Positions 1 to 64,000 of a stretch of 64,000 nucleotides of DNA are shown here, piece after piece (the first letter of the stretch is position 1; each line of letters starts with the position of its first letter). The DNA lies in the NCBI GenBank assembly GCA_964291315.2, contig OZ219753.1, positions 224,001 through 288,000 on the forward strand. The letters are read 5' to 3'. The notes beneath the pieces are model-generated. The model was not told the DNA's origin and made no database searches. It was given only the letters and a program-made list of their open reading frames with translations. The position numbers were made by a program, and so were the translations under genes. Origin of the DNA: Candidatus Poribacteria bacterium (GTDB lineage: Bacteria; Poribacteria; WGA-4E; WGA-3G).

Positions 1-9
1 GCCTTTGAA

Positions 10-816
10 CTACCACTGCACTTGGCAGAATTCTTCGTAGTTGATCAGTTCGTGGATTGTGGGATTTTCACCGCACATCGGGCAACTGTCATCCTGACGG
101 AGTTTCAGTCGTTTAAAATCCATCGTGAGTGCGTTGAAAAGCAGAAGGTTTCCGATTAACGGTTTGCCGATGTCTAGTAGCATTTTGATCGCTTCAACGG
201 CTTGAATCGTTCCAATAATACCGGGTAACACTCCAAGGACACCCGCTTCTTGGCAGCTGGGAACCATTCCGGGGGGCGGTGGTTCCGGATAGAGGCATCG
301 GTAACAGGGGCCTTTGCCCGGGTAGAGGACGGTAACTTGTCCCTCAAACTGGAAGATGCTTCCATGGACAATTGGTTTACCTAACATAACGGATGCGTCA
401 TTGAGAAGATAGCGTGTTGGTAAATTATCGCACCCGTCCACAATCAAGTCGTACTGCTCCAGAATTCGGAAAGCATTTTCCGAGGTGATGCGTTCATTGT
501 AAGGGATCACTTTGACATCCGGATTCATCTCTGTGATAGTAGCTGCTGCCGACTCAGTTTTGGGAGCACCTATGTCGTTGGTGCCGTGCAAAATTTGACG
601 TTGTAAGTTGCTAAGGTCAACCTTATCATCATCAATGATGCCGAGTGTACCGACCCCTGCAGCAGCGAGATAAACCCCGACAGGAGAACCGAGTCCGCCC
701 GCACCGATGAGCAGCACCTTCGATTCGAGGAGGCGCGTCTGGCCCATCCCGCCGACTTCTTTGAGGATAATATGCCGGCTGTAGCGTTCAATCTGTTCGT
801 TGCTGAAATTAAACAT
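10..816 (-). CDS. moeB: MoeB/ThiF-family adenylyltransferase (sulfur-carrier activating enzyme)
   Basis: RYSRHI N-terminus, IGAGGLGSP nucleotide-binding motif, SNLQRQ, CYRC and CPMC Zn motifs. Confidence 0.9.
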   Translation of the reverse strand: MFNFSNEQIERYSRHIILKEVGGMGQTRLLESKVLLIGAGGLGSPVGVYLAAAGVGTLGIIDDDKVDLSNLQRQILHGTNDIGAPKTESAAATITEMNPDVKVIPYNERITSENAFRILEQYDLIVDGCDNLPTRYLLNDASVMLGKPIVHGSIFQFEGQVTVLYPGKGPCYRCLYPEPPPPGMVPSCQEAGVLGVLPGIIGTIQAVEAIKMLLDIGKPLIGNLLLFNALTMDFKRLKLRQDDSCPMCGENPTIHELINYEEFCQVQW

Positions 817-822
817 CTAATC

Positions 823-1401
823 TTACCCTCCGAGATTAGCGAGGAGCTCTGAAATCGGTTTATTTGAATTCGCGGAAATCCGTAAAGCAAAACGTTCACG
901 CGGATCTTTGGACGTACGATCCACCGTGAAGTCGTCTCTGCCATACATCTGTTCGAGAATAGGTGTGAGTTCTGCTTGAATAGCAGCTGCCGTTTCGGGA
1001 GTATTCGGGGCGATGTGGCGATTGTTTATCATAAGTAAGAGATCTGCCCCGTTGAAATGCACTGCGCCTTCCAATTCTGCTGCTGCTTCAAGCAGATTAC
1101 ATTTGGAGAGCACTTCCGCGAGTGCTTGACGAAGTTTTTCAGCGTTATTTCCTTCGACTGTGTGTTTCCGGTTGTAAAGGAATCCAGGTTGATGATAAGC
1201 ACTGTCAATGCTGTAGTTGGCCTGTTTCAAAATCAACAAGACACCCGGCCCCGCATCAACATGTGAATAGTCAGCGTAGTTCAGATAATCGTCCGAATCA
1301 GCTTCCTCCATCCATCGGTTAAATACCTTGATGAAGTTCGTGTAATTGATTTCGCTATCTTCGGTTGTAAAAACTTTGACGTTAATTTGTTGTAGATCCA
1401 T
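823..1401 (-). CDS. Conserved-looking hypothetical protein, co-oriented with moeB
   Basis: 192-aa ORF ending 6 nt upstream of the moeB start; ADYSHVDAGPGVLL motif. Confidence 0.7.
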   Translation of the reverse strand: MDLQQINVKVFTTEDSEINYTNFIKVFNRWMEEADSDDYLNYADYSHVDAGPGVLLILKQANYSIDSAYHQPGFLYNRKHTVEGNNAEKLRQALAEVLSKCNLLEAAAELEGAVHFNGADLLLMINNRHIAPNTPETAAAIQAELTPILEQMYGRDDFTVDRTSKDPRERFALRISANSNKPISELLANLGG

Positions 1402-1448
1402 TCTGTTAAAAAACTTCCTATAAATCTAATCCCCAACGGGGCTTTCTT

Positions 1449-1484
1449 GTAGAAGCAGGCTTCGCCTGCAAATTTTGGTTCTAC
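1449..1484. repeat. GTAG-type REP-like palindrome
   Basis: GTAGAA...TTCTAC outer arms enclosing the hairpin GCAGGC-TTC-GCCTGC. Confidence 0.4.
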
Positions 1485-1806
1485 TGCTTTAGAATTACTA
1501 GCACACTTCCTGCCTGTACATACGCCTGCTGTATTCGCTATCTGTCTTTATTATACTGCAAGTTGATGTGAAAGTCAATTCACATTTTCCCTGACCAGCT
1601 GATAAGAGTTGATCACAATCGGGTTCGGCTATTTACAGAACCGCATAAATACTATAACGTGGGTTTGATAATATTTGGCTTATTTTTCAATAAAGAGAAA
1701 CCTTTTGATATGAGGAAGTAAAACTGTTAATGTGGTTGCATTGATTCCGAAAAAAAATACGAAACGGTGATTGTTAAACGCCCCCAAGGTTTTGTATAAG
1801 TAAGAC

Positions 1807-2109
1807 TTATTTCTTACCTTGGATAGCTCTTGAAAGTCCCTGAATTCTATTGAGCGTGAAAATCCACAAAATTTTTTGCCTAAAAATCATCATAAAACTG
1901 AGTAAGAGAAGTCCTATGACGATTGTGCCAGGGGCTCCATCGTATTCTTGTCCACTATGGGGCCGAATCAGTAACATTGTAACTAGCAACGCCACTATTA
2001 ATGGTATAATAAATTGCTTTGCAAAAATCTGTTCCCTATCCATGATGCGGTATTTCCCATCGTAAAAAGGCGATTGATCGCCTATACCTAGTTTTGGCAT
2101 AAGCGACAA
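1807..2109 (-). CDS. Small membrane protein (2 TM); start uncertain, possibly ATG at 2043
   Basis: Two hydrophobic stretches (FIIPLIVALLVTMLLI; TIVIGLLLLSFMMIF), co-oriented with flanking genes. Confidence 0.45.
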   Translation of the reverse strand: MSLMPKLGIGDQSPFYDGKYRIMDREQIFAKQFIIPLIVALLVTMLLIRPHSGQEYDGAPGTIVIGLLLLSFMMIFRQKILWIFTLNRIQGLSRAIQGKK

Positions 2110-2156
2110 TCGCCGGCAACGTAACGTTCAATAAGATGACCCCCAGATATCAAAGC

Positions 2157-4601
2157 TTATTCACACTTCCTGATGGTAAGCCTGTAGTGTTGGCCAACTT
2201 TTTTAGTGTCAACAATTTCATGTCCATCGCTGGTAAGACTTTTCGGCACGTTTTCAATAGGTTCACCGTCGTCAATGGTAATTTCAAGGAGCTGGCCGAG
2301 GTCCATCGTTTCCAATCGGATTTTTGCTTGAACATAGTTGAACGGGCAAGCGACTCCTTTGAGATCGAGGCTATCCACGATTTCTTCGACAGGTTTCGTC
2401 TCTTTGACAATCCTTGGTTTCCGTGACGATCGCGATCGCCGTGTTTTGCGCCGGCTGGCTTCTTCTTCCTCTTGCTTGATACGCATGCGTCCATAGACGT
2501 TATGCGATTCTTCTACAAAGAGTGTTGCTTCTTCAACGCGGCGGTGCGCCAATTCGTTGTCAAACGTAGAGGCATTTTCCTCTGTTGCCTTGAAGAAATG
2601 TGCCCCATAACCCGGGAAGAAGTTACCCGGATCGAAAAAATGAGTGCGGAAGGCTTCGACGGTAGTAGCATCGTCAATATACTGTAAGCCCATTGTCGTC
2701 AGAAGCCCGTCTGCGGCTCTGATCATCGCATCAAAAGCCAGCTCCGCGGAGGCTTGATATTCCCCTCTTTCCAAGTTCAATCCAGACTCATAAATGAGCC
2801 GATCTGCTTCTTCCAGCTTGAAGGAGACGAGTGCCACTAACTGTCCTGCGCATTCTCCAACCCCTGTTTTGAGTTGGAATTCTTTCGTATCCCCGGTATC
2901 TACGTAGTATTCTGGTGCTTCCTCGTAAGAAGGAATCTTGTCGTATTTAGACAAAATCTGCTTTATTTCTGCTTTGCCGAGGCGGGCGATGTAGTCGGTC
3001 AAAGCTTCTTCAACGTGCCGTTCAGCAGTATATTTTCCAGTCAACTCTTCGATAAACGCCGGAATGTATTTCCCGTGGATTTTTCCATTGGCGAGCCCGT
3101 AGGAACTAGCGTTCTCAATCATGTGTCCACCGAGCAGTACCTGATAGTAGGGCGCGATATGTTCACCCATTCGACGCGATGAACCAAAGAAACCAATGTT
3201 CGCTATATGATGCTGTCCACAGGAATTAGGACACCCGCTGATTTTAATCCGGAACCCCTTGATTTCATCCTGTACTCCAGTTTCAAGGAAATGGCCCCGC
3301 AGATGTGCTGCCAACCCTCGCGAGGAAGACACACCGAGTTTGCAAGAATCTGTACCCGGGCAGGCAGTAATATCAACCATGGATTCTGCTCCCGCGTCCC
3401 CTAAACCGATTTCCTTTAGTTCCCGATAGAGTGCGGGCAGGTCCATCATCGTTACCCAGCGTAGAACGATATTCTGTTCGACGGTAGCGCGGATAGTGTC
3501 TTTCACGTATTTTCGAGATATGTCTGCTAAAGCGCGCGTCTGATCCGCGGTAATATCACCTAGCGGCAGTGCTACCGTTACAAAGGCGTAGCCGGGCTGC
3601 TTCTGCAACCGCACATTGGATTGATACCACTCTTCAAACCCATCAGGTTTTGTGGCCCCGTTAAGCTGTGTCGGTGCTTTGAGCGGGCTCTCTTTGTAAG
3701 CATCCAGATTATCCAGATATTCTGTCCATACAGGATCGTGCCGCAGTGTTGCCCGGTCTTCAAGTACCTGTCTGCGGAATTCCTCAATACCGTATTTAGC
3801 AATGACGAACTTCAAACGTGCTTTGTTCCTATTTTTACGTTCGCCTAAACGCGTGAAGACTCTGGCGATCGACTGTGAAATGGGAAGAAGTTCTTCTGCC
3901 GGAATGAACTCGTCAAACACCTTCGCCTGATGGGGGACAGCCCCGAGACCACCACCGACGTAAAGCTTGAAGCCGCGTTTGACTTTACCGTCGACCTCTT
4001 TGACTGCGGCAACTGCACCGATATCGTGCATATTTGCCAACCCACACGCATGCTCCTCACATCCGGAGAACGCAATTTTGAACTTACGTCCGAAATCTTG
4101 GGCATCCGGGTGTCCTAAAAGGAACGAAGACAGAGCCTTAGAGTACGGCGTTACATCAAACGTTTCATCTTCACACACGCCGCTGATAGGGCACGCTGTG
4201 ACATTTCGCACAACATTACCGCATGCTTCCTTTGTTGTAATGCCGACACTGGCGAGGCGGCGCATCAGCTCCGGGGTGTTATTAATATCTACATAGTGGT
4301 ATTGCACATCTTGACGGGTGGTAATATGGATGATATTATCGGAAAATTCTTCGGCAACATCCGCTAACATTTCGAGTTGGGTTGCTGTGAGTCCACCGAA
4401 AGGGATTCTGACACGGATCATTTGAGATCGGTCATCGCGTTGGCCGTAAACCCCGTGACGAAGTCTAAATTCGGTAAAGAGAGTTTCTTCCACTTGGCCG
4501 GCTTGTACGCGACCGAGTTGAATTTCGTAAATTTCAATGGCGCGGGCAACATCAAGCGGAATTGCCGATGCATCGTAGGGTCCCACGTATTCAATAGCCA
4601 T
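2157..4601 (-). CDS. Siroheme nitrite/sulfite reductase with helical (HEPN-like) region and C-terminal TusA/SirA sulfur-carrier domain
   Basis: GVYGQR, TTRQDVQ, ACPGTDSC and SGCPNSCGQH siroheme/4Fe-4S motifs; C-terminal LDLKGVACPFNYV TusA motif. Confidence 0.88.
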   Translation of the reverse strand: MAIEYVGPYDASAIPLDVARAIEIYEIQLGRVQAGQVEETLFTEFRLRHGVYGQRDDRSQMIRVRIPFGGLTATQLEMLADVAEEFSDNIIHITTRQDVQYHYVDINNTPELMRRLASVGITTKEACGNVVRNVTACPISGVCEDETFDVTPYSKALSSFLLGHPDAQDFGRKFKIAFSGCEEHACGLANMHDIGAVAAVKEVDGKVKRGFKLYVGGGLGAVPHQAKVFDEFIPAEELLPISQSIARVFTRLGERKNRNKARLKFVIAKYGIEEFRRQVLEDRATLRHDPVWTEYLDNLDAYKESPLKAPTQLNGATKPDGFEEWYQSNVRLQKQPGYAFVTVALPLGDITADQTRALADISRKYVKDTIRATVEQNIVLRWVTMMDLPALYRELKEIGLGDAGAESMVDITACPGTDSCKLGVSSSRGLAAHLRGHFLETGVQDEIKGFRIKISGCPNSCGQHHIANIGFFGSSRRMGEHIAPYYQVLLGGHMIENASSYGLANGKIHGKYIPAFIEELTGKYTAERHVEEALTDYIARLGKAEIKQILSKYDKIPSYEEAPEYYVDTGDTKEFQLKTGVGECAGQLVALVSFKLEEADRLIYESGLNLERGEYQASAELAFDAMIRAADGLLTTMGLQYIDDATTVEAFRTHFFDPGNFFPGYGAHFFKATEENASTFDNELAHRRVEEATLFVEESHNVYGRMRIKQEEEEASRRKTRRSRSSRKPRIVKETKPVEEIVDSLDLKGVACPFNYVQAKIRLETMDLGQLLEITIDDGEPIENVPKSLTSDGHEIVDTKKVGQHYRLTIRKCE

Positions 4602-4776
4602 TCTGTACTCCTTATTAATAACTTCAGATTCGTAGTGTGCGTCAATTAATGTCCTGTTGCTTTCTATTTAGATGAAAATTGCGAACCCATGTTGCGCACA
4701 ATATCTCCGAGCCGAAACCTTTTAAATAAAATAGTATACCATAGTGAGAACTAAAAAGCAAGCTCGATCTTCTGTT

Positions 4777-5871
4777 TTAATTTTTTGGGGCATTGCCCCA
4801 ATCTGGAACTGGCAATAATTCTCCATCCCTTAGAGCGGATTGGTGTGCGATAAGTCCGGGGGCACAGTACCGAACCGCTTCCCAGACATTCACGCGCGGC
4901 AAGCGTTGACGATTGACAGCATCCACAAACTCGTGTACAAGATAGGCATGGGAACCTCCGTGCCCACCCAGATCCTCCATGAGTGGTTTAGGAAGGTATT
5001 CGTGCAATCTTGAGGGCTGAACACTCTCTCGTCCACGTTTATCTGCCCAGACGCTTCCCGCGAGACTCTGTTCGTAACTCCCTTCTGTTCCATAAATACC
5101 GCTGACGCGTTCGGACCCGGGATGTCCAACTCGCCGGAATTCACAAATTTGCATTGTTGCTCCATTGCTCATCTTGAAAAGTCCGACTTCATTAGAGAAG
5201 GGATTTTTGTGAATAGTGTCTTCTCGGAACCAATCGTCGTTTGGATAGATATACCCTTGCGCTGATACCGATGTTGTGTGTGCTTTCATAACGGAAATCG
5301 GGAAACAGGTTGAATGTGTAGGATAGTGCATCGGAACGCTTCCAGTCTTGTCTCGACTCCATTGGAGGCCCCAACGATTTTTCGCCACGTCGTAGAGCCC
5401 ATGGCTCATATCATGAAAGTATTCAGCGCGGCAGTGAACGAACTCTCCAAACGCCCCTTCTGCCGCCTTCTGTCGACAGAAGACCGCCTCCGGACGGAAA
5501 TAACTTGTCTCTCCATTCATATAGATCATCCCTGTTCGTTCGACCGTTCTGACAAGTGCTTCGCATTCATCTAAGGATGCCGCGGCAGGAACAGCAGTAT
5601 AGGTGTGCTTTCCCGACTCCATCGCTTGAATTGCTTGTGGCGCGTGCATCCAATGCTGGGTGATAATTACGAGTGCGTCTAAGTCCGATTTGCAGATATC
5701 GTCAAGACTGGAATACGTTTCAGCAATCTCAAACTGCTTGGCTCGCTTCGACAATCTATCTGACCGCAAATCACATAGAGCTAGTCGGTTCACATCAGGG
5801 TGCGACTTATATAATTGGATAAACGACGGTCCAAACATCCCTAAACCTACTATCCCGATGCTAATACTCAT
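4777..5871 (-). CDS. Gfo/Idh/MocA-family oxidoreductase
   Basis: IGIVGLGMFG Rossmann motif, MHYPTH, GGHGGSH. Confidence 0.85.
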   Translation of the reverse strand: MSISIGIVGLGMFGPSFIQLYKSHPDVNRLALCDLRSDRLSKRAKQFEIAETYSSLDDICKSDLDALVIITQHWMHAPQAIQAMESGKHTYTAVPAAASLDECEALVRTVERTGMIYMNGETSYFRPEAVFCRQKAAEGAFGEFVHCRAEYFHDMSHGLYDVAKNRWGLQWSRDKTGSVPMHYPTHSTCFPISVMKAHTTSVSAQGYIYPNDDWFREDTIHKNPFSNEVGLFKMSNGATMQICEFRRVGHPGSERVSGIYGTEGSYEQSLAGSVWADKRGRESVQPSRLHEYLPKPLMEDLGGHGGSHAYLVHEFVDAVNRQRLPRVNVWEAVRYCAPGLIAHQSALRDGELLPVPDWGNAPKN

Positions 5872-5905
5872 CTATCCTTCCTCCTCTAAGTACTGTTTCT
5901 ATCAG

Positions 5906-5934
5906 AAAATAGCATGTATCAAGAATACTGTCAA
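5906..5934 (-). promoter_or_regulatory. sigma70-like promoter for 4777..5871
   Basis: TTGACA-17 bp-TATTTT on the minus strand. Confidence 0.6.
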
Positions 5935-5955
5935 ATACTTTTTCAAAGATATCTA

Positions 5956-5983
5956 TTGACAAAACTGCCGATGTGCTTATAAT
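5956..5983 (+). promoter_or_regulatory. sigma70-like promoter for the 6089..8901 operon
   Basis: TTGACA-16 bp-TATAAT, consensus hexamers. Confidence 0.7.
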
Positions 5984-6088
5984 TGAGACATAAAATCTGC
6001 TGCTGCACACTTTTTGCAATCGGACATCCAGATTGTGAATTCTCGGTTAAAGCAAGATTAAACTGTACCTATTGAAAGGAATAACAAA

Positions 6089-7168
6089 ATGGCACTAAAA
6101 GTTGGCGTTGTCGGTATGAGCGGCATAGGGAATAACCATGCGAATTGCCACGCGAATGACAATTTAGCGGAGCTGGTCGCGGTGTGTGATATTGTGAAAA
6201 CGCGCGCGGACAGCGCTGCAGAACGTCTCGGCGTAAAGGCATACTATAGTATAGCAGACATGATTGATGGTGAACCGGATTTAGATATCGTTGATGTTGG
6301 CACCGGTGGTAACGAGAACGGGAGTTGGCACTACGAGCCTACCATGGAGGCCTTGGAAAATGGGAAGCATGTACTCGTCGAGAAACCGATTTCTAACGAC
6401 ATCGGACAAGCACGGGAAATGGTAGCAAAAGCCGCGGAGGAAGACCTCTACTTGGGTTGCAACCTGAATCATTATTTTACCCCACCTGCAGAGCAGGCGA
6501 AAAAATATATCGATGGTGGACACATCGGCGAGATGGTATATTGTCTTCATAAAATGGGATTTGCGGGGGGTGAATTCAACTATAGTTACTCAAAAGCACC
6601 GCGTTCTGACGGGTTTCCCTATTTTCATGTGAAAGCCTTCTTATCACATCCATTCAGTGTGATGCGCCATTTCTGCGGCGATGTGACGCATGTGCAGTCT
6701 TTTATGGAACGTCCGCATTTTAGACGCTGTGCGGGAGATCTGATGGTTTCTATTAACAGCATTCATCTCCGATTCGAGAACGGATGTGTAGGCTACCTTC
6801 TGAGCCAACGCGGCGACGCTACTTTTGGTCTCGGAGGTTGGTGGAGCGTTGAACTCGCCGGCACGCGCGGCACATTCTGCATCGAGAACTGCATCGAGAA
6901 GGTAACGTATTGGCCTTCCCCTGGTGCTCCCGACTTTTCAGGTGAACCTATTGTTACCGAATCTGGCATCAGCGATTTCGGCCAGACATTTCCGTTGCGA
7001 ATTCATGCGTTCTTGGAGGACATTACAAGCGGTGTACCGAAAGAGAAACTGCGCGCTTCTGGCAGAGATGCGCTCGCAGCACTTGAATATACGTGGGCAG
7101 CGATGGAGTCCTATGAGCAGGGCGGTATTTTAGTGCGTCCGCATCCGCTTCCACCCCTAAAAGGTTAA
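6089..7168 (+). CDS. Gfo/Idh/MocA-family oxidoreductase
   Basis: VGVVGMSGIG, GKHVLVEKP motif; RBS AAAGGA. Confidence 0.88.
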   Translation: MALKVGVVGMSGIGNNHANCHANDNLAELVAVCDIVKTRADSAAERLGVKAYYSIADMIDGEPDLDIVDVGTGGNENGSWHYEPTMEALENGKHVLVEKPISNDIGQAREMVAKAAEEDLYLGCNLNHYFTPPAEQAKKYIDGGHIGEMVYCLHKMGFAGGEFNYSYSKAPRSDGFPYFHVKAFLSHPFSVMRHFCGDVTHVQSFMERPHFRRCAGDLMVSINSIHLRFENGCVGYLLSQRGDATFGLGGWWSVELAGTRGTFCIENCIEKVTYWPSPGAPDFSGEPIVTESGISDFGQTFPLRIHAFLEDITSGVPKEKLRASGRDALAALEYTWAAMESYEQGGILVRPHPLPPLKG

Positions 7169-7215
7169 TCTATTAAATAGAACAAGGAACATCTACCTCT
7201 AAGGAGAAATCACAT

Positions 7216-8013
7216 TTGAAATTAGGAGCAAATTCAGTACTCTTCGGCGGTTATAACATGGAAACCGCCTTCAAACACATCGCTATGGCGGGTTACGATG
7301 GCATTGAACTCTCAGCGATTGATGGAATGAGTCAGCACCTTGTCCTTGCAAACTGGCCGGAACTCGCCGACGAAATCAAACGTCTCGCGAAATATTATGA
7401 ACTCGATTTGCTAGCGATGGAGCAGCCTTCACGCGATCCAGAACGAATGGAACTCGCGTTCCAAGCAGCAGCCGAGATAGGCATTCCGATCATTAACTGC
7501 GGTCCGGGGGGAGTGTCCGATGATGAATCTGCCTGGCCCGAGGTCGTTGATTCGTTGGGGAGCCTCTCAGCACGTGCAGAGCATTATGGGGTGATACTTT
7601 GCGTCAAAGCACATGTCGGTGCTAGCATCTATAATACACCAACGACTCTTCGTATAATGGAGGCGATTTCATCTCCAGCCTTTGGTATCGACATGGATCC
7701 GTCGCATATCTATCGGGCAAATGAAAATCCTGTTGAGGCGATCGCCGCCGTGATCCCGCGCGTCAAACATGTGCATATTCGAGATTGCCAAGGAACACAG
7801 CGCGGGCCTGGGGCCCCTGAATTACAAGCGAACGGACGGGGAAACATTGACTTAGTAGGGTATATCCGAGTTCTGCATGAGAATGGCTATACGGGGCCGT
7901 TGAACCTGGAGGTGATCGGCGCAAAGGAATACACCTTGGAACAGTGTTGCACGATTGCTGCGGAGTCGCGCGGGCACATGCAGGCATGTTTGCAGGCATG
8001 TGGTGCCCGTTAG
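7216..8013 (+). CDS. Sugar phosphate isomerase/epimerase (xylose isomerase-like TIM barrel)
   Basis: GYDGIEL, DMDPSH, HVHIRD, GYTGPLNLE motifs; TTG start after AAGGAG. Confidence 0.85.
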   Translation: MKLGANSVLFGGYNMETAFKHIAMAGYDGIELSAIDGMSQHLVLANWPELADEIKRLAKYYELDLLAMEQPSRDPERMELAFQAAAEIGIPIINCGPGGVSDDESAWPEVVDSLGSLSARAEHYGVILCVKAHVGASIYNTPTTLRIMEAISSPAFGIDMDPSHIYRANENPVEAIAAVIPRVKHVHIRDCQGTQRGPGAPELQANGRGNIDLVGYIRVLHENGYTGPLNLEVIGAKEYTLEQCCTIAAESRGHMQACLQACGAR

Positions 8014-8064
8014 TCAAGATATAGAACGTACTCTAGTCTATAGTGTTGAGAGGAAAGGGTTATT

Positions 8065-8901
8065 ATGAGATTAGAAGGGAAAGTTGCGATTATCGCAGGT
8101 GCTGCATGGGGTGGTATCGGCGCGGCGACCGCTTACAGATTTGCCTGTGAAGGGGCAAAATTGGTTGTCAACACGCGCCGACGCGAAGAAAAACTTGCTG
8201 AAACTGTGCAGCGTATCCGAGAGGCCGGCGGACAAGCTGCAGCTGTTATGGGCGATGTCGCAGACGAAACAACTTGGCAAAAACTCGTCGAAACAGCTCT
8301 ATCAAGCTACGGTAAAATCACAACACTCGTTCATAACGCAGCACATTCCTACACAAAAAAAGCGATTGAGTTCACCCGCGAGGAATGGAACGAAAGTCTG
8401 GGCGTTACCCTCGGTGGGCCTTGGCTCGGTGCAAAGTATTGTATCCCAGAAATGATCCGGCATGGCGGTGGTGCTCTGGTGTTCGTTTCTACAGTCAACG
8501 CAACGATTACAAATCCGGGATTCGGACTTTACGGAGCCGGAAAAGGTGGTTTAAACGCCTTGACGCGGAGCATCGCACTTGATTACGGGAGAGAAGGCAT
8601 CCGCGCCAATGCGATTGCTCCTGGGCAGATTGTTGGAGAACGAGGTAGAGCCTCTCTTGCAAAGGATGAATTGGAGGAACGAGCCTCCCGCGATTGCTAT
8701 CCTATCGGACGCTATGGAAAACCTGAAGATATTGCTAATGCTGCACTTTTCCTTGCCTCCGATGAAGCTGACTTTGTTACCGGTATCGTATTGACTGCAG
8801 ACGGGGGCTTAACGCTTCAATCAGCAGAGGCACTCGTACGTCCCTCTTTCCGGCTCCGCTGGAGAGAGGACATTCTTGTTCCTCAATCTAAAACGTCATA
8901 G
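8065..8901 (+). CDS. SDR-family oxidoreductase
   Basis: AGAAWGGIG, HNAA, YGAGK catalytic motif, IRANAIAPG. Confidence 0.88.
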   Translation: MRLEGKVAIIAGAAWGGIGAATAYRFACEGAKLVVNTRRREEKLAETVQRIREAGGQAAAVMGDVADETTWQKLVETALSSYGKITTLVHNAAHSYTKKAIEFTREEWNESLGVTLGGPWLGAKYCIPEMIRHGGGALVFVSTVNATITNPGFGLYGAGKGGLNALTRSIALDYGREGIRANAIAPGQIVGERGRASLAKDELEERASRDCYPIGRYGKPEDIANAALFLASDEADFVTGIVLTADGGLTLQSAEALVRPSFRLRWREDILVPQSKTS

Positions 8902-8940
8902 ATAAAATTACTGGATTTTAGGCATCTTACCCGTTTCCAT

Positions 8941-8969
8941 TTGACAAGTTTGGATTTTTCTGATACATT
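8941..8969 (+). promoter_or_regulatory. sigma70-like promoter for the SRAP gene
   Basis: TTGACA-17 bp-TACATT with extended TG. Confidence 0.5.
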
Positions 8970-9087
8970 TATAATATGTAGGTTATGATTGATAAAACCG
9001 GTAGGCGCGCTTTGGGAACGCATCTTTCTATAAGCCCTACCTGCTAAACGGAAAAAAATCATATGCTTTGATTTTGAGGGGTAAAAA

Positions 9088-9795
9088 ATGTGTGGACGCT
9101 TTACGCTTGCAAGCGACGCTGAAACCTTACAGCAAGCTTTCTTCGACTTTGATGTGCCGATGAACCTGTCTCCTCGCTACAACATCTCACCAACACAAGA
9201 TGTCGCTGTTATTGCGAATACGGAGACACATTCAGAAGATGGACATGTAGAATTCTTCCATTGGGGACTTGTTCCATCTTGGGCGAAGGAGCCGCAGATC
9301 GGAAACCGGATGATTAACGCACGTTCGGAAACGTTGGCGGAAAAACCGTCCTTTCGGAGCGCTTACAAACGCAGGCGATGTCTCATCTTGTCGGATGGCT
9401 ACTACGAGTGGCAAAAAATCTCTGGAGACAGGATCAAACAACCTGTCTATATCCGTCTTAGATCGCAAAAACCGTTCGTGTTTGCAGGACTCTGGGAGGC
9501 GTGGCACTCGAAAGGCATGGACCAACCACTGTGCTCTTGCACTATCATTACTTGTCCATCAAATGATCTGTTGGAGGAAATCCACCACAGGATGCCAGTG
9601 ATTCTGCCCCGAGATGCTTATGCAGAATGGCTGGCACCAGATGAACGCTCAACCGATGCACTTCAACCACTCCTCATCCCTTATCCTGGTGAAGAGATGG
9701 AAACGTATCCGGTGTCAACTTTTGTCAACCGTCCGATGCATGACTCTCCGCAATGTATTGCACCTTTTGAGGCTAACAATCCATCACTGTTTTAA
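9088..9795 (+). CDS. SOS response-associated peptidase (SRAP, YedK/HMCES family abasic-site protein)
   Basis: N-terminal MCGRF, RYNISPTQ, WGLVPSW, INARSET, HHRMPVIL. Confidence 0.93.
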   Translation: MCGRFTLASDAETLQQAFFDFDVPMNLSPRYNISPTQDVAVIANTETHSEDGHVEFFHWGLVPSWAKEPQIGNRMINARSETLAEKPSFRSAYKRRRCLILSDGYYEWQKISGDRIKQPVYIRLRSQKPFVFAGLWEAWHSKGMDQPLCSCTIITCPSNDLLEEIHHRMPVILPRDAYAEWLAPDERSTDALQPLLIPYPGEEMETYPVSTFVNRPMHDSPQCIAPFEANNPSLF

Positions 9796-9871
9796 ATTTA
9801 AACAATGTTCCTGAGATCGGGTGATTTGGAGAACTGTAGGACAACTGGATACTCCAAATGGGAAGGGGATT

Positions 9872-10858
9872 ATGTCAAATCCGAGTAAAGATCAGATGCT
9901 CTTTATGTATCGCAAAATGGTAGAGATTCGTCAATTTGAAGAAGCAGCTGGAAAGCTTTATCAGAGTGGTCAGCTTCCGGGTTTCCTCCACCTCTATATC
10001 GGCGAAGAAGCTACAGCAGTCGGTGTTTGTGCACACTTGCGAGACAGTGATTACATCACGAGTACACACCGAGGTCACGGGCACTTGATTGCCAAGGGCG
10101 GCAAACGCGACCGAATGATGGCAGAATTGTTCGCTCGTACCACCGGCTACTGTAAAGGTAAAGGGGGGTCGATGCACATCGCCGATAAGGAGACCGGTAT
10201 TCTCGGTGCGAACGGTGTCGTTGGAGCAGGGATTCCGCTCGCAGCCGGTGCCGCACTCTCCGCCAAGCTCCGGGGCACAAAGCAGGTTGCAGCGTCTTTT
10301 TTTGGTGATGGCGCGACGAACCAAGGTGTGTTCCATGAAACGCTCAACCTCGCTGCCGTATGGGAATTGCCCGTCGTCTTCGTTTGTGAAAATAACCGAT
10401 TCGGTATGGGGACACCACAGCGGGAACATCAACGCGTAGAAGATATTGCTGCTGTCCGCGCACCCGCCTATGATATGCCGGGCGTTACTGTTGATGGAAA
10501 CGATGTGCTTAAAGTTTATGCAACAGCTGGCGAAGCTATTACACGTGCACGCGATGGAGGTGGACCAACGCTTCTTAACTGCGATACCTACCGATTCCGA
10601 GGACACCACATCGGGGATCCAGGCACTTCCTACCGAGACCGTGAAGAAGTACAAGAACAAGAACGCCAACGTGACCCTATTCGAAGGCTTGCTCAGGTTC
10701 TCATCGAAAAAGAGCGGATCACTCAAGAACAACTCTCGGCACTTGAGGAAGAACTTTCAAACGAACTTGACGAGGCACTTGAGTTCGCTAAAAGCAGTCC
10801 TGAGCCGCTGCCTGAAGATGCCTTGAACGATCTCTATGCCGGTTCTATTCAACCCTGA
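9872..10858 (+). CDS. TPP-dependent dehydrogenase E1 alpha subunit (pyruvate/acetoin type)
   Basis: GFLHLYIGEEA, STHRGHGH, GKGGSMH, FFGDGA...ENN TPP motif, YRFRGH; ATG at 9872 follows GGAAGGGG. Confidence 0.9.
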   Translation: MSNPSKDQMLFMYRKMVEIRQFEEAAGKLYQSGQLPGFLHLYIGEEATAVGVCAHLRDSDYITSTHRGHGHLIAKGGKRDRMMAELFARTTGYCKGKGGSMHIADKETGILGANGVVGAGIPLAAGAALSAKLRGTKQVAASFFGDGATNQGVFHETLNLAAVWELPVVFVCENNRFGMGTPQREHQRVEDIAAVRAPAYDMPGVTVDGNDVLKVYATAGEAITRARDGGGPTLLNCDTYRFRGHHIGDPGTSYRDREEVQEQERQRDPIRRLAQVLIEKERITQEQLSALEEELSNELDEALEFAKSSPEPLPEDALNDLYAGSIQP

Positions 10859-10953
10859 TGCAGAAACGCCAGAGAACAGGCTAGTCCGCTTTGCATATTC
10901 TTGGCAACGGTTTCTAAAGAACTAGATGGATTCACTGCTTTTTTAATCAAAAC

Positions 10954-11511
10954 CTAAATTAACACAAGTTGGCTGGAAAAGGTATGCAACCTTGCTTTCC
11001 ACAAACCCAAAAAAAGCGTTTTGTGGCATCGTGTGCAGTCTCGTGCGTTTTCTCTGGGTGTTGTGCGGGTGTCTTCTTTGACACTCTTGTTTGATGCCGG
11101 GGTTGACGGTGCGGCATAGTCGGCTGTCACAACTTCAATATAAGTGCGTGATTGTCCTCCCGGTCTACTTGTAATGAGAGCTTGATGTCGATCATTTTTC
11201 GGTAAAACAAAGAGAATATCCGGACATTCTGCCTCAATCGCCTGCACATCAGAACGTGTGTAACGTTCGGTCGTGAGTCTCACGAATCGACCGCGTTTCC
11301 AAATAGAGTGGCGCGTCCTAAAATGAACTGGGTTAGGACCTCCAAGTTTCTCAAGGTCTTTTTCTATGAGAAACTTCGCTCCATCGCCAATTGCAACCAT
11401 GCATAGAACACTCGCAATACCGATGAAGATACCGAGGATAGAGAGAACTGCCCGCAATCGGTTTTCAATGAGGTGTCTGAAACCGGCATGTATTGCATCT
11501 TGAAGTTTCAT
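10954..11511 (-). pseudogene. Truncated MacB-like ABC permease (N-terminal fragment only)
   Basis: NRLRAVLSILGIFIGIASVLCMVAIGDG is a MacB first TM; similarity stops after about 135 aa (VVTADY) and no C-terminal FtsX TMs follow. Confidence 0.75.
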
Positions 11512-11512
11512 G

Positions 11513-13512
11513 TTATAGATACGGTTTCATATCCCAGAGCAGGATCGTCCCATCAAAACTGCCACTCGCCAAAAGCGTGCCATCCGGGGAAAAGGCAAGA
11601 TCCTGAACATCGGTAGGGTGTCCCCAAAAGGTTACGATATTCTCACCACTGACAACATCCCATAAACGGATGGAGACTTTCTCGGTGCCTTGCCACCAAG
11701 AACCGGATGCAAGATACCGCCCACACGGTGAAAACGCTAACGCAAATGGATAATAACATCCGAGTGGTGGAAGTATGGACATCGAAATGTCATAAGTTTT
11801 GCATCCCACAAGCGGATCTCTCGATGGAGCCCACCTGCGATGATATTGCCACAAGGTGAAAAAGCGAGCGTCTGAATCTGGATAGAACGCTGTTTTGGCA
11901 CAGTTTTGGAACAGGAGTTACTCCGTCTTTGAATTTCACCAGCATCTCCTTTATACAAGGAAGTGTCTAAAAGTGGTGTTAAGCACAGCAAAGCAATCTC
12001 TCTGCCTGACACAACATCCCACACACGGGCTGTTTTATCTCTTGAAGCACTTGCAAGTCGATTTTCATTAGGAGAGAACACCAAGGCCTCAATGAACTCA
12101 GTATGCCCAATAAGGACTGCCCGTTTTCCCCGATAATCCCATACGTACATTTTCCCTTCTATATCCGCACTTGCCCAGAGTCCACTTGTAGGTGCAAACG
12201 CAGTTCTCTTTACATACTCATCTTGTTCGGCAAGCGTGGCAATCGTTTCGTTGGTTTCAACATTCCACACACACATTGTGTTTTTCTGGGTGCCCAGCGC
12301 GTGAATGCTACCATCTGGGGAAATGGAGATGGAATGGATGCAGGTTTGGGCACGGCGGATATGCCGCGGTTGTTCCTTGGCGACATCCCAACAGGTGGCA
12401 AGTCCGGAACCGGCACTTATAAGCTTTTCTCCATCGGCGGAGAACGTCAGGGAAAACGGTAAGTGTGTGTGCCCAGGAATAGAAGATACTCGATGAATGT
12501 TATCCGCAGTCCATACTTTGAAATCAAAAGCACTTGCAACCGCCAGATGGGTACCCCTTGAAAAGCACATCGCACGGATGGTGTCCCGATGTTCAAACGT
12601 CTTCAGTTTTTTACCTTTTTCGACATCCCACACGGTGATTGTGGTCGCATTAACACCAGCCGCATGCAGTTCTCCTGACGCGGTGTAAGAGGGGATCACT
12701 CTATACTTTTGCGCGTATTCAGAGGAGGCCCACACTTGCCCTTCAGTGGCGATATCCCATACGCGTAAAATGCCAGACTTGTCCCCGGAGGCGAGTAACC
12801 GCCCACAAGGTGAAAAGGAGAGGGCATACACCTGGGTCGTATGCCCTCTGAAACAGGCAACGCGCTCACCAGTACTCACATTCCAGACAGAAATCAAATC
12901 AGCATGAGGGGTGGCACCAGGGCTTACACATGCCAAAAGGCAATCATTCGGGGAAAAAGTCAGGGGGATAGCGGGCCTATAGCTGCGATAAGCGGTATTG
13001 TCTGTGAATCGGGTAACTTCTTCACCTGTTTTTGAGTGCCAAATGAAAACAACCGCCTCTCGTTGACAGGATGCTGCAAGCAGAACGCCCCCTCGCGAAA
13101 AGGCGATCTGGGAAATCTTCTGTGGTTTCCGCGGCTGCTCCATCTCACTGATACAGACACAACCCTTCACATCCCACACCTTTACAATACCATCCCAGTT
13201 GCCAGTAGCGAGCCATCTTCCACATGTTGAAAAATCAACAGCAGAAACTAGCCCCCGCTCCGTCTCCCACAAATCCACCGGAGACATTGTAGCTAATTTA
13301 TACCACCAGAGTCCAAGGCGAGTGCATAAAATCAGATGTGAACCATCTGGCGAAAAGGTTATGGCTTGGACCCATCCCCTTCCCAATCGGGAGATTGCTC
13401 CTTTGGGGAGGTCCCATTTGGTGATGTCCGTGTAGGTACGGGAGCCTTGAATAGAAATAGGCGGAATTCTGCTGCTCATCAAATCACTCCTATAAACAAG
13501 GTTTGGACACAT
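11513..13512 (-). pseudogene. WD40-repeat protein split by a one-base frameshift near 11797-11800
   Basis: Repeated GH...FSP.G..LASG...WD units in both overlapping ORFs; adding one A to the A4 run joins IRLWDAK to TYDISMSILPP. Confidence 0.8.
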
Positions 13513-13609
13513 TAAGGGAAATGTGTCACGAATTGGCCAAACTTTTATCCTATGAGTAAACGAAATTGAAACGGCTTGCCAAATACGTTACTCCTTTGCC
13601 TCGTTTGAA

Positions 13610-14050
13610 TTACTCTGATCTGGTATTCTGTGGTTCACAACCGCCGGAGCAGTCATAGGAATTACATTGGGCGACACAAATGCAATCTGAAACACATTTA
13701 TCTGGAGGGCACTTCTTGACAGTACAGTCATTTGGGTCACAACTTGTGCTGCCGCAGCCGTGACTAATTCCGAGACACTCACACGGATCCTCTTCTGATA
13801 CACTGATAGAGGCATCAGTTCCAACACTTGGAACATCAGTTTCTTCACTGCCACAGCAGCTTCCTGTTTGCACAACAGCTATATCTGAAGAAACAGCATT
13901 CGCGTCTCTCACACAGCAGTTCCGCTTTTGAGTCTCGGTGTTTGCAACAAAGCTGTCATACGTACCCGCGAAAACGAGTCCTCCGACAAAAAGTAGAGCG
14001 ATTAAAACTTGCTAGAGAACATTCGGTTTGTTCAAAAATTTGCTCAACAT
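13610..14050 (-). pseudogene. Secreted Cys-rich small protein with an in-frame TAG at codon 13
   Basis: RBS AAGGAGA then ATG at 14050: MLSKFLNKPNVL*QVLIALLFVGGLVFAG..., continuing in frame into ORF 13610..13912; 16 Cys. Confidence 0.65.
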
Positions 14051-14296
14051 TACTGTTAAATCTCCTTAATTGTTTTCGGCTTTTATTGGATCCACCAGGC
14101 ACAAGCATGCCGGGGGACAATTCTTGATAGTCTACAGAGGATTGCTTTCGGAAGGCAAAGTGAAAGCAGCTTGGCCTTAGTTGGGAATCCCCTGGTCATT
14201 GTAAAAGGTGCTAACCGAAACAATTCACAAAACGCGCAGCGTTTATGATATACTTCCGGTGAGCACGACCCACCTCGGGTTATGGTAGGGCTCTCC

Positions 14297-14327
14297 GCGT
14301 CGAGGGGCGCTTTCACCCCCTCGACGC
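14297..14327. other. Strong stem-loop in the leader of the Cys-rich gene
   Basis: GCGTCGAGGGG / CCCCTCGACGC 11-bp perfect stem; GAAA tetraloop on the minus strand. Confidence 0.6.
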
Positions 14328-14426
14328 ATCTGAAAATCTTTGAGAAACTGCCCATTCCAAAACGATTTGATTAACATTGAAAAAATCTCCAAGAAAAAAA
14401 ACAACGCTGCTCTTTGCATCACTATA

Positions 14427-14460
14427 ATTATACACAAATACACGTTCACAAATACACGTT
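14427..14460 (-). promoter_or_regulatory. -10 box abutting a 14-bp tandem direct repeat (possible operator)
   Basis: CACAAATACACGTT twice (14433-14446, 14447-14460), immediately upstream of minus-strand TATAAT at 14432..14427. Confidence 0.5.
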
Positions 14461-15062
14461 TTTTGTAAAGAAAATTTGTAATAAAATATGATTTTCACCC
14501 AGATTTAGATAAATATTAGCATATTTATGGAAATATCTCACTGAAAAATGGAAACAAATAGGTACTTATGTTAAAATCTATTTGGTCATCTGAAAGAAAC
14601 GCGATGCGATGGAATGCGCTTATTATCCCCCCGGTGTGGCATCCACGAAGGAGATATCACTACACAGTCTGAGGCTTGCAGAGCGGGCTTCCTGCAACAG
14701 CCCCAAGGGTTCTTGTTGCAACTGCACGAAACGCGCGTAACTCACAAGCCATGGAAACGACGCAGCCCTGTAGACACAGGCGTGCCGAAATAAAAGTGAT
14801 TGCAGGGGCGATTCCGGCTGTAATGACAGGCGATTCAGATCGTCAGAACTTCCCTCGGATGTAGCCCCGGCGGCCGCGTCTCTCTGCTGAGAGTTGCTTT
14901 CTCTGATATGCAAGAAAACAGTAGTCCATTTTGCAGAAGAGTGATACAATACGCATCGGAAAACTCCTTTGGGTCGAGATATAATACGCTTATTTTATCA
15001 AAGCGGTTCTCTTCAGAGAAAGAAAACAGTCAAATATTTATTAAACTCACGTTAAACTATTC

Positions 15063-16994
15063 ATGAGAGAAGATGAACTTCCGAAATCGCACGGTGTCAC
15101 ATGGAAATCTATTGCTATTACACTCGTGTTGATTCCGTTTAATTTCTATTGGATCATCGCTGGCGAAGTCGGACTCGTCGGTTACGCGTTGAATACGTAT
15201 GCGGTGCCTTTTTATAACGTTGTCTTCGTTGTATTTGCTTTTACCCTCCTCAATCTCGCGCTTCGCCGCCGCTTATTCACCGATGCGGAACTCCTTACAA
15301 TATATATACTGCTCAGCACAGCTTGCACGTTCCCTTCTATTACGTTGATGACGATCCTCGTCACGACTGTGGGGCATGCTTTCTGGTTTGCTACTCCGGA
15401 AAATGAGTGGAGGCAGCTCTTCTGGGATTACCTTCCGAGGTGGCTTCTTGTGGACGATCCTAAGGTATTGTGGGGATACTATAAAGGAGAATCCAATCTT
15501 TCTACACTAGACATCATCGGCGCATGGTTAGTTCCGGCGTTGTCTTGGGTAGGTTTCATGACGGTTATAGTTCTCATGATGTTATGTATCAACGTCATCT
15601 TACGAAAGCAGTGGGTCGAACGAGAACGCCTCGCGTATCCCATCACACAGATAGCGTTCTATCTTACCCATAACACAAAATCCCTGTTTGCGAGCCGGGT
15701 CACATGGGTGGGTTTTGGCGTTGCAGCGGGCATTGCGATTCTCAACGGCTTCAGTTTTCTGTATCCAACCCTCCCTACTTTGCCTATTAAGCGTATCGGG
15801 GGTTGGCATGGTTTTGGACATCTGTTCACCGAAAAACCGTGGAATGCTATCGGGGCGATCAGTATGTCCTATTACCCCTTTGTCATCGGCCTTGGGCTTT
15901 TGATGCCGTTAGACCTCTCTTTCTCGAGCTGGTTCTTCTTTATCTTCTATAAGGCACAATTGGTGCTTACAAGTGCAGCTGGACTTTCTAGCCTGCCCGG
16001 ATTTCCGTATATTGATAGACAATGTTTTGGGGCAGCTATCGGGATTTTTATCTTTGTGTTTGGGCTGAACCTGCGCCATTTCCGCGGAGTCCTCCGGATT
16101 GTCTATCGCGGCACAGGGGAAGATTCTGACGAGCCTATTCCGTATGGGCTGGCATTGTATGGTATCGTTGGGGGACTCATTATACTCTTTATTTTCTCTA
16201 AGCGGATCGGTATGTCGCTCTGGTTAATTCCACTGTTTTTCGCGATCTACTTTATCATTGTCTTAGTACTAACACGCATGCGCGCCGAACAAGGGTTTCC
16301 TGTGCATGCAATGGAAAATATGCCGAACCATCAGATCCTCGTTGACGCTTTTGGGACACGGATGTTGGGCACAAACAACCTTGTAGCCTTGACGCTCTAT
16401 CGTTGGTTCAACCGCAGTTACACAAGCAATCCGATGCCACATCAGTTAGAAGGTTTTAAGCTCTCGGAACGTTCTAGCATCGCACCGAGGCGACTGTTTC
16501 TTGCATTATTAGGGGTTTCCGCATTTGCTGCTGTGATGGTATTTGCCGTTATCCTCTACCTTTTTTACACGTATGGTGCGTTAAACATGAGTGGTGGCAG
16601 CAGCTGGTCAACCGGTTTTGGTGGGCGTGTCTTCAACGGACTTCAACGTTGGTTCTATTACCCCACAGAACCCAATTTTTATGCCACCGGCGGTATCGTA
16701 TTCGGTTTACTCTTTTCAACGTTCTTAATGTTCATGCGAGCACGTTTTTTTTGGTGGCCCTTTCATCCGATTGGGTTCGTCGTTTCAAGCGATTGGGGTA
16801 TGCGGTATTTATGGAGTTGTATGCTCGTAAGCTCAATTATCAAATGGAGTGTTTTGAAGATGGGTGGATCGCGCTCATCACAGCAATTGGTGATGTTCGC
16901 GATCGGTTTGATGTTAGGTGATTTTACGGTGGGCGGTCTCTGGAGCCTTGTAAGTGTGGTGACGCAGCGACCGATGTACAATTTTTGGCCATAG
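15063..16994 (+). CDS. Polytopic membrane protein, DUF6785/DUF6784-like (OPT-related putative transporter)
   Basis: Many TM segments, ILRKQWVERERLAYPI and WWPFHPIG motifs. Confidence 0.7.
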   Translation: MREDELPKSHGVTWKSIAITLVLIPFNFYWIIAGEVGLVGYALNTYAVPFYNVVFVVFAFTLLNLALRRRLFTDAELLTIYILLSTACTFPSITLMTILVTTVGHAFWFATPENEWRQLFWDYLPRWLLVDDPKVLWGYYKGESNLSTLDIIGAWLVPALSWVGFMTVIVLMMLCINVILRKQWVERERLAYPITQIAFYLTHNTKSLFASRVTWVGFGVAAGIAILNGFSFLYPTLPTLPIKRIGGWHGFGHLFTEKPWNAIGAISMSYYPFVIGLGLLMPLDLSFSSWFFFIFYKAQLVLTSAAGLSSLPGFPYIDRQCFGAAIGIFIFVFGLNLRHFRGVLRIVYRGTGEDSDEPIPYGLALYGIVGGLIILFIFSKRIGMSLWLIPLFFAIYFIIVLVLTRMRAEQGFPVHAMENMPNHQILVDAFGTRMLGTNNLVALTLYRWFNRSYTSNPMPHQLEGFKLSERSSIAPRRLFLALLGVSAFAAVMVFAVILYLFYTYGALNMSGGSSWSTGFGGRVFNGLQRWFYYPTEPNFYATGGIVFGLLFSTFLMFMRARFFWWPFHPIGFVVSSDWGMRYLWSCMLVSSIIKWSVLKMGGSRSSQQLVMFAIGLMLGDFTVGGLWSLVSVVTQRPMYNFWP

Positions 16995-17228
16995 AACGGA
17001 GGACGAGAATGCGTATTCGTCTAATTTTAAGGGTTTTAGTTTGAGGGATTGTTAAAGATGTGCTACAATAAAAATATCATAAAATTAAATCCCTATTTCT
17101 TAAAGGTGTCATCAAAAGAGAATCAATTGGCAAATTCCGTTTTCTTACCTTCCTATAGGAGCGTGTTGGCCAAATACTTGTTAATTTTTACCTTGTCATG
17201 CTATCCTATTCTCTAACGGAAATAAGAT

Positions 17229-18419
17229 ATGGTGCACCGCGATCACCTAAAAAACAGAAAAATGGCTGAACAAACCCTGCTCCAACAGATTATAGACTTC
17301 TGCTCCTTGCTCCGACAGGTTGGAGTCAACGTAACGACAACCAATCAGCTCAGCTGGTGCCGGAGTGTTCAACTTATAGCCATCGGTGAGCGCGAGATAT
17401 TTTATCATACAGCGCTGACAAACCTCATCTCTAAAGACACCGATAGAGAGGTGTTCGATATTGCCTTCAATCTGTTTTGGTGCCATCCACGTGCCGAGTT
17501 TCAAACTGTTGATGCAGAGATAAAAAATGCTGAACCCTCTAGTCTCCAAGACCTCTCTGATGTAAGTGGAGAGCAGAACCACTTGGAAAAGTGGGTGGAT
17601 TTCGATACAGAGGGTGACGAGGAAGGAAGGCAAAACGATCTAGTCGCTTACAGTGCGGAAGAAGTGCTGGCTCGAAAAGATTTTAGCGAGTTTACAACAC
17701 AAGACATGGAAAAAGCGAGAGAGATTATCGCGAAATTAGCAGCACTACTTGCGACAAAACTGAGTCGCCGAAAGGTTTTGGGCAAGAAAGGTAAAACCAT
17801 CGACTTCCGGCGGAGTTGGCGCAAGAGTCTCTCACACGGGGGCGAACCGATCGAACTAATCCGGAAACAGCAAAAAATTAAGAAAACAAAAATATTGCTT
17901 ATCTGTGACGTAAGCGGATCAATGGAGTGTTACGCAAAATTCCTCATCCAATTTATATATGGTATGCAGAAAGAATTGAGGGAAGTGGATGTTGCCGTTT
18001 TTAGTACACATATGACCAATATTACTGGACTCCTCCGCAGCAGAGGGGTAAGGGAAGGCTTAAATGAAGTCGCAAATGTCGTACCGGACTGGTCGGGCGG
18101 GACAAAGATAGGAGAAAGTTTGCTGGAATGCTATCGGCAATTCTCCACCTCTTTCTCGACGTACCGTTCAGTGGTCCTCCTCATTAGCGACGGCTGGGAT
18201 CGAGGTGAAGCGGGAGTGCTCCGGCACGCGATGGAAATGTTACATCGGCATGCCTATCGGTTAATCTGGCTCAATCCGTTGCTTGGTAGCGACAGCTACC
18301 AGCCAATTTGTCGGGGCATTCGCACAGCTTTGCCCTACATTGATTATTTTCTGCCGGCTCACAATTTGGAAAGTCTGGAGGAATTGACAAAGCTATTGAT
18401 TCCACTTTGGGTACAATAA
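17229..18419 (+). CDS. CoxE-like vWA domain protein
   Basis: IDFRRS, DVSGSM MIDAS motif, WSGGTKIG, ISDGWDRG, LIWLNPL. Confidence 0.88.
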   Translation: MVHRDHLKNRKMAEQTLLQQIIDFCSLLRQVGVNVTTTNQLSWCRSVQLIAIGEREIFYHTALTNLISKDTDREVFDIAFNLFWCHPRAEFQTVDAEIKNAEPSSLQDLSDVSGEQNHLEKWVDFDTEGDEEGRQNDLVAYSAEEVLARKDFSEFTTQDMEKAREIIAKLAALLATKLSRRKVLGKKGKTIDFRRSWRKSLSHGGEPIELIRKQQKIKKTKILLICDVSGSMECYAKFLIQFIYGMQKELREVDVAVFSTHMTNITGLLRSRGVREGLNEVANVVPDWSGGTKIGESLLECYRQFSTSFSTYRSVVLLISDGWDRGEAGVLRHAMEMLHRHAYRLIWLNPLLGSDSYQPICRGIRTALPYIDYFLPAHNLESLEELTKLLIPLWVQ

Positions 18420-18470
18420 GATGAAGAACTCGCAAGATAATTTCAAATAAGAAAACGAGGAACACTAACT

Positions 18471-19595
18471 ATGCAAGTTCAAGCGGCAGTGATGCTCCAA
18501 CCGGGACAGATAGAAATCCGAGAATTTGAGAAACCGACACCTACAGAGGATGCCCTTCTGTTACAGGTGGATAGAGTCGGTATATGTGGCAGTGATAAGC
18601 ACATGTATCTTGGCCACACTGCTCTGAAATTTCCGGTTATTCCAGGCCATGAAGTGGTTGGGACAGTGGCTGATATCGGCAAAGATGCGAATCGGATGAT
18701 GAACGTAATAGGCGGTCCCATCAAAGCAGGCGATCGCGTAACCGTAGTACCCGGTTCAAAAAACTGTGGCAGATGCTACTATTGTCTGCATGTACCTGGC
18801 CGCCCGACGCTCTGTTCTGGAAGAACAATCTACGGCTTTAGTAACAGTGAAACCCCTCCGTATCTAAATGGCGATTTTTCCGAGTATACCTACATTCACG
18901 GTAATTCTTGGGTTTATAAGATGCCAGAAAATATTCCTCAGGAAATTCAGGTGTTGACAGAGCCTGGGGCGGTAGCGACACGTGCGGTTGAACGCGCTTG
19001 TGCACCCGGGATGCCACAAATTGGGAATGGATACAGCATTGGAAGTCGGGTTGCAGTGCTCGGGTGCGGACCGATCGGTCTGCTTGTTGTTGCAGTGCTA
19101 CGGGACAGCGGGGCTGGTACTATCATCGTCACTGATCTCCTCGAAAGTCGATTGGAGATGGCAAAACAGATGGGGGCAGATGTCGTTATCAATGTCGGAG
19201 AAACAACGCTTGAAGAACGAGTCGCGCAAATTCATGACCTCACAAACGGAGTCGGTGTGGACATCGCAATTGAGTGTGCGGGGTTGCCTATGGTCTTCTC
19301 TGAGGCATTGGAGACCGTGCGACGCGGCGGGAAAGTTATTGAAGTCGGACACTATACAGATTCCGGGGATACACGAGTGCGTCCGCATCAAATTTGCAAT
19401 AAGGACCTCGATGTCTGCGGGGTGTGGGCATACCCGCAGATTCAATTTCAGACGGCGTTAGACTTCCTCCAGATAACTCGCTCCCCGCTGCACAAGTTGA
19501 TAACACATCATTTGCCCCTGTACCAATTAGAGAAAGGCATCGACATGCTCGGACAAGAAGGAGTGTATAAAGTTGTGATTGAACCACAACTGTAG
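18471..19595 (+). CDS. Zn-dependent alcohol dehydrogenase (MDR family)
   Basis: GICGSD, PGHE, CGRCYYC...C Zn motif, GCGPIG. Confidence 0.9.
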   Translation: MQVQAAVMLQPGQIEIREFEKPTPTEDALLLQVDRVGICGSDKHMYLGHTALKFPVIPGHEVVGTVADIGKDANRMMNVIGGPIKAGDRVTVVPGSKNCGRCYYCLHVPGRPTLCSGRTIYGFSNSETPPYLNGDFSEYTYIHGNSWVYKMPENIPQEIQVLTEPGAVATRAVERACAPGMPQIGNGYSIGSRVAVLGCGPIGLLVVAVLRDSGAGTIIVTDLLESRLEMAKQMGADVVINVGETTLEERVAQIHDLTNGVGVDIAIECAGLPMVFSEALETVRRGGKVIEVGHYTDSGDTRVRPHQICNKDLDVCGVWAYPQIQFQTALDFLQITRSPLHKLITHHLPLYQLEKGIDMLGQEGVYKVVIEPQL

Positions 19596-19893
19596 CACAA
19601 AGCTAACACTTTGGTAGATGGAATAGGCTGCGTTTTGCAGAGGATCTGCCGGTGTATGAGCCCGTTTAAAATTCATTATAAAATTAACGTGAGTTTGAAA
19701 AAAGACTGAGCAGGTTCTTTTGTAGCGGAACATGTTCGCTTCCTCTGCAAACGACTTGTAGCATAGACTGTCCGTCTTTGCATCCGCAACACTTGCAGCT
19801 AAAACGGATCGGTTTTGCAAGGTTCTCTTTATCCAAATATGAACTCAATAATTATCAAGCTTGCATTAAGATTAGATATGAGGTCAAAGAAAC

Positions 19894-20907
19894 ATGAAAA
19901 ACCATACCAGCATGCACATGTTGATATATTGTCATATACTGTTGTATCTCTTAACAGGAATGAAAGGGGACACTTTTGCCGATAACGAAGCCTCGCTTGT
20001 GAAAAGTCTGCGTTCGTATGAAGCCCCGGTCGAACCACCTCTCTATAAAACTATAGAAGGCGCGAAAGCCTATATTGTGCAGCACCAAAACCGAGATGGC
20101 GGCTGGCCCCTGATTCCGGGCGGCGAAAGTAACGTCGAGAACACTGCCTTTGCGATTTGGGCGCTAATTGATGCCGGATGGGGGACAGGATCTCAGGTAA
20201 TCCGAACCGGTGTTATGTATCTCAGGAATATGCAGTGGGACAACGGGAGTTGGAACAACAACACCGCCCATACCATTTTTGCCCTTATTGCTTTGACAAC
20301 AGCAGAAACCGATCCAGAAATCCGTTTTAAAGGGCTTCAATGGTTACAAAAAGCACAGAATCCGAATGGGGCATGGGGGAAAGAAGAACGCGGTCCTGAC
20401 AATGTTCTTTATACTGCAGCTGTTTTAGCAGGTTTCAGAAGACTCGGTTTTAAACAGAACTTTACACCCGTCTCTAAAGGGGCGGATTGGCTGGCTGAAG
20501 GTATTAATTTTGACAGTGGTTGGGCTCTACAACGCGGGCAGCAGTCAGATATTTTTCTCACCTCTTGGGTGATACAAGGTTTAGAACCTGTTTACGACAT
20601 TGATGCACAAGTTGTGTGGCTAAAGCAGCTACAGAATGATGACGGCGGTTTCGGCAGATATAAAAACAGTCCGAGTGATCCAGAAATTACTGCCCTCGCG
20701 ATTATGGCGCTCGCCGCTGGAAACGATCCGCTTAATACCCGCCGTGTTGCTATCAATTATTTGACAACTATTGGCCAAGAAAATGGCGGCTTCATCAGTG
20801 ATATACCTATAGAGTTGGCGAAACCGGCGGACAATTTGCAGTCAACCTGCTTTGTCCTTATTGCCATTTACGCGGAAACACCAGATGAAATTGCTTTGGA
20901 GCAATAG
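19894..20907 (+). CDS. Exported prenyltransferase/squalene-oxidase-repeat (alpha/alpha barrel) protein
   Basis: Repeated QNRDGGW, QWDNGSW, QNPNGAW, QNDDGGF motifs; N-terminal hydrophobic segment. Confidence 0.8.
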   Translation: MKNHTSMHMLIYCHILLYLLTGMKGDTFADNEASLVKSLRSYEAPVEPPLYKTIEGAKAYIVQHQNRDGGWPLIPGGESNVENTAFAIWALIDAGWGTGSQVIRTGVMYLRNMQWDNGSWNNNTAHTIFALIALTTAETDPEIRFKGLQWLQKAQNPNGAWGKEERGPDNVLYTAAVLAGFRRLGFKQNFTPVSKGADWLAEGINFDSGWALQRGQQSDIFLTSWVIQGLEPVYDIDAQVVWLKQLQNDDGGFGRYKNSPSDPEITALAIMALAAGNDPLNTRRVAINYLTTIGQENGGFISDIPIELAKPADNLQSTCFVLIAIYAETPDEIALEQ

Positions 20908-20937
20908 ACAAATATCGAAAGGGATGCAATTGCACAA

Positions 20938-22422
20938 CTAACGCCCTTCGTCAGCGATAATAGAGCCTGGCATGATGTAATGTTTCCCTTTGGTTAGTTG
21001 CGCAACTCTGCGTTGGAAATTATCCGAAATTGAGCTGCTTCGCATAGAGGTGACGCCCCCTATAACATAAATTTTTGCGAACGTCCCTCGGCACACTGAA
21101 ATCGCTTGCCTTACGGTATACCCTTTTTTGGTACGCTTGCTTGTTGATTCATCTGTAACAATGATAAAAACAAGATCGCGCGATGAGTCGATTCGAAGTT
21201 TCGGTATACCCTCAATTACAGCATCTAATAAATGTTCATCACCCATTTTGGGAAGACGAAAGAGGGATTTCACTTGCTCGGGTTCCAGGGGTGGGTTGGT
21301 CACGACAACAGTACTTTCGCCGCCCCCAACTGCTGCCCAAAATCTGATAATTCCAAACCTATAATCCAATCCTGCTGACTTAAATACAGAAACCATCTGA
21401 TCCAAGCCGTCACAGGCAGCATCGGTTTTCGTTTCCATGCTTAGGCTGTAATCGAAGATGAACACAACATCTATTTTTTGCAGATGACTTGCAACCAGGT
21501 TTTCCGCAATACGCTTGAATATACCGTCTAAGCGGAGTAAGGCTTTATCTGCTATTGTATCTCCACTCCGGATCCGTTGTCCATCTATCCGTTGCTGCTT
21601 TGAGTCAATAGGATACCATTTTCCGGCTGTTTCATCTGTAAGCTCCGCTTGGACCCTCTCACTAATACCGATAAAATTGATCTGAACATTGTTTTGACGG
21701 GATCGGCTGATAATTTGATTACTAATTTTGTTTTTCGCTTTTGCGTCTGTCCATGAGGTCCGTATGCGTGAGTTGGTAACCACGACAAATTGCGTTGTAA
21801 CCTCATCGCGGAATTCCAATTCGTTCAGTCCCTTCACAACAGCATCAAGCCCATAGCCTGATCCGGTATTATTCCCCGATTCAACCCTTATATTTTGGAG
21901 TGTATTAACAATACTGAGATAGTCAAATGTCCAGGGATGAAGAGCCACGCGCGGTTCCGCTTGCACCGAGTGAAAACTTACCAGGGCGAATCTGTAGTCC
22001 ATCGTTTTTGCCTCTATAACAGTGAGCATATCAACGATTTTCTTTTCAAGGACAGAGAGATGTGCTCTCATCCGCCTACTACCATCAACCACAAACACGA
22101 CATCTATCTTCGGAGTTTGGGCGTGCTGTGTTGTCCGTTGTGCAATATCTTTGAGACTTGCACCTATATCTGCCTTTAATACCCTCTTTTTTTCTTTGGC
22201 ACTTTGATCTACCATTATTCTGTGTCTTCGGCGAGGGGGGCGGATCTGTGCCGATGCTTGCAGCGTGCCCACTACTATACTCATTACACACAAGCAACAT
22301 ATCCAAATTTTTAGATGCTGCTTACAGACCAAAACTTGCATGATAAAAGCCATATTATCTCCAATCAAAATTCTGTATGAAAACCTGATGCACTTAGCAA
22401 ACATTTCTGTAGTAAACATCAA
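20938..22422 (-). CDS. Exported protein with two tandem vWA domains; true start probably near 22353
   Basis: IDVVFVVDGSRRM and IDVVFIFDYSLSM; VVTN/IVTDE; signal-like segment ending ASA-Q. Confidence 0.75.
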   Translation of the reverse strand: MMFTTEMFAKCIRFSYRILIGDNMAFIMQVLVCKQHLKIWICCLCVMSIVVGTLQASAQIRPPRRRHRIMVDQSAKEKKRVLKADIGASLKDIAQRTTQHAQTPKIDVVFVVDGSRRMRAHLSVLEKKIVDMLTVIEAKTMDYRFALVSFHSVQAEPRVALHPWTFDYLSIVNTLQNIRVESGNNTGSGYGLDAVVKGLNELEFRDEVTTQFVVVTNSRIRTSWTDAKAKNKISNQIISRSRQNNVQINFIGISERVQAELTDETAGKWYPIDSKQQRIDGQRIRSGDTIADKALLRLDGIFKRIAENLVASHLQKIDVVFIFDYSLSMETKTDAACDGLDQMVSVFKSAGLDYRFGIIRFWAAVGGGESTVVVTNPPLEPEQVKSLFRLPKMGDEHLLDAVIEGIPKLRIDSSRDLVFIIVTDESTSKRTKKGYTVRQAISVCRGTFAKIYVIGGVTSMRSSSISDNFQRRVAQLTKGKHYIMPGSIIADEGR

Positions 22423-22602
22423 ATTGTTTTCCGGTGAAGGGTTTTCAAAACTTTTCTCGGATGCCGCGCTATCAAATTCGCGCTAGCCCGGTATGTGTGT
22501 CTCTTCGGAAAGGTGGTCGATTTGTCATAAAATCCCATTAACTTCGTTGTCAAATCTCATTAGATTCGAAAAGAAGCGAATCTTCCAATAAAGTCTTCAC
22601 AA

Positions 22603-23619
22603 CTAATATGTATCTAAGTCAATTTCTTCTTCGCTAAACCGCAGGTGTGCTTGATTAATGAGCTCAACAATAGCTGTCCACTGCTTCTGCGTTTCATCAG
22701 ATGCACCTTCTGTCTCAAGCAATTTAGCAAACTCAAGGAGAGTTTCGCTAAACTTATTTTGTAGGTAGACATACTCCTCAGTCTGATCTGCATTCTTCGG
22801 AGGCTCGAAATCCGAGATGCTCTTGGCATATTTGGCTAGGCGTTTTGCTGCCTGAATAGCTTCTGTTTTGCTCTCTTTTTCCTCGAAGTAGTCCATAATG
22901 ACAAAATAGTCGTCTATCATCAACGCCATGAGGGCTTTTAGGTCTTCGACCTCGGGTATCTGTTCCGTTGGCGTATCCGGCTCTGGTGTTTTTTCTTCCT
23001 CAAGGCTCGGCTTGTTTTTTCTGAAGAGGGCGTAACTCATTACCAACGCCTTCTTTGGAATCAAAGCGACAGCGTTTGAGGCATCCTCATGTCCTTCAAT
23101 GGCTGTAACGTCTTTCTTAACCTTGAAAAGATTATCTATCCCCATACCGACGAACTGTTTGAGAAATGCCTCTTCTGCAATCGCGGCCGACTCCTTATGG
23201 CGATAGACTGCTATTTTCACAACCTTTCCTTTCATATCCAATCCAACGGCCCCTTCAATTACACCCTGGGGCCCCTTGCTATCGGAAAAAAGCACTAAGC
23301 CCATCGGTTTCTTTTCGTTGTTGATTGGAATGTAGAAAATCGGTTTCAGATCTGTTGTCCGAAGCTTCGTTCCCAGTTTTTCCTCAATTGCGGTGATTTT
23401 CGCTGGGCTGAGTATAACACTTCGCTGAACAAAACGTTTGGCTTTTGGAAACATAACCGCCAGCTTTTGCTTTGGGTATTCTGTTTCATGTGTGTCGCTA
23501 AGTAAGGCAGGGCTTAAAAGAAAAAAGGCAAACGCCAACAAAATACCTATATAGTGTTTATAGCGTTGGCGGTAGATTGGGGCGAGAAATTGAAAACAAA
23601 TCAAATCCCGGGGTTGCAT
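22603..23619 (-). CDS. Exported FMN-binding-like domain fused to a C-terminal four-helix bundle (cytochrome c'/b562-like)
   Basis: KGPQGVIEGAVGLD..G.V and FLKQFVG resemble FMN_bind; Pro/Glu linker; helical tail ending LINQAHLRF. Confidence 0.65.
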   Translation of the reverse strand: MQPRDLICFQFLAPIYRQRYKHYIGILLAFAFFLLSPALLSDTHETEYPKQKLAVMFPKAKRFVQRSVILSPAKITAIEEKLGTKLRTTDLKPIFYIPINNEKKPMGLVLFSDSKGPQGVIEGAVGLDMKGKVVKIAVYRHKESAAIAEEAFLKQFVGMGIDNLFKVKKDVTAIEGHEDASNAVALIPKKALVMSYALFRKNKPSLEEEKTPEPDTPTEQIPEVEDLKALMALMIDDYFVIMDYFEEKESKTEAIQAAKRLAKYAKSISDFEPPKNADQTEEYVYLQNKFSETLLEFAKLLETEGASDETQKQWTAIVELINQAHLRFSEEEIDLDTY

Positions 23620-23623
23620 TATA

Positions 23624-23701
23624 TGCCTCCGTGAAATTAAAACGCAAGAACGCCCGATACCGAGCGAAACTTGCGTTTTGTGCCTCCGTGAAATTAAAAC
23701 G
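23624..23701. repeat. 21-bp direct repeat flanking a hairpin
   Basis: TGCCTCCGTGAAATTAAAACG at 23624-23644 and 23681-23701; hairpin AAAACGCAAG...CTTGCGTTTT at 23639-23679. Confidence 0.85.
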
Positions 23702-24746
23702 AATAGGTTGTAGTCAAAGAAACCAAATTGCCAAATTCAATCGCATCCCCTTCATCATAAAGCGTCTCTTGCGTCAGCGGAATCATCACGTTGGCAGACA
23801 GGCTCATATCGGTCAGTATTTTCAAGGATACACCGAGTGCTGCCATGCTGTAACGTAGACCTGTATTAATGTCCTTCTCGCCAGCCCAGGCAGCAGGGGA
23901 CTGGTAAAGGCCGAGATAGTTTGCATTAAATGTGAACTGATCGAAAAGGCGATATGTCCAACCAGCTGTATAGGTTAACTCTATTGGAGCCCTATAAGTT
24001 TTGCTGTTCTCGTAGATAGGAAACGTTCCACGGCCGGAAGCAGTAAGCGTCATACCTCGGTAGAGCGGTAGACTATACTGCAGACTGGCAGTAGGATTAA
24101 AGGTGCCAGTACCAAACTGGATATGAAGGTGTTCAATACCTGCATCTCCAAGTTTCCACGGATTTTCTTCTGTTTTGCCGGTTGGAATCGTCGCCCCTAA
24201 CCGAGCAAACAGCGTGTCATCTGTTCTAAAAATGCCATGGCTTTTATAACCGAAGAACAGATCTGAATCCGAGAGACCGGTATAGGTTTCATCTCGATGA
24301 TGGATATCCCTACTCCGCAAGATCGCTTGCTCATCTTCAACATTGACTGGGTCAATCCATTCAATGCTTGCGTCTTGATCCTTGACTGCATACGGAATGT
24401 TTGCTTGTAAAAACCAGCGAGCATTAAGTAAGTATTGTAAGCCAACATCAATTCGGTAAGTACTCAAAGTTACACGGTGCCTATGCAAAGGCACGTCTAT
24501 CACTTCCCCTATTGTTGACAACCCTGTCGATGCTAGATGTCCGCCTCGCGCATCGGGGGACATTAACATATTGACATTTACTCGAAATTGCGCTGTCTCT
24601 TTTGAAGTCAAACTGACTTCACTCATCAAACCGCTTGGCGGTAAGACGGGATTGCTTCACGCAGGACAACTCTCTTGTGCGAAGCCGACAGAAATAAAAA
24701 TCCAATTCATTAACAGCGCGTATAAAAACGAACGTATTTTCGTCAT
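23694..24746 (-). CDS. Outer-membrane beta-barrel ('transporter'-type), candidate selenoprotein with TGA at codon 30 in a CxxU motif
   Basis: ATG at 24746 after AGGATGG; MTKIRSFLYALLMNWIFISVGFA-QESCPA(TGA)SNPVLPPSG continues in frame into ORF 23694..24629; PTGK and QFGTGTF motifs; C-terminal TYSF. Confidence 0.75.
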
Positions 24747-24919
24747 TTGTAACCATCCTAATAAAGTATTGTAATGCAGCGAAACACAAGACGCTGCACC
24801 ACAGATTTCCAGCACTAACTTTTATTGTGAGACAGTGCGGAAAAACAGGGTATAAGAATTTCTAAAATAACGGATAGGTGCGTTTGATTTGAAAGGCACC
24901 TTAGGGAGTCTATCTACCG

Positions 24920-25354
24920 CTATGTAGACGGAGGGCCTCTACGGGATAAGAAAAATTCGAGGTAAAATATTGATGTTAGAGGGTCGGAAAGAGGCTCAAG
25001 GCGGTATCGGGGCAGGATAAGCGAACTTGCTGAAATAGGAAGGATTGAAACGGGGACGTATCCAATCAATTCAGGGGAGCCAGATGTGTTGTACCTATCG
25101 TCTGGAAGCACAAGCTCTAAGTTGGTAGAGCAACACAATTTCCTACTTTCTGATGGCGCACTCTCTCCATCCGCAGCGTCTGCTTCGCTTCCGGAGCAGC
25201 AACTTGCGCGAATTTTTACATCCCCATTCAGAAATTTTTGAGGAGATCCGGGACAGAACCGTTGTCCGAAAGCCGTACAAAGAAGCGGGCATACCGAATA
25301 AACGTACAATAGGCCTACAAGTAGGATGAGAGCTTGTCGATGTTTCTGCGACAT
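24920..25354 (-). CDS. DUF2946-like Cys-rich leader protein with C-terminal RGPP
   Basis: N-terminal hydrophobic segment, CPLLC, SCC, LCC, ends SRRGPPST. Confidence 0.65.
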   Translation of the reverse strand: MSQKHRQALILLVGLLYVYSVCPLLCTAFGQRFCPGSPQKFLNGDVKIRASCCSGSEADAADGESAPSESRKLCCSTNLELVLPDDRYNTSGSPELIGYVPVSILPISASSLILPRYRLEPLSDPLTSIFYLEFFLSRRGPPST

Positions 25355-25648
25355 TTTTGTTTAATAACTCCGCTGTTTCGTCAGGAAAGTGGGAACGAAG
25401 TAAACGTTTTGTGATATTATACACCAAAATCTCAAAAAGTTGCAAAAAAACATTTAACTATCTGACACACCAAAAATCTACATGTATTCCAGATTGCAAA
25501 ACTACCTAACCAACACATCGGCACTCCGGGATGATGACTGACGTAGGTGTTTGCAAGCGTTTGCATTGAAACTTGCTAAATGGAGATTTAGAGTACCTAA
25601 CCGCTATAGCGTTCGTGCATTAGGAAGACACAGCTTCCGGCGATTCGG

Positions 25649-27049
25649 TTAAACCTCAACGCGGACGAAAGTTAAATAACTGCCTAACAGAAGCACGATG
25701 AGAAATAGCACTAACAGCAGGAGTTCTGTCGCTGTGCTATCAAAATTGCGCGTCAGACTGCGCGTGTCCTCAAAGACCGGGATGGATTCTGGGATGACAG
25801 CTCGCTGCGACATGCCCTCACGAACCCCTACAAAGTGAAGACTCTCTGGATCTGCCTTGTCGGTATATACGATGAATTCCATGTACTCACGCGCGTACCG
25901 CTGGGCGTTCTCTAAAAATTGAAGATGCCGTTCGAATCCTGTGGCGGCGAACGATTCTAGGAGGTAATGGAAAATCGCAGCGGGCGAAATACGCGTGATG
26001 GAACGCGCACGTTTCACCTGGGCAACCTGGCGGGCTAAGTGTTCATCAATTAAACGTTGCTGTGTCGCTACGTCTTTGATGACATAATCACTTCCGGCCC
26101 GCATATTTTCCTGCTCAGACCCACCCAATGTGTTCCAGTATTTCTCTACTTGTTCTTCATTAACTTGCTTTTGGCGAGCTCGAAGTTCGTCAGCAGACAT
26201 CAAGGGGGCTCGCCTACTAGCAATGGAGGCGAGAAGGTTGGGCGTAAAAACCACAAAGGTAACCCAGGTCAGCAGAAGTATCACTAGTGCTACTACGCTT
26301 CGGCCCACACGCGCCGACACAAGCAACCCTAACGCCAGAAAAATACACATATAAAGAAGTGTAATGCAGTATATAATACCCAAACGTCCCCAACCAGAGG
26401 CACTAATATGAACCGTACTTGCCGTGGAGATCACCAATAAATTCATCAACACAGCAAACGTGAAGGGGATGTTAAGTGTGAAGAGGGCCCCTAAAAATTT
26501 GCCAACTAGCACTACATGGCGCGGCATCGAATTCGTTAGCATCAGTCGCAGCGTACCCCGCTCACGCTCGCTAGACACCGAATCAAAAGTTAACAACAGC
26601 GCGACCAGGCTCAAGATATAGCCGCTGATGAACCCCCAATCCACTTTCATAACCGCTGGTCGAATATTTGTCAGATTCGGGGTAGCAGGTGGATACACCA
26701 TTCGCCAGAAACTCTTTAGATCCCCGTTTACCCAAACATGGTGTTTCCCTTGAACGGTATCTGGCAAAAAGGTATCGCTGCTTGCTGCACAGAAATGGAG
26801 GTCCGAAGGTTTTTTGTAAAGTCTTCCGGGGCCTTGACGCGCTAGTTCGTACAGACTGCCCGTGAGTGTCTCTAAAGCGTTGCGGGCCTCCTCGCTAGCG
26901 GTGAGATACGTTTGTAAGCGCGCGGGGTGTTCTTGCAGATGCACGATGGCGTTCGTCAACATTAATCCCAACAACAGTGCGGTCGTGAGTCCGAATCGGA
27001 GGTTATTGAGGTTGTCATAGAGTTCCCGTTTTGCTATATGCCAAATCAT
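25649..27049 (-). CDS. ABC-2 type transporter permease
   Basis: MIWHIAKREL, DSVSSERERGTLRLML, GKFLG, ISP motif. Confidence 0.85.
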   Translation of the reverse strand: MIWHIAKRELYDNLNNLRFGLTTALLLGLMLTNAIVHLQEHPARLQTYLTASEEARNALETLTGSLYELARQGPGRLYKKPSDLHFCAASSDTFLPDTVQGKHHVWVNGDLKSFWRMVYPPATPNLTNIRPAVMKVDWGFISGYILSLVALLLTFDSVSSERERGTLRLMLTNSMPRHVVLVGKFLGALFTLNIPFTFAVLMNLLVISTASTVHISASGWGRLGIIYCITLLYMCIFLALGLLVSARVGRSVVALVILLLTWVTFVVFTPNLLASIASRRAPLMSADELRARQKQVNEEQVEKYWNTLGGSEQENMRAGSDYVIKDVATQQRLIDEHLARQVAQVKRARSITRISPAAIFHYLLESFAATGFERHLQFLENAQRYAREYMEFIVYTDKADPESLHFVGVREGMSQRAVIPESIPVFEDTRSLTRNFDSTATELLLLVLFLIVLLLGSYLTFVRVEV

Positions 27050-27057
27050 TTTTTTCG

Positions 27058-28578
27058 TTACGTTACTTCTCTTTTGAGAAAAATCAGAAATATTATGATA
27101 AATAGAACAACATTGATTATCAGGAGTAGAAACTGATCAGGCATAGCACGTTTCGCATTTATTCGGATGTCGCTTCTCTGAAAAGTGAATTGGGGGAGTG
27201 TGCTCCAGTCCGCTGCCTCTTCGTGTGCAGTGAACCACTGTGGAGACTCGAACGTTTTTCTATCGTATAAGTAACCGATCACTGTGTTTCTGTATTGTCG
27301 AACCGCCTCGAAAAAGTCTTGATTCCCTTTTAAACCGGTACCTGCCCAGGCTTGGGTTGCCGAGTCGTATATCCCTATTGGAGAAAGTTTGAGCCAGTTT
27401 CTATCAACTACAGCTGGGCGCACGAAGATATCATGGAGCGCAGATTTTCGAGTGATCCAGGTTCGATCTGCTGTGTTAATAACCCGGGGTACGAGGAACC
27501 CATAGTAATTTTGAACGACGGGTATCTGGGGTAGGTATCTATCGTAGAGTTTGTTAAAGTATATTACACTCCAATAGTAATAAGCCAGGGTCGATCGGTC
27601 TCCGCTAAACCCATCGCCGCCACCCCCGCCAGCGGGCCCATCCATGTTAAACATCGGGTCCTCCCCCGGGGCAGTATCAGTTTCGAGAAAGCGTTTCCGC
27701 TCTCTCTCAAATTCTCCCCATATCTGTTTGATTTGATGGTAAACCGCTGATGTACGTGTTTTCGGGGGGGCAATCGGATTTATTGTCGCGAGGATCATGT
27801 TCGGATAGACTAGCACCCAAAATACCCAAACGAACATGCACATAATGAGGGTAGTGCTGGTGCTGCGCGTTATCGCTGAAATCAGCATGCCCATGAGATA
27901 GAATATTGACAGATACGCGATAGAAGCCCAAACAATTCCAGCAACCCGTACAAAATCATCGGACTTTAGGGAAATAGACGCGGATGTCACCATCAAAATC
28001 AGCGCAAAGATCAGACTCACAAGCAACGGAACAAGCAAGCAGAGCATCGCACTGACGTATTTTGCAAGCAGTATCGTCCCCCTACGGACGGGATGCGTCA
28101 AAATCAAACGTAAGGTGCCAGCTTCAATCTCTCCTACAAGAGCATCGTAGGCAAATATGAGTGCAAGTAGACTGAGAACGATCTCAAAAATAAATACAAT
28201 ATCGATCGCAGAGAAGATGTTGAGGAACGAGTTATGTAACCCATGCATCTCAGCGTCCCATAGCGAAGGCACAAATTCATGAGATACCAAGATTTCGTTC
28301 CCGATCCGTTTATCTAAGCCTGCATTGAAGATGCTCATAGGATTGGGGGGCCTGTCAACTTGCAGTTTTCTTATCCCCAATGAATAGGTTTTTGTATCGT
28401 GTACTTCTTGATGATGTGTTTTAACGGAGGTGTCGTAACTCGCTAACCGCTGATCGTAGTCATTGATGAGCACAAAAGTAGCAGCAACCACTAGCGTCAA
28501 CATAATAAAGACAGCTGCTACGAAACGGAAAGTCATCAGGTTGTCGAGGAGTTCACGCCGAATGAGTGGGATTAACAT
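27058..28578 (-). CDS. ABC-2 type transporter permease (paralogue)
   Basis: LIRRELLDN, YDALVGEIEAGTLRLIL, AKYVS, LSP motif. Confidence 0.85.
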   Translation of the reverse strand: MLIPLIRRELLDNLMTFRFVAAVFIMLTLVVAATFVLINDYDQRLASYDTSVKTHHQEVHDTKTYSLGIRKLQVDRPPNPMSIFNAGLDKRIGNEILVSHEFVPSLWDAEMHGLHNSFLNIFSAIDIVFIFEIVLSLLALIFAYDALVGEIEAGTLRLILTHPVRRGTILLAKYVSAMLCLLVPLLVSLIFALILMVTSASISLKSDDFVRVAGIVWASIAYLSIFYLMGMLISAITRSTSTTLIMCMFVWVFWVLVYPNMILATINPIAPPKTRTSAVYHQIKQIWGEFERERKRFLETDTAPGEDPMFNMDGPAGGGGGDGFSGDRSTLAYYYWSVIYFNKLYDRYLPQIPVVQNYYGFLVPRVINTADRTWITRKSALHDIFVRPAVVDRNWLKLSPIGIYDSATQAWAGTGLKGNQDFFEAVRQYRNTVIGYLYDRKTFESPQWFTAHEEAADWSTLPQFTFQRSDIRINAKRAMPDQFLLLIINVVLFIIIFLIFLKREVT

Positions 28579-28934
28579 TAATTCTTTCTCATCTGTTTTC
28601 TATATGGCATTGGGTACATCGTCCCTCTAAAGGTATGTTTCTCTCTAATTCTGCCACGGAGGTCGAACTTTGATAACAAGTTTAAGCGATGTTAGGGGGC
28701 GTGTCAAGAAAAATTAATTGGATGAGAGAAGTGAAACGGTTTTGCTTTCTGACAGCAAATTTTCCGGGCAACGTCAGTAAACAGATAGATTTGATTTGCG
28801 TTTCGGATTTAAATAGTGTATACTATTCAACATATCCCGCGCTTGCATTTGTGGTGTTCTGAAGTGTTGTTCTCCGTTTATGAGAAACAGCACAAAAAAA
28901 TCCCGTAGATTAAACCGAAGCGGAGAAAAATCTT

Positions 28935-29897
28935 ATGCCATATGTCAAGATTCCAAAGGAATGGGAAATCCCCGAAGATCCGGTAACGTCTGAGGTAGAC
29001 TATATCAATCGCAGGAAATTCATCAAAGATTTAGGCTTGGCGAGTGCAAGTATGTTACTTTTTTCCGGATCAAGTGCTTGTGCAGCTGAAAAGGGAGTTG
29101 AGAAACAGTTGGCTCCCTTCCGTGCCCAAGGCCTTGCTGCTGAAAAGAACTCTGCCTTTGCTGTAAATAGGAAAATGACTGACGAAATAGTTGCTGCTAC
29201 CTACAATAATTACTATGAGTTTACTATGTCTAAGCGGACTGTTTGGAAAAAAGTAGAAAAATTCAGAACACGTCCGTGGGAGGTCGAGATATCAGGGCTC
29301 GTCGAAAAACCGATGACTTTGGACGTAGATGACTTAATCAGACAGATGCCACTCGAAGAACGTGTCTATCGGTTCCGTTGTGTTGAGGCATGGGCAATGG
29401 TGGTACCTTGGATCGGCTTCCCGATGAAAGCACTGCTGGAAAAAGTTCAGCCGAAAGCCGAAGCTAAATATGTCCGAATGTTCACTTTTTTGGACCCCGA
29501 TGTCGCTCTTGAGCAAAACAACACGCGTTTACCGTGGCCCTATTTTGAAGGCCTCACACTCGCTGAGTCAATGAACGACCTGACACTGCTCACTGTCGGT
29601 ATTTATGGGCATATTTTACCACCACAGCACGGTGCTCCCATACGGCTTATTGTGCCTTGGAAGTACGGGTTCAAAAGCATAAAGTCCATCGTCAGCATCG
29701 AATTGACGGATCAGAAACCACGCACTTTTTGGAATACACTTATGCCGAGAGCATATAGCTTTGAAGCAAATGTCAACCCTAACGTACCACATCCGAACTG
29801 GTCGCAAGCTAGCGAGAGAATGATTGGGACTGGAGAAAGGTTCCCGACGATGATTTACAACGGCTATGGGAGCTCTGTCGCGCACCTCTATCCCTAA
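28935..29897 (+). CDS. msrP: Protein-methionine-sulfoxide reductase catalytic subunit
   Basis: Tat motif NRRKFIK, YNNYYEF, RFRCVEAW, GAPIRLIVPWKYGFKSIKSI. Confidence 0.93.
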   Translation: MPYVKIPKEWEIPEDPVTSEVDYINRRKFIKDLGLASASMLLFSGSSACAAEKGVEKQLAPFRAQGLAAEKNSAFAVNRKMTDEIVAATYNNYYEFTMSKRTVWKKVEKFRTRPWEVEISGLVEKPMTLDVDDLIRQMPLEERVYRFRCVEAWAMVVPWIGFPMKALLEKVQPKAEAKYVRMFTFLDPDVALEQNNTRLPWPYFEGLTLAESMNDLTLLTVGIYGHILPPQHGAPIRLIVPWKYGFKSIKSIVSIELTDQKPRTFWNTLMPRAYSFEANVNPNVPHPNWSQASERMIGTGERFPTMIYNGYGSSVAHLYP

Positions 29898-30058
29898 CCT
29901 ATTTACACGTTCGCGCGGGTTTGAGATGGAATAAATAGAAAACAAGAACCAACTGAATTATTACTGCGCCAATCCTCATAATTCTACTACTCTTTGTGTA
30001 GCTATGAAAAGCGCCCCTGTGGCTGGTTCAGTTAATAGCAGCCTTGGCGTTGCAAAGT

Positions 30059-30967
30059 ATGAAATATCTTATTTGTTTTCTTTTACTGATGCCGATAGTT
30101 TCAGCATCAGCAGCTTGGAAATCAGCAGAGAGTCCACATTTTCGGGTCTATTATCGAGAGGGCACAGTGGACCCAACGTCAATCCTTCAGATTGCGGAGG
30201 ATTTCTATGCTGAGATGTCACAGTTGACAAGTCGGATGCAGGCCGGACTGATTGACATCTGGGTCTGTAATACGCATCAAGAGTTTCAAGCTTCTGTTCA
30301 TGCACCTATTCACGATTGGGCTGTCGGGTGCGCCTTTCCACTCAGCCGGCGAATCGTTATTCAGAATCCAAAGCATATAGCTCTTGCCCAACTACAACTA
30401 GTACAAGTCCTCCGCCACGAAATTGCACACGTTTTCTTTGGACAGTGCACCCGCAAGACTGTTAGAGAGATACCTTTGTGGTTTGTGGAGGGAGTCGCCA
30501 TCTATTTCGCTGATGAATGGGTACCCAATCGGCACGGAACCCTCCTCAAACATATTTTCTCGAAATCCGTACGCCCCCTGCAAGAGCTCGCTCGCAGCTT
30601 TCCACGTTCACAAACCGGGGCAGATTTGGCCTACGCTGAAAGCCAAGACGCAGTCCGCTGGTTAGTCGAAGTCAAGGGCAAAAATGTCCTATTCGAGATT
30701 ATTGGAAAACTGCAGGCAGGCAGTAATTTCAATACCGCTTTTAAAGAAAGCGTTGGATGGGACTTGAATACATATGATAGTCTTTGGCGCAAATCACTAA
30801 CCGAGCGTTACCGATGGGCCTCCCTCTTTTCTAACGCATATTTCATGTGGGGTGGACTTGGTGGGCTTGCACTCCTCAGCTACCTTGTCTGTTGGAATCG
30901 CAGACGGCGGCACCTCAGCAAACTTGCACAACAAGAAGACACTGTGGATACCTTCTTCAAAACCTAA
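30059..30967 (+). CDS. Peptidase MA-like (gluzincin) exported protein with C-terminal TM
   Basis: Signal peptide, HEIAH...PLWFVEGVA, LAYAES, C-terminal TM followed by RRRR. Confidence 0.8.
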   Translation: MKYLICFLLLMPIVSASAAWKSAESPHFRVYYREGTVDPTSILQIAEDFYAEMSQLTSRMQAGLIDIWVCNTHQEFQASVHAPIHDWAVGCAFPLSRRIVIQNPKHIALAQLQLVQVLRHEIAHVFFGQCTRKTVREIPLWFVEGVAIYFADEWVPNRHGTLLKHIFSKSVRPLQELARSFPRSQTGADLAYAESQDAVRWLVEVKGKNVLFEIIGKLQAGSNFNTAFKESVGWDLNTYDSLWRKSLTERYRWASLFSNAYFMWGGLGGLALLSYLVCWNRRRRHLSKLAQQEDTVDTFFKT

Positions 30968-30975
30968 AAAAACCG

Positions 30976-31974
30976 ATGTACACTTCTCTGATTTACGTTA
31001 TCATCTGTCTGATCTGCGTTGTTTCAATGGTGATCGCTCAACCCAAATCGCTCTTGCAATACCCTAACCAATTGACTCGCGATGGACACGTCGTTGTGCT
31101 CCCCGGCCACGGCACCGTCTATATTGTCTCTGACCTGCATGCGCACTGGGACGATTTTAACCGATGGCTGCAGCTCACAAATCTCATTGAACGGATTCAA
31201 GCGGGCGAAGATGTTTATGGTTTAATACTCGGGGATGCGATTGATTATAAACCAAGTGAGCCCAGGCACTCCCCTTACGGGGATATACTTATTGTTGACC
31301 GAGTGATGGAACTCCACAAGCGACTTGGCGATAAAGGTAAGAGGCTTATCTACGTCCGGGGCAATCACGAATTCGCCGCAGCAGAGGCTTATGCAATGCT
31401 CAAAAGGATGGGAATGACAGCAGAAAATCGGTCCCACTTTATTCGCTTGCTCTATGAGAGCCCGTCTGGCGCTTACTATGAACAGTTCAACTTCATTGAA
31501 AGAATGACCGATCTGCATTATGAATTCCTGATGAATTTACCCACGGTCGTTGTTGCGAAAAATGGATTCGTCGGTGTTCATGCCGGACCGGCGCGTTTTG
31601 TCACAAGCTTTGACGATCTCGTTGAGCCTGATTCCAAGACCTTAGAGGAACTCCTTTGGCCCCGGCCGGAAATCGCATATACAGGCGGATACACTCTAAG
31701 ACATATTGAAAAATTTCTTAAAGTTCTCCAGGGCAACCTGCTCATCGTTGGGCACACGCCGATCAGTTATTTTCCAAAAAAAAACGTCAGAGATGGTATA
31801 GCGACATTCGGAGAAAACCAGATTATTTTCTCGACTGGCTATAGCGGTCCACCGGGAATCCAAGCATATATAGAAATTGACTTGGCAGATACCTATCCTT
31901 CCGTACACGCGCTGAAGTTGGGCGCGAATATCCATCATCTTTACAATGATAGCGGAAAACTAGAGAAGCATTAG
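30976..31974 (+). CDS. Exported calcineurin-like metallophosphoesterase
   Basis: SDLH, GDAID, RGNHE, VHAG, VGHTP motifs; ATG at 30976 gives a signal peptide. Confidence 0.85.
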   Translation: MYTSLIYVIICLICVVSMVIAQPKSLLQYPNQLTRDGHVVVLPGHGTVYIVSDLHAHWDDFNRWLQLTNLIERIQAGEDVYGLILGDAIDYKPSEPRHSPYGDILIVDRVMELHKRLGDKGKRLIYVRGNHEFAAAEAYAMLKRMGMTAENRSHFIRLLYESPSGAYYEQFNFIERMTDLHYEFLMNLPTVVVAKNGFVGVHAGPARFVTSFDDLVEPDSKTLEELLWPRPEIAYTGGYTLRHIEKFLKVLQGNLLIVGHTPISYFPKKNVRDGIATFGENQIIFSTGYSGPPGIQAYIEIDLADTYPSVHALKLGANIHHLYNDSGKLEKH

Positions 31975-32004
31975 CGGTATGCTTTTATAGGAAAGCTGCA
32001 CATT

Positions 32005-32892
32005 ATGCGACCACTCATTTACATCATGACTCCTGTGCTGATCCTCGCTGTTCTCTTCGCTTCTCGTTATGTAACGTGGGACGCAATAAAGGGCGAAAAT
32101 CCGCATGCACAAGCATATGTTCAAAAAGGGACTCTCTCGCTGAGGACATGGAATATTCGGAAGTCAATAGCAGCATTCACGAAAGCAATTGAGATTGAAC
32201 CGCGGTATGCTGAAGCCTACGTCAAGCGTGGACTTGCCTATTACCGTGCCGGAGCTTACAAAGCAGCGATAACAGATTATACTCGAACCTTAGCACTCAA
32301 GCGGTATGAGGCAGATGCTTACGCCAGTCGTGGCGATACGTATCGCGCGTTGGATAACGCGCAAAGTGCGATCGCAGATTATAACGCTTCACTAAAAAAA
32401 AGGTGGAGTGCAAGGGTCATGCGGAAACGGGCAGAAACCTATTGGCAATACGGGGCTGTTCAGGATGCACTGACAGACTATGACGCTGTGATTAAGCGAC
32501 AGCCGAGCGCGGTGGCTTATTATGCTCGTGGGAATGTCTATCACCAGCTTTTTACGCAAGGTGACAAAGAGCGTTTGAAACTTGCTTTGATGGATCTAGA
32601 TCAGGCTATTGCACTCGACCCACGCTTCGCTCATGCCTATATGAGTCGCGGACTGATTTACGAATACTTAGGAGAACAGACATCAGCAACCGCTGACTAT
32701 ACACACGTCTTAGAACTCCTGACCGAAGCAATCAGGGCCTGGCAAGATAATGGTAGTGTCCTCATACAAGCCCGCTATTGGCGTGCCTTGGTTTATCGGA
32801 AGCTGGGTTGGATTGATAAGGCGCGCAAAGAAGTTCATGAGGCAAACATGCGCGTTTTCAGTTTTTTTGTTGAAAAAGTGCAAAAAATGTGA
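32005..32892 (+). CDS. Tetratricopeptide-repeat protein, membrane anchored
   Basis: Repeated AY..RG..Y...G....AI.DY units. Confidence 0.85.
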   Translation: MRPLIYIMTPVLILAVLFASRYVTWDAIKGENPHAQAYVQKGTLSLRTWNIRKSIAAFTKAIEIEPRYAEAYVKRGLAYYRAGAYKAAITDYTRTLALKRYEADAYASRGDTYRALDNAQSAIADYNASLKKRWSARVMRKRAETYWQYGAVQDALTDYDAVIKRQPSAVAYYARGNVYHQLFTQGDKERLKLALMDLDQAIALDPRFAHAYMSRGLIYEYLGEQTSATADYTHVLELLTEAIRAWQDNGSVLIQARYWRALVYRKLGWIDKARKEVHEANMRVFSFFVEKVQKM

Positions 32893-32898
32893 TATATT
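32870..32898 (+). promoter_or_regulatory. sigma70-like promoter for the BMC genes
   Basis: TTGAAA-17 bp-TATATT with extended TG. Confidence 0.5.
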
Positions 32899-33019
32899 AT
32901 ATTAATACTTAAAAACGTTTTGCTCAATTTTTTTTTTTTCTGTATTGCCTGCACATGATGGCTCATAATTACTCACGTGTTTATTGTTGAATTTTTAATC
33001 GGAGGCTATTAGGATTAAT

Positions 33020-33295
33020 ATGACCGGAGATGCATTGGGTTTGATTGAAACCAGAGGTTTGATTGGAAGTGTTGAAGCTGCAGATACGATGGTGAAAGCC
33101 GCAAATGTTCAACTCGTCGGCTATCAGCAAGTTGGTGGTGGCTACGTAACAGTTATGGTTCGGGGCGATGTTGGAGCAGTAAAAGCTGCAACAGATGCTG
33201 GTGCCGAGGCGGCTGCGCGAGTCGGTGAAGTTGTTTCTGTCCACGTGATTCCACGACCACACGCAGATGTTGAAACTCTTTTACGGGAAGCGTAA
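33020..33295 (+). CDS. Bacterial microcompartment hexameric shell protein (BMC-H, EutM/PduA/CcmK family)
   Basis: [38 protein letters not shown]. Confidence 0.95.
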
Positions 33296-33365
33296 CGTGT
33301 GGGTTAGGTCAATTGATTGGACGCTATTTCTAACTTTCGGAGTGTCTTAAAAAGGCAAGTGAGAG

Positions 33366-34079
33366 ATGTCAGAACAAGCCCTTGTTGAGTTGATTACCCG
33401 TCGTGTTGTCAATAGACTCACGACAAACCAAGCGTGTAGCGGTTGTGCTTTGCGAACCTGTGCGGCAGGAAGCCGCGCGTGTGACGTTGTCGCGCAACAG
33501 CAGCAGATTCCTGTTGGCGTTTCTGCACGGCATGCGCATGTAACACAAGAGCACCTTGAAATTCTCTATGGGGTTGGCCACCAACTCACTGTCTATGCTC
33601 CTCTCTATCAACCCGGCGCGTTCGCTGCAAATGAAACTGTAACCATCGTTGGGAAACGGATGCGCGCTATTGAAGCCGTTCGGATTCTCGGTCCTGTACG
33701 AGACTACTCTCAAGTCGAAGTCGCGCAAACGGAAGCTATTCGACTCGGATTAAAACCACCTATCCGAGATTCCGGGGACCTCAAGGGTGCAGAACCTATT
33801 ACGTTTGTCGGGCCCGCCGGAAGTATTTATTTGGAAGAAGGTGCAATCTGTGCAACACGACACATTCATATGACTCCTAAAGATGCTGAGGCTCTTCGTA
33901 TCCACGAGGAAGACCTGCTAAAGGTAAGGTTTCCTGGGGAGCGCGCTTTAACGTTTGAAAACGTGCGCCCGAAGATTTCTGAGGGGTATGTGCTCCAAAT
34001 GCACTTAGATACCGATGACTCCAACGCCGCTGGCCTGAAAGGCGGCGAACCCGTTGAAATCGTGCACGATTCACGATAA
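33366..34079 (+). CDS. pduL: PduL phosphotransacylase with N-terminal encapsulation-peptide-like helix
   Basis: IPVGVSARHAH, QPGAFAA, RILGP, RHIHM, MHLDTDDSNAA; N-terminal LVELITRRVVNRL. Confidence 0.9.
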   Translation: MSEQALVELITRRVVNRLTTNQACSGCALRTCAAGSRACDVVAQQQQIPVGVSARHAHVTQEHLEILYGVGHQLTVYAPLYQPGAFAANETVTIVGKRMRAIEAVRILGPVRDYSQVEVAQTEAIRLGLKPPIRDSGDLKGAEPITFVGPAGSIYLEEGAICATRHIHMTPKDAEALRIHEEDLLKVRFPGERALTFENVRPKISEGYVLQMHLDTDDSNAAGLKGGEPVEIVHDSR

Positions 34080-34112
34080 AACTTTGCAGGTTTCTTGCAA
34101 TTTCAAACCGAC

Positions 34113-34847
34113 ATGAATCAAGAACTGATTGAACAGATTAGGAAAGCTGTGGAGAAGGTGCTGCGAGAGCAAACGTCCGCTACTACAGGTGTTGAAAACG
34201 AAAAACGACTACTCGCTATCTTCGGGGCCACACAACTTGAATTGGATGAGCCACTTCAGCAGCTTCGAATCTGTGAACAAAACGGATGGAAAGTTACAAT
34301 AATTTTGTCTGAACTTGCAACTAAAGTTTTGAATCTTGAACCAATTTATGATGCATTTGGTAGAGATAATATTTTAGCGGAGCATGTTTTAAACGACATA
34401 CCGGCTCTTGTGGCAGCATATCAACACATAGTAATTCCCGCTTTTTCGCATCCGATGGTCGCGAAGCTTGCCTTAAGACTGGTGGACACGCCGTGTAGTT
34501 ACCTGATTTTTGAGGCTCTCTCTAAAGGGAAAAGGGTTATAGCTGCCTCAGACACATTGGATCAAAGTGAGACATCTACAAAAATTGGCGCTATTGAGCT
34601 CCAATATGTAAACGTTTTGTCCGAAATAGGCGTTCAATTGGTACCGATACTGAAAATTGCTGGGTCAGTCACGGCGGAAACAGGCAGTTTATCTGTCACT
34701 ACAAGCGAGGCATTAATTAGCGCATCGACGATTGCAAATTTGGCTGCAAATGTACACGAGTTGGTTTACGCAAACTCTGCGATTATTACGCCCCTGGCTC
34801 GTGAATATGCCAAAAAAAGAGGGATCAAGCTGATGTCCAAGGATTAA
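34113..34847 (+). CDS. BMC-associated flavoprotein-like protein with encapsulation-peptide-like N-terminus
   Basis: LIEQIRKAVEKVL helix, VAKLALRLVDT, C-terminal AIITPLARE. Confidence 0.7.
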   Translation: MNQELIEQIRKAVEKVLREQTSATTGVENEKRLLAIFGATQLELDEPLQQLRICEQNGWKVTIILSELATKVLNLEPIYDAFGRDNILAEHVLNDIPALVAAYQHIVIPAFSHPMVAKLALRLVDTPCSYLIFEALSKGKRVIAASDTLDQSETSTKIGAIELQYVNVLSEIGVQLVPILKIAGSVTAETGSLSVTTSEALISASTIANLAANVHELVYANSAIITPLAREYAKKRGIKLMSKD

Positions 34848-34904
34848 GGTGGAGGGGCGTGTGTTCTGAAGTACGGGGGTTTGACACCAAAAACTGATTA
34901 TTCC

Positions 34905-34933
34905 TTGACAATTCTTGAAGAAAACTGTATGAT
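34905..34933 (+). promoter_or_regulatory. sigma70-like promoter for the 35025..39354 genes
   Basis: TTGACA-17 bp-TATGAT. Confidence 0.7.
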
Positions 34934-35024
34934 GTTGTTAACACTTTATGATACTATTGCAATAGGTATAAGAAGCTATTAGTAGTACCAAATCGAGGAG
35001 ATAAAGATAGATAGGAGGATTTTC

Positions 35025-36656
35025 ATGAAACCCCGGATTTCCATTTTTAGCGCAGTATGCGTGATTAGTTGCTTTCTAACTTTTGGATTGCTGAGTCCCA
35101 TCACTGCAGATTACGATTATTACGCAGACCGGCTCAGTCGTGAGCATCGAGTGGCAAATGAGGTTGACGAATGGATAGAACGTGGGAATGCCACTATTAC
35201 CACAAGTCCACGGTTTGAAGATGGTGTAAGACTCACGGCTTGGGCAAGTGCTGCTCAGAACGCTGATGAATATGAATTTGCGATTGCAAGTGCTGTGTAT
35301 CTCTTTGAAATTCCAGTGGGTGCACAGTATATTGAGATTCTAGTGAGATACCGAGGGGAGCCACATCGCTTAGAGATTGAAGATTATGAAGAACCTATTG
35401 CGGGGCGTGCTTGGATTCGTAACACCAAGCGCGAAGCAACAAGGCGCGGTTATTACGACGAAAATGCCAGCGAAACCCGTTATGGCGACACTTTCATGCT
35501 TCGGGCGAAAAACCGGTCTGAACGTATTAAGATTCCCTCCGTGGGGCATGTAAAGGAGGGTTGGATGGAACTCCATATTGTTGCTGAAGGTGGTGAGCAG
35601 ATCGATGTAGAACATATTGAGGTTTCCACCTATCGTAGACAGCCGAAGGTTAGAGTTATTCAACGATACACGCCGACCTATCGTTGGCGTCCGTGGCACC
35701 GCTACACTTATCTCTACTTTTATGATGGGCCGGTCTACTACGCAACAGACTACGACTACTACCTCCGATGGAGCTACCCCATCTACGATCACCACTACCT
35801 CTCTATCCGTTCATATTATGGTGGGTACCTTGGCCGCTACCGCGGTTATCATCCGGCTGCGTATTACCGCCGCTATTCGCCATATTCTGGATATTACTCC
35901 GGTTCCTACTACCATGGGACACCGAAGGTTTATCAGCGGCGAACCCGGCTGAATAAGTGGAGCTCACAGCATGAAACAACGCGTCGGCAGTATAGCCGCG
36001 GTCGGTTGGCAGCAAATAGCCTGCGAGTGGACAGAGCTGCAGTACGCAGAAGCGTGAGGACGACCCTCGAAAACCACCGCAGACAAACACCAGCGTCAGC
36101 AGATCGGGTTTCACGTCACTCAATTATCGCTCAGAAACAGCGAGCCCTTGCATCCACTTCAACACTTCGCCAAAGGAATGTCAAACAGCGCGTCTATGCT
36201 TCTGGAAGGAAGGTCGGTAAACAGAGACGTTATCCTGTTGGCACAACGAGCTACAGTAGGTCCGCACAAACACAGCGGACGGTGCCGCTGTATAGACGTT
36301 CGCCTACTACATCTTCGCGGCGATCTGTCTTTTCAAGTAAAAGTAGCAACGCGGTTTCAAAGTATAGAAGCACGACTTCAAGCTCAAGGACTTCACGTTC
36401 AAATACGAGCGTCAGTCGTTCACGGGTGTCCCGTGAACCAACGAGCGTTAGTCGACCCAGTACAACGAGCTCGTCAAGGTCACGTACGAGCGTTAGTCGA
36501 TCGACTTCTACAAAAAGGCGGACCCGTCCGACGACATCAAACTCTAGTTCATCGAGTACGCGTTCAAGTAGTAATGATGATGATGATGAGAATCGGAGCC
36601 AAAGTCGAAGCAGTAGCCGGAGCCGGACGACGGAACGGACAAAACGGCGGCGTTAA
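35025..36656 (+). CDS. Secreted protein: beta-rich domain, Tyr-rich segment and Arg/Ser-rich disordered tail
   Basis: RBS AGGAGG, signal peptide, composition visible in the translation, TSVSR repeated three times. Confidence 0.8.
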   Translation: MKPRISIFSAVCVISCFLTFGLLSPITADYDYYADRLSREHRVANEVDEWIERGNATITTSPRFEDGVRLTAWASAAQNADEYEFAIASAVYLFEIPVGAQYIEILVRYRGEPHRLEIEDYEEPIAGRAWIRNTKREATRRGYYDENASETRYGDTFMLRAKNRSERIKIPSVGHVKEGWMELHIVAEGGEQIDVEHIEVSTYRRQPKVRVIQRYTPTYRWRPWHRYTYLYFYDGPVYYATDYDYYLRWSYPIYDHHYLSIRSYYGGYLGRYRGYHPAAYYRRYSPYSGYYSGSYYHGTPKVYQRRTRLNKWSSQHETTRRQYSRGRLAANSLRVDRAAVRRSVRTTLENHRRQTPASADRVSRHSIIAQKQRALASTSTLRQRNVKQRVYASGRKVGKQRRYPVGTTSYSRSAQTQRTVPLYRRSPTTSSRRSVFSSKSSNAVSKYRSTTSSSRTSRSNTSVSRSRVSREPTSVSRPSTTSSSRSRTSVSRSTSTKRRTRPTTSNSSSSSTRSSSNDDDDENRSQSRSSSRSRTTERTKRRR

Positions 36657-36701
36657 GATGTTCATAGGAGTAGGGTAGGCTTCGCGTAATCATTTGGGAA
36701 C

Positions 36702-37292
36702 GTGGAGCCTACATATCAGATGCAATTGTTGAGAGTTTTATTGGTTATTTTACTGCTTTTTTTTAGTATCTCTGCCGGTTTTGCACAAGACACTGAAAAT
36801 AAAACTGAACCTGAGCAGAGGGTACCCGAGGCGGATGCCGGAGGTAAACTGGTGTCACCGATTGGGGCGATGATCCGTTCTGCTATTTTCCCGGGATGGG
36901 GGCAATTTTATAGCCGTGGTTACCTCCGGAGCAGCTTGACTGTTTTGGGAGTAGGCGGTTCTGCTATCGGTGCCTTATTGGCACAAAGATCTTTTAATAA
37001 CCGTTACAATGCTTACGCCACTTATGCCAGTACAAATCCTCATGATGAAGCCGGGGTATTTGAAAGATACGACTACGCAAATCAACGTTACAAGCTCAGA
37101 ACGTTTTTTATGTACACTGGTATCGGTATTTGGGTTTATAGTCTCATTGACTCCTATGTAAGTTCAAACTTCTACAACGCTGAAACCCTGGTTCAGTCTA
37201 TCCAAAAAGACGCACAAGACATGGAGAAAGTGGGAATTGAGATCGGTGCCACCCCTTTCCAGCTTTATTTTGGCGTTGTTAGAACTTTTTAG
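36702..37292 (+). CDS. DUF5683-like envelope protein
   Basis: SPIGAMIRSAIFPGWGQFY and WVYSLIDSYV motifs; signal peptide; C-terminal Phe. Confidence 0.7.
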   Translation: MEPTYQMQLLRVLLVILLLFFSISAGFAQDTENKTEPEQRVPEADAGGKLVSPIGAMIRSAIFPGWGQFYSRGYLRSSLTVLGVGGSAIGALLAQRSFNNRYNAYATYASTNPHDEAGVFERYDYANQRYKLRTFFMYTGIGIWVYSLIDSYVSSNFYNAETLVQSIQKDAQDMEKVGIEIGATPFQLYFGVVRTF

Positions 37293-37317
37293 ATTTAAAA
37301 AGGGAGAACACTCAACT

Positions 37318-37878
37318 ATGTTTAGGGGTTTTATAAAAATCGGGGGCATTCTCGTTTTACTTGTAGCTTTTATCGGGTGCGGGGATGCCGAAAAAGTCGG
37401 TCAGGTTCCACCTGAAGAACTCCTTCAAATTAATAAAGTTTTAGAACGTTGGCGTGAAGGTTATGAGACGGAAGATGTCAATACCTACATCGGTGCTTTC
37501 TGGGAGGAGGGTTTCCTTTATGTTTCCGATATGGGGACAGATGGGGACAAAACAGACGATCTGGAATTTGACGACATCCGACAAGAACGTGATGCTGCGA
37601 CTCGTGTCTTTGATCAGTTTCAGGATATTGAGATAGAACTTTCCGCGCCACCAGAGATTTCTATGAACGAAGACGGAGATCAAGCAGAGGTCCGAAACCA
37701 CTATAGAATCCAAGGATTTGTAGCAGACGGTCAGTCGCTTGAAGGTGGATATACGGGATGGTTTGCCGAAGGGGATAACCTCTTTATTTTTGAAAAAAGA
37801 AATGATGAATGGCGTATTACCGAATGGCATGACGAAGCCTACAACGACGAAGAAATTCGTCAAGCTAATAACCTATAG
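37318..37878 (+). CDS. Acidic lipoprotein with NTF2/SnoaL-like fold
   Basis: Lipobox FIGC; W..GYETEDV..Y and FIFEKRNDEWRITEW patterns; ATG at 37318 after AGGGAG. Confidence 0.7.
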   Translation: MFRGFIKIGGILVLLVAFIGCGDAEKVGQVPPEELLQINKVLERWREGYETEDVNTYIGAFWEEGFLYVSDMGTDGDKTDDLEFDDIRQERDAATRVFDQFQDIEIELSAPPEISMNEDGDQAEVRNHYRIQGFVADGQSLEGGYTGWFAEGDNLFIFEKRNDEWRITEWHDEAYNDEEIRQANNL

Positions 37879-37938
37879 ATGGAAGAGTAAGGAGAGTTAA
37901 TTTCTAGTCCATGTGCAGGACGGAAATTCTGTATATTC

Positions 37939-39354
37939 ATGTCGCAGCAGGAGGCACACCTACGTGACTATTTTCAACTCATCCGAAAACATGCTTTTAC
38001 ATTTTGCCTGAGTATTTTGCTGGTATTAGGAACCGCCTTAGTTATCTCACTCCGTTTACCTAAAACCTATGCTGCTTCCACTTTAATGTTGCTCGTCCAA
38101 CCTAGCGCGACCCCTTCTCTTCCGTCAGTGAATCTTTTTCAGAACGTCCTCTCTGGAGGCGTTGATCGCAGGGAAATGGAGACAATCAGTACTCGATTTT
38201 CCACAGAGTCGATGCTAAAGACTGCCATCGAAAATCTTGAGGATGCCGGAAATGCGGACGCGGTTGCTCTTTTTCCGCCTATTGGTAAACTCAAACGACT
38301 GCTGAAGGCCCAGCTAAATCCTGATTCTGACTATATCAATCTCTCAATTGCCTTGACCGAGTCAGAAGGAGGAGAGCGCAATGCAGCTCTTCTTGTTAAT
38401 CAACTCGCTCAGGATATGAAAACGTTGCGGCGCGGAGACGAAGAGACAAAGCTCAGGAAACGGATGGAATTTCTCACTGACAAGCAACGGGAAATCCAAT
38501 CTGAAATCCAGAGAGATCTTGATGCTCTTCTCCAATTCGTGCGTCAAAATGGTGCCCCAGAGACTTGGGGACCGACACTCACCAATCTCCTTGAACGTTA
38601 TGCTAACGTCCGGGAAAATATTGAGACAAACCAGCAGCAGGCCTATGCAGCGCGTGCCCATATTACTTATCTGCAGGAACAACTCAGACTTTTGCCGGAG
38701 CAGACACAACTATCCGAAACGACTGCTTACGACCCTGTCTGGCTTTTTCAAAAAGAAAAGCTGTTCGATCTTGAGGCACAACGTGTTGCTGATAAAGAAA
38801 GAGTAGGCAAAACAGCATCGGAGTTGAAGGGGCTTGACGCGCAAATTGCAGATATTCAAAAGAAAAACACGCAAATCTCACCTACGACGACTAGCATCAC
38901 CGCCGGTCCTTCTGCACACCACACCTATATAAAGAACCAGTTAACAACCTTCATTCCCACTCTTTCGAGTCATGAAAATTCTGTGGTGCGTCTCAAGCAG
39001 GAGCTTGGCACTTTAGAAGCTGAACTGGCGCGGTTTCTGGAACAAATCCCTGAAAATCAGATTATTCTGACACAGATGGGGGCCAAAATTCAGAAGACTA
39101 ATATGCTTGCTGAAGAAATCGCCAAACGTTCGCTCGAAGCTGAAATATTATATGCTGAATCCAAATTAACAGCTGCTCGCAATCAGGTGGGCGGTATTGA
39201 AATCATAGATCGCGCTGTACCGAGGAAGGTACCCGTTAGTCCCCAACTCAGATTTGTCCTTGTTATTGCGGGGATCACTGGTACGGTTCTTGGGATTACT
39301 GTTATCTTGTTTAGTGAATATTTTAGCAAGGCCGCTGAGGGTTCAAGAAACTAG
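37939..39354 (+). CDS. Wzz/GumC-like polysaccharide co-polymerase family protein (2 TM, long coiled coil, no kinase domain)
   Basis: HLRDYFQLIRKH, PKTYAAST, IIDRAVPRKVPVSP plus C-terminal TM. Confidence 0.8.
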   Translation: MSQQEAHLRDYFQLIRKHAFTFCLSILLVLGTALVISLRLPKTYAASTLMLLVQPSATPSLPSVNLFQNVLSGGVDRREMETISTRFSTESMLKTAIENLEDAGNADAVALFPPIGKLKRLLKAQLNPDSDYINLSIALTESEGGERNAALLVNQLAQDMKTLRRGDEETKLRKRMEFLTDKQREIQSEIQRDLDALLQFVRQNGAPETWGPTLTNLLERYANVRENIETNQQQAYAARAHITYLQEQLRLLPEQTQLSETTAYDPVWLFQKEKLFDLEAQRVADKERVGKTASELKGLDAQIADIQKKNTQISPTTTSITAGPSAHHTYIKNQLTTFIPTLSSHENSVVRLKQELGTLEAELARFLEQIPENQIILTQMGAKIQKTNMLAEEIAKRSLEAEILYAESKLTAARNQVGGIEIIDRAVPRKVPVSPQLRFVLVIAGITGTVLGITVILFSEYFSKAAEGSRN

Positions 39355-39362
39355 CCTAAATT

Positions 39363-39397
39363 ATATTTGAAAAAAAAAGACTTTTTTTTTCAAATAT
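39363..39397. other. Perfect 16-bp AT-rich inverted repeat (terminator or operator) abutting an extended -10 TGGTATAAT
   Basis: ATATTTG-A9 / GAC loop / T9-CAAATAT. Confidence 0.6.
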
Positions 39398-39409
39398 GGT
39401 ATAATATAT

Positions 39410-39655
39410 AGTATATCTAACGGGCAGTGATTATTAAGCCTCCGATATAGCAAATATTTCGTGAGTCTATGTCGAGGCTTTTAGATAGTCTTAAAGTGTG
39501 TTTTAAGATAAATTAGTTCTATTATCGGTTCGCGGTTATCTTCAGGCAACAGCAGCAGGTGAAATCGTCTAGGATGTGTGACTGGTGTTCCTCGAACGAA
39601 GAGGCTTCGCTAGTGCAATTTTTAATTCTGTTGGTATGCCTTCCCGATATTGACT
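39410..39655 (+). ncRNA. Candidate structured RNA of unknown family
   Basis: Follows TGGTATAAT; several nested stems with G-U pairs favouring the + strand; no long ORF. Confidence 0.35.
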
Positions 39656-39777
39656 TTCTTGTCTTAAGGCTAGTAAAAAATGAATGACACTGATGCATTT
39701 AAAAGTTGAAAGTATATTACATTTTCGGTATGATATGCAAAAATCACCTTAATGAATATAATTTTCTATTAAAAAAC

Positions 39778-39806
39778 TTGACAAAAATTCAACTCAGTGC
39801 TATTTT
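39778..39806 (+). promoter_or_regulatory. sigma70-like promoter for the 1106-aa gene
   Basis: TTGACA-17 bp-TATTTT with extended TG. Confidence 0.65.
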
Positions 39807-40174
39807 AAAACCCAAGAACAGTTTTGTAGGTGTTCTATCGCGCGCGTTTATCAAGCGCGTTTATCAAGAATTTTCACAGGACTGACCCTTAATTTGTTGG
39901 AAGGAGACTCGCTTTTTATGCTTGTTCGTGCAATATCTCTAATGTTGGGGTATCCATGGGCAGTAACTACGAAAGCTGAAATTGAAATACCGTCCATCTT
40001 AACTAACGACATTTTTCACCTTTTCGTTTACTAGCAAAGCAGTTTTCATCCATTTTTAAGGTTTTTTGTTCGGAGAGCGGGGTAGATATAGCGTGAAAAG
40101 CATGCCTTACTTACATCGCTGTTCCGTTACCCAAATATCTGATACATCATCTCCTAAGGAGGAAACATAAAATA

Positions 40175-43100
40175 ATGAATAGGCTAAAACAATCGATTGA
40201 TGTTTTACTTGTAGTGACCTGTATCCTGAGCGCTTTTGTGCTTTACGGCTGTGGTGCACAGAGCCTCGGTCCACAAGAACCCCTATTACCAACGATTGAG
40301 GGGAATTCTAAATTCTCAGCACGGTTTCAGTTAGAAGAAGAACCTCAATTCTTCTATGATCTATTTGGTAAAGAGCTACTTGAAGGTAACGAGGTCTATA
40401 ACTATCGCGAGCAAAAAGAGTTTGACCAGAACGGTGAATTGTTTGTCGGTTGGACGGGGCAGCTTGATAGTGAAAGATTCTCGGCGCAGCTGGACAGAAC
40501 CGTTTTAACTGAAGACAGCTTCCGCGGTAGATATACCGAGTTTGCTATCGGTGATAGCATGCGTTTCAAGCCGTCTACGTTGTTCCCAAACCGTTATATC
40601 CTTTACAAAACCGAGTTTGACGGGCTTCGTTGGGATATCTCTTTTGCACAGGAACGTCATCTGTTTACACTCATCAACTCTCGTATTTCGAACCCCGTCC
40701 AGTTAACAGATGCGGCTGCGAACCTCGCTCCCACCCTCGGGCGGCGAAACGGTTTAAACGAAGATGCCGGGGTACGCCATATCGAAAACGCACGTCTCAT
40801 GGGTTTCCGTGCACAAGGGCTCTTAGGCGACATTTTCCGCGTCGGGTTCACTTATGTTAATCTTCATAAAGAACACCCAGAACGTGTTGAAAACCCAATG
40901 ATGGGTACCGTGGCGAATACGCCCCCGGAAAGTATTTCTGTTGTTTTTCGAGATGATTCACCTGAAGACAATCATAGTCTCGTTACGCAATTCTCCGGTT
41001 ATGATGAAGCCAAACACGGTGATAGGCTCCAAGGCGGTGTTGGGGCAGCTTTCAATAAGATGACAGTTACTGTGGTTACACAAGAATTGGAAGATCTAAC
41101 AGCGGAAGAGATTGAAGCAGGTGCTAGTCCGAAAACACAGCCATCGCAAACCGAAACGATTGAAGTTTTTTCCAGCGATATCACGCCTGTTGATGTAGGA
41201 GGGCTTCCTTCTGATGTGCGTATGTCTGGAGACTGGGCAATTGTAGACGGCTTCGATAAGATGAAGTATGACTTGGTTTTTGAAGAACACCAGATTGATC
41301 CTCGCACCGTCCAATCCGTGGTTTTCGATATGATGGTAGCAGGGGATTACAATATCGCCGTTATTGGCTTCAGTGATGCAAACAGAGCTGCTGAAGGGGC
41401 TGACCCGCTCGCCGAGGAATGGATTAAAACCGAAGACGGTCATATCCAAATGCCATATCGTGATGTTATTCAAGCCCCGGGCAACTATGGACAATCTTCT
41501 GAGTATACCAGCGACCGGGCAAATCTTCACGATAATCCAGATGCTTGGACAGGCGAAGGCAGACCGCGTAAAATTAGTTACCGCTACGGTGCAGCACGCG
41601 CAGCAGTCCTCTACGGGCTCGACCTTGAAGGAACTATCGGTAACGTTTTCCTGCGGGCACATTACTCCATTAACGGGAAATACAAACAGTATCCGACAAT
41701 CCCCAAAGAGCAGATGGGCTTTAGCAGACTCAAACCTACTATCGTCGGCGAAGATGGAGAAGAAGAAACCGGTATCTCTATAGATCCAGCAACAGGCTTA
41801 CCGTTAGACCGAAACGGGATACCTACCTATTCTGAAACTGAAGGGGAACGTTTTGAAGCTAGGTTGGGTGGCGACGGAACCGATGAAAGTGGCGACGGCG
41901 AACTAGGTAGAGAAACCGCATGGTTCATTCACCTCAGATCTCGCTTTGGAAAGCTGTACCTTGAAGGTGTCTACTATCATATTGATCCGGGGTACACCAC
42001 AACTTACCTCAACTTTGGTGCTAATACCGGTAGGGATCAAACCTACACCCTCGAAAGGACCCCCGAATCTCAAGCTGAAAGGGACCCGTGGGACGAAACC
42101 AATTACGCCCTCATTGAGGATGACGATGATGATGATGACTGGCCGGATGATATCGACTTCGATGGAGTCCTGCCACGTGCTGATGACAGAGACCAGAACG
42201 GAGTCCTTGATTTCCAAGAAGACTTCCTCATCTTTGATGCCGACCCGCCGGTCTTTACTGATCTCATTGACCTCAATAACAACGGGACTATCGACTCACT
42301 TGAGGATGACTTCGAACCACAATATGAGTACGGAGTAGACAGGGAAGGATACCACGTCTTCGCTGAATATGACCTGCTTGATAACCTTTCGCTCAAAGTC
42401 GGATGGCTCAACGAAAGCCAAGTTTCAAGCCGCCGACAGAATGATTCTAGGTATCTACATGTTACCTATCAACGGGACATTCCAGACTTTGGAACGGTCC
42501 TCTTCCAAAACCGATTCGTGCGGGTTCGCGACGATATTCCGGACTACACGATTACACTGCGCGTTGGCGAATTGGAGCCCGTCCAGATTTCTGACGAGCT
42601 TGACTTTTACAACGCTCGCGTGAATACCACAACGCTTCAGTTTCTTTATACTGCTGTCCCCAACCTCACATTAGAAGCAAAATTCCTTGTTGTTCTGCAA
42701 AAACAGTTCCAGCAGGATGAAGCTAGCGCCATTTTCTTAGATGTTGAAGGATCCGGGGCTGACGGTGATCCGCTGAATGCTGATCAGCGGGTTGACTTCA
42801 TGGTACCTGTTGAGCAGGTTCGTGCCAGTGGCGAAAAGCGGGAATTCCCGTTCTATCCAGATCACGGGATTAATGCGCTTGACTCCGAGGATACGGGCTT
42901 AATCTACGACTCTGAAAACTGGAAAAAGCGTCGCTACCCAGAACGGGATATCCGCAATCAGCAGACGATTCTCAAAGCACGGTATGAGATTCCGCTTGGA
43001 GATCTTCCCTTCGTTGACAGAATCGGTGAAGATTTAACGCTGACACCCATGGTGAAATATATCTGGGATCGCGCGTTCGACCGCGGGGCAGAGGACATTG

Positions 43101-43495
43101 GCGACTCGCTTAACCCACGCCTCTTCGTTCCAACTGATGATGAGCCGGTCGAGTATCTACGCTTCAACCGTAGGAGCCGTGAAGATGTTCTCGGTGTCCG
43201 GCTTGACTATTTGTTCACACAGCGGATGAACATCCTTGGCGGTTTCCAATACCGCAAGTTCACCAACCGGGACAACAACTTCAAGCAATACTTGACTAAC
43301 TTCCCGGAAGATGAAGATGCTCCAGTGCTTTTCCGTCCGGACCTGCGGACACGGATATTTGAAGTCCAAGCAATTAACCGTGGTGAATGGCTTGGCTTTA
43401 ACATTGTTATCCTTGCAGGTTACCGGCGAACGACTATATTGCTCGACCACACGACAAGTAATACGACATTCGTGCGAGCGATGATGGGTTTCTAA
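40175..43495 (+). CDS. Large lipoprotein / outer-membrane beta-barrel-like protein with Asp-rich Ca-binding motifs
   Basis: RBS AAGGAGG, lipobox LYGC, EDDDDDDDWPDD, DRDQNGVLD, DLNNNGTID, amphipathic beta strands, ends FVRAMMGF. Confidence 0.75.
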   Translation: MNRLKQSIDVLLVVTCILSAFVLYGCGAQSLGPQEPLLPTIEGNSKFSARFQLEEEPQFFYDLFGKELLEGNEVYNYREQKEFDQNGELFVGWTGQLDSERFSAQLDRTVLTEDSFRGRYTEFAIGDSMRFKPSTLFPNRYILYKTEFDGLRWDISFAQERHLFTLINSRISNPVQLTDAAANLAPTLGRRNGLNEDAGVRHIENARLMGFRAQGLLGDIFRVGFTYVNLHKEHPERVENPMMGTVANTPPESISVVFRDDSPEDNHSLVTQFSGYDEAKHGDRLQGGVGAAFNKMTVTVVTQELEDLTAEEIEAGASPKTQPSQTETIEVFSSDITPVDVGGLPSDVRMSGDWAIVDGFDKMKYDLVFEEHQIDPRTVQSVVFDMMVAGDYNIAVIGFSDANRAAEGADPLAEEWIKTEDGHIQMPYRDVIQAPGNYGQSSEYTSDRANLHDNPDAWTGEGRPRKISYRYGAARAAVLYGLDLEGTIGNVFLRAHYSINGKYKQYPTIPKEQMGFSRLKPTIVGEDGEEETGISIDPATGLPLDRNGIPTYSETEGERFEARLGGDGTDESGDGELGRETAWFIHLRSRFGKLYLEGVYYHIDPGYTTTYLNFGANTGRDQTYTLERTPESQAERDPWDETNYALIEDDDDDDDWPDDIDFDGVLPRADDRDQNGVLDFQEDFLIFDADPPVFTDLIDLNNNGTIDSLEDDFEPQYEYGVDREGYHVFAEYDLLDNLSLKVGWLNESQVSSRRQNDSRYLHVTYQRDIPDFGTVLFQNRFVRVRDDIPDYTITLRVGELEPVQISDELDFYNARVNTTTLQFLYTAVPNLTLEAKFLVVLQKQFQQDEASAIFLDVEGSGADGDPLNADQRVDFMVPVEQVRASGEKREFPFYPDHGINALDSEDTGLIYDSENWKKRRYPERDIRNQQTILKARYEIPLGDLPFVDRIGEDLTLTPMVKYIWDRAFDRGAEDIGDSLNPRLFVPTDDEPVEYLRFNRRSREDVLGVRLDYLFTQRMNILGGFQYRKFTNRDNNFKQYLTNFPEDEDAPVLFRPDLRTRIFEVQAINRGEWLGFNIVILAGYRRTTILLDHTTSNTTFVRAMMGF

Positions 43496-43505
43496 ATCGC
43501 AGTTG

Positions 43506-43549
43506 GATCGCTGGACACGGTTTCCATATGTTCAGCGATCTTTCGTTTT
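43506..43549 (+). terminator. Intrinsic terminator-like hairpin after the 1106-aa gene
   Basis: GATCGCTGGACA...TGTTCAGCGATC followed by TTTCGTTTT. Confidence 0.6.
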
Positions 43550-43761
43550 ACAATATCATTTGGAGTATTATTCTCCACACTCGAATTAAACGCGTAACTT
43601 CTTAAGCGTTCAGGTGTTATTTAGGGAGATGATGTTGTGAAAGGGCGGAGCGTTTTAACATAGCGATGCCGCGACTTAAAAACTGCCTAGAAATAAATTG
43701 AGTTGTTGGAGAAGGTTCTATGCCTTAGCCATACAACCCATATATTATTAAATAAATTGTA

Positions 43762-43790
43762 GTAACTTGCCACCGTATGTGGCAAGTTAC
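43762..43790. other. Perfect 12-bp hairpin just upstream of the exbB RBS
   Basis: GTAACTTGCCAC-CGTAT-GTGGCAAGTTAC. Confidence 0.65.
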
Positions 43791-43817
43791 CCTTAAGTTG
43801 AAGGAGGATTAGAACGA

Positions 43818-44807
43818 ATGACTCGTTTTAGTTTAGTGTTAATGTTAATCACATGTGTCGGCATGTCCGCTGGCACGGCCCTTGCACAAGACAGTGGTGG
43901 CACTGTCCGAGGCGAAATTGTTGATACAACTACAACAGAGAATCCAATTCAAGGTGTCGAAGTCAAAATTGTTTCCCAAGGACAAGAATTCACAGCAACT
44001 ACTGATGCTAACGGCGAATACGAAAGTTCTGGTATTCCGGCGGGTCGCTATCTTATCAGTATCTATAAAGATGGATACGGCGAACGGCTTGGTAAACCCG
44101 TTACAGTTGTTAATGGCGGCGACCACTATGTTCGGCTTAAAATGACTAAAAAGGACAACATCGTCACTTTCTTCGCGAAGTTTGGATTTGTTTTTTATCC
44201 ACTTGCCCTCTGCTCTATCACTGCATTAACCTTCATTATCGAAAGGCTTTTTACCTTTCTTCGGAGTCGCTCTCGGATCGGAACCGAACAGTTCATCGCT
44301 AACATTGCCGACTCGCTTCGAAAAGAGAACATTATGGAAGCCGTCTCGATTTGTGAAGAAGCTGGCGGTCCGCTTGCCAACGTACTTAAAGCAGGATTGC
44401 TCCGATACAGCCAGGCTCAGATTGAAGAACGTGATATTAGCAAAGAGGAAATTCAGGAAGCAATTGAGGAGGCAAGTCTCCTTGAAATTCCTGAGCTTGA
44501 AAGAAACCTGCCGGTCCTCGGTACCGTTGCAGTTGTTTCCCCGCTCTTTGGCTTGCTGGGAACTGTTACGGGTATGATTAGCGCTTTTACTACAATTGCG
44601 CTTGAAGGAACAGGTGATCCACAGCAGCTTGCAGGTGGTATCTCACAGGCACTTCTCACAACTGCTGCTGGTTTGACAGTTGCTATTCCTTGCCTGATTT
44701 TCTTCCAACTCTTTGATAGCTGGGTTAACAGACATATGGTTGAAATTTCTCAGGTTTCCACCGAGATCGTCAACCAGCTAATCGTTGGTGAAGCAGGAGA
44801 TGCCTAG
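43818..44807 (+). CDS. exbB: MotA/TolQ/ExbB proton channel with N-terminal carboxypeptidase-regulatory-like beta-sandwich
   Basis: SPLFGLLGTVTGMI and GGISQALLTTAAGLTVAIP; signal peptide, GTVRGEIVD...TTDANGEY...GRY. Confidence 0.88.
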   Translation: MTRFSLVLMLITCVGMSAGTALAQDSGGTVRGEIVDTTTTENPIQGVEVKIVSQGQEFTATTDANGEYESSGIPAGRYLISIYKDGYGERLGKPVTVVNGGDHYVRLKMTKKDNIVTFFAKFGFVFYPLALCSITALTFIIERLFTFLRSRSRIGTEQFIANIADSLRKENIMEAVSICEEAGGPLANVLKAGLLRYSQAQIEERDISKEEIQEAIEEASLLEIPELERNLPVLGTVAVVSPLFGLLGTVTGMISAFTTIALEGTGDPQQLAGGISQALLTTAAGLTVAIPCLIFFQLFDSWVNRHMVEISQVSTEIVNQLIVGEAGDA

Positions 44808-44916
44808 TCTCGAAACGGGCGGATAGATTCATGCCGTCCTCTCCTCACAGACTTTGTAGGGGCTAAGGTCAGCATACCTTACCCCTGATCTCATCAATGA
44901 GAAAGGAGACTTTGAA

Positions 44917-45366
44917 ATGCAACAAAGTGGTGGCACTAAACTGAGCTTGCTTGCAGTCAAAATTAGAGAACGCAAGCCCCCAACACTCAGCATGGCACCC
45001 ATGATTGATTGCGTGTTCCTGCTCTTGATCTTTTTCATGGTGTCAACAACCTTCGCGCCAATTCCGGGGCTTCGGGTGCAATTACCGCCACCAGGCAAAC
45101 CCTCACCTGATAAACCGAAAGGGCTGACTGTGCGAATCGCAAACCCGGAACCGGGCCAGGACAGAGGGACGATGGTGCTGAACGACGTTCTTGTCCAAAT
45201 TGATGAAATGTTCGATCACTTTATCAATACACCTGAAGAAACCAAAAACATGCTAATTATCCAATCGGAGCGCGATGTCCTTCATGAGCAGATCGTTAAG
45301 GTAATGGATATAGCGAAACAGGCAGGTATAGATAAAATTGGGTTCGCTATCGTCGCAAGAGAGTGA
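44917..45366 (+). CDS. exbD: ExbD/TolR family protein
   Basis: MAPMIDCVFLLLIFFMV, VKVMDIAKQAG. Confidence 0.88.
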   Translation: MQQSGGTKLSLLAVKIRERKPPTLSMAPMIDCVFLLLIFFMVSTTFAPIPGLRVQLPPPGKPSPDKPKGLTVRIANPEPGQDRGTMVLNDVLVQIDEMFDHFINTPEETKNMLIIQSERDVLHEQIVKVMDIAKQAGIDKIGFAIVARE

Positions 45367-45418
45367 CACTCTTCAAACGACATGATAGCATTTTACTCTC
45401 TATAGAAGGAGGATCCAC

Positions 45419-45841
45419 ATGGCTTTAAACATAGCTCGACGGAAGAGAACGGGTGATGATGAAGATATTCCGATGGCACCTATGATTGATTGTGTCTTCT
45501 TGTTACTCATTTTCTTCATGGTATCTGCTGTTATGCGGGTTCCACCGCCTTTTACCGTTACTTTACCAGATTCCGCTACGCAGCATGAATTTACACGCAA
45601 GAAGTACAACCTCTTCATTAATAGTGACGGGCGAATTTCCATTGATGATCAAGAAATGTTAACTCTGGAAGATATGGAGTTTTTCCTAGCTGCACATGAA
45701 AACCAGATTAGCACTTTGATTATCAGAGCGGACAAACGCGCAAAGCACGGCGACGTTATTGACGTGGTAGAACGAGCGAAACAACGTTCTAGTAAAACGG
45801 AGGGGCTCGAAATCGCTTTCGCGGTATCCGAAGAAGACTGA
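45419..45841 (+). CDS. exbD: Second ExbD/TolR family protein
   Basis: MAPMIDCVFLLLIFFMV, IIRADKRAKHGDVIDVV. Confidence 0.88.
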   Translation: MALNIARRKRTGDDEDIPMAPMIDCVFLLLIFFMVSAVMRVPPPFTVTLPDSATQHEFTRKKYNLFINSDGRISIDDQEMLTLEDMEFFLAAHENQISTLIIRADKRAKHGDVIDVVERAKQRSSKTEGLEIAFAVSEED

Positions 45842-45861
45842 AGAGGATAATAGAATTAAAA

Positions 45862-45897
45862 AAAAGAAAAAGGCAGCACATGCTGCCTTTTTCTTTT
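45862..45897. terminator. Bidirectional intrinsic terminator between exbD and gltB
   Basis: AAAAGAAAAAGGCAGC-ACAT-GCTGCCTTTTTCTTTT. Confidence 0.85.
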
Positions 45898-45978
45898 GCA
45901 AGACAATACTAATTCTGGATAACACTTAAAGACTTATCCTGATCAGAAATTTTTAACGCACGCTGCTTGAAGTGTTCT

Positions 45979-48900
45979 TTACACTTTCCGTTTTCTTCGC
46001 GCTGCAGCTCTCCTTTTGAGCTGGACAGGTGCTGGTGGTGGCGGAGGTGGTGGGGTCACAACTTTCCAGAAGTGTGGTAGGAAAGTCTCCCAATTCGCTA
46101 GAATCTTTTGAGCGTGTGGGCTTCTAGTGTATGCGGCGTGATTTTGTATAAGCGCCATCAGATTCTTAATATCGGTTTCGTTCGTCACTTTTTCCAATTT
46201 TACCCAATCGGAATTAAATCTCTTCTCGAAGTGTTGTTCTTCATCAAGAACGTAGACAGTACCGCCTGTCATGCCCGCTCCAAAGTTTCTGCCTGTTTCA
46301 CCAAGGATCACAACCACACCCGCTGTCATGTATTCACACCCGTGGTCTCCGACGCCTTCAACTACGGCAGTTGCTCCGCTATTTCGGACACAAAACCGTT
46401 CGCCAGCTCGCCCGGCTGCGTAAAGTGTGCCACCTGTAGCCCCGTATAAAACTGTATTACCGATGATTGTGTTTTCATACGTCCGGAATGGTGCTGTTGG
46501 TGCCGGCTTAATGATAAGTTCTCCCCCTGCAATACCTTTGCCTACATAATCATTGGCTTCGCCTGTCAACACGAATTGGATACCACTGATACAAAACGCG
46601 CCGAAACTTTGTCCAGCGCTTCCTTCAAAGTTACACTGAATTGTTCTATCAGGCAGCCCAGTCGCGCCGTAGCGCGTTGCGATTTCACCTGATAGCTTTG
46701 CCCCGACTGTTCGGTTTGTATTTCGGATCCGATAGAAGAGCTGAATTGATGTTTTCTGTGTGATTGCCTTTGCTGCGTCTTTGAGGATTGAATCATCGAG
46801 TGGTGTATCCTCCCGATCGTTCCGTTCTTGTAGATGATAACGTGGCTGTGTGCCTGTCGGGTCGGCAGGTGTTAGAATTTCGCTCAAATCCAATGTTGCT
46901 GCCTTCGGGTAATCTGTTAAATTGATGGGTTGGAGCAACTCTGGACGTCCAATAACATCGTTCAGGCAGCGGTGTCCAAGATTCGCGAGAATTCCGCGTA
47001 CTTCGTTGGCGACCCCGATCATGAAATTAACAACCATTTCTGGGGTTCCTGGATATTTTGCGCGGAGTGCCGGATCTTGGGTGGCTATGCCGACCGGGCA
47101 TGTATTTAAGTGACATTGGCGTGCCATAATGCATCCGGTTGCTACCATGGCTATCGTTCCGAAGCCGTATTCTTCCGCGCCTAACATCGCTGCGATAACG
47201 ATATCTCGTCCTGAACGCATCCCGCCATCTGCTCGTAATGTGACGCGATCTCGTAATTCGTTTTCCACGAGTGCGCGCTGCGTCTCGGCAAGTCCGAGTT
47301 CCCAAGGGGTTCCTGCGTTCTTAATGGAACTCAGAGGCGATGCCCCGGTACCTCCTTCATGTCCGCTCACCTGAATAACATCTGCATAGCCTTTTGCGAC
47401 TCCTGATGCAATCGTTCCGACCAGAAATTCGGACACTAATTTTACGGCAACTTTGGCGCGAGGGTTTGCCTGCTTCAGATCGTAGATGAGCTGTGCTAGA
47501 TCCTCAATAGAATAGATATCGTGATGTGGCGGTGGCGAGATAAGCGGCACGCCTGGCACAGAGTGTCGAAGCGCGGCGATTTCAGCAGTCACCTTATGTC
47601 CCGGAATTTGCCCGCCCTCTCCCGGTTTTGACCCTTGTGCCATCTTGATTTCCAATTCCTCCGCCGAGGCGAGATATGTTGGTGTTACACCGAAACGTCC
47701 GGATGCCACCTGCTTGATGGCGCTGGAGGCAAGATCGCCGTTGGGTTGCCGTTTGAAGCGTGCACTACTTTCACCGCCTTCTCCACTTCCGGATTTCCCG
47801 CCCAGCCGATTCATAGCGATCGCTAACGTTTCATGTGTTTCTCGACTTAATGCCCCGAAAGACATACTGCCGGTTGTGAATCGACGAACAATATCCTCTG
47901 CGGGTTCCACTTCCTCAAGCGGGATTGGTTTACTAGGTTTAAACGCAAGTAAATCTCGTAGGCTCGATAGTTCTCCACTCTCAACGGCTGCAGCATACTT
48001 GTCATAGTCTTCCGGTCGCCCCTCCTTCACAAACTTGTGGAGTGCCTTAAACATGGTCGGATTGAACGCATGAAATTCCCCGTTTCTGCGGAAGCGGAAA
48101 AAGCCTGCTTCTTCTAATGAAGTATCATTGACATTTTCCGAAAATGCTTTCATATGAAAATGAAGTGTTTCGGCGGCGATTTCCGAAAAACCGATACCAC
48201 TTAATCGTGAGGTTGTGCCTGTAAAACACTTATCGATGACTGTGGCATTAATGCCGAGTGCTTCAAATATCTGGGCCCCCCGGTAACTTGATACCGTCGA
48301 AATACCCATTTTCGCCATAATTTTCAGAATGCCTTTTTCGACTGTTGCCTTGTAGGTTTCGATCGCTTTTTCTGTCGTCATCTCTTTAAATTCACCGTTC
48401 TCGGCAAGTTGTGCAATTGTTGAGAGTGCGAGATAAGGGTTGATTACAGCTGCACCATAACCCAGAAGAACTGCAAAGTGGTGTTCCTCTCTTGCATCTC
48501 CTGTTTCAGCGATAAGGCTTACCTGCATCCGTTTCCGTTCACGGATCAGATGATGATGAACAGCACCGACCGCTAGTGCCATAGGAATCGGTGCAAAATC
48601 GCGGCTGACTTCCTTGTCGCTTAATACGAGGAGTGTTTTTCCTGCATCAACTGCCTCACAGGCACGTTCACATAGCGTTTCCAAGGCATTTTCCAAGCCT
48701 TGTTTACCGGCATCTATTGGAAAACATGCAGAAAGTGTTGCTATCTCAAACTCGGGTATATCAAGTTCCCGCAGGGCTTGTAGATCCGTGTTCGTTAAAA
48801 TTGGCGAGGGGAGTCGAATCAGTCGAGCGTGTGCTGGCGTTTCTGTTAGCAAACTATGCTGGCGTCCAAGGTGGGTAGTCAGAGACATTACCAAACGTTC

Positions 48901-50472
48901 TCGAATCGAGTCAATCGGTGGGTTTGTAACTTGCGCGAAACGTTGTTTGAAGTAACTGTAGAGCGAACGCGGGTTACGAGAAATTACAGCGGGAGGGGTG
49001 TCATCACCCATTGAACCGACAGCTTCTTTTGCCTCTGTTATCATCGGTTTAATAAAACGTTCTACATCCTCAGTTGTATATCCAAAGGCTTTCTGATATA
49101 TCGGGAGTGTCTCAGGAGTGAGTTTTGCCGTGTTGGGTGTCTTGATAGTGTCGGTGGACAGCAGCACGGTTCCTTTCTGCACCCACTTTGCATAAGGCTT
49201 CTGATTGGCAATAGTGTGCTTAATCTCTGCGTTCTTTAGCAATTCGCTGTTCGCTGTATCCACTGCGATCATTTGTCCTGGTCCCAAACGTCCCTTCTCA
49301 ACAATGCAACTTTCATCAAGTTCAATAAGACCGACTTCGGATCCCATAATAACAGTCCCGTCTTCCGTGACTTTATAGCGTGCGGGGCGTAGGCCGTTTC
49401 TGTCAAGACTGGCGCCGACAATAACGCCGTCGGTAAAGGCGACTGCTGCTGGGCCGTCCCACGGTTCGCTGACGCATGACAGGTACTCATAACACGATTT
49501 CAGAGCGTCGGGCATATCGGGAATCTGTTCGTAAGCTTCCGGCATTAGGCACATCATCGCGTGCAAAATGCTACGGTCAGAGTGTGCTAATAACTCCAAC
49601 ACGTTATCCAAGCTCATTGAGTCGCTGCCTCGTTTGTTGATAATAGGGACAAGTTTTTGGATATGTTTATTCCAGACTGGTGATTGTAAGTCGGCTTCGC
49701 GGGCCACCATCCAATTTCGATTACCCATCAAGGTGTTGATTTCACCGTTGTGTGCCAGCATATGGAAAGGTTGCGCGAGCATCCATGTGGAAGAGGTGTT
49801 TGTACTGTAGCGTTGGTGAAAAACAGCGAGTGCTGCTTCAAAATCTGAATCTTTCAAATCCAGATAGAATTGCGCGAGCTGGGGTGCTACTAGTAAGCCT
49901 TTATAGACAACCGTCCGATGTGAAAAAGAGGCGATATGGAATTCGTTATCGAGTGCAGCTGCCGCGATACGGTGCTCAAGCTCCTTACATATCAAATATA
50001 GGTGTCGTTCAAAGGTATCGTCGGTGATGTGCTCTGGCCGCCCGATGAGTACTTGTTGAATTTCTGGTACTGTTTCTAGCGCCTTGGTCCCAAGGGCGGT
50101 CGTGTTGATCGGAACCGAACGCCATCCGAGCAGTGGGGTACCGTATTCTTGTAATATCTTTTCCACGAGTACCCTGCTTTGTTGTGCGTTGGGGGCGTGC
50201 GCTGGTAAGAAAAGCATCCCCACTCCCAAGTCGGTTATCTTGTCTAGGCGAACGCCGAGTTTCTGTAGCTCTTTTTGAAATAACCTCTGTGGAATCTGTG
50301 TTAGGATACCTGCACCATCACCTGTCTTTGCATCAGCTGCCACTGCTCCCCGGTGTGTTAAGTTTGTGACCGCCTGGGTCGCCATTTCAATGATCTTGTG
50401 ACTTCGACTTCCGAAACGGTTCGTTACAAACCCGACACCACACGCATCCTTTTCATTTAAATTTTTATACAT
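45979..50472 (-). CDS. gltB: Glutamate synthase large subunit
   Basis: DACGVGF N-terminal nucleophile, HQRYSTNT, EPWDGPA, KQVASGRFGV, CIMARQCHLNTCP, GDHGCEYMT. Confidence 0.97.
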   Translation of the reverse strand: MYKNLNEKDACGVGFVTNRFGSRSHKIIEMATQAVTNLTHRGAVAADAKTGDGAGILTQIPQRLFQKELQKLGVRLDKITDLGVGMLFLPAHAPNAQQSRVLVEKILQEYGTPLLGWRSVPINTTALGTKALETVPEIQQVLIGRPEHITDDTFERHLYLICKELEHRIAAAALDNEFHIASFSHRTVVYKGLLVAPQLAQFYLDLKDSDFEAALAVFHQRYSTNTSSTWMLAQPFHMLAHNGEINTLMGNRNWMVAREADLQSPVWNKHIQKLVPIINKRGSDSMSLDNVLELLAHSDRSILHAMMCLMPEAYEQIPDMPDALKSCYEYLSCVSEPWDGPAAVAFTDGVIVGASLDRNGLRPARYKVTEDGTVIMGSEVGLIELDESCIVEKGRLGPGQMIAVDTANSELLKNAEIKHTIANQKPYAKWVQKGTVLLSTDTIKTPNTAKLTPETLPIYQKAFGYTTEDVERFIKPMITEAKEAVGSMGDDTPPAVISRNPRSLYSYFKQRFAQVTNPPIDSIRERLVMSLTTHLGRQHSLLTETPAHARLIRLPSPILTNTDLQALRELDIPEFEIATLSACFPIDAGKQGLENALETLCERACEAVDAGKTLLVLSDKEVSRDFAPIPMALAVGAVHHHLIRERKRMQVSLIAETGDAREEHHFAVLLGYGAAVINPYLALSTIAQLAENGEFKEMTTEKAIETYKATVEKGILKIMAKMGISTVSSYRGAQIFEALGINATVIDKCFTGTTSRLSGIGFSEIAAETLHFHMKAFSENVNDTSLEEAGFFRFRRNGEFHAFNPTMFKALHKFVKEGRPEDYDKYAAAVESGELSSLRDLLAFKPSKPIPLEEVEPAEDIVRRFTTGSMSFGALSRETHETLAIAMNRLGGKSGSGEGGESSARFKRQPNGDLASSAIKQVASGRFGVTPTYLASAEELEIKMAQGSKPGEGGQIPGHKVTAEIAALRHSVPGVPLISPPPHHDIYSIEDLAQLIYDLKQANPRAKVAVKLVSEFLVGTIASGVAKGYADVIQVSGHEGGTGASPLSSIKNAGTPWELGLAETQRALVENELRDRVTLRADGGMRSGRDIVIAAMLGAEEYGFGTIAMVATGCIMARQCHLNTCPVGIATQDPALRAKYPGTPEMVVNFMIGVANEVRGILANLGHRCLNDVIGRPELLQPINLTDYPKAATLDLSEILTPADPTGTQPRYHLQERNDREDTPLDDSILKDAAKAITQKTSIQLFYRIRNTNRTVGAKLSGEIATRYGATGLPDRTIQCNFEGSAGQSFGAFCISGIQFVLTGEANDYVGKGIAGGELIIKPAPTAPFRTYENTIIGNTVLYGATGGTLYAAGRAGERFCVRNSGATAVVEGVGDHGCEYMTAGVVVILGETGRNFGAGMTGGTVYVLDEEQHFEKRFNSDWVKLEKVTNETDIKNLMALIQNHAAYTRSPHAQKILANWETFLPHFWKVVTPPPPPPPAPVQLKRRAAARRKRKV

Positions 50473-50801
50473 CTGTAGACTGACTCTCCATACATTCTTC
50501 TACATTCTTTTTTTTTCGCATCATAGAGCGAGCGTTCTACGTATCTCGCCATCTTCTATTTTTTAGTGTGGTTCATATACCTTAGCCTTGTCCTGTTTTG
50601 TCAAGGGGATAAACAACTAAAGATTGGATATAATCTTTTGTACGGTTTTAGACAGACGCTGGCTATCGTATCCTGCCGGAGATAACGTGTCCTAAGGCAA
50701 GAGAGAACCACTGGAATCACATGGGTGATTCGCAACCGGCTTGGCGGGCTTATATGACTCGGTTTTAATTTTTTTAGCCAAAATCAGCTATTAACACTAA
50801 T

Positions 50802-50830
50802 ATTATACCTTAATTTGCCTCGAAAGTCAA
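50802..50830 (-). promoter_or_regulatory. sigma70-like promoter for gltB
   Basis: TTGACT-17 bp-TATAAT on the minus strand. Confidence 0.7.
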
Positions 50831-51125
50831 GTAATTTCCTTATATTCTGATAACCACAAGGGGTCCACGTTCTGTAGGAGGCATTGTTTCCGAATGCCCA
50901 CTTCTTTTTTTCCGCTGGTATTTGGGGGATCAAATTGGTTTACCTACCGGTTCTCTCGCTTCGTAGTGTTCGCCGGTGCAGTTCTTTGTATAGGGAACAT
51001 AATGACCCAATCGTTCTAAATCTATAGCATTATCTTAAAATATAATCAAGTTAAAAATATCTGGCGGCTTACTTTTCACGTCTCCATGGAACGGAAGATA
51101 TGCGGCTCCGAATCGCCATTAGATC

Positions 51126-54100
51126 TCACACCGCCATCCCCGCCTCACGATACGTCTGCTCAATCAACGCGATCTCCGCATCTGTTAACTCATACACCCG
51201 ATACACCCACCGGTCTATCTCCCGCTCGATGTCGCGCACGTTATCGCTCTCTGGGGCTGCTAGTATCTGTTCAACGAGACATGATACTTCTGCTTTCTGT
51301 GTATCAGTGCAATCTGCCATAGGAACCTTCTCCATATGTTGCGAAAAGAAAGACAAACCTCCGCCTGCCCACGGGTCGTTGAGACTCTGAAATTTATGGC
51401 GTGCATACCAGTCAAACAGTCTACTATTCAAAATAGCAAGTAAAGGGAGATCATGGGTCGGTATGAAGTGTGTTGAGTTTAATCCGAATGATTTCATTGT
51501 GTCATAGCATGCGTGAATCGATTTTGAAATCTCTGGGTACAAAATCTTAGGTTTTTCAAACTCGGCATAGTATGCACAAGATCGAAGTTCCCAATAAAAT
51601 GTGCCCTGATCGTCCCTTTTGATCAAGCGCTTGCGATAGCCGAGCAAATGTTGATGGATTGCGGGGTAGGCTCTTGCAAAAATCCGTTCTGCCTCTGAGG
51701 TGTTGCTTGCATCTGACCAGGGCCAGTCTCTATTCGCACTGCTCTCTATCGCTATTAGGTATTCATTTGCGGGTATTGCCTTCCATTTACGAAGATTACG
51801 CCCTCTGAGCAAAGGCTTTATGAGCTCATCGCTCTTCGGATCCTCGGAGATCAGCCGCTGCCGCACAGCCGCATCGATGATAAACGCTTTGTTATATCCT
51901 GTCTTCACTCCCATATAAAAACCTTCCTTGACATATTCTCCGAGGGGTGTGCCGGTGGTTTCGAGTTTCCGCAGGAGCTGCAGTGTCTCGGGCGATGCCA
52001 ACGTCCAGCCCTCCGCTGATAAATCACGCGGATGCAGCCGAAACGCCCGCTCCCGAAACGCCACAGACAGCCGCAGCACATCGGACGCATCCCGAAACGT
52101 CGCCACCGAAACAGGCGCTCCGTCTGATGTGGCATTTTCAAGGATCAGGATACAGGTATCCACACTCGCTTTGAAGACAGAGACACTCCCGAAGTCAAGC
52201 AGCCGCTGAATGCGTTGGGTATCGCTGAAAAAGGTACGCAGTTTTCTGCCATACGCTGCCCGCAAAAACTTGTTTGAGGAGATATACGCCAAGATGCCGT
52301 GCCTCCGCAGCAGCTCCGTGCCGCGCTTGTAAAAATAGACGTAGAGGTCTGCGGTGCCGACATACACCTCTGGGAATAGCCGTTTGTAAGTCGGCTTCAT
52401 CGCTTTGATAAGTTCTTGTCGCACATAAGGCGGGTTGCCAATCACAATGTCAAAACCGCCCGCTTGGAAGACCTCCGGAAACTCCACCTGCCAGACAAAC
52501 GCCTCCTCCGGGGCATCTTGCCAGCCTTGAAGATCCGCTCGGAGTGCGGCGATCTCCGCTCGGAGTGCCTCTTTCTTTGCGTCCCCGTGTGTGATGAAAT
52601 AGTCCGCTTGTTTCTCCTGTATCGCTTGGATCAACGGCCTTTCAAGCGTCAGCTGTTCGGGGGTTGCACCGGTCAAACTGTCTCCGGTTGCAACCTTATA
52701 GTCCAAGTTCGGCAGCGGTTCCGGTACGGCACCTTCATAGTCTACTGTGAGGCTCAGCCAGAGGCGCAACATCGCGATGTTGACTGCGAAGCCGTCTCTG
52801 TCCACACCGTAAAGGTTCTTCCGAATAATCTCCAGTTTGCGTTCATACACCGTACGAGTATCGGTCTGATCGCTTTGGAACAGAGCATCGCGCAGGCGGA
52901 GCAGTTCGCCCATCATCCCGAGTAGATACGCACCGCTCCCACACGCAGGATCACACACCCGTAAGTTCTGCAGCACCGCTAACACGCCCTCTGAATCGCG
53001 GATCCCCGTGGCATCGCCACCGTCTACGAATTGTGTCAGGCAAGCCGCGGTTTCTGCTGTCTGCTTCTGCAAGCAGAGCTTCAGGCTCTCCCGACACATG
53101 AAGGAGACAACCGCACGCGGCGTGTAGTAGCTCCCACTGGCGTGCCGCCCCGTGACCAGTTCCTCAAACACCTTACCCAGCATCTCGGGATCCACTGCAA
53201 CCTCTATGTCTAGCGGCGTGGACTCGGTGATCGTGAAGTTATAACGTTCAAAGAGATTGAGGATTTCAGCGAAGGTGTCGTTCGGCAGATCCACGGCGTG
53301 TTGTTCATCATACGGCTGCATCTCGAAGAGGCCACCGTTGAGGAACGGCACATCGCCGCGCCGGGTGCGCGCGGCGGCATCTTCGGCATCGGACTGGCCG
53401 GCAGGATTGCTGAGACCGTGGAAGAAGACGTAATAGAGCCGGTCGTTGAGCAAGCTCTCTGTGTGAGGCTCCTTGTACTTATCAGAGATTACCCCCCCCG
53501 CTTCTTGTCGATTCCGCACTGCCAGACGACGATTCTATACCCACCGCCGCCTCATACAACGCACGGAAGTAGTCCCGACGACCCGCATACCGCAACCAAC
53601 CTTTTCTCTCAAGAAAACGCAGAAACATCAAACGATTCAACAGACGCTGCGTATACAGACGACGCTCATCCGCCTCGCTCTTTGGGATCCCTGACAGTGC
53701 CGCCTCCACTAATTCGAAGACGCTCCTATACTCACGGAAAAACTGATCCGTCACAGCCGCCACATCAAACGCACGCTGCCATTTAGCAACCCACGCTTGC
53801 GGAGAGGAAAAACCGCCACGCGGAAAAATAAGGGCCGGCAGGTTGTATTCACACAGCGTCCGAAGGTGCGTATCCCCACGATCCCACGAGAATATAGACA
53901 GCACCGCATCCTGCCAAGACGCACCCGCACCTGAAAAGTGGGCAAACGCAAACCGATGAAAATCAGCAGTCGTGCAGATGAATAGCAGATGATCCAGCTC
54001 CCACGCAGGCAACCGTGCATCTCGGGTGCGCCTTTCAACCAGACCCCGCAGAACCCGCCGCAACTCCGTGCGATACACCCGCTCGCTACTGAATTCAACA

Positions 54101-54360
54101 AAGAAGATGCCCCACGGCTGCGAGCCGACCTCGGGAGAAAATCCCAACGCCTCGCGCGCGAACGGCGGCAGCTGATCACACGCAACAAGGCGTGCCTCAG
54201 ACGTTTCATCAAGCTCCAGCTCTGATGACGACCACGGGAAGGCTATCTCTCCGAGCGTCACGTCTTCAGGGATAGGCCATTCGAGGGTTTGGCGAAAAAA
54301 CGCCAACAGTGTCTCGAAGTCAGTTATAGTATCAACAGCTTCAACGGTTATATATGACAT
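51126..54360 (-). pseudogene. Type IIG (Eco57I-like) restriction-modification enzyme split into two ORFs at a G8 tract
   Basis: DPEMLGKVFE, GSYYTP, DPACGSGAYL (motif I), IGNPPY (motif IV), TaqI-C-like TRD; ORFs 53482..54360 and 51126..53519 overlap at C8 53492-53499. Confidence 0.85.
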
Positions 54361-54490
54361 TGGTATTCCTCAAGGGTTAGCTCACAGGACTTTCCTGTTG
54401 AACAGATTGTCGGTTTCACTACGTTCAGCCATATCACCTATTGTTTGGCATGCGATGATATAAACAGTTAACGCATCGACAGAGATATAA

Positions 54491-55171
54491 TTACCGTTTT
54501 ATTGCCACCGAAATACCGTCTCTGAGCGGGATGATCGTTGTGAATACTTCTGGTGAATTGTAGAGAAGCCGAGTCATTTCTTTAACACCAACGGTGGTAG
54601 TGTGAAGCCATTGTTCCTGCTCGTCGAGTCCTTCTGTTGCACTATCCGGCTCCTGCGTGAGGACACGTCCTCCCCACAGCATATTGTCTGTGATAAACAG
54701 CCCGCCGTGCCTGAGGCGTGGAATTGCTTTCTGAAACGCTTTGGGATATCCGTCTTTATCAATATCGTTATAGATAATGTCAAATTCGCCCTGGGTTGCG
54801 TCTATAATTTCAAGGGCGTTGCCGACGCGATAATCGATGCGGTCTGCAACGCCGCCACGGGCAAGATACCCGGCAGCGCGCTCTGCGTTGGCCTGCGATC
54901 CATCGGTACAAATGATAGTGGCTTCCGGTTTCTGTAGTGCCTTCGCCATCCAATACGCCGAATAGCCGAAGCCCGAGCCCATTTCGAAAATTCGAGTCGG
55001 ATTGGTGAGCAGGACTAATTGATGCAAGACGCGCCCTACCAGCGGGCCCACGATGGGAAATCGATTTTCCCGGGCATGCTCCTCCATTTCTGCGAGAACT
55101 TCGTCGCGTTCAGGAATAATGTCGAGTAAGTAGTTATCAATTGAAGGATGAAGAATGTTCAAACGTTGCAT
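54491..55171 (-). CDS. Class I SAM-dependent O-methyltransferase (COMT/MdmC-like)
   Basis: FEMGSGFGYS, DIDKDGY, GGLFITDN, IPLRDG. Confidence 0.88.
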   Translation of the reverse strand: MQRLNILHPSIDNYLLDIIPERDEVLAEMEEHARENRFPIVGPLVGRVLHQLVLLTNPTRIFEMGSGFGYSAYWMAKALQKPEATIICTDGSQANAERAAGYLARGGVADRIDYRVGNALEIIDATQGEFDIIYNDIDKDGYPKAFQKAIPRLRHGGLFITDNMLWGGRVLTQEPDSATEGLDEQEQWLHTTTVGVKEMTRLLYNSPEVFTTIIPLRDGISVAIKR

Positions 55172-55654
55172 AAATATCTCCTTTTTTCAATCAGGCACTT
55201 CTCTCAGTCCCCGATCAGCACATATACACCCGGTGTTAACGACCTGGGCACCCGAGCTCCTGGCAGAGCTGCATGAATTATTTCAAGGCGGACAAGTTGG
55301 CAATGGCTTTCTAACTGTACCGCCTCGGCATGAGATTTTCCGATGTCCACAACCCGATAATCGCACACCACGCGGTATTTGTTCGTGATTTTTCTGAAGG
55401 TTGCCAAGAAGAGAGGCGATTCGATTGTCTCTATCATAGCAGCTTTTTAGTTGGAGGACAACAAAAAAGTGCGTAACGGATTGACTTTAGATTCTAAATC
55501 TATTATCCTATTGAGATAGGGCGATTGGGTTTTGGTGTTTTCCTGTTTCTATGGAAGAAGGTAGTCCCTTCTCTTTGTAGGACGGAATTCCTACTCCCGA
55601 CTGCTATAAACTATAGATAGAATTTGGAAATTCCTTTTGCAGCAAGACAGGAAA

Positions 55655-55683
55655 TTGACAAAAATAAAAAAATAGAATATGAT
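55655..55683 (+). promoter_or_regulatory. sigma70-like promoter for the sulfatase operon
   Basis: TTGACA-17 bp-TATGAT. Confidence 0.65.
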
Positions 55684-55886
55684 TTAAGAATATCGAGCAG
55701 GGAAGAGATCAAGATTTGGAAATTCCTTCTGTAGAAGAGAAAACGTATCTGCTGGAGAGCAGTCTACACGGAGATTGTTTGCCCGGAAACGGACCATGGG
55801 TTGAAGATACGTCAGCAAAACCACATATTTAGAGGATAAAGAACAACTACTCCTAGGCTATCAAGGCGGCCTTATAGGATCCTAAG

Positions 55887-57266
55887 ATGACTCGAAAAAT
55901 GGATAGACCGAACGTTCTCTTTATCATGTCAGACCAGCACCGTTACGATTATCTGGAAACTGATGAAAACGCGCCTACCGTCCTCCGTACTCCGAGCTTG
56001 CGCCGTTTAGCAGAACGAGGCGTGAGTTTCCGGAACTGTACCGTGAACGCTCCAGTCTGTGCACCATCACGTATTGCCCTTGCATCCGGACTGCAGCCCT
56101 CACGTGTAGGGGCAGTAGACAACGGGAGTTTTTTACCGTCTACTGTTCCCACTTACTATCAACAGCTCCGTGACCACGGTTACCATGTTGGATGTGTCGG
56201 CAAACTCGACCTTGCCAAGCCTGATGGGTATAACGGACGTTATGGTGATCGACCGCGTACTTATAGTTGGGGTTTCACACATCCGGAAGAGTGTGAAGGC
56301 AAGATGCACGCTGGAAGTTCACCAATACCTATTGGTCCTTACACCCACTACCTTGAGGAAAAACGGTTGCTCAGGGCGTTTCATGAAGACTATCGGAAAC
56401 GCAGTAGCAGCGGTTGGATTAAAAACGCATCTCACGATTCTGTCCTTTCAACGGAGGATTTCGCTGATGTCTACATCGGTAGACGAGCGACTGAATTTAT
56501 TGAGCTCATTCCGTACGATTTTCCGTGGCACCTGTTCGTCAGTTTTGTCGGCCCCCATGATCCTTTTGATCCGCCAACTGAATACGGTGATAAGTACCGG
56601 GATGCCGAGACACCTGCTATTATTGCTGACAATATGGACAGGAAACCCGACTGGGTGAAACGACGCGTTATTGATATAAGCCCCGAGGAAATGGCAATAA
56701 CACGCCGACAATATTGTGCCGCTATCGAGCTAATCGATAACCAAATCGGTGAGATACTGCATGCACTTGAAAAACGCGGAATGCTCGACAATACTTACAT
56801 CATTTATTCAAGTGATCACGGCGAAATGCTTGGTGACCATGGACTTTACACCAAGAGCGTTGCCTACGAAGCATCGCTTAGAGTGCCGCTTATTGCTGCT
56901 GGACCCGACATTGAAGGGAATCGAATATCAGGCAGTTTGGTTGAATTAATCGATCTGAATCCGACGATATGCGAATTGGTTGGTGTGCCCGTGTTGCCAA
57001 GTATTGATGCGAAGTCTATCGTGCCCGTTCTGCACGGTAAAACTGAAACACATCGCACTGAAGCTGTGAGTGCGCTCCGAAACTTCCGATGTATTCGTAC
57101 GACAACACATAAACTTATCGAAAACTACAACGATGTGACGGAATTGTACGATTTGGAGAATGATCCTTCGGAACTGCACAATATCGCAACATCGGAACAA
57201 GAAATCGTCAGAGTCCTCAGTGGGCGTTTAGGAAGACGGTTCCGATCGGAGTTAGGGGCCGCCTAA
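55887..57266 (+). CDS. Formylglycine-dependent sulfatase (family S1)
   Basis: PNVLFIMSDQHR, CAPSR, PHDPF, SDHGEMLGDHG, ELYDLENDPSE. Confidence 0.93.
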   Translation: MTRKMDRPNVLFIMSDQHRYDYLETDENAPTVLRTPSLRRLAERGVSFRNCTVNAPVCAPSRIALASGLQPSRVGAVDNGSFLPSTVPTYYQQLRDHGYHVGCVGKLDLAKPDGYNGRYGDRPRTYSWGFTHPEECEGKMHAGSSPIPIGPYTHYLEEKRLLRAFHEDYRKRSSSGWIKNASHDSVLSTEDFADVYIGRRATEFIELIPYDFPWHLFVSFVGPHDPFDPPTEYGDKYRDAETPAIIADNMDRKPDWVKRRVIDISPEEMAITRRQYCAAIELIDNQIGEILHALEKRGMLDNTYIIYSSDHGEMLGDHGLYTKSVAYEASLRVPLIAAGPDIEGNRISGSLVELIDLNPTICELVGVPVLPSIDAKSIVPVLHGKTETHRTEAVSALRNFRCIRTTTHKLIENYNDVTELYDLENDPSELHNIATSEQEIVRVLSGRLGRRFRSELGAA

Positions 57267-57275
57267 TAAATTCCA

Positions 57276-58439
57276 ATGGATATGGATGTCACTTACAATG
57301 CTAAACGTGTATACCAACACATCAAACATCTTGCTTTTCCAAGATTGGTTGGCAGTGCGGGCGAGGTAAAAGCGCGAACCTACATTGTTAAGCAGTTTAC
57401 GGCGTTCGGATTGGAAGTCTCGCAAGAAACTTTTTCTTTCACAAAATTTCCGTCCGAAGTGTTACCGCGTATCTTGTGCGGATTCTTTGTGCTTATAGTC
57501 CTCTCTGTACCGTGGTTCGGTGAACGGTTCCCGCTACCGGTATGTTTAGCCTGTTTTGTGAGTCTTTCGCTATCCATGTTCTTGACCCAATGGCAGAAAC
57601 GGCTTGAAGGCTTGTATGATGTCGGTCGGAAGTACAATTCAGCAAACGTTATTGCAACAAACAGTACGAAACAAGGGCGTGATGTCTCGGCTTTGCTTTT
57701 CGTGGCGCACTACGATTCTAAATCACAAGTATTACCTATCGCCGTGCGAGCAGCAGCTTATGGCGTCGCGCTCCTCGGGCTCATCGGACTCACAGTCGTG
57801 ACAGTGGTTAAGGTTGTTACCCTTGTGTGGCTGCCCGATTATATTGTCTGGAGCCTCGCTGGAATTACTACTTTCTGTCTCTTGCTTCTGCAAATCAATT
57901 TGACACAGAACCGTTCCCCTGGCGGTTTCGATAATGCTTCCGGTGTTGGCGTTATGCTCGAAGTCGCACGCGTGGTGATGGCGCGTGATGTGGGGAGGCC
58001 TATAACCTTCCTTGCTGTTGGTGCAGAAGAGTACGGTATGTGCGGTGTGGTACGCTATATGCAAAAGCATGCTGACAAATACGATCGTAATCGTACCTAT
58101 GTTATCAACTTAGATGGCCTCGGCGTTGGAGAGACTGTCAATGTTATCACACGTTACGGTATTCCACCAGTCCACACGACCCGTACGTTGGCTAAGGTGT
58201 TGCAGACATCGGGTGAATCTCTCGGAATACAAGTGTCGGAACGTTATCTGCCGATCGGTGTCGGATTGGATAGCATTCCGATTGCGAGTCGTGGTTTTGA
58301 AGCAGTCACGTTAACGGCAGGAGGTGTCAGTAGCGTTGCTTTGAAAATCCACTCAAAAGAGGACAAAAGTGGCCTGCTCAATGTAAGAAGTCTCCAACAG
58401 ATAGGCGAGCTGATTACCTATGTCATTGAACGCGTCTAA
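57276..58439 (+). CDS. Membrane-embedded M28-family metallopeptidase
   Basis: AHYDSK, GGFDNASGV, GAEEYG, INLDG, IHSKED; four TM segments. Confidence 0.85.
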   Translation: MDMDVTYNAKRVYQHIKHLAFPRLVGSAGEVKARTYIVKQFTAFGLEVSQETFSFTKFPSEVLPRILCGFFVLIVLSVPWFGERFPLPVCLACFVSLSLSMFLTQWQKRLEGLYDVGRKYNSANVIATNSTKQGRDVSALLFVAHYDSKSQVLPIAVRAAAYGVALLGLIGLTVVTVVKVVTLVWLPDYIVWSLAGITTFCLLLLQINLTQNRSPGGFDNASGVGVMLEVARVVMARDVGRPITFLAVGAEEYGMCGVVRYMQKHADKYDRNRTYVINLDGLGVGETVNVITRYGIPPVHTTRTLAKVLQTSGESLGIQVSERYLPIGVGLDSIPIASRGFEAVTLTAGGVSSVALKIHSKEDKSGLLNVRSLQQIGELITYVIERV

Positions 58440-59064
58440 AAGAACGTCTCCGATCACGGGTGTTATTCTTGCGGGCGGTGAGAGCCGGCGGATGGGAAAA
58501 AACAAAGCGTTGCTGCAGCTTGCAGGCAACTCTCTTGTTGGGCATGTTATCCGGCGTATGCACATCGTTACGGACGAACTCCTCCTTATCACCAATAGTC
58601 CCTCGGAATATGCACACTTAAGTCTCCCAACGTACGAAGATATTTTCCCAAATACTGGGGCGTTGGGAGGCATCTATACCGGTTTATCGTACGCTTCACA
58701 CGATGCTGTGCTTTGTGTTGCATGCGATAGTCCGTTTTTAGAACCGAAACTGCTCACCTATCTTGTCTCCTATTTGGGCGGATATGAGGCGGTGATGCCT
58801 TATACCTTCTGCAAGGACGCAAGACAGACGATACTCCAGCCATTGTGCGCCGCTTATTCTAAGCGCTGTCTACATCTCATCGAATTGATGTTTCAGGAAT
58901 CTGAATTGCGCGCGCACGCCTTCCAAGAACGAGCACGTGTGAAACGCGTGCCGCCTGACATCTGGCAACGCTTTGATCCAGACGGCACATCGTTTTTCAA
59001 CATTAATACACCTGAGGATTTTGACCGCGCACAGGCCTATATACAAGCACAGACTCAGCAATAA
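58420..59064 (+). CDS. mobA: Molybdenum cofactor guanylyltransferase
   Basis: GVILAGGESRRMGKNKA, GALGGI, ACDSPF, FFNINTPED. Confidence 0.92.
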   Translation: MSLNASKRTSPITGVILAGGESRRMGKNKALLQLAGNSLVGHVIRRMHIVTDELLLITNSPSEYAHLSLPTYEDIFPNTGALGGIYTGLSYASHDAVLCVACDSPFLEPKLLTYLVSYLGGYEAVMPYTFCKDARQTILQPLCAAYSKRCLHLIELMFQESELRAHAFQERARVKRVPPDIWQRFDPDGTSFFNINTPEDFDRAQAYIQAQTQQ

Positions 59065-59111
59065 ATTAACGCTCACATTCCGCACTTAAAAGACCGGCCA
59101 AAAACGATAGT

Positions 59112-59528
59112 TTAAGATGAAGTCTGCCGACCAACGCCTTCCTCTTCACATTGGGGACAGGTGTTGCACAGGTGCCTATTTACGAGATGCGCAGATGCCA
59201 ATAGAATGCCGCCTACACTGTGGAAGACAACCTCAAATGTACCTTCAATCGTCGTCCGCCCAATAATAATAAATGCTAGCGCCACTACTAGTATCAGAAA
59301 CGCGCGCCAACTTCTATGGTGACGAACACCCCACGCTAAACTTCCAACTGCAAGCGCAGCTGCTACGGTGATTATAGTCTTTTCGGCAGACTCAGTCGCG
59401 AGGAATCCCAAACCAACTAGGGGCAAAACTACTATCCAAAATGGCATCGCAAGGCAATGCACTGCACATGCAAAAGAGAGGCATGCGCCGGTGTTATCTA
59501 CTAATGCTTGATTAAAACGAGTTTTCAA
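59112..59528 (-). CDS. MerC-domain membrane protein
   Basis: D..GACLSFACAVHCLA motif, SAHLVN; TTG start after GGAGG. Confidence 0.85.
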   Translation of the reverse strand: MKTRFNQALVDNTGACLSFACAVHCLAMPFWIVVLPLVGLGFLATESAEKTIITVAAALAVGSLAWGVRHHRSWRAFLILVVALAFIIIGRTTIEGTFEVVFHSVGGILLASAHLVNRHLCNTCPQCEEEGVGRQTSS

Positions 59529-59594
59529 TGGGCCTCCTAAAAAAACGAAGGCGAAGAATTTACTTCGGGCTCATTCCTCGCCTTCTCCTTTGAA

Positions 59595-61859
59595 CTAAAA
59601 ATTAAGTTTGTATAGAAATTTCAGATTCCGCCCGGGTTCTGGCATCACCAATTTGATACGAGACAAATGTTCACGGTATTCTGTGTCAAGAAGATTCTCA
59701 ATCTCGAAAACCAACGTGTTGCCAACCTGCAGCCACGAAAAATTAAAGTGGCACCCGACATCATACACGACATATCCATCGGTCGCTTCCTCAAATTCTC
59801 CGAGACGCGTCTGGCTTCCTGAAAAACGGCTGTTTGCGTAGAAATGAAACGGTGAAGGAGTGTAGCTCAAACCCACCTTTCCATTGAACGGCGGAATACG
59901 CTCCAAGGGACGACCACTGCTTTCAATCGTTCCATCAACGTAACTCATGTTGAGCTGCAGATGGATTTGTGGAATCACCTCGCCACTCAGCTGAAGCTCG
60001 GCACCGTTCATCACAACATCGTGTTCCATATACTGATAAATCCACAACCATCCGGCAGCACCGCTACCCCACTCTTTTTTACCCGTCTGGGTTGGAGCGA
60101 GGTAGTTAGAGATGCGGTTTTGAAACACAGCCAAATTCAGTTTGAACCTATCAGCTGAATATCTTGCAAAGAATTCTGCACCGTAACCGGCCTCAGGTTG
60201 AAGCTCCGCATTGCCAATTTCATACGAAAACACCGCCAGATGCGGACCATCGCTGAAGAGCTCCTCAATGCCCGGAGCCCGAAAAGTCTTCATCAAAGTA
60301 ACACCGGTACTGAACCTATCGCTCCAATCGTAAATGCCAGAGCTTGCTCCTGATACCCCGTTGAAATCACGACGCTGAACAGTTCCGGCTCGGATAACCG
60401 TGCCGGGTCTAAACGGTTCTGAACGCCTAACATCGTAACGGATTGCTCCTTGTAACGTGAATTTATCGAAGTTATGCTGATTTAGATAAAAGCCGGCGGC
60501 TGCGAATTCTCGGGTGTGCGGAGTCCAGTAGAACCCGCCTGTTGCATGATCCCGATATTCACCAGATATGCCCGTAATCGCATTGCCCAAGCCATAAGCC
60601 ATCGCTGAAAAATTGTAAGTGAGCAGGCCAAATTCCACACCTAATGACCCGTTTGACTCTAGCTCTTGATGCTGATAACGAGTATAGGCAGACTGGATTT
60701 TTACCTTCTCAAGCAGTGATCTATTAAAACGATACTCCAGCTGGCCCTCATAACGTTGGCGTTCCAACTCAATATTAACACCGCTAATATGACCTTCCGG
60801 CGACCCCGGAACACCGTAATCGGAACGGTAACTGCTCCCAGAGACACCGATGAAACCCCAAGGCCTAATCAACGAAGTACCGCCTGAAACATTAACGTTC
60901 GAAAGTGACGTATTGTCGATCGCACCTATTGGTGTTTCTGTATCAGCCGCAAGCCGCCGATTCCATTCTAAATTTCCGGCAAAATTACCGACCGGAATCG
61001 TCAAACCCGTCGTACCTGTCAACCCTGAATTCACAGATTCACCTTGAAATGTTAAGTTCATATTGACTTGTTCGGGTAAAATTTGACGGATGTTGTTGCT
61101 TTTGACATTGATAATCCCACCCAATGTGCTCGAACCATACAGAAATGATGCCGGCCCCCGCACGATCTCAATACTTTCCGCAGTCGTGGGATCAATCGAT
61201 ACAACATGATCAGCACTAGATGCTGATTTATCACCAGTACGCTCACCGTTTTCAAGGATAAGCAGCCTGTTCCCCCCTAAACCACGAATCACAGGGCGCG
61301 CAATCGCTCGCCCCATCGTCCGTTGCGATACACCGATCTCGTTCGCCAACGTGTTTGCTAAGGTCATACCAACCCGTTTTTCAAGCTCAGCCTCTCCGAG
61401 CACTAAATCGGTAGTCCTCTCAAGCTGGGAAAGCTCGCGCTTCCAACCATAAACCCAAAGCGTTTCTAATTGAAACGGGAGTTCCTCCAACGAAATCTGA
61501 ATATGAGGAGTTGACGCATCAACAGCTATCGTCCGTTCAAACTGACGATAACCGACTTTCATAAAGCGAAACGTTTGCAGACCCTCCGGCACTTCCGAAA
61601 GCTTAAATTGACCATTCGCATCGGTCTTCACACCCCTTTCAAGCCCACTAACACGCACAGTAACCCCAACGAGACGTATGTGACTACGGGATGCAACAAC
61701 CGTTCCCACAAGGCTCCGCGTTGGACCTTGAACACTTTCATCATCGCCAAAGCAGGAACAGAGACATATGAACTCCGTCATCAACACGAATAGGTAGGGA
61801 TACTTAAAAAGCATCCCTACTACTGAAGAACGGCGCGAACAGCTACAAGGCTGTAACAT
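59595..61859 (-). CDS. TonB-dependent receptor (ZnuD-like) with N-terminal carboxypeptidase-regulatory-like domain
   Basis: RPVIRGLGGNR, SADH, IEIVRGPASFLYGS, ELFSDGPH, ENLLDTEYREHLS...PGRN, C-terminal Phe. Confidence 0.9.
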   Translation of the reverse strand: MLQPCSCSRRSSVVGMLFKYPYLFVLMTEFICLCSCFGDDESVQGPTRSLVGTVVASRSHIRLVGVTVRVSGLERGVKTDANGQFKLSEVPEGLQTFRFMKVGYRQFERTIAVDASTPHIQISLEELPFQLETLWVYGWKRELSQLERTTDLVLGEAELEKRVGMTLANTLANEIGVSQRTMGRAIARPVIRGLGGNRLLILENGERTGDKSASSADHVVSIDPTTAESIEIVRGPASFLYGSSTLGGIINVKSNNIRQILPEQVNMNLTFQGESVNSGLTGTTGLTIPVGNFAGNLEWNRRLAADTETPIGAIDNTSLSNVNVSGGTSLIRPWGFIGVSGSSYRSDYGVPGSPEGHISGVNIELERQRYEGQLEYRFNRSLLEKVKIQSAYTRYQHQELESNGSLGVEFGLLTYNFSAMAYGLGNAITGISGEYRDHATGGFYWTPHTREFAAAGFYLNQHNFDKFTLQGAIRYDVRRSEPFRPGTVIRAGTVQRRDFNGVSGASSGIYDWSDRFSTGVTLMKTFRAPGIEELFSDGPHLAVFSYEIGNAELQPEAGYGAEFFARYSADRFKLNLAVFQNRISNYLAPTQTGKKEWGSGAAGWLWIYQYMEHDVVMNGAELQLSGEVIPQIHLQLNMSYVDGTIESSGRPLERIPPFNGKVGLSYTPSPFHFYANSRFSGSQTRLGEFEEATDGYVVYDVGCHFNFSWLQVGNTLVFEIENLLDTEYREHLSRIKLVMPEPGRNLKFLYKLNF

Positions 61860-61871
61860 GAACCTTTCTCC

Positions 61872-62516
61872 TTATTGAACGGTTACCGGTATCGGTAGGG
61901 CCGCCGTGAAGTCCGCATGATCGCCGTGAAGGAGCTGGAGTCTGATTTCCGTTGTACCTGCTTTCAGTCCGGTGATTTCGAACCGTGCGAAAGCCTCTTC
62001 AACATGTTCATCATGCCCGGGTTCTTCATGTTCATGTTCATCATGTTCATCATGCTCATCATGCTCATCATGCTCATGTTCCGCTTCGTCTTCAGACATG
62101 TGGATCTCAATCACAGTAGAATCATAGCCTGTTAAACTCAAGGCGAAAGCCTCTTCTTCGGCGTGATCATGGTCGTGATCATGGTCGTGTTCCTCTTCAC
62201 CAATATGGGTTTCAGTGCCGCTTGCGTTAAGAAACACTACATGCACTTCAATTTCTTCGCCAACTCCAACTGTAAGCCCTCCTGTTTCGCTACCTTGGAA
62301 CTGCCGATACACTTCAGTTTCTCCAACTTCCAAAACGAAGCCGTCTGCATCAGCATGAAAAGGAGCAGGTTCTTCTTCGCCGTGGTCGTGGTCATCAACA
62401 ATAGGGTTGTCATCTGCCCCGCAACCACCAATAAACGGGAGCGCGGCGACGAAAGCCAGTAATAGGCATTGAGAAATAGCGACAGAAAAGTCGCCTCTAG
62501 AAAAATACATAAACAT
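61872..62516 (-). CDS. His/Glu-rich lipoprotein (putative metal chaperone)
   Basis: Lipobox IGGC; HDHDHDHDH and (EHD)n tracts encoded by 6- and 9-nt tandem repeats. Confidence 0.8.
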   Translation of the reverse strand: MFMYFSRGDFSVAISQCLLLAFVAALPFIGGCGADDNPIVDDHDHGEEEPAPFHADADGFVLEVGETEVYRQFQGSETGGLTVGVGEEIEVHVVFLNASGTETHIGEEEHDHDHDHDHAEEEAFALSLTGYDSTVIEIHMSEDEAEHEHDEHDEHDEHDEHEHEEPGHDEHVEEAFARFEITGLKAGTTEIRLQLLHGDHADFTAALPIPVTVQ

Positions 62517-62730
62517 TACATTCCCCTTTTTTCTCAGAGGGCAGTTATAATCTGCTCCTCTTCACTATATAAAATTAGTAATAAACCGCTCTAACATATC
62601 AATATTAAAGATACATAGAGCTTATCCGGTCAGCGCAATACTTCAGGGCCACATAGAGTTCACGCCATCGCAGCTACCCATACGTGGAGGTATTGCAGAA
62701 TATCTAACAAATTTTGTCTTTAACTAATGG

Positions 62731-63066
62731 CTATTGGGAGTTCATCGGAGAAGGCGGGGGGGCGCGACCGCGCGTGTTCGCGGGAAGCTCCAAGGGGAGA
62801 AATAGGGTTTGATAGGGTGGAGACGTGGTGCCAAAAAGAGATGGAAGAATGAGAGCACAGGTTGTGACTTCAACGCTAACATGCTGACTGTTATATAAAC
62901 AGGCCGTACACTCCTCTTCAGAGTGTACATGTGCGGTATGCTCGTGCATCAGGGCAATGAGACTCAGCATCACGAGAAGAAAGCATAAACCTATTGCGAT
63001 GCAGATTTTTAAGTTTTGCCCAAATGTTAGCGTTAGCATTTCGCGAAAAGCATTGTTGTTTTTCAT
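62731..63066 (-). CDS. DUF2946-like leader protein with CxxC and C-terminal RAPP
   Basis: TM segment, HEHTAHVH, CTAC, ends RGRAPPPSP; upstream of the TBDR operon. Confidence 0.75.
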   Translation of the reverse strand: MKNNNAFREMLTLTFGQNLKICIAIGLCFLLVMLSLIALMHEHTAHVHSEEECTACLYNSQHVSVEVTTCALILPSLFGTTSPPYQTLFLPLELPANTRGRAPPPSPMNSQ

Positions 63067-63250
63067 AAACTAACTTAGACCTGTGCCGTTGATAGAAAAA
63101 AATAAGTGCTGATTAGCTACAAAGTATTATATCACGCGATTACTCCAATGTCAAATGAAATAATGTGGAGGGATGGAAAGATAGACTTGCTATTATCAGC
63201 ATAATGCTTTATTATATTCACAAACATTATGCAAAGGAGCAAAAAATTAT

Positions 63251-64000
63251 ATGCTAAGTGTCGAAACTGCCCGCCAACGAATGCTAAGCACACTTCGGGT
63301 GCTACCGGCAGAAAGGCGCGGCATTTTGAATTGTGCCGGTTATGTCCTAGCAGAAGAAGTTGGGGCTGTGGAAAACATTCCGCCTTTTGACAATTCGGCC
63401 ATGGACGGTTATGCCGTGCGCGCAGCAGATGTCCGGGGTATTTCCGAACAAAAAACCGCAGTTCTTTCCGTCGTAGAAACTATCGGTGCAGGCCAAGCTC
63501 CAACAGAGTATATCAACGAAAATGAAGCTGCCCGGATCATGACCGGCGCAATGATGCCCGAGGGCGCTGACGCTGTCGTCATGCAGGAAGTAACCCAACA
63601 AGAAGGCAACACGGTCAAAATTTTTGAAGGCGTTCGTGAGGCTCAAAACGTCCGGTTCACCGGCGAGAGTGTCAAGAAAGGGGCATTGGTCATGGGCAAA
63701 GGAAAGCTCCTACGCCCCCCGGAAATCTCCATGCTTGCGTCCCTCAATTGTGCAGAAGTCTCAGTACATCGGAAACCTACTGTTGCGATCGTCTCCACAG
63801 GTGACGAACTTACACCACTCGGCGGAGCACTCAAGCCGGGAAAAATTCGAGACAGCAACCGCTATGGGCTCCATGCACAAGTTGAAGAAGCAGGGGGAAT
63901 TCCAATTGATATGGGAATCGCCCCAGATGACGCAGCGGAAACAGAGCGCATTTTTCGCACCGCACTCTCAGAAGCAGATGCTCTTATCACAAGTGGCGGT
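63251..64000 (+). CDS. moeA: Molybdopterin molybdotransferase (partial, runs off the window)
   Basis: Manual translation MLSVETARQRML...IPPFDNSAMDGYAVR, IMTGAMMPEGADAVVMQE, VSTGDEL; RBS AAAGGAG. Confidence 0.92.
   Translation, partial: MLSVETARQRMLSTLRVLPAERRGILNCAGYVLAEEVGAVENIPPFDNSAMDGYAVRAADVRGISEQKTAVLSVVETIGAGQAPTEYINENEAARIMTGAMMPEGADAVVMQEVTQQEGNTVKIFEGVREAQNVRFTGESVKKGALVMGKGKLLRPPEISMLASLNCAEVSVHRKPTVAIVSTGDELTPLGGALKPGKIRDSNRYGLHAQVEEAGGIPIDMGIAPDDAAETERIFRTALSEADALITSGG

What the first reader, a model, noticed from the sequence alone, without database searches (positions are those of the whole stretch)
22603..25354. Candidate new metal/redox uptake system: RGPP leader, CxxU outer-membrane barrel and FMN-bind/cytochrome-like fusion
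Seen: three co-oriented genes, namely a Cys-rich exported leader ending RGPP, a beta-barrel with N-terminal CPAU, and a periplasmic two-domain protein. Established: DUF2946 uORFs with CxxC and RAPP-like arrest motifs (CruR/CutF type) control downstream metal-import genes, and FMN-bind domains act in extracytoplasmic electron transfer. Inference: a TonB-independent, selenol-gated channel for a soft metal (for example Cu or Zn) or a redox substrate, with a dedicated periplasmic acceptor. I do not recognise this combination as described.
Basis: partly seen in the sequence, partly recalled or inferred. Interest (0 to 1): 0.85.

Follow-up and report, generated by a model that had tools for sequence, protein, structure and literature searches.

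The report
Stalling leader plus selenocysteine outer-membrane metal channel
A sponge-associated bacterium carries an operon in which a small cysteine-rich leader ending in a ribosome-stalling motif precedes an outer-membrane channel with a selenocysteine on its flexible tip, most likely a regulated gate for copper- or mercury-like metals.

Summary
g1 (25354..24920) is a 144-aa membrane-anchored, Cys-rich protein ending RRGPPST. The barrel (24746..23694) has an in-frame TGA (24659..24657) giving C-P-A-U straight after its signal peptide. g3 (23619..22603) follows.

The TGA is almost certainly selenocysteine. It is kept in frame across Poribacteria. Bacteroidota relatives read CPAC, Acidobacteriota UPAU and a paralogue UGAU. 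The genome has selA, selB, selD and tRNA-Sec, and a covarying hairpin follows the codon.

The barrel is a 12-strand COG4313/FapF-like channel that matches no curated family above its cut-off. Its relatives sit in metal loci: mer operons and HMA-thioredoxin genes in Bacteroidota and Acidobacteriota, and Cus-type efflux genes in 22 of 31 Poribacteria loci.

g1 precedes the barrel in 31 of 31 orthologous loci. It works like CruR/CutF, with RGPP aligned to RAPP in relatives and a fixed Cys-to-motif spacing, but it is not a DUF2946 member by HMM.

g3 is optional (6 of 31 loci). It lacks the flavin-attachment residue and any haem c motif.

Not shown: whether the Sec tip sits in the lumen, transport direction, and which metal.

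This scan noted the same barrel family before on other DNA (e1-3211065, e1-707723). The leader link is new here.

The parts
25416..25445 (-). Promoter-like site (TTGCAA-18-TATAAT, 10 of 12) about 60 nt upstream of g1
   Evidence: This is a consensus match only; 2 sites were found in the region against 5.7 expected from shuffles, so it is weak evidence.
24920..25354 (-). g1: 144-aa membrane-anchored Cys-rich leader protein (C22, C26, C34, C52-53, C74-75) ending RRGPPST*
   Evidence: An RGPP-ending ORF lies upstream of the barrel in 31 of 31 CPAU loci. Identity among relatives is about 50%, with invariant Cys and R[AG]PP. No Pfam or NCBIfam family matches.
24929..24940 (-). RGPP codons (AGA GGC CCT CCG): candidate ribosome-arrest core, 3 residues before the stop
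   Evidence: RGPP aligns with RAPP in the leaders of paralogous loci L072-L074; L075's leader also ends in RAPP. The spacing from the last CC to R is 62-64 aa in 34 of 34 leaders. The motif is depleted genome-wide. RAPP and RGPP are named as robust arrest cores in the abstract of PMC12992588.
24747..24919 (-). 173-nt structured spacer between g1 and the barrel, with C>G skew running from the 3' part of g1
   Evidence: Fold z-score -3.78 with 0 of 200 shuffles as stable. Hairpins are conserved across 22 loci, and 6 pairs show compensatory change. Spacer length is 161-202 nt in 24 of 31 loci and 302-425 nt in 7. C is 0.33-0.36 against G 0.12-0.17 around 25081-24964.
23694..24746 (-). Barrel gene: signal peptide (1-23), flexible N-terminal arm QESCPAUSNPVLPPSG..., then a 12-strand outer-membrane beta-barrel with conserved His motifs (IHHRDE, HLHIQFGTGTF)
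   Evidence: AF2 gives pLDDT 88.4 and pTM 0.82. Foldseek finds FapF (E 1.6e-12) and the COG4313 channel 4rl8 (E 2.6e-11). Pfam PF13557 scores 21.5 bits against a cut-off of 22.
24657..24659 (-). In-frame TGA read as selenocysteine (residue 30 of the precursor; motif C-P-A-U)
   Evidence: The aligned residue is Cys in Bacteroidota (CPAC) and Sec in Acidobacteriota (UPAU). Both motif positions are Sec in the paralogue (UGAU).
24603..24648 (-). Two hairpins just downstream of the UGA: candidate SECIS
   Evidence: (z -3.66). In one search, on 33 sequences from three groups, the second hairpin is conserved with 8 pairs, 5 of them with compensatory change. No Rfam family matches.
23614..23701 (.). 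Barrel-g3 junction: 31-nt direct repeat (90% identical, spacing 57) around a 10-bp hairpin; one copy overlaps the barrel's stop codon and the other overlaps g3's start codon
   Evidence: Read as a possible junction scar of a swapped downstream module (inference).
22603..23619 (-). g3: exported 338-aa protein with a degenerate FMN_bind/RnfG-like domain and a C-terminal four-helix bundle (223-336)
   Evidence: It follows the barrel in 6 of 31 loci.
20938..22422 (-). von Willebrand A-domain protein, same strand, always after g3 where g3 is present
   Evidence: Pfam VWA E 7.9e-11. The gene order 27>(44>)19> is seen in WIN, L107, L110, L113, L124 and L125.

Best explanation
This is a leader-controlled outer-membrane channel operon for a thiophilic metal, most likely Cu(I), possibly Hg(II) or Ag(I). 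g1 is inserted into the inner membrane as it is made. Its periplasm-facing Cys clusters sense the metal while the ribosome reaches the C-terminal RGPP arrest core. Whether the ribosome stays stalled there decides, through the structured and C-rich 173-nt spacer, whether the barrel and the genes behind it are expressed. This could work by Rho access as in CruR, or by RNA remodelling as in CutF. The barrel is a passive 12-strand channel without a TonB plug. Its conserved His-rich loops would form the metal path. Its flexible periplasmic N-terminal arm carries a Cys-x-x-Sec pair that takes up or hands over the metal, like the disordered metal-binding N-terminus of PcoB. Selenocysteine would give tighter and faster soft-metal exchange than Cys. 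In most relatives the same leader-barrel pair heads a Cus-type efflux operon, and the Cys form lies in mer operons. I therefore think the unit is switched on by excess metal and serves detoxification rather than nutrient uptake. Shown: gene structure, Sec coding, conservation, fold, and gene neighbourhoods. Inferred: arrest, metal sensing, metal identity, transport direction, and the role of the arm.
For: Sec coding:
- The in-frame TGA is kept across the phylum.
- Cys and Sec alternate at both motif positions: CPAC in 21 of 22 Bacteroidota loci; UPAU in 4 Acidobacteriota loci and 1 unclassified locus; CPAU in 31 loci; UGAU in 19; CGAU or CAAU in 3.
- Full-length Cys homologues exist.
- selB scores 329 bits, tRNA-Sec 78 bits, selD 357 bits and selA 589 bits, all over their cut-offs.
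- A hairpin after the UGA covaries.
- Folding downstream of the codon is stronger in Sec genes (mean z -2.2 to -2.5) than in Cys genes (-1.2).

Metal link:
- One homologue (P0256) is fused to an HMA domain (E 5e-11).
- Invariant His columns include H172, H173, H229 and H231.
- A cluster-1 (HMA-containing) gene lies immediately upstream of the barrel in 21 of 21 Bacteroidota loci where my ORF caller found the barrel, and in 4 Acidobacteriota loci. It was HMA-thioredoxin in all 7 that I inspected.
- MerA (TIGR02053, 501 bits) lies within 7 kb in 5 of 22 Bacteroidota loci. MerT-HMA, a MerP-like protein, ArsR and a GDCCVxC protein were also found.
- In Poribacteria, 22 of 31 loci continue with YHS, two OEP genes and a CusB-like gene with three HMBD repeats.

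Leader:
- It is present in 31 of 31 loci.
- RGPP aligns with RAPP.
- The CC-to-motif spacing is 62-64 aa in 34 of 34 leaders.
- The motif is depleted in the genome.
- CruR shows parallel features: 145 aa, exported, RAPP 3 residues from the end, a 162-bp spacer, a C>G bubble and an outer-membrane transporter next (passages of PMC9426467).
- For CutF, Cu-induced stalling during secretion opens the RBS (abstract of 10.1101/2025.02.05.636593).
- A second RAPP leader in this window heads a His-rich protein, TonB receptor and MerC operon.

Fold and analogue:
- Searches give the fold.
- PcoB's disordered N-terminus is needed for Cu resistance (abstract of PMC12509749).
Against: - No experiment or expression data exist, and no RNA run was listed.
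- The CPAU arm has pLDDT<50, so its position is unknown.
- g1 is not recognised by the DUF2946 HMM. Its Cys pattern is CC pairs and CPxLC, 62-64 aa from the motif, which differs from CruR's CXXC at 45 aa.
- No Rfam SECIS model matches. The hairpin conserved across groups lies about 38-56 nt after the UGA, farther than I recall as typical for bacterial SECIS elements. The nearer hairpin is not in the same register in all groups.
- In this particular genome no efflux, HMA or mer gene lies next to the barrel. No close Cus-type module or HMA-thioredoxin was found elsewhere in the genome, which is 95% complete. The metal link therefore rests on relatives.
- MerA was seen within 7 kb in only 5 of 22 Bacteroidota loci.
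- CxxC and UxxU are also classical redox motifs.
- Induction by metal, rather than repression, is argued only from the downstream genes of relatives.
Confidence: 0.6

Rival explanations
1. This is a nutrient copper-uptake unit with CruR-type logic. Without metal the ribosome stalls at RGPP and the barrel is made. Metal sensed by g1 relieves the stall, and Rho then terminates in the C-rich spacer. The barrel would import scarce Cu, and g3 would act as its periplasmic receiver or reductase.
For: The layout matches cruR-bfrG-bp2921 in leader size, motif position, spacer length and C>G bubble. In this genome the barrel is not next to any efflux gene. The second RAPP leader in the window precedes a TonB-dependent receptor. 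The COG4313 family is described as uptake channels (abstract of PMC4493636).
Against: In 22 of 31 orthologous loci the same leader and barrel are followed on the same strand by Cus-type efflux genes, which one expects to be induced rather than repressed by metal. The Cys-form relatives lie in mer resistance operons. g3 is present in only 6 of 31 loci.
Confidence: 0.2
2. The CxxU/UxxU motif is a redox centre, not a metal site. The barrel would be an outer-membrane thiol/selenol oxidoreductase or a channel for a redox-active non-metal substrate such as a polysulfide, a selenium compound or an oxidant. Thioredoxin-type partners, or g3, would keep it reduced.
For: CxxC, CxxU and UxxU are classical redox motifs in most catalogued selenoproteins (table passages of PMC13188914). 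A thioredoxin domain is fused to the neighbouring HMA protein. g3 has an RnfG/FMN_bind-like domain and a cytochrome-like bundle. An MsrP-type molybdoenzyme gene lies 3.6 kb away.
Against: The barrel is fused to HMA in one relative, and six conserved His residues are typical of metal sites. Its neighbours are MerA, MerT, MerP, GDCCVxC, CopA-type ATPase, YHS and a CusB-like protein with HMBD repeats. g3 lacks the flavinylation residue and haem c motif.
Confidence: 0.12
3. g1 is an ordinary small membrane protein, for example a metal chaperone or an assembly factor of the barrel. Its RGPP would be structural, with no regulatory arrest.
For: g1 is conserved along its whole length, not only at the C-terminus. 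Acidobacteriota relatives share the TM and Cys pattern but end ...FRI or ...LRI without R[AG]PP.
Against: R[AG]PP is the only C-terminal element kept between leaders that are only about 20% identical, and it switches between the two strongest known arrest cores. The spacing to the Cys pair is fixed. The motif is 5- to 6-fold depleted in the genome. The spacer is long, conserved and structured.
Confidence: 0.08

Closest known systems
CruR (Bp2923) of Bordetella pertussis and CutF of Rhodobacter capsulatus (Pfam DUF2946 leaders)
   Same: All are small exported or membrane proteins of about 145 aa. All have Cys residues at a fixed distance from a C-terminal R-A/G-P-P arrest core a few residues before the stop. 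All are the first gene of a metal operon. CruR and g1 share a spacer of about 160-200 nt with C>G skew before an outer-membrane transporter.
   Different: The DUF2946 HMM gives no match. The motif is RGPP instead of RAPP in the orthologues. The Cys pattern is CPxLC in the TM segment plus two CC pairs, not CXXC. The spacing is 62-64 aa, not 45. The downstream transporter is a 12-strand selenoprotein barrel rather than a TonB-dependent receptor or a multicopper oxidase. Arrest has not been tested.
COG4313 / Phenol_MetA_deg (PF13557) channels (Pput2725, PDB 4rl8) and FapF (PDB 5o65)
   Same: All are 12-strand barrels of about 300 residues with an N-terminal segment ahead of strand 1. Foldseek gives E 2.6e-11 (TM 0.55/0.69) to 4rl8 and E 1.6e-12 to FapF. 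The Pfam score is borderline, and some homologues carry a precomputed PF13557 label.
   Different: The score is below the Pfam gathering cut-off. The known members take up hydrophobic molecules or secrete amyloid (abstract of PMC4493636; PDB entry titles). This clade has a CxxC/CxxU/UxxU tip, invariant His motifs and metal-gene neighbours.
PcoB outer-membrane copper protein
   Same: Both are outer-membrane barrels in a copper resistance operon. Both have a disordered, metal-ligand-rich N-terminal region that matters for function (abstract of PMC12509749; title of PMC9210255 from the search listing).
   Different: No sequence or fold relation was tested or found here. The PcoB arm is rich in His and Met, not Cys and Sec. 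PcoB is not a selenoprotein, and I know of no leader peptide for it (recalled).
Catalogued metal-related bacterial selenoproteins (UxxU metal-binding HMA protein NF041115, MerT-type, GDCCVxC NF041374, FCYXU-type TonB-dependent receptor NF049945)
   Same: All have Sec in place of a metal-ligand Cys, often as CxxU or UxxU, in Hg/Cu-handling proteins. One of them is an outer-membrane receptor (table passages of PMC13188914; NCBIfam hits).
   Different: The barrel matches none of these models. It does not appear in the parts of the 2026 review's table that I read. It is a different fold, a plug-less 12-strand barrel.

Membership tests
Bacterial selenoprotein (UGA = Sec) | In-frame UGA conserved among orthologues | tested here: met
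   One search lists '1 TGA' for the orthologue rows and '2 TGA' for the paralogue rows. One search finds CPAU in 31 of 31 orthologous loci.
Bacterial selenoprotein (UGA = Sec) | Homologues with Cys at the aligned position | tested here: met
   P0244, P0249, P0256 and P0260 read CPAC; P0318, P0359 and P0361 read CAAC. 21 of 22 Bacteroidota loci read CPAC.
Bacterial selenoprotein (UGA = Sec) | SECIS hairpin directly downstream of the UGA | tested here: inconclusive
   Hairpins are present (z -3.66). One is conserved, with 5 of 8 pairs compensatory. Its distance from the UGA is unusual, the nearer hairpin varies in register, and no Rfam model matches.
Bacterial selenoprotein (UGA = Sec) | selA, selB, selC and selD in the genome | tested here: met
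   All score over their curated cut-offs.
Bacterial selenoprotein (UGA = Sec) | Selenium shown in the protein | not testable with these tools
   Needs 75Se labelling or mass spectrometry.
DUF2946 (CruR/CutF) leaders | Match to Pfam PF11162 | tested here: not met
   g1 matches 0 Pfam families at E<=1. PF11162 finds nothing in the whole genome at E<=10.
DUF2946 (CruR/CutF) leaders | C-terminal RAPP-type arrest motif a few residues before the stop | tested here: met
   RGPP plus 2-4 residues in 30 leaders and RAPP plus 9 residues in 4.
DUF2946 (CruR/CutF) leaders | CXXC motif at a conserved distance (about 45 aa) from the arrest motif | tested here: not met
   The spacing is conserved, but at 62-64 aa and from a CC pair, not a CXXC.
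DUF2946 (CruR/CutF) leaders | Metal-dependent translation arrest | not testable with these tools
   Needs toeprinting or reporter assays.
COG4313 / PF13557 outer-membrane channels | Pfam score over the gathering cut-off | tested here: not met
   21.5 bits against a cut-off of 22. This is borderline. Five of the 120 listed homologues carry a precomputed PF13557 label.
COG4313 / PF13557 outer-membrane channels | 12-strand barrel similar to Pput2725 | tested here: met
   DSSP shows 12 strands. 4rl8 scores E 2.6e-11 with TM 0.55/0.69.
COG4313 / PF13557 outer-membrane channels | N-terminal segment occluding the lumen | tested here: inconclusive
   Residues 12-48 have pLDDT<50 and are not placed.
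FMN_bind (PF04205) / RnfG-NqrC type (g3) | Pfam or NCBIfam score over the cut-off | tested here: not met
   21.4 bits against 22; RnfG 19.6 against 102. The PDB RnfG profile gives E 0.08.
FMN_bind (PF04205) / RnfG-NqrC type (g3) | Conserved Ser/Thr for covalent FMN (SGAT-type motif; the motif is recalled, not from a call) | tested here: not met
   The aligned stretch reads [ED]G[HYDAQ][EAKQ].AS, and the position is variable.
Cytochrome b562 / c' four-helix bundle (g3 C-terminus) | Four-helix bundle fold | tested here: inconclusive
   Z 11.4-12.8 to Kusta0087/88, cytochrome c' and b562. The tool warns that Z under about 13 is common for helical bundles.
Cytochrome b562 / c' four-helix bundle (g3 C-terminus) | Haem ligation (CxxCH for c'; Met on helix 1 plus His on helix 4 for b562; ligands recalled) | tested here: inconclusive
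   There is no CxxCH and no Cys after the signal peptide. Invariant M231, M234 and H325 lie at b562-like places. Haem binding was not tested.

The most novel reading that the evidence does not exclude
A selenolate relay at the outer membrane. This would be a family of plug-less 12-strand channels, spread over at least three phyla, that moves Hg(II), Cu(I) or Ag(I) across the outer membrane by ligand exchange on a tethered CxxC/CxxU/UxxU arm plus a His-lined pore. It would be the missing outer-membrane component of mer-type and Cus-type systems. In Poribacteria it would be switched by a non-DUF2946 nascent-chain sensor that reads periplasmic metal through Cys pairs placed 62-64 residues before an RGPP or RAPP arrest core.
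Probability: 0.35. Interest if true: 0.85.

Novelty: new variant of a known kind. Interest (0 to 1): 0.74.

Why it matters
If this holds, three things follow.

1. It adds an outer-membrane channel family to the list of selenoproteins. Gene callers truncate it everywhere: all 120 listed homologues start after the TGA and so lack a signal peptide.
2. It gives mercury and copper systems a dedicated outer-membrane component. The passage I read of the standard mer model draws passage across the outer layer as diffusion.
3. It extends metal-sensing arrest leaders beyond DUF2946 and Proteobacteria, with a natural RGPP/RAPP pair. The Cys, CxxU and UxxU forms of one protein also offer a clean natural experiment on what selenium adds to soft-metal handling.

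Tried and rejected
- **Expression data.** The look-up of sequencing runs listed no RNA holder, only 3 runs of one study of unrecorded kind. Read laying was not run, so there is no evidence either way on expression.
- **Rfam.** No family at gathering score in the window. Only a chance-level hit near the UGA at E<=10.
- **TGA as a true stop, with the barrel starting at TTG 24629.** Rejected. The barrel would lack a signal peptide, the upstream frame is conserved as protein, and Cys homologues are continuous.
- **TGA read as Trp or Gly.** Two database entries show W there (P0290, P0313). I read these as gene calls made under another code, because the aligned residue in uninterrupted homologues is Cys.
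- **g1 as a DUF2946 member.** Rejected by HMM.
- **SD sequestration.** In the single-sequence fold the barrel's SD pairs with an upstream segment, but the consensus fold of 22 loci does not keep this pairing, so I do not claim it.
- **g3 structure.** The whole-protein model is poor (pLDDT 53). Only the C-terminal bundle could be used.
- **The search for related loci with the wide alignment A1** failed for lack of a conserved stretch. It was repeated with the narrower A2.
The Atlas look-up of g3 returned only its own Poribacteria cluster.
- **The careful tree** did not finish. The quick tree is quoted, rooted at the midpoint only, so I make no claim about which state (Cys or Sec) is ancestral.
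- **Supplementary tables** of the CruR and RAPP/RGPP papers were not seen. They may list leaders of this kind.


Full report
**What is there.**
All genes of the finding lie on the minus strand.
- g1 (25354..24920) encodes 144 aa. It has a hydrophobic segment at residues 8-26 (mean hydropathy 2.37), seven Cys, and the C-terminus ...FLSRRGPPST*.
- A 173-nt spacer follows.
- The barrel gene starts at ATG 24746 and ends at 23694. It holds one in-frame TGA (24659..24657), so the precursor reads MTKIRSFLYALLMNWIFISVGFA|QESCPAUSNPVLPPSG....
- g3 (23619..22603, 338 aa) starts 74 nt after the barrel's stop.
- A VWA-domain gene (22422..20938) follows on the same strand.
- A promoter-like site lies about 60 nt upstream of g1 (weak evidence).

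Names attached to close homologues place the genome in Candidatus Poribacteria.

**The TGA is a selenocysteine codon.**
- The genome has selB (329 bits), an adjacent tRNA-Sec (78 bits), selD (357 bits, itself with one in-frame TGA) and selA (589 bits). All are above their curated cut-offs.
- In a sample of 151 genomes of the phylum, 122 have a barrel homologue. The listed orthologue rows read through exactly one TGA, and a paralogue group at about 55% identity reads through two.
- The paralogue in this genome reads AFAQESUGAUSNP.
- In 80 loci fetched from public genomes, the four-residue motif after the signal peptide is as follows:
  - CPAC in 21 of 22 Bacteroidota loci (the regular expression found none in L057);
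  - UPAU in four Acidobacteriota loci and in L070;
  - UAAU in L109;
  - CPAU in 30 loci, 31 with the window;
  - UGAU in 19;
  - CGAU or CAAU in 3.
- Uninterrupted Cys homologues also came from the representative search (CPAC or CAAC).
- Every one of the 120 listed database homologues of the barrel is called as a roughly 310-aa protein starting after the TGA, and so lacks a signal peptide.
- Downstream of the UGA there are two hairpins (z -3.66). Across 33 sequences from the three groups, the second hairpin is conserved with 8 pairs, 5 of which show compensatory changes.
- Sec genes fold more strongly here than Cys genes (mean z -2.2 to -2.5 against -1.2).
- Caveats: no Rfam model matches. 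The conserved hairpin lies about 38-56 nt after the UGA, farther than I recall as usual. The nearer hairpin changes register between groups.

**What the barrel is.**
- Pfam gives only a sub-threshold match to Phenol_MetA_deg (21.5 against 22 bits). NCBIfam gives nothing.
- AlphaFold2 on a 78-sequence alignment gives a confident model (pLDDT 88.4, pTM 0.82). It is a 12-strand barrel from about residue 54. Residues 12-48, including CPAU, are below pLDDT 50.
- Foldseek's best solved matches are FapF (E 1.6e-12) and the COG4313 channel Pput2725 (4rl8, E 2.6e-11, TM 0.55/0.69).
- In Pput2725 the N-terminal segment occludes the lumen (abstract of PMC4493636).
- Columns invariant across nine distant homologues include C, A, C/U, N and P of the tip, and H93, H113, H172, H173, H229 and H231 (P0001 numbering).
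- From the strand order of the model, the IHHRxE and HxHIQFGTG motifs lie in the long loops between strands 3-4 and 5-6. I infer that these loops line the pore.

**Metal context.**
- One homologue (P0256) carries a C-terminal HMA domain (E 5e-11).
- I called ORFs and clustered the neighbours in 81 loci.
- In Bacteroidota, a cluster-1 gene lies immediately upstream of the barrel in 21 of 21 loci where the barrel was called. The same holds in four Acidobacteriota loci. Cluster 1 is a single-linkage cluster of HMA proteins.
- In the seven cases I inspected, the gene was a signal peptide + HMA + thioredoxin fusion.
- Bacteroidota loci also hold the following:
  - MerA (TIGR02053, 501 bits; 5 of 22 loci within 7 kb);
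  - a MerT-HMA fusion and a MerP-like protein;
  - an ArsR-type regulator (11 members in the cluster);
  - a GDCCVxC (seleno)protein;
  - a CsoR/RicR-like repressor;
  - a CopA-type ATPase.
- In Poribacteria CPAU loci, 22 of 31 continue on the same strand with a YHS protein, two OEP (TolC-like) genes and a CusB-like adaptor with three HMBD repeats.
- Eight of 31 continue with a YtkA-like His/Met-rich protein and/or g3. One contig ends after the barrel.
- This genome has the g3 version. It has no close copy of the Cus-type module or of the HMA-thioredoxin gene elsewhere (completeness 95%).
- In a quick tree rooted at the midpoint, the CPAU proteins form one clade (support 100) nested among UGAU Poribacteria. 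The CPAC Bacteroidota proteins form one clade (support 99).

**The leader.**
- An RGPP-ending ORF lies upstream of the barrel in 31 of 31 CPAU loci. The spacer is 161-202 nt in 24 loci and 302-425 nt in 7.
- The first set of 30 loci gave 29 of 30 by tblastn. L029 was not found there.
- Leaders are about 50% identical to each other, with invariant Cys positions and [HR]RGPP.
- Four loci of the paralogous barrel (L072-L075) have a leader that is only about 20% identical. These end ...PRAPPHS...SHI, and in the three that were aligned (L072-L074) RAPP falls on RGPP.
- The distance from the last CC pair to the Arg of the motif is 62-64 residues in 34 of 34 leaders.
- In about 3326 long ORFs of this genome, RGPP occurs 2 times (11.4 expected) and RAPP 2 times (13.5 expected). 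Only five ORFs of 60-250 aa have R[AG]PP within 15 residues of the end. I judge only two of these to look like genes: g1 and a second leader in this same window.
- The abstract of PMC12992588 states that RAPP and RGPP are the most robust arrest cores. [quoted passage not shown]
- The CruR paper (passages read) describes a 145-aa exported protein with CXXC 45 residues before a RAPP that sits three residues from the end. A 162-bp spacer with a C>G bubble follows, then a TonB-dependent transporter and a PepSY_TM protein. In that system copper relieves arrest and allows Rho termination.
- The CutF preprint (abstract) describes the opposite logic: Cu-induced stalling during secretion melts a hairpin over the next gene's RBS.
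- Here the spacer is strongly structured (z -3.78) and has conserved hairpins. C exceeds G from the 3' part of g1 into the spacer.
- g1 is not a DUF2946 member: 0 Pfam families, and PF11162 finds nothing in the genome at E<=10.
- Acidobacteriota loci have a small TM + Cys-rich ORF with a similar pattern (SCAL[AT]CP, CC, C.xTNF) before the HMA-thioredoxin gene, but it ends ...FRI or ...LRI without the motif.

**g3.**
- g3's homologues (525 hits; the named ones among the best 120 are Poribacteria) are about 70% identical.
- FMN_bind scores just under its cut-off, and RnfG is far under.
- The position that should hold the flavinylated Thr (motif recalled) is variable.
- The whole model is poor (pLDDT 53), but residues 223-336 form a four-helix bundle with pLDDT about 80-90.
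- The bundle's best matches are Kusta0087/88, cytochromes c' and b562 (Z 11.4-12.8, rmsd 2.3-2.8 over about 105 residues). The tool says this range is common for helical bundles.
- There is no CxxCH. Invariant M231, M234 and H325 sit where b562 has its haem ligands (recalled). This is a lead only.
- The barrel-g3 junction holds a 31-nt direct repeat around a 10-bp hairpin. I read this as a possible scar of module exchange.

**How it most likely works, and what is known.**
- I commit to a leader-controlled, passive outer-membrane channel for a thiophilic metal with a Cys-Sec acceptor arm.
- I think it is switched on by excess metal. The reason is that the same leader-barrel pair heads efflux operons in most relatives, and the Cys form sits in mer operons.
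- PcoB is a functional analogue: an outer-membrane barrel whose disordered metal-ligand-rich N-terminus is needed for copper resistance (abstract of PMC12509749).
- The 2026 review of prokaryotic selenoproteins lists MerT-type, UxxU HMA, GDCCVxC and an FCYXU-type TonB receptor. In the passages I read it lists no COG4313-like barrel. Its table was read in passages, not whole.
- The mer survey PMC8261052 mentions no outer-membrane barrel in the passages found.
- Two earlier follow-ups of this scan reached the same reading of the barrel on other DNA (e1-3211065 and e1-707723). Two others described RAPP/RGPP leaders in other phyla.
- I re-derived the barrel result independently here. The leader-barrel coupling, the RGPP/RAPP alignment and the fixed spacing were not in the notes that one search returned.

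**Verdict.**
This is a new variant built from known kinds: an arrest leader, a COG4313-type barrel and a metal-ligand selenoprotein. Direction of transport, the metal and the arrest itself remain to be tested.

Noticed in passing
window 59112-63066 (minus strand): There is a second arrest-type leader operon in this window. It starts with a 111-aa ORF (63066..62731) that has a TM segment, HEHTAHVH, a CTAC motif and a C-terminal ...RGRAPPPSPMNSQ. Next come a His/Asp/Glu-rich protein (62516..61872, no Pfam match), a TonB-dependent receptor (61859..59595) and a MerC-family protein (59528..59112). This layout is CruR-like, yet the leader matches no Pfam family.
   Followed up: partly
G000:C4:674615-675694 (+) = L047 4613..5698: A paralogous barrel has two in-frame TGAs (AFAQESUGAUSNP), which gives a UxxU form. 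It stands without a leader or g3, between an aldo-keto-reductase-like gene and an ABC substrate-binding protein gene; both neighbours were named by eye from the translations. In most genus-level genomes both copies are present.
   Followed up: partly
window 23614-23701: A 31-nt direct repeat (90% identical, spacing 57) flanks a 10-bp inverted repeat in the barrel-g3 spacer. One copy overlaps the barrel's stop codon and the other overlaps g3's start codon.
   Followed up: partly
L071 3891-4238, L077 5709-6122, L082 5580-6188: Acidobacteriota loci carry a small TM + Cys-rich ORF (SCAL[AT]CP, CC, C.xTNF) upstream of the HMA-thioredoxin gene and the UPAU barrel. It resembles g1 but ends ...FRI...LRI or ...FLI instead of R[AG]PP.
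   Followed up: no
G000:C4:721940-722863 (-) = L128: The selD gene of this genome itself reads through one in-frame TGA, so SelD is probably a selenoprotein here.
   Followed up: no
L113 7297-8826 and relatives (cluster 44): In the g3-type loci of other genomes, a 509-aa protein with an N-terminal CNVCH (CxxCH) motif lies between g3 and the VWA gene. A YtkA-like His/Met-rich protein lies between the barrel and g3. Both are missing in this window.
   Followed up: no
window 25649-28578 (minus strand) and 28935-29897 (+): Two ABC-2-type permease genes with DUF3526, and no ATPase gene beside them, lie directly upstream of g1 on the same strand; they are not conserved at this place in relatives. 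A molybdopterin oxidoreductase gene (MsrP-like by eye) lies divergently beyond them.
   Followed up: no

Follow-up and report, generated by a model that had tools for sequence, protein, structure and literature searches.

The minus-strand gene at 23694..24746 of the window (the whole 64,000-nt stretch of DNA analysed here) almost certainly encodes a complete selenoprotein, and the reading of its UGA codon 30 as selenocysteine (Sec) is strongly supported. Taken together, the observations are very probably best explained by a Sec-decoded, exported outer-membrane β-barrel protein, whose N-terminal arm may capture metal and whose expression is probably coupled to an upstream leader. The features of the gene itself are as follows.

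23694..24746, minus strand: complete selenoprotein gene of 350 codons, with Sec codon 30 and a TAA stop at 23694-23696
24756-24759, minus strand: Shine-Dalgarno-like AGGA, read from the sequence, with a putative function in initiation
24678-24746, minus strand: codons 1-23, signal peptide MTKIRSFLYALLMNWIFISVGFA, a hydrophobic leader kept across homologues
24666-24668, minus strand: Cys27 codon TGT, position 1 of the C-P-A-U motif; most other lineages have TGA here
24657-24659, minus strand: TGA codon 30, read as Sec

The AGGA lies 9 nt from the ATG (24744-24746) by direct sequence reading, so that the ribosome-binding site and the start at 24746 of the original prediction were both found on this strand. 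Signal peptidase is predicted, by eye and without a predictor, to cut after GFA (Ala23) and before Q24. This is the site proposed originally, and all homologues share a hydrophobic N-terminal leader with a small-x-small pattern just before the Q. The mature N-terminus begins Q-E-S-C27-P-A, followed by the TGA of codon 30 and then by 320 open codons; ESCPA, the TGA at 24659..24657 and the open frame had all been described correctly. A gene for an FMN_bind membrane protein is located 74 nt downstream of the barrel gene, within the window.

If the TGA were a true stop, the locus would encode a 29-residue peptide and a separate barrel made from an internal start. This is what gene callers yield: all 120 of the database proteins listed (252-312 aa) begin after the TGA and are missing the signal peptide. 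Under translation table 11 the earliest start of the barrel ORF is codon 40 (TTG at 24629), and the first Met codon is at position 41. However, the ORF from codon 40 onward lacks the signal peptide, as had been pointed out originally for a product made without readthrough, and a 12-stranded outer-membrane barrel without a signal peptide could not be exported. Moreover, the Cys-type relatives each consist of one full-length protein that shares this N-terminus, and the invariant motif [U/C]xAUSNP spans the stop. Termination at codon 30 is thus very improbable.

All orthologues, paralogues and order-level homologues that are readable across the motif have kept the TGA at codon 30, at identities of 35-79%. 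One or two in-frame TGAs were present in 87 of the 88 matches listed from 61 related genomes (E <= 1e-60), and in-frame TGAs in 149 of the 150 matches listed from a 121-genome sample of the phylum. At position 2 of the motif, TGA was observed in all 41 fetched homologue loci and in 79 of 80 named-genome loci, the remaining one being interrupted by a contig end. TGT or TGC at codon 30 was not found in close relatives. This means that the TGA is not unique to this assembly, the case that had been named originally as telling against Sec. Contigs from three runs of a single study likewise have the TGA unchanged, and one of the strains covered is diverged, with 7 differences listed nearby. The gene could be suspected of being a pseudogene, through a nonsense mutation or an assembly error, since a stop in frame after 29 codons resembles such a mutation, and relatives do have broken copies: in genome G108 a second copy is truncated and has a TAA, and in G099 a third TGA stands at the position of a conserved Trp codon. 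Nevertheless, the same TGA occurs in every homologue readable across the motif, the signal peptide upstream is in frame, the 320 codons downstream are open and the contigs of the three runs concur. The probability of a pseudogene is therefore close to negligible.

After the signal peptide, the family has the motif [U/C]-x-A-U-S-N-P, which aligns with C-P-A-C in more distant relatives. Position 1 is TGT in 39 and TGC in 14 of the 53 named CPAU loci, and TGA in the 26 UGAU loci; the metagenomic loci (n=67) include 20 CPAC, 10 UPAU, 17 UGAU and 3 CPAU. Cys occupies both motif positions in 14 of 16 fetched full-length representatives. The window protein aligns with the Cys-type protein P0127 at 38% identity over 348 aa (BLASTP, E 1e-79), with U30 opposite Cys, and the hhalign probability is 100%. 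The Cys-type C-P-A-C-S-N-P barrels (for example P0127 / L146-L169; from marine and sediment metagenomes) have the same length, signal peptide, N-terminal motif and six His, and differ in carrying Cys at both motif positions and in having no structured RNA after the motif. A search of homologues for Cys or TGA at codon 30, as had been suggested, thus returned TGA throughout the Sec clade and Cys in the CPAC relatives. A midpoint-rooted FastTree of 61 rows, in which the outgroup branches are long, suggests that the ancestral motif was UxxU and that Cys27 of the window protein is a secondary reversal from Sec to Cys. Of the original view of CxxU as a replacement of CxxC, the Cys/Sec pairing stands, whereas the ancestral state appears to be UxxU. 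CxxC, UxxU and CxxU form a natural series in which it may be asked why Sec stays at one position and is lost at the other.

The host, Candidatus Poribacteria, is a sponge-symbiont bacterium. Its genome contains the Sec machinery that the original prediction proposed to look for: a tRNA-Sec scoring 78.1 bits against a cut-off of 47, selB adjoining the tRNA-Sec gene, a selA match of 515 bits and a selD match of 357 bits. The selD gene has an in-frame TGA of its own and would be Sec-containing. TGA terminates 376 of the 1,781 ORFs of at least 300 aa, so that there is no global recoding of TGA in this genome, and the tRNA-Sec is the only UCA-anticodon tRNA among the 47 tRNAs. The genome also encodes further exported selenoproteins, Trx-like and Prx-like, as well as HMA selenoproteins with a GMTUxxC motif; the scan for other Sec genes, whose thresholds missed selD and the barrel gene, is not a census. 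These features bear on readthrough by something other than Sec, namely Trp or Gly recoding or near-cognate suppression. The database proteins P0163 and P0166 show W at motif positions, which is because their gene calling used a TGA=Trp code. TGA is an ordinary stop in the genome, where no UCA-anticodon tRNA other than tRNA-Sec is found; the aligned residue of the relatives is Cys, a chemical analogue of Sec, and never Trp or Gly; and a conserved RNA structure follows the UGA solely in TGA-bearing genes. Readthrough without Sec is accordingly highly improbable.

The RNA structure after the UGA consists of two hairpins.

24622..24650, minus strand: hairpin 1 (HP1), from folding and covariation
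24603..24621, minus strand: hairpin 2 (HP2), UGAAGUCA-GUU-UGACUUCA, from folding, covariation and synonymous suppression

HP1 has an outer stem CCCGUC/GAUGAG, an internal loop and an inner stem ACCGC/GCGGU (24630-24642) closed by the triloop CAA, which starts 19 nt after the UGA. The hairpin CGUC-UU-ACCGC-CAA-GCGGU-UU-GAUG drawn in the original prediction is the predicted minimum-free-energy structure, with the loop at that distance, and it covaries. HP2 directly follows HP1. The distance from the UGA to the HP2 loop is 43 nt in the window, and shorter variants have 40 nt. The two hairpins fold together at -20.9 kcal/mol (z = -4.26), and none of 200 dinucleotide shuffles folds as well. Pairing in the alignment of the element extends to 91% of cells, compared with 25-38% for slid controls, and the covariation score was reached by none of 500 shuffles. 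HP1 shows compensatory C-G / U-A / G-C changes at alignment columns 12 and 36. HP2 is 90% paired, with double-sided compensatory changes at 5 of its 8 pairs in the UGAU set. Codons 31-49 have a synonymous entropy of 0.17, compared with 0.51 elsewhere (p = 6e-6), and the HP2 region has the lowest synonymous variation of the gene. The mean z of the fold after the motif is -1.2 for the Cys-type genes, from which the structure is absent, against -2.2 to -2.6 for the Sec-type groups. RNAalifold on a mixed 41-sequence alignment recovered only HP2, because the pairing register of HP1 differs between lineages.

The element resembles the consensus bacterial SECIS (bSECIS; the bSECISearch model as given in the legend of Fig. 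2 of PMC13188914) in being a coding-sequence stem-loop just 3' of the UGA. That legend gives a 3-9-nt apical loop on a 4-16-bp upper stem with an MFE <= -7.5 kcal/mol, a G at the first or second position of the apical loop (N1-G-[G|U]-N-N2) and a distance of 16-37 nt from the UGA to the apical loop. In stem and loop size, both HP1 (inner stem of 5 bp, 3-nt loop) and HP2 (8 bp with a 3-nt loop, or 7 bp with a 5-nt loop) agree with it, as does the MFE of -20.9 kcal/mol. The HP2 loop A-GUU-U fits the G pattern; the HP1 loop CAA in the window has no G, whereas some orthologues have CGA, which fits. As for spacing, HP1 at 19 nt is inside the 16-37 nt range and HP2 at 43 nt (40 in shorter variants) is outside. 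In the window, neither hairpin alone therefore combines all four properties; in contrast to the consensus of PMC13188914, as far as its available text goes, loop pattern and spacing are divided between two adjacent hairpins. The original description of a SECIS-like position with a loop lacking G holds for HP1, and it is the second hairpin that carries the G-U loop. The bSECIS comparison recommended there comes out in agreement for size and MFE, with the loop pattern found only in HP2 and the spacing only in HP1. The other Sec genes of the genome, a further comparison proposed there, have similar short stems with G-containing loops of 3-5 nt. Rfam searches (E <= 10) gave a single chance snoRNA match around the site and neither a SECIS nor any other family; across the whole window there was nothing at gathering score. 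The element illustrates that real genes can escape model-based SECIS searches. We infer that both hairpins act in Sec insertion.

The AF2 model of the protein has 12 strands (pLDDT 79, pTM 0.74). In a Foldseek search it matched FapF (PDB 5o65/5o67, E 8.9e-14) and the COG4313 protein Pput2725 (PDB 4rl8, E 2.9e-11), with target-normalised TM-scores of 0.64-0.71 at identities of 11-14%. The outer-membrane β-barrel of the original prediction is therefore supported by the model and by these matches. Residues 13-31 and 39-50 have pLDDT < 50, and the placement of the N-terminal arm relative to the barrel is unreliable; the arm with Cys27 and Sec30 is predicted to be flexible. Six His residues, in the barrel and the loops, are invariant in the family, and no recognisable redox fold was seen in the protein. 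The 12-stranded barrel and a similar mature length are common to this protein, the COG4313/PF13557 channels and FapF, whereas the cargo of the known COG4313/FapF members is hydrophobic molecules or amyloid subunits. To our knowledge, those members have neither a Cys/Sec motif nor a His cluster. PF13557 (Phenol_MetA_deg) scores 21.7 bits on the window protein, under its gathering cut-off of 22, and matches 5 of 21 family members at E <= 0.01; atlas neighbours of the protein carry this domain. A PDB sequence search with the family profile gave no match at E <= 10.

An exported barrel selenoprotein had been called unusual at the outset. This is right insofar as such proteins are rare, but there is a precedent: in the available text of the 2022 and 2026 reviews (PMC9312934, PMC13188914), GSU2204/MtrB-PioB (NF041027) is the sole outer-membrane β-barrel selenoprotein. 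Since that family is already catalogued, outer-membrane barrel selenoproteins are not unprecedented. The present proteins form a separate family; neither the window protein (E <= 0.1) nor P0127 (E <= 1e-5) matched the NCBIfam model of GSU2204/MtrB-PioB, and NF041027 has no stated Sec motif. The context of GSU2204/MtrB-PioB is extracellular electron transfer. The barrel family described here is absent from the text of PMC13188914 and PMC9312934 available to us. It would place Sec on an outer-membrane channel, for which there is one catalogued precedent.

The gene context of the relatives bears on function. A gene encoding an HMA-Trx protein, which always contains an HMA domain in addition to a WCGPC thioredoxin domain, is directly upstream in 14 of 16 CPAC loci and 8 of 8 UPAU loci; at locus L165, both domains were matched by tblastn. 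It is beside none of the Poribacteria copies (0/16 UGAU, 0/3 CPAU), and for an HMA-Trx homologue in the host genome only weak Trx matches (E 1e-5) were found. Cys-type loci contain MerTP in seven cases and MerA in two, both above NCBIfam cut-offs, and further neighbours in relatives are CsoR-type repressors, P1B ATPases and MbnP/MbnH. Distant homologues occur as fusions with HMA, with Trx and His/Asp-rich linkers, or with a cupredoxin-like domain. The neighbourhood of the window's own gene has neither mer nor cop genes, and no merA, merT or merP was seen next to any Poribacteria copy. The HMA-Trx, MerTP, MerA, CsoR and P1B-ATPase neighbours make soft-metal (Cu/Hg) handling the likeliest function. 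On the strength of this context in relatives with about 38% identity to the window protein, it seems somewhat more probable than not that the protein captures a thiophilic metal ion, similar to Cu(I) or Hg(II), at the outer membrane and passes it on. If this is true, it would supply an outer-membrane step so far missing from mer- and cop-type pathways. NF041115 (UxxU, HMA-type) and NF045683 (MerT/CopZ-fusion) may be compared with respect to export and to the use of Sec for both Cys of a CxxC soft-metal site; they are small soluble or inner-membrane HMA-fold proteins, whereas here the site is in the N-terminal arm of a barrel without an HMA fold. NF041115 also gives scores for the host HMA selenoprotein L144 and for the HMA-Trx partners.

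Alternatively, the Cys/Sec arm might not be a metal ligand but a redox catalyst acting in thiol-disulfide or peroxide chemistry at the envelope, with the Trx partner of the relatives as its reductant. CxxU/UxxC motifs are typical of redox selenoproteins in the available text of PMC13188914 and PMC9312934. The WCGPC domain of the partner, the Trx- and Prx-like nature of the other exported selenoproteins of the genome and the FMN_bind gene downstream in the window would also be in keeping with this. Yet the partner always carries the metal-binding HMA domain too, the neighbours in relatives (MerTP, MerA, CsoR-type repressors, P1B ATPases, MbnP) are metal-specific, and a barrel with six invariant His has no recognisable redox fold, so that a redox catalyst is rather unlikely. 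It should be mentioned that Trx domains commonly keep metal-binding cysteines reduced. For this reason, the redox reading and that of metal capture are compatible.

The protein could also be a channel of the COG4313 type that takes up a hydrophobic or organic substrate, with the Sec arm gating or plugging the lumen. FapF and Pput2725 are the best structural matches, and in the available text of PMC4493636 an N-terminal segment ahead of strand 1 of Pput2725 occludes the barrel lumen. The weak PF13557 match, the atlas neighbours with this domain and the UGAU paralogue, which in 25 of 26 loci immediately precedes an Opp/Nik-type ABC importer, point in the same direction; the NCBIfam names for this importer (OppA-, NikA-like) are all far under their cut-offs. 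Nevertheless, no catabolic genes for hydrophobic substrates were found beside any examined copy, the invariant His, Cys and Sec are typical metal ligands, and PF13557 remains under its cut-off in the window protein, with only the 5 of 21 members matching. A channel for organic substrates is quite improbable, and metal capture is preferred here.

Upstream of the barrel gene, the following two features were observed.

24920..25354, minus strand: 144-aa Cys-rich ORF, a candidate metal-sensing arrest-peptide leader
24747..24919, minus strand: 173-nt intergenic region between leader and barrel gene, by sequence reading

A hydrophobic segment (CPLLC) lies at the N-terminus of the leader ORF, which has two CC pairs and, 2 residues short of its stop, the invariant motif R-G-P-P (24929-24940). 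The ORF is upstream in 53 of 53 CPAU loci by one count, and by a second count a leader accompanies 48 of 50 named and all three metagenomic CPAU loci; in 42 of 54 leader-bearing loci, 160-200 nt separate it from the barrel gene. RGPP is present in all 120 leader homologues listed, 2-5 residues from the end in 119 of them, and the last CC pair is separated from it by 62-63 residues in all 120. The upstream ORF, and only this part of the locus, resembles CruR (Bp2923, DUF2946), the copper-responsive upstream ORF of Bordetella pertussis (PMC9426467). Both have about 145 aa, an N-terminal export-type segment, conserved Cys motifs and, at a fixed distance from the Cys motif, an R-x-P-P arrest-type motif 2-5 residues from the C-terminus, and both are followed after a gap of 160-200 nt by an outer-membrane transporter gene (PMC9426467). 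They differ in the motif and its spacing (RGPP at 62-63 residues here, RAPP at 45 in CruR), in the Cys motifs (CC pairs and CPxxC here, one CXXC in CruR) and in the gene that follows (12-stranded barrel here, TonB-dependent transporter in CruR; PMC9426467). Unlike CruR, the leader is not detectably a DUF2946 protein: Pfam gave no match at E <= 0.1, including PF11162 (DUF2946), and DUF2946 was not found in the host genome at E <= 1. By analogy, the leader probably couples expression of the barrel to the same metal signal, and it would be a second, testable candidate for metal-responsive translational arrest. In a scan of 23500-25700 for promoters and terminators, the counts were no higher than in shuffles, and no terminator-like site was found between leader and barrel. 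One promoter-like site (25445-25416, minus strand) is located upstream of the leader.

These observations can be combined in the following model. UGA codon 30 would be decoded by SelB and Sec-tRNA(Sec), recruited by the two-hairpin element in codons 33-49. The product would be exported, lose its signal peptide after Ala23 and form an outer-membrane barrel with 12 strands, of FapF/COG4313 type, as the structure model predicts. The mature Q-E-S-C27-P-A-U30-S-N-P may then serve as a flexible Cys/Sec arm, which seems to have been Sec/Sec ancestrally and is Cys/Cys in more distant relatives. Together with the six invariant His of barrel and loops, the selenolate arm might capture a Cu(I)/Hg(II)-like ion and pass it on, while the upstream Cys-rich ORF with RGPP would couple expression to a metal signal, in analogy to CruR.

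A bolder proposal joins three linked innovations, a Sec-armed metal gate, a split SECIS and a leader replacing the HMA-thioredoxin, and that all three hold jointly is doubtful. In the split SECIS, the HP1 spacer might fold away about 27 nt and so bring the putatively SelB-binding HP2, with its GUU loop, within reach, and a single element could serve two UGA codons 9 nt apart. At the gate, the Sec arm (ancestrally Sec-x-x-Sec) may capture Cu(I)/Hg(II)-type ions, which the barrel would pass on through a His-lined channel; if so, mer/cop-type soft-metal pathways would gain in this barrel their first dedicated component in the outer membrane. In Poribacteria, a metal-sensing RGPP arrest leader would replace the periplasmic HMA-thioredoxin partner and tune the synthesis of the selenoprotein.

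NCBIfam release 20.0 gave no match for the window protein P0001 (E <= 0.1) or for the Cys-type P0127 (E <= 1e-5), a tblastn search of the plasmid collection with the Cys-type protein gave none, and the sources of the Cys-type homologues label them "hypothetical protein". The bacterial selenoproteome gains a widespread and consistently mis-annotated family. It is present in 100 of the 121 genomes of the phylum sample, with 81 of 81 in f1, 9 of 9 in f2, 6 of 19 in f3 and 3 of 3 in f4; genomes of the window's own family usually have two copies. Additional lineages with the barrel family occur in marine metagenomes.

The in-frame TGA at codon 30 of the predicted outer-membrane β-barrel gene (23694–24746, minus strand) is very probably read as selenocysteine (Sec, U), which gives the motif C-P-A-U. 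The layout of the gene, read from the sequence, is as follows.

24756–24759, minus strand: Shine–Dalgarno-like AGGA, 5′ of the ATG
24744–24746, minus strand: start codon ATG
24657–24659, minus strand: in-frame TGA, codon 30
23694–23696, minus strand: stop codon TAA, after 320 open codons 3′ of the TGA

Codons 1–23 encode a typical signal peptide ending in GFA, and the mature protein begins with Q-E-S-C27-P-A, followed by the TGA. All of these elements lie where the original prediction had placed them. Its claim that the barrel has no signal peptide unless the TGA is read through also holds: under translation table 11 the barrel ORF starts no earlier than codon 40 and lacks an export signal. 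The 120 database proteins listed are all 252–312 residues long, beginning 3′ of the TGA, and where they are named at all it is as "hypothetical protein" or, once, "restriction endonuclease subunit S". The TGA was unchanged in contigs of three runs from one study, two of which are almost the same and may have given rise to this assembly. One of the runs is a diverged strain, for which seven differences are listed over 241 nt, all outside the TGA.

The genome (G000; four contigs, 4.40 Mb, 95% complete) was searched for the Sec machinery, and tRNA-Sec, selA, selB and selD are all present. The tRNA-Sec scored 78.1 bits (cut-off 47), and selB adjoins its gene (SelB-wing_3, 69.9 bits). The score of selA was 515 bits and that of selD (C4:721940–722863) was 357 bits (cut-off 125); selD has an in-frame TGA of its own in K-C-A-G-U. 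Among the 47 tRNAs found with ARAGORN, the UCA anticodon occurs in tRNA-Sec only. TGA terminates 376 of the 1,781 ORFs of at least 300 residues, which means that it is not globally reassigned. Judging from this gene content, the organism should be able to decode Sec.

The TGA is not unique to this assembly. A homologue was found in 54 of 61 related genomes, and 87 of the 88 matches listed with E ≤ 1e-60 carry one or two in-frame TGAs, the exception being a fragment from residue 70. In all 41 fetched copies, the motif Q-[E/D]-[S/A]-[U/C]-x-A-U-S-N-P lies directly 3′ of the signal peptide and its second position is TGA. At the first position, the window gene and its orthologues (20 copies) have TGT or TGC (C-P-A-U); of the others, 19 have TGA (U-G-A-U) and two have TGC (C-G-A-U, C-S-A-U). 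The motif was present in 79 of 80 named loci, 53 of the C-P-A-U type (39 TGT, 14 TGC) and 26 of the U-G-A-U type; the remaining locus is cut by a contig end. In a sample of the phylum, 100 of 121 genomes matched at E ≤ 1e-20; by family, the counts were 81/81 (f1), 9/9 (f2), 6/19 (f3), 3/3 (f4), and 0/8 in four more distant families. One to three TGAs were present in 149 of the 150 matches listed for this sample, the exception being a truncated copy with TAA. Two f3 copies with a single TGA read C-A-A-U and C-G-A-U. It should be mentioned that two copies in relatives are damaged and show genuine decay of the barrel gene. In the U-G-A-U copy L217 (G099:C5:4200–5776), a third TGA replaces a conserved Trp codon (MMR-U-FDAQ); L218/L123 (G108:C1, about 3202250–3203826), a second C-P-A-U copy, is a truncated fragment with TAA.

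Homologues with Cys at the position of codon 30, proposed as a check on the prediction, were found as well. In a profile search, 510 of 1.84 billion representatives matched at E ≤ 1e-3. Cys occupies both motif positions in 14 of the 16 fetched representatives that cover the N-terminus (C-P-A-C-S-N-P, C-A-A-C-G-N-P and similar). The other two have W-x-x-W or C-x-x-W, presumably the signature of gene calling under a code in which TGA is Trp. These public gene calls, P0163 and P0166, render TGAs of the family as Trp (W-G-A-W, C-S-L-W), giving spurious full-length "Trp" variants. A metagenome scan with a Cys-type protein gave 67 loci: 20 C-P-A-C, 10 U-P-A-U, 17 U-G-A-U, 3 C-P-A-U, and 17 not assigned. 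The window protein is 38% identical to the Cys-type homologue P0127 over 348 residues (E = 1e-79), with C-P-A-U opposite C-P-A-C, and the profile–profile probability between the window protein and the Cys type was 100%.

In a FastTree phylogeny (61 rows, motif residues left out, midpoint root, long outgroup branches), C-P-A-C lineages form the first branches. The 40 Sec-bearing rows all fall into a single clade (support 99), at the base of which the U-P-A-U lineages branch in no fixed order. The Poribacteria forms are one clade (support 100). Nested within it, the C-P-A-U sequences to which the window gene belongs also group together (support 100), and their sister is the family-level U-G-A-U paralogue. 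Position 2 of the motif is Sec in every member of the Sec clade that was read. As far as the sequences go, this fits a history in which both positions went from Cys to Sec once, after which position 1 alone reverted to Cys several times independently.

The SECIS-like hairpin of the original prediction was confirmed. This hairpin (HP1; 24622–24650, minus strand) is the predicted minimum-free-energy fold, with its loop 19 nt after the UGA. The G expected in the loop is absent from the CAA loop that HP1 has in the window and present in that of a second hairpin directly after it (HP2; 24603–24621, minus strand). Over 62 nt, the predicted folding energy is −20.9 kcal/mol (z = −4.26), and none of 200 dinucleotide shuffles was as stable. 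The bSECIS model, as given in a figure legend, has a 3–9-nt loop, a 4–16-bp stem, a G in the first two loop positions, a spacing of 16–37 nt, and an MFE ≤ −7.5 kcal/mol (PMC13188914, Fig. 2 legend). HP1 agrees with this model in size, spacing and energy but not in its loop. HP2 has exactly the loop pattern (A-GUU-U), but 43 nt separate it from the UGA. HP1 may be a folded spacer, which would place the base of HP2, as a putative SelB site, beside about position +12.

Two adjacent hairpins, starting 5–10 nt after the second UGA, were predicted by folding in every Sec-type gene, even where the stem nucleotides differ. In the C-P-A-U set (73 sequences, 44 distinct), 91.4% of cells were paired in the specified structure, compared with 25–38% with slid partners. 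Double-sided changes numbered 12, and one pair occurs as C-G, U-A and G-C; the covariation score was reached by none of 500 shuffles. In the U-G-A-U-type set (47 sequences, 44 distinct), HP2 was 90% paired, with compensatory changes at five of its eight pairs. HP1 in this set has two registers with a common 3′ arm (80% and 87% paired); where one of them is broken, compensatory changes restore the other. The normalised synonymous-codon entropy of 46 distinct orthologues was 0.17 at codons 31–49 versus 0.51 elsewhere (Mann–Whitney p = 6e-6), with its minimum (0.02) over HP2. As a negative control, the 63 nt after the motif were folded per group with mononucleotide shuffles. The 14 Cys-type genes had no common structure in this stretch (mean MFE −13.4, mean z −1.2, z < −2 in 14%). 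The corresponding values were −28.0, −2.6 and 78% for U-P-A-U, −20.3, −2.2 and 50% for U-G-A-U, and −20.1, −2.6 and 77% for C-P-A-U.

Sec genes of G000 also lie at C1:527462–528376, C4:2252959–2254065, C4:1108533–1109177, C4:1113296–1113727 and C3:361661–363277, besides selD; the scan was not a census, and both selD and the barrel gene were missed by it. The products are a Trx-like protein (W-U-G-W-C) with TPR repeats, two AhpC/Prx-like proteins (W-U-P-F-C, T-U-G-I-C), an HMA protein (G-M-T-U-G-S-C), and a WD40/PSCyt1 protein ending in an HMA-like G-M-T-U-Q-A-C. Pfam agreed with the family assignment in four of five scanned candidates, and L143, the WD40/PSCyt1 protein, is labelled HMA from its motif, by eye. 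The sequences suggest N-terminal hydrophobic export signals in these other selenoproteins. Comparison with their SECIS elements, also proposed beforehand, confirmed short stems with G-containing 3–5-nt loops as the style of this organism. Such hairpins are found in selD (GCUCC-AGG-GGAGC, loop at +21), the W-U-P-F-C gene (CAACUC-GUU-GAGUUG, loop at +25), the second Prx-like gene, and the two HMA-type G-M-T-U-x-x-C genes.

An AlphaFold2 model (21-sequence alignment; mean pLDDT 79.3, pTM 0.74) has 12 long strands in residues 54–349 and two short helices in loop regions. Residues 13–31 and 39–50, including the Cys/Sec arm, have pLDDT below 50. The best Foldseek matches in the PDB were the 12-stranded FapF (E 8.9e-14) and the COG4313 channel Pput2725 (4rl8; E 2.9e-11, target-normalised TM 0.71), at 11–14% identity. 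The modelled fold is thus a 12-stranded FapF/COG4313-like barrel. By sequence, PF13557 was marginal (21.7 bits, cut-off 22; 5 of 21 members at E ≤ 0.01), and the family had no match in NCBIfam or among PDB sequences. Besides N-P and both motif positions, six histidines are invariant in the Sec-type as well as the Cys-type alignments: H70 (G-G-H), H90 (H-x-H), H149–H150 (H-H-R-x-E), and H206 and H208 (H-x-H-x-Q-x-G).

The available sections of a 2026 and a 2022 review list one outer-membrane barrel selenoprotein, GSU2204/MtrB-PioB (NF041027), and likewise UxxU HMA-type metal-binding selenoproteins (PMC13188914, PMC9312934). The terms PF13557, phenol, Poribacteria, sponge and symbiont do not occur in the available text of the 2026 review (PMC13188914); the supplementary tables of large metagenomic selenoproteome surveys may list the family. 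The available text of Haft's 2022 preprint mentions no outer-membrane selenoprotein.

The genes around the barrel gene in the window are as follows.

24920–25354, minus strand: leader ORF of 144 residues, with C-P-L-L-C in an N-terminal hydrophobic segment and two C-C pairs
25649–28578, minus strand: two tandem ABC-2-type permease genes (PF12679 + DUF3526), between the leader and the oxidoreductase gene
28935–29897: divergent molybdopterin-oxidoreductase gene
22603–23619, minus strand: membrane protein with a weak FMN_bind/RnfG-like domain, starting 74 nt after the barrel stop
20938–22422, minus strand: VWA protein, after the FMN_bind/RnfG-like gene

The sole neighbour conserved beside the barrel gene is the upstream Cys-rich ORF (53/53 C-P-A-U loci). 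Its R-G-P-P lies two residues short of the stop, and 173 nt separate the ORF from the barrel gene. A search gave 192 homologues; in all 120 listed, RGPP is present and lies 62–63 residues from the last C-C pair, and in 119 it is 2–5 residues from the end. Neither Pfam domains nor informative source names were found among these 120. A leader of this kind stands before the barrel at 48 of 50 named C-P-A-U loci and at all 3 metagenomic ones, and at none of 26 U-G-A-U paralogue, 16 C-P-A-C or 8 U-P-A-U loci. For CruR of Bordetella pertussis, it is reported that a 162-bp gap precedes a TonB-dependent transporter gene and that, when the nascent chain senses copper, ribosome arrest is relieved and Rho termination can occur (PMC9426467). 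Another report describes RGPP as the RAPP-like motif with the most robust arrest, and finds RAPP and RGPP enriched close to the C-terminal end of small secreted proteins whose genes lie upstream of TonB-related and Cu-related ones (PMC12992588). The leader resembles CruR in having conserved Cys motifs, a C-terminal R-x-P-P motif, a similar gap and a following outer-membrane gene, but has no detectable DUF2946 membership. The likeness is therefore a working analogy, not membership, and on it the leader would be a candidate arrest leader. An ORF segment upstream of L179, a U-G-A-U copy close to f3 on a metagenome contig, has 151 codons between stops, eight Cys and an R-A-P-P end, which suggests that arrest-type leaders were recruited to the barrel family more than once. 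Of all the findings, the putative two-hairpin SECIS and this leader most deserve experimental work.

The window gene's own neighbours say little about function. As a consequence of the gene context of its relatives, namely the neighbours and fusions and the layout of a paralogue locus, capture and hand-over of a soft metal at the outer membrane is the favoured putative function, somewhat more likely than not. Where the upstream flank was 900 nt or longer, the gene immediately preceding the barrel encodes an HMA + thioredoxin fusion at 14 of 16 C-P-A-C and 8 of 8 U-P-A-U loci, and at none of 16 U-G-A-U or 3 C-P-A-U loci. The Cys motifs of these partners are ordinary ones, including those of partners beside a Sec-bearing barrel. 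Cys-type loci also contain MerTP (seven; L146 copy 298 bits, cut-off 180), MerA (two; L146 copy 493 bits, cut-off 454), CsoR-type repressors (seven), P1B ATPases (four), ArsR-type regulators (two), and MbnP and MbnH (one). The available text of a mer-gene survey names no dedicated outer-membrane component (PMC8261052). Six distant homologues (P0222, P0225, P0244, P0235, P0269, P0135) have C-terminal fusions: one to HMA, four to a long His/Asp-rich linker and thioredoxin (W-C-x-P-C), and one to thioredoxin and a weak cupredoxin-like domain. Several of them start abruptly with V or L, which may reflect truncation at an upstream TGA or a contig end.

The U-G-A-U paralogue of G000 (C4:674618–675694, plus strand, outside the window; L035/L136) has two Sec codons and 56% identity. 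It is flanked by an aldo-keto reductase in 26 of 26 loci and lies directly before an Opp/Nik-type SBP_bac_5 binding protein (25/26) and a permease (24/26). This looks like an operon of an outer-membrane channel and an ABC importer, in the layout of an uptake route; the OppA- and NikA-like NCBIfam scores of the importer are far below their cut-offs. A rival to the soft-metal function is a COG4313-like channel for an organic substrate. The match to Pput2725, whose N-terminal segment is described in the available text as occluding the lumen (PMC4493636), is in line with it. In the other rival, the Cys/Sec arm has a redox role. The FMN_bind/RnfG-like protein could be a putative periplasmic electron donor for the arm; about one in three orthologous loci has the FMN_bind/RnfG-like and VWA pair downstream of the barrel gene, in many cases with an insertion of some 1 kb in between.

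The oxidoreductase gene lies within a few hundred nucleotides of the leader in most related genomes; therefore, the permease pair, which has no adjacent ATPase gene, looks like an insertion specific to this genome. A 643-residue ORF at 15063–16994 (plus strand), unrelated to the barrel gene, matches DUF6785 (E 1.6e-147) and DUF6784, both families of unknown function.
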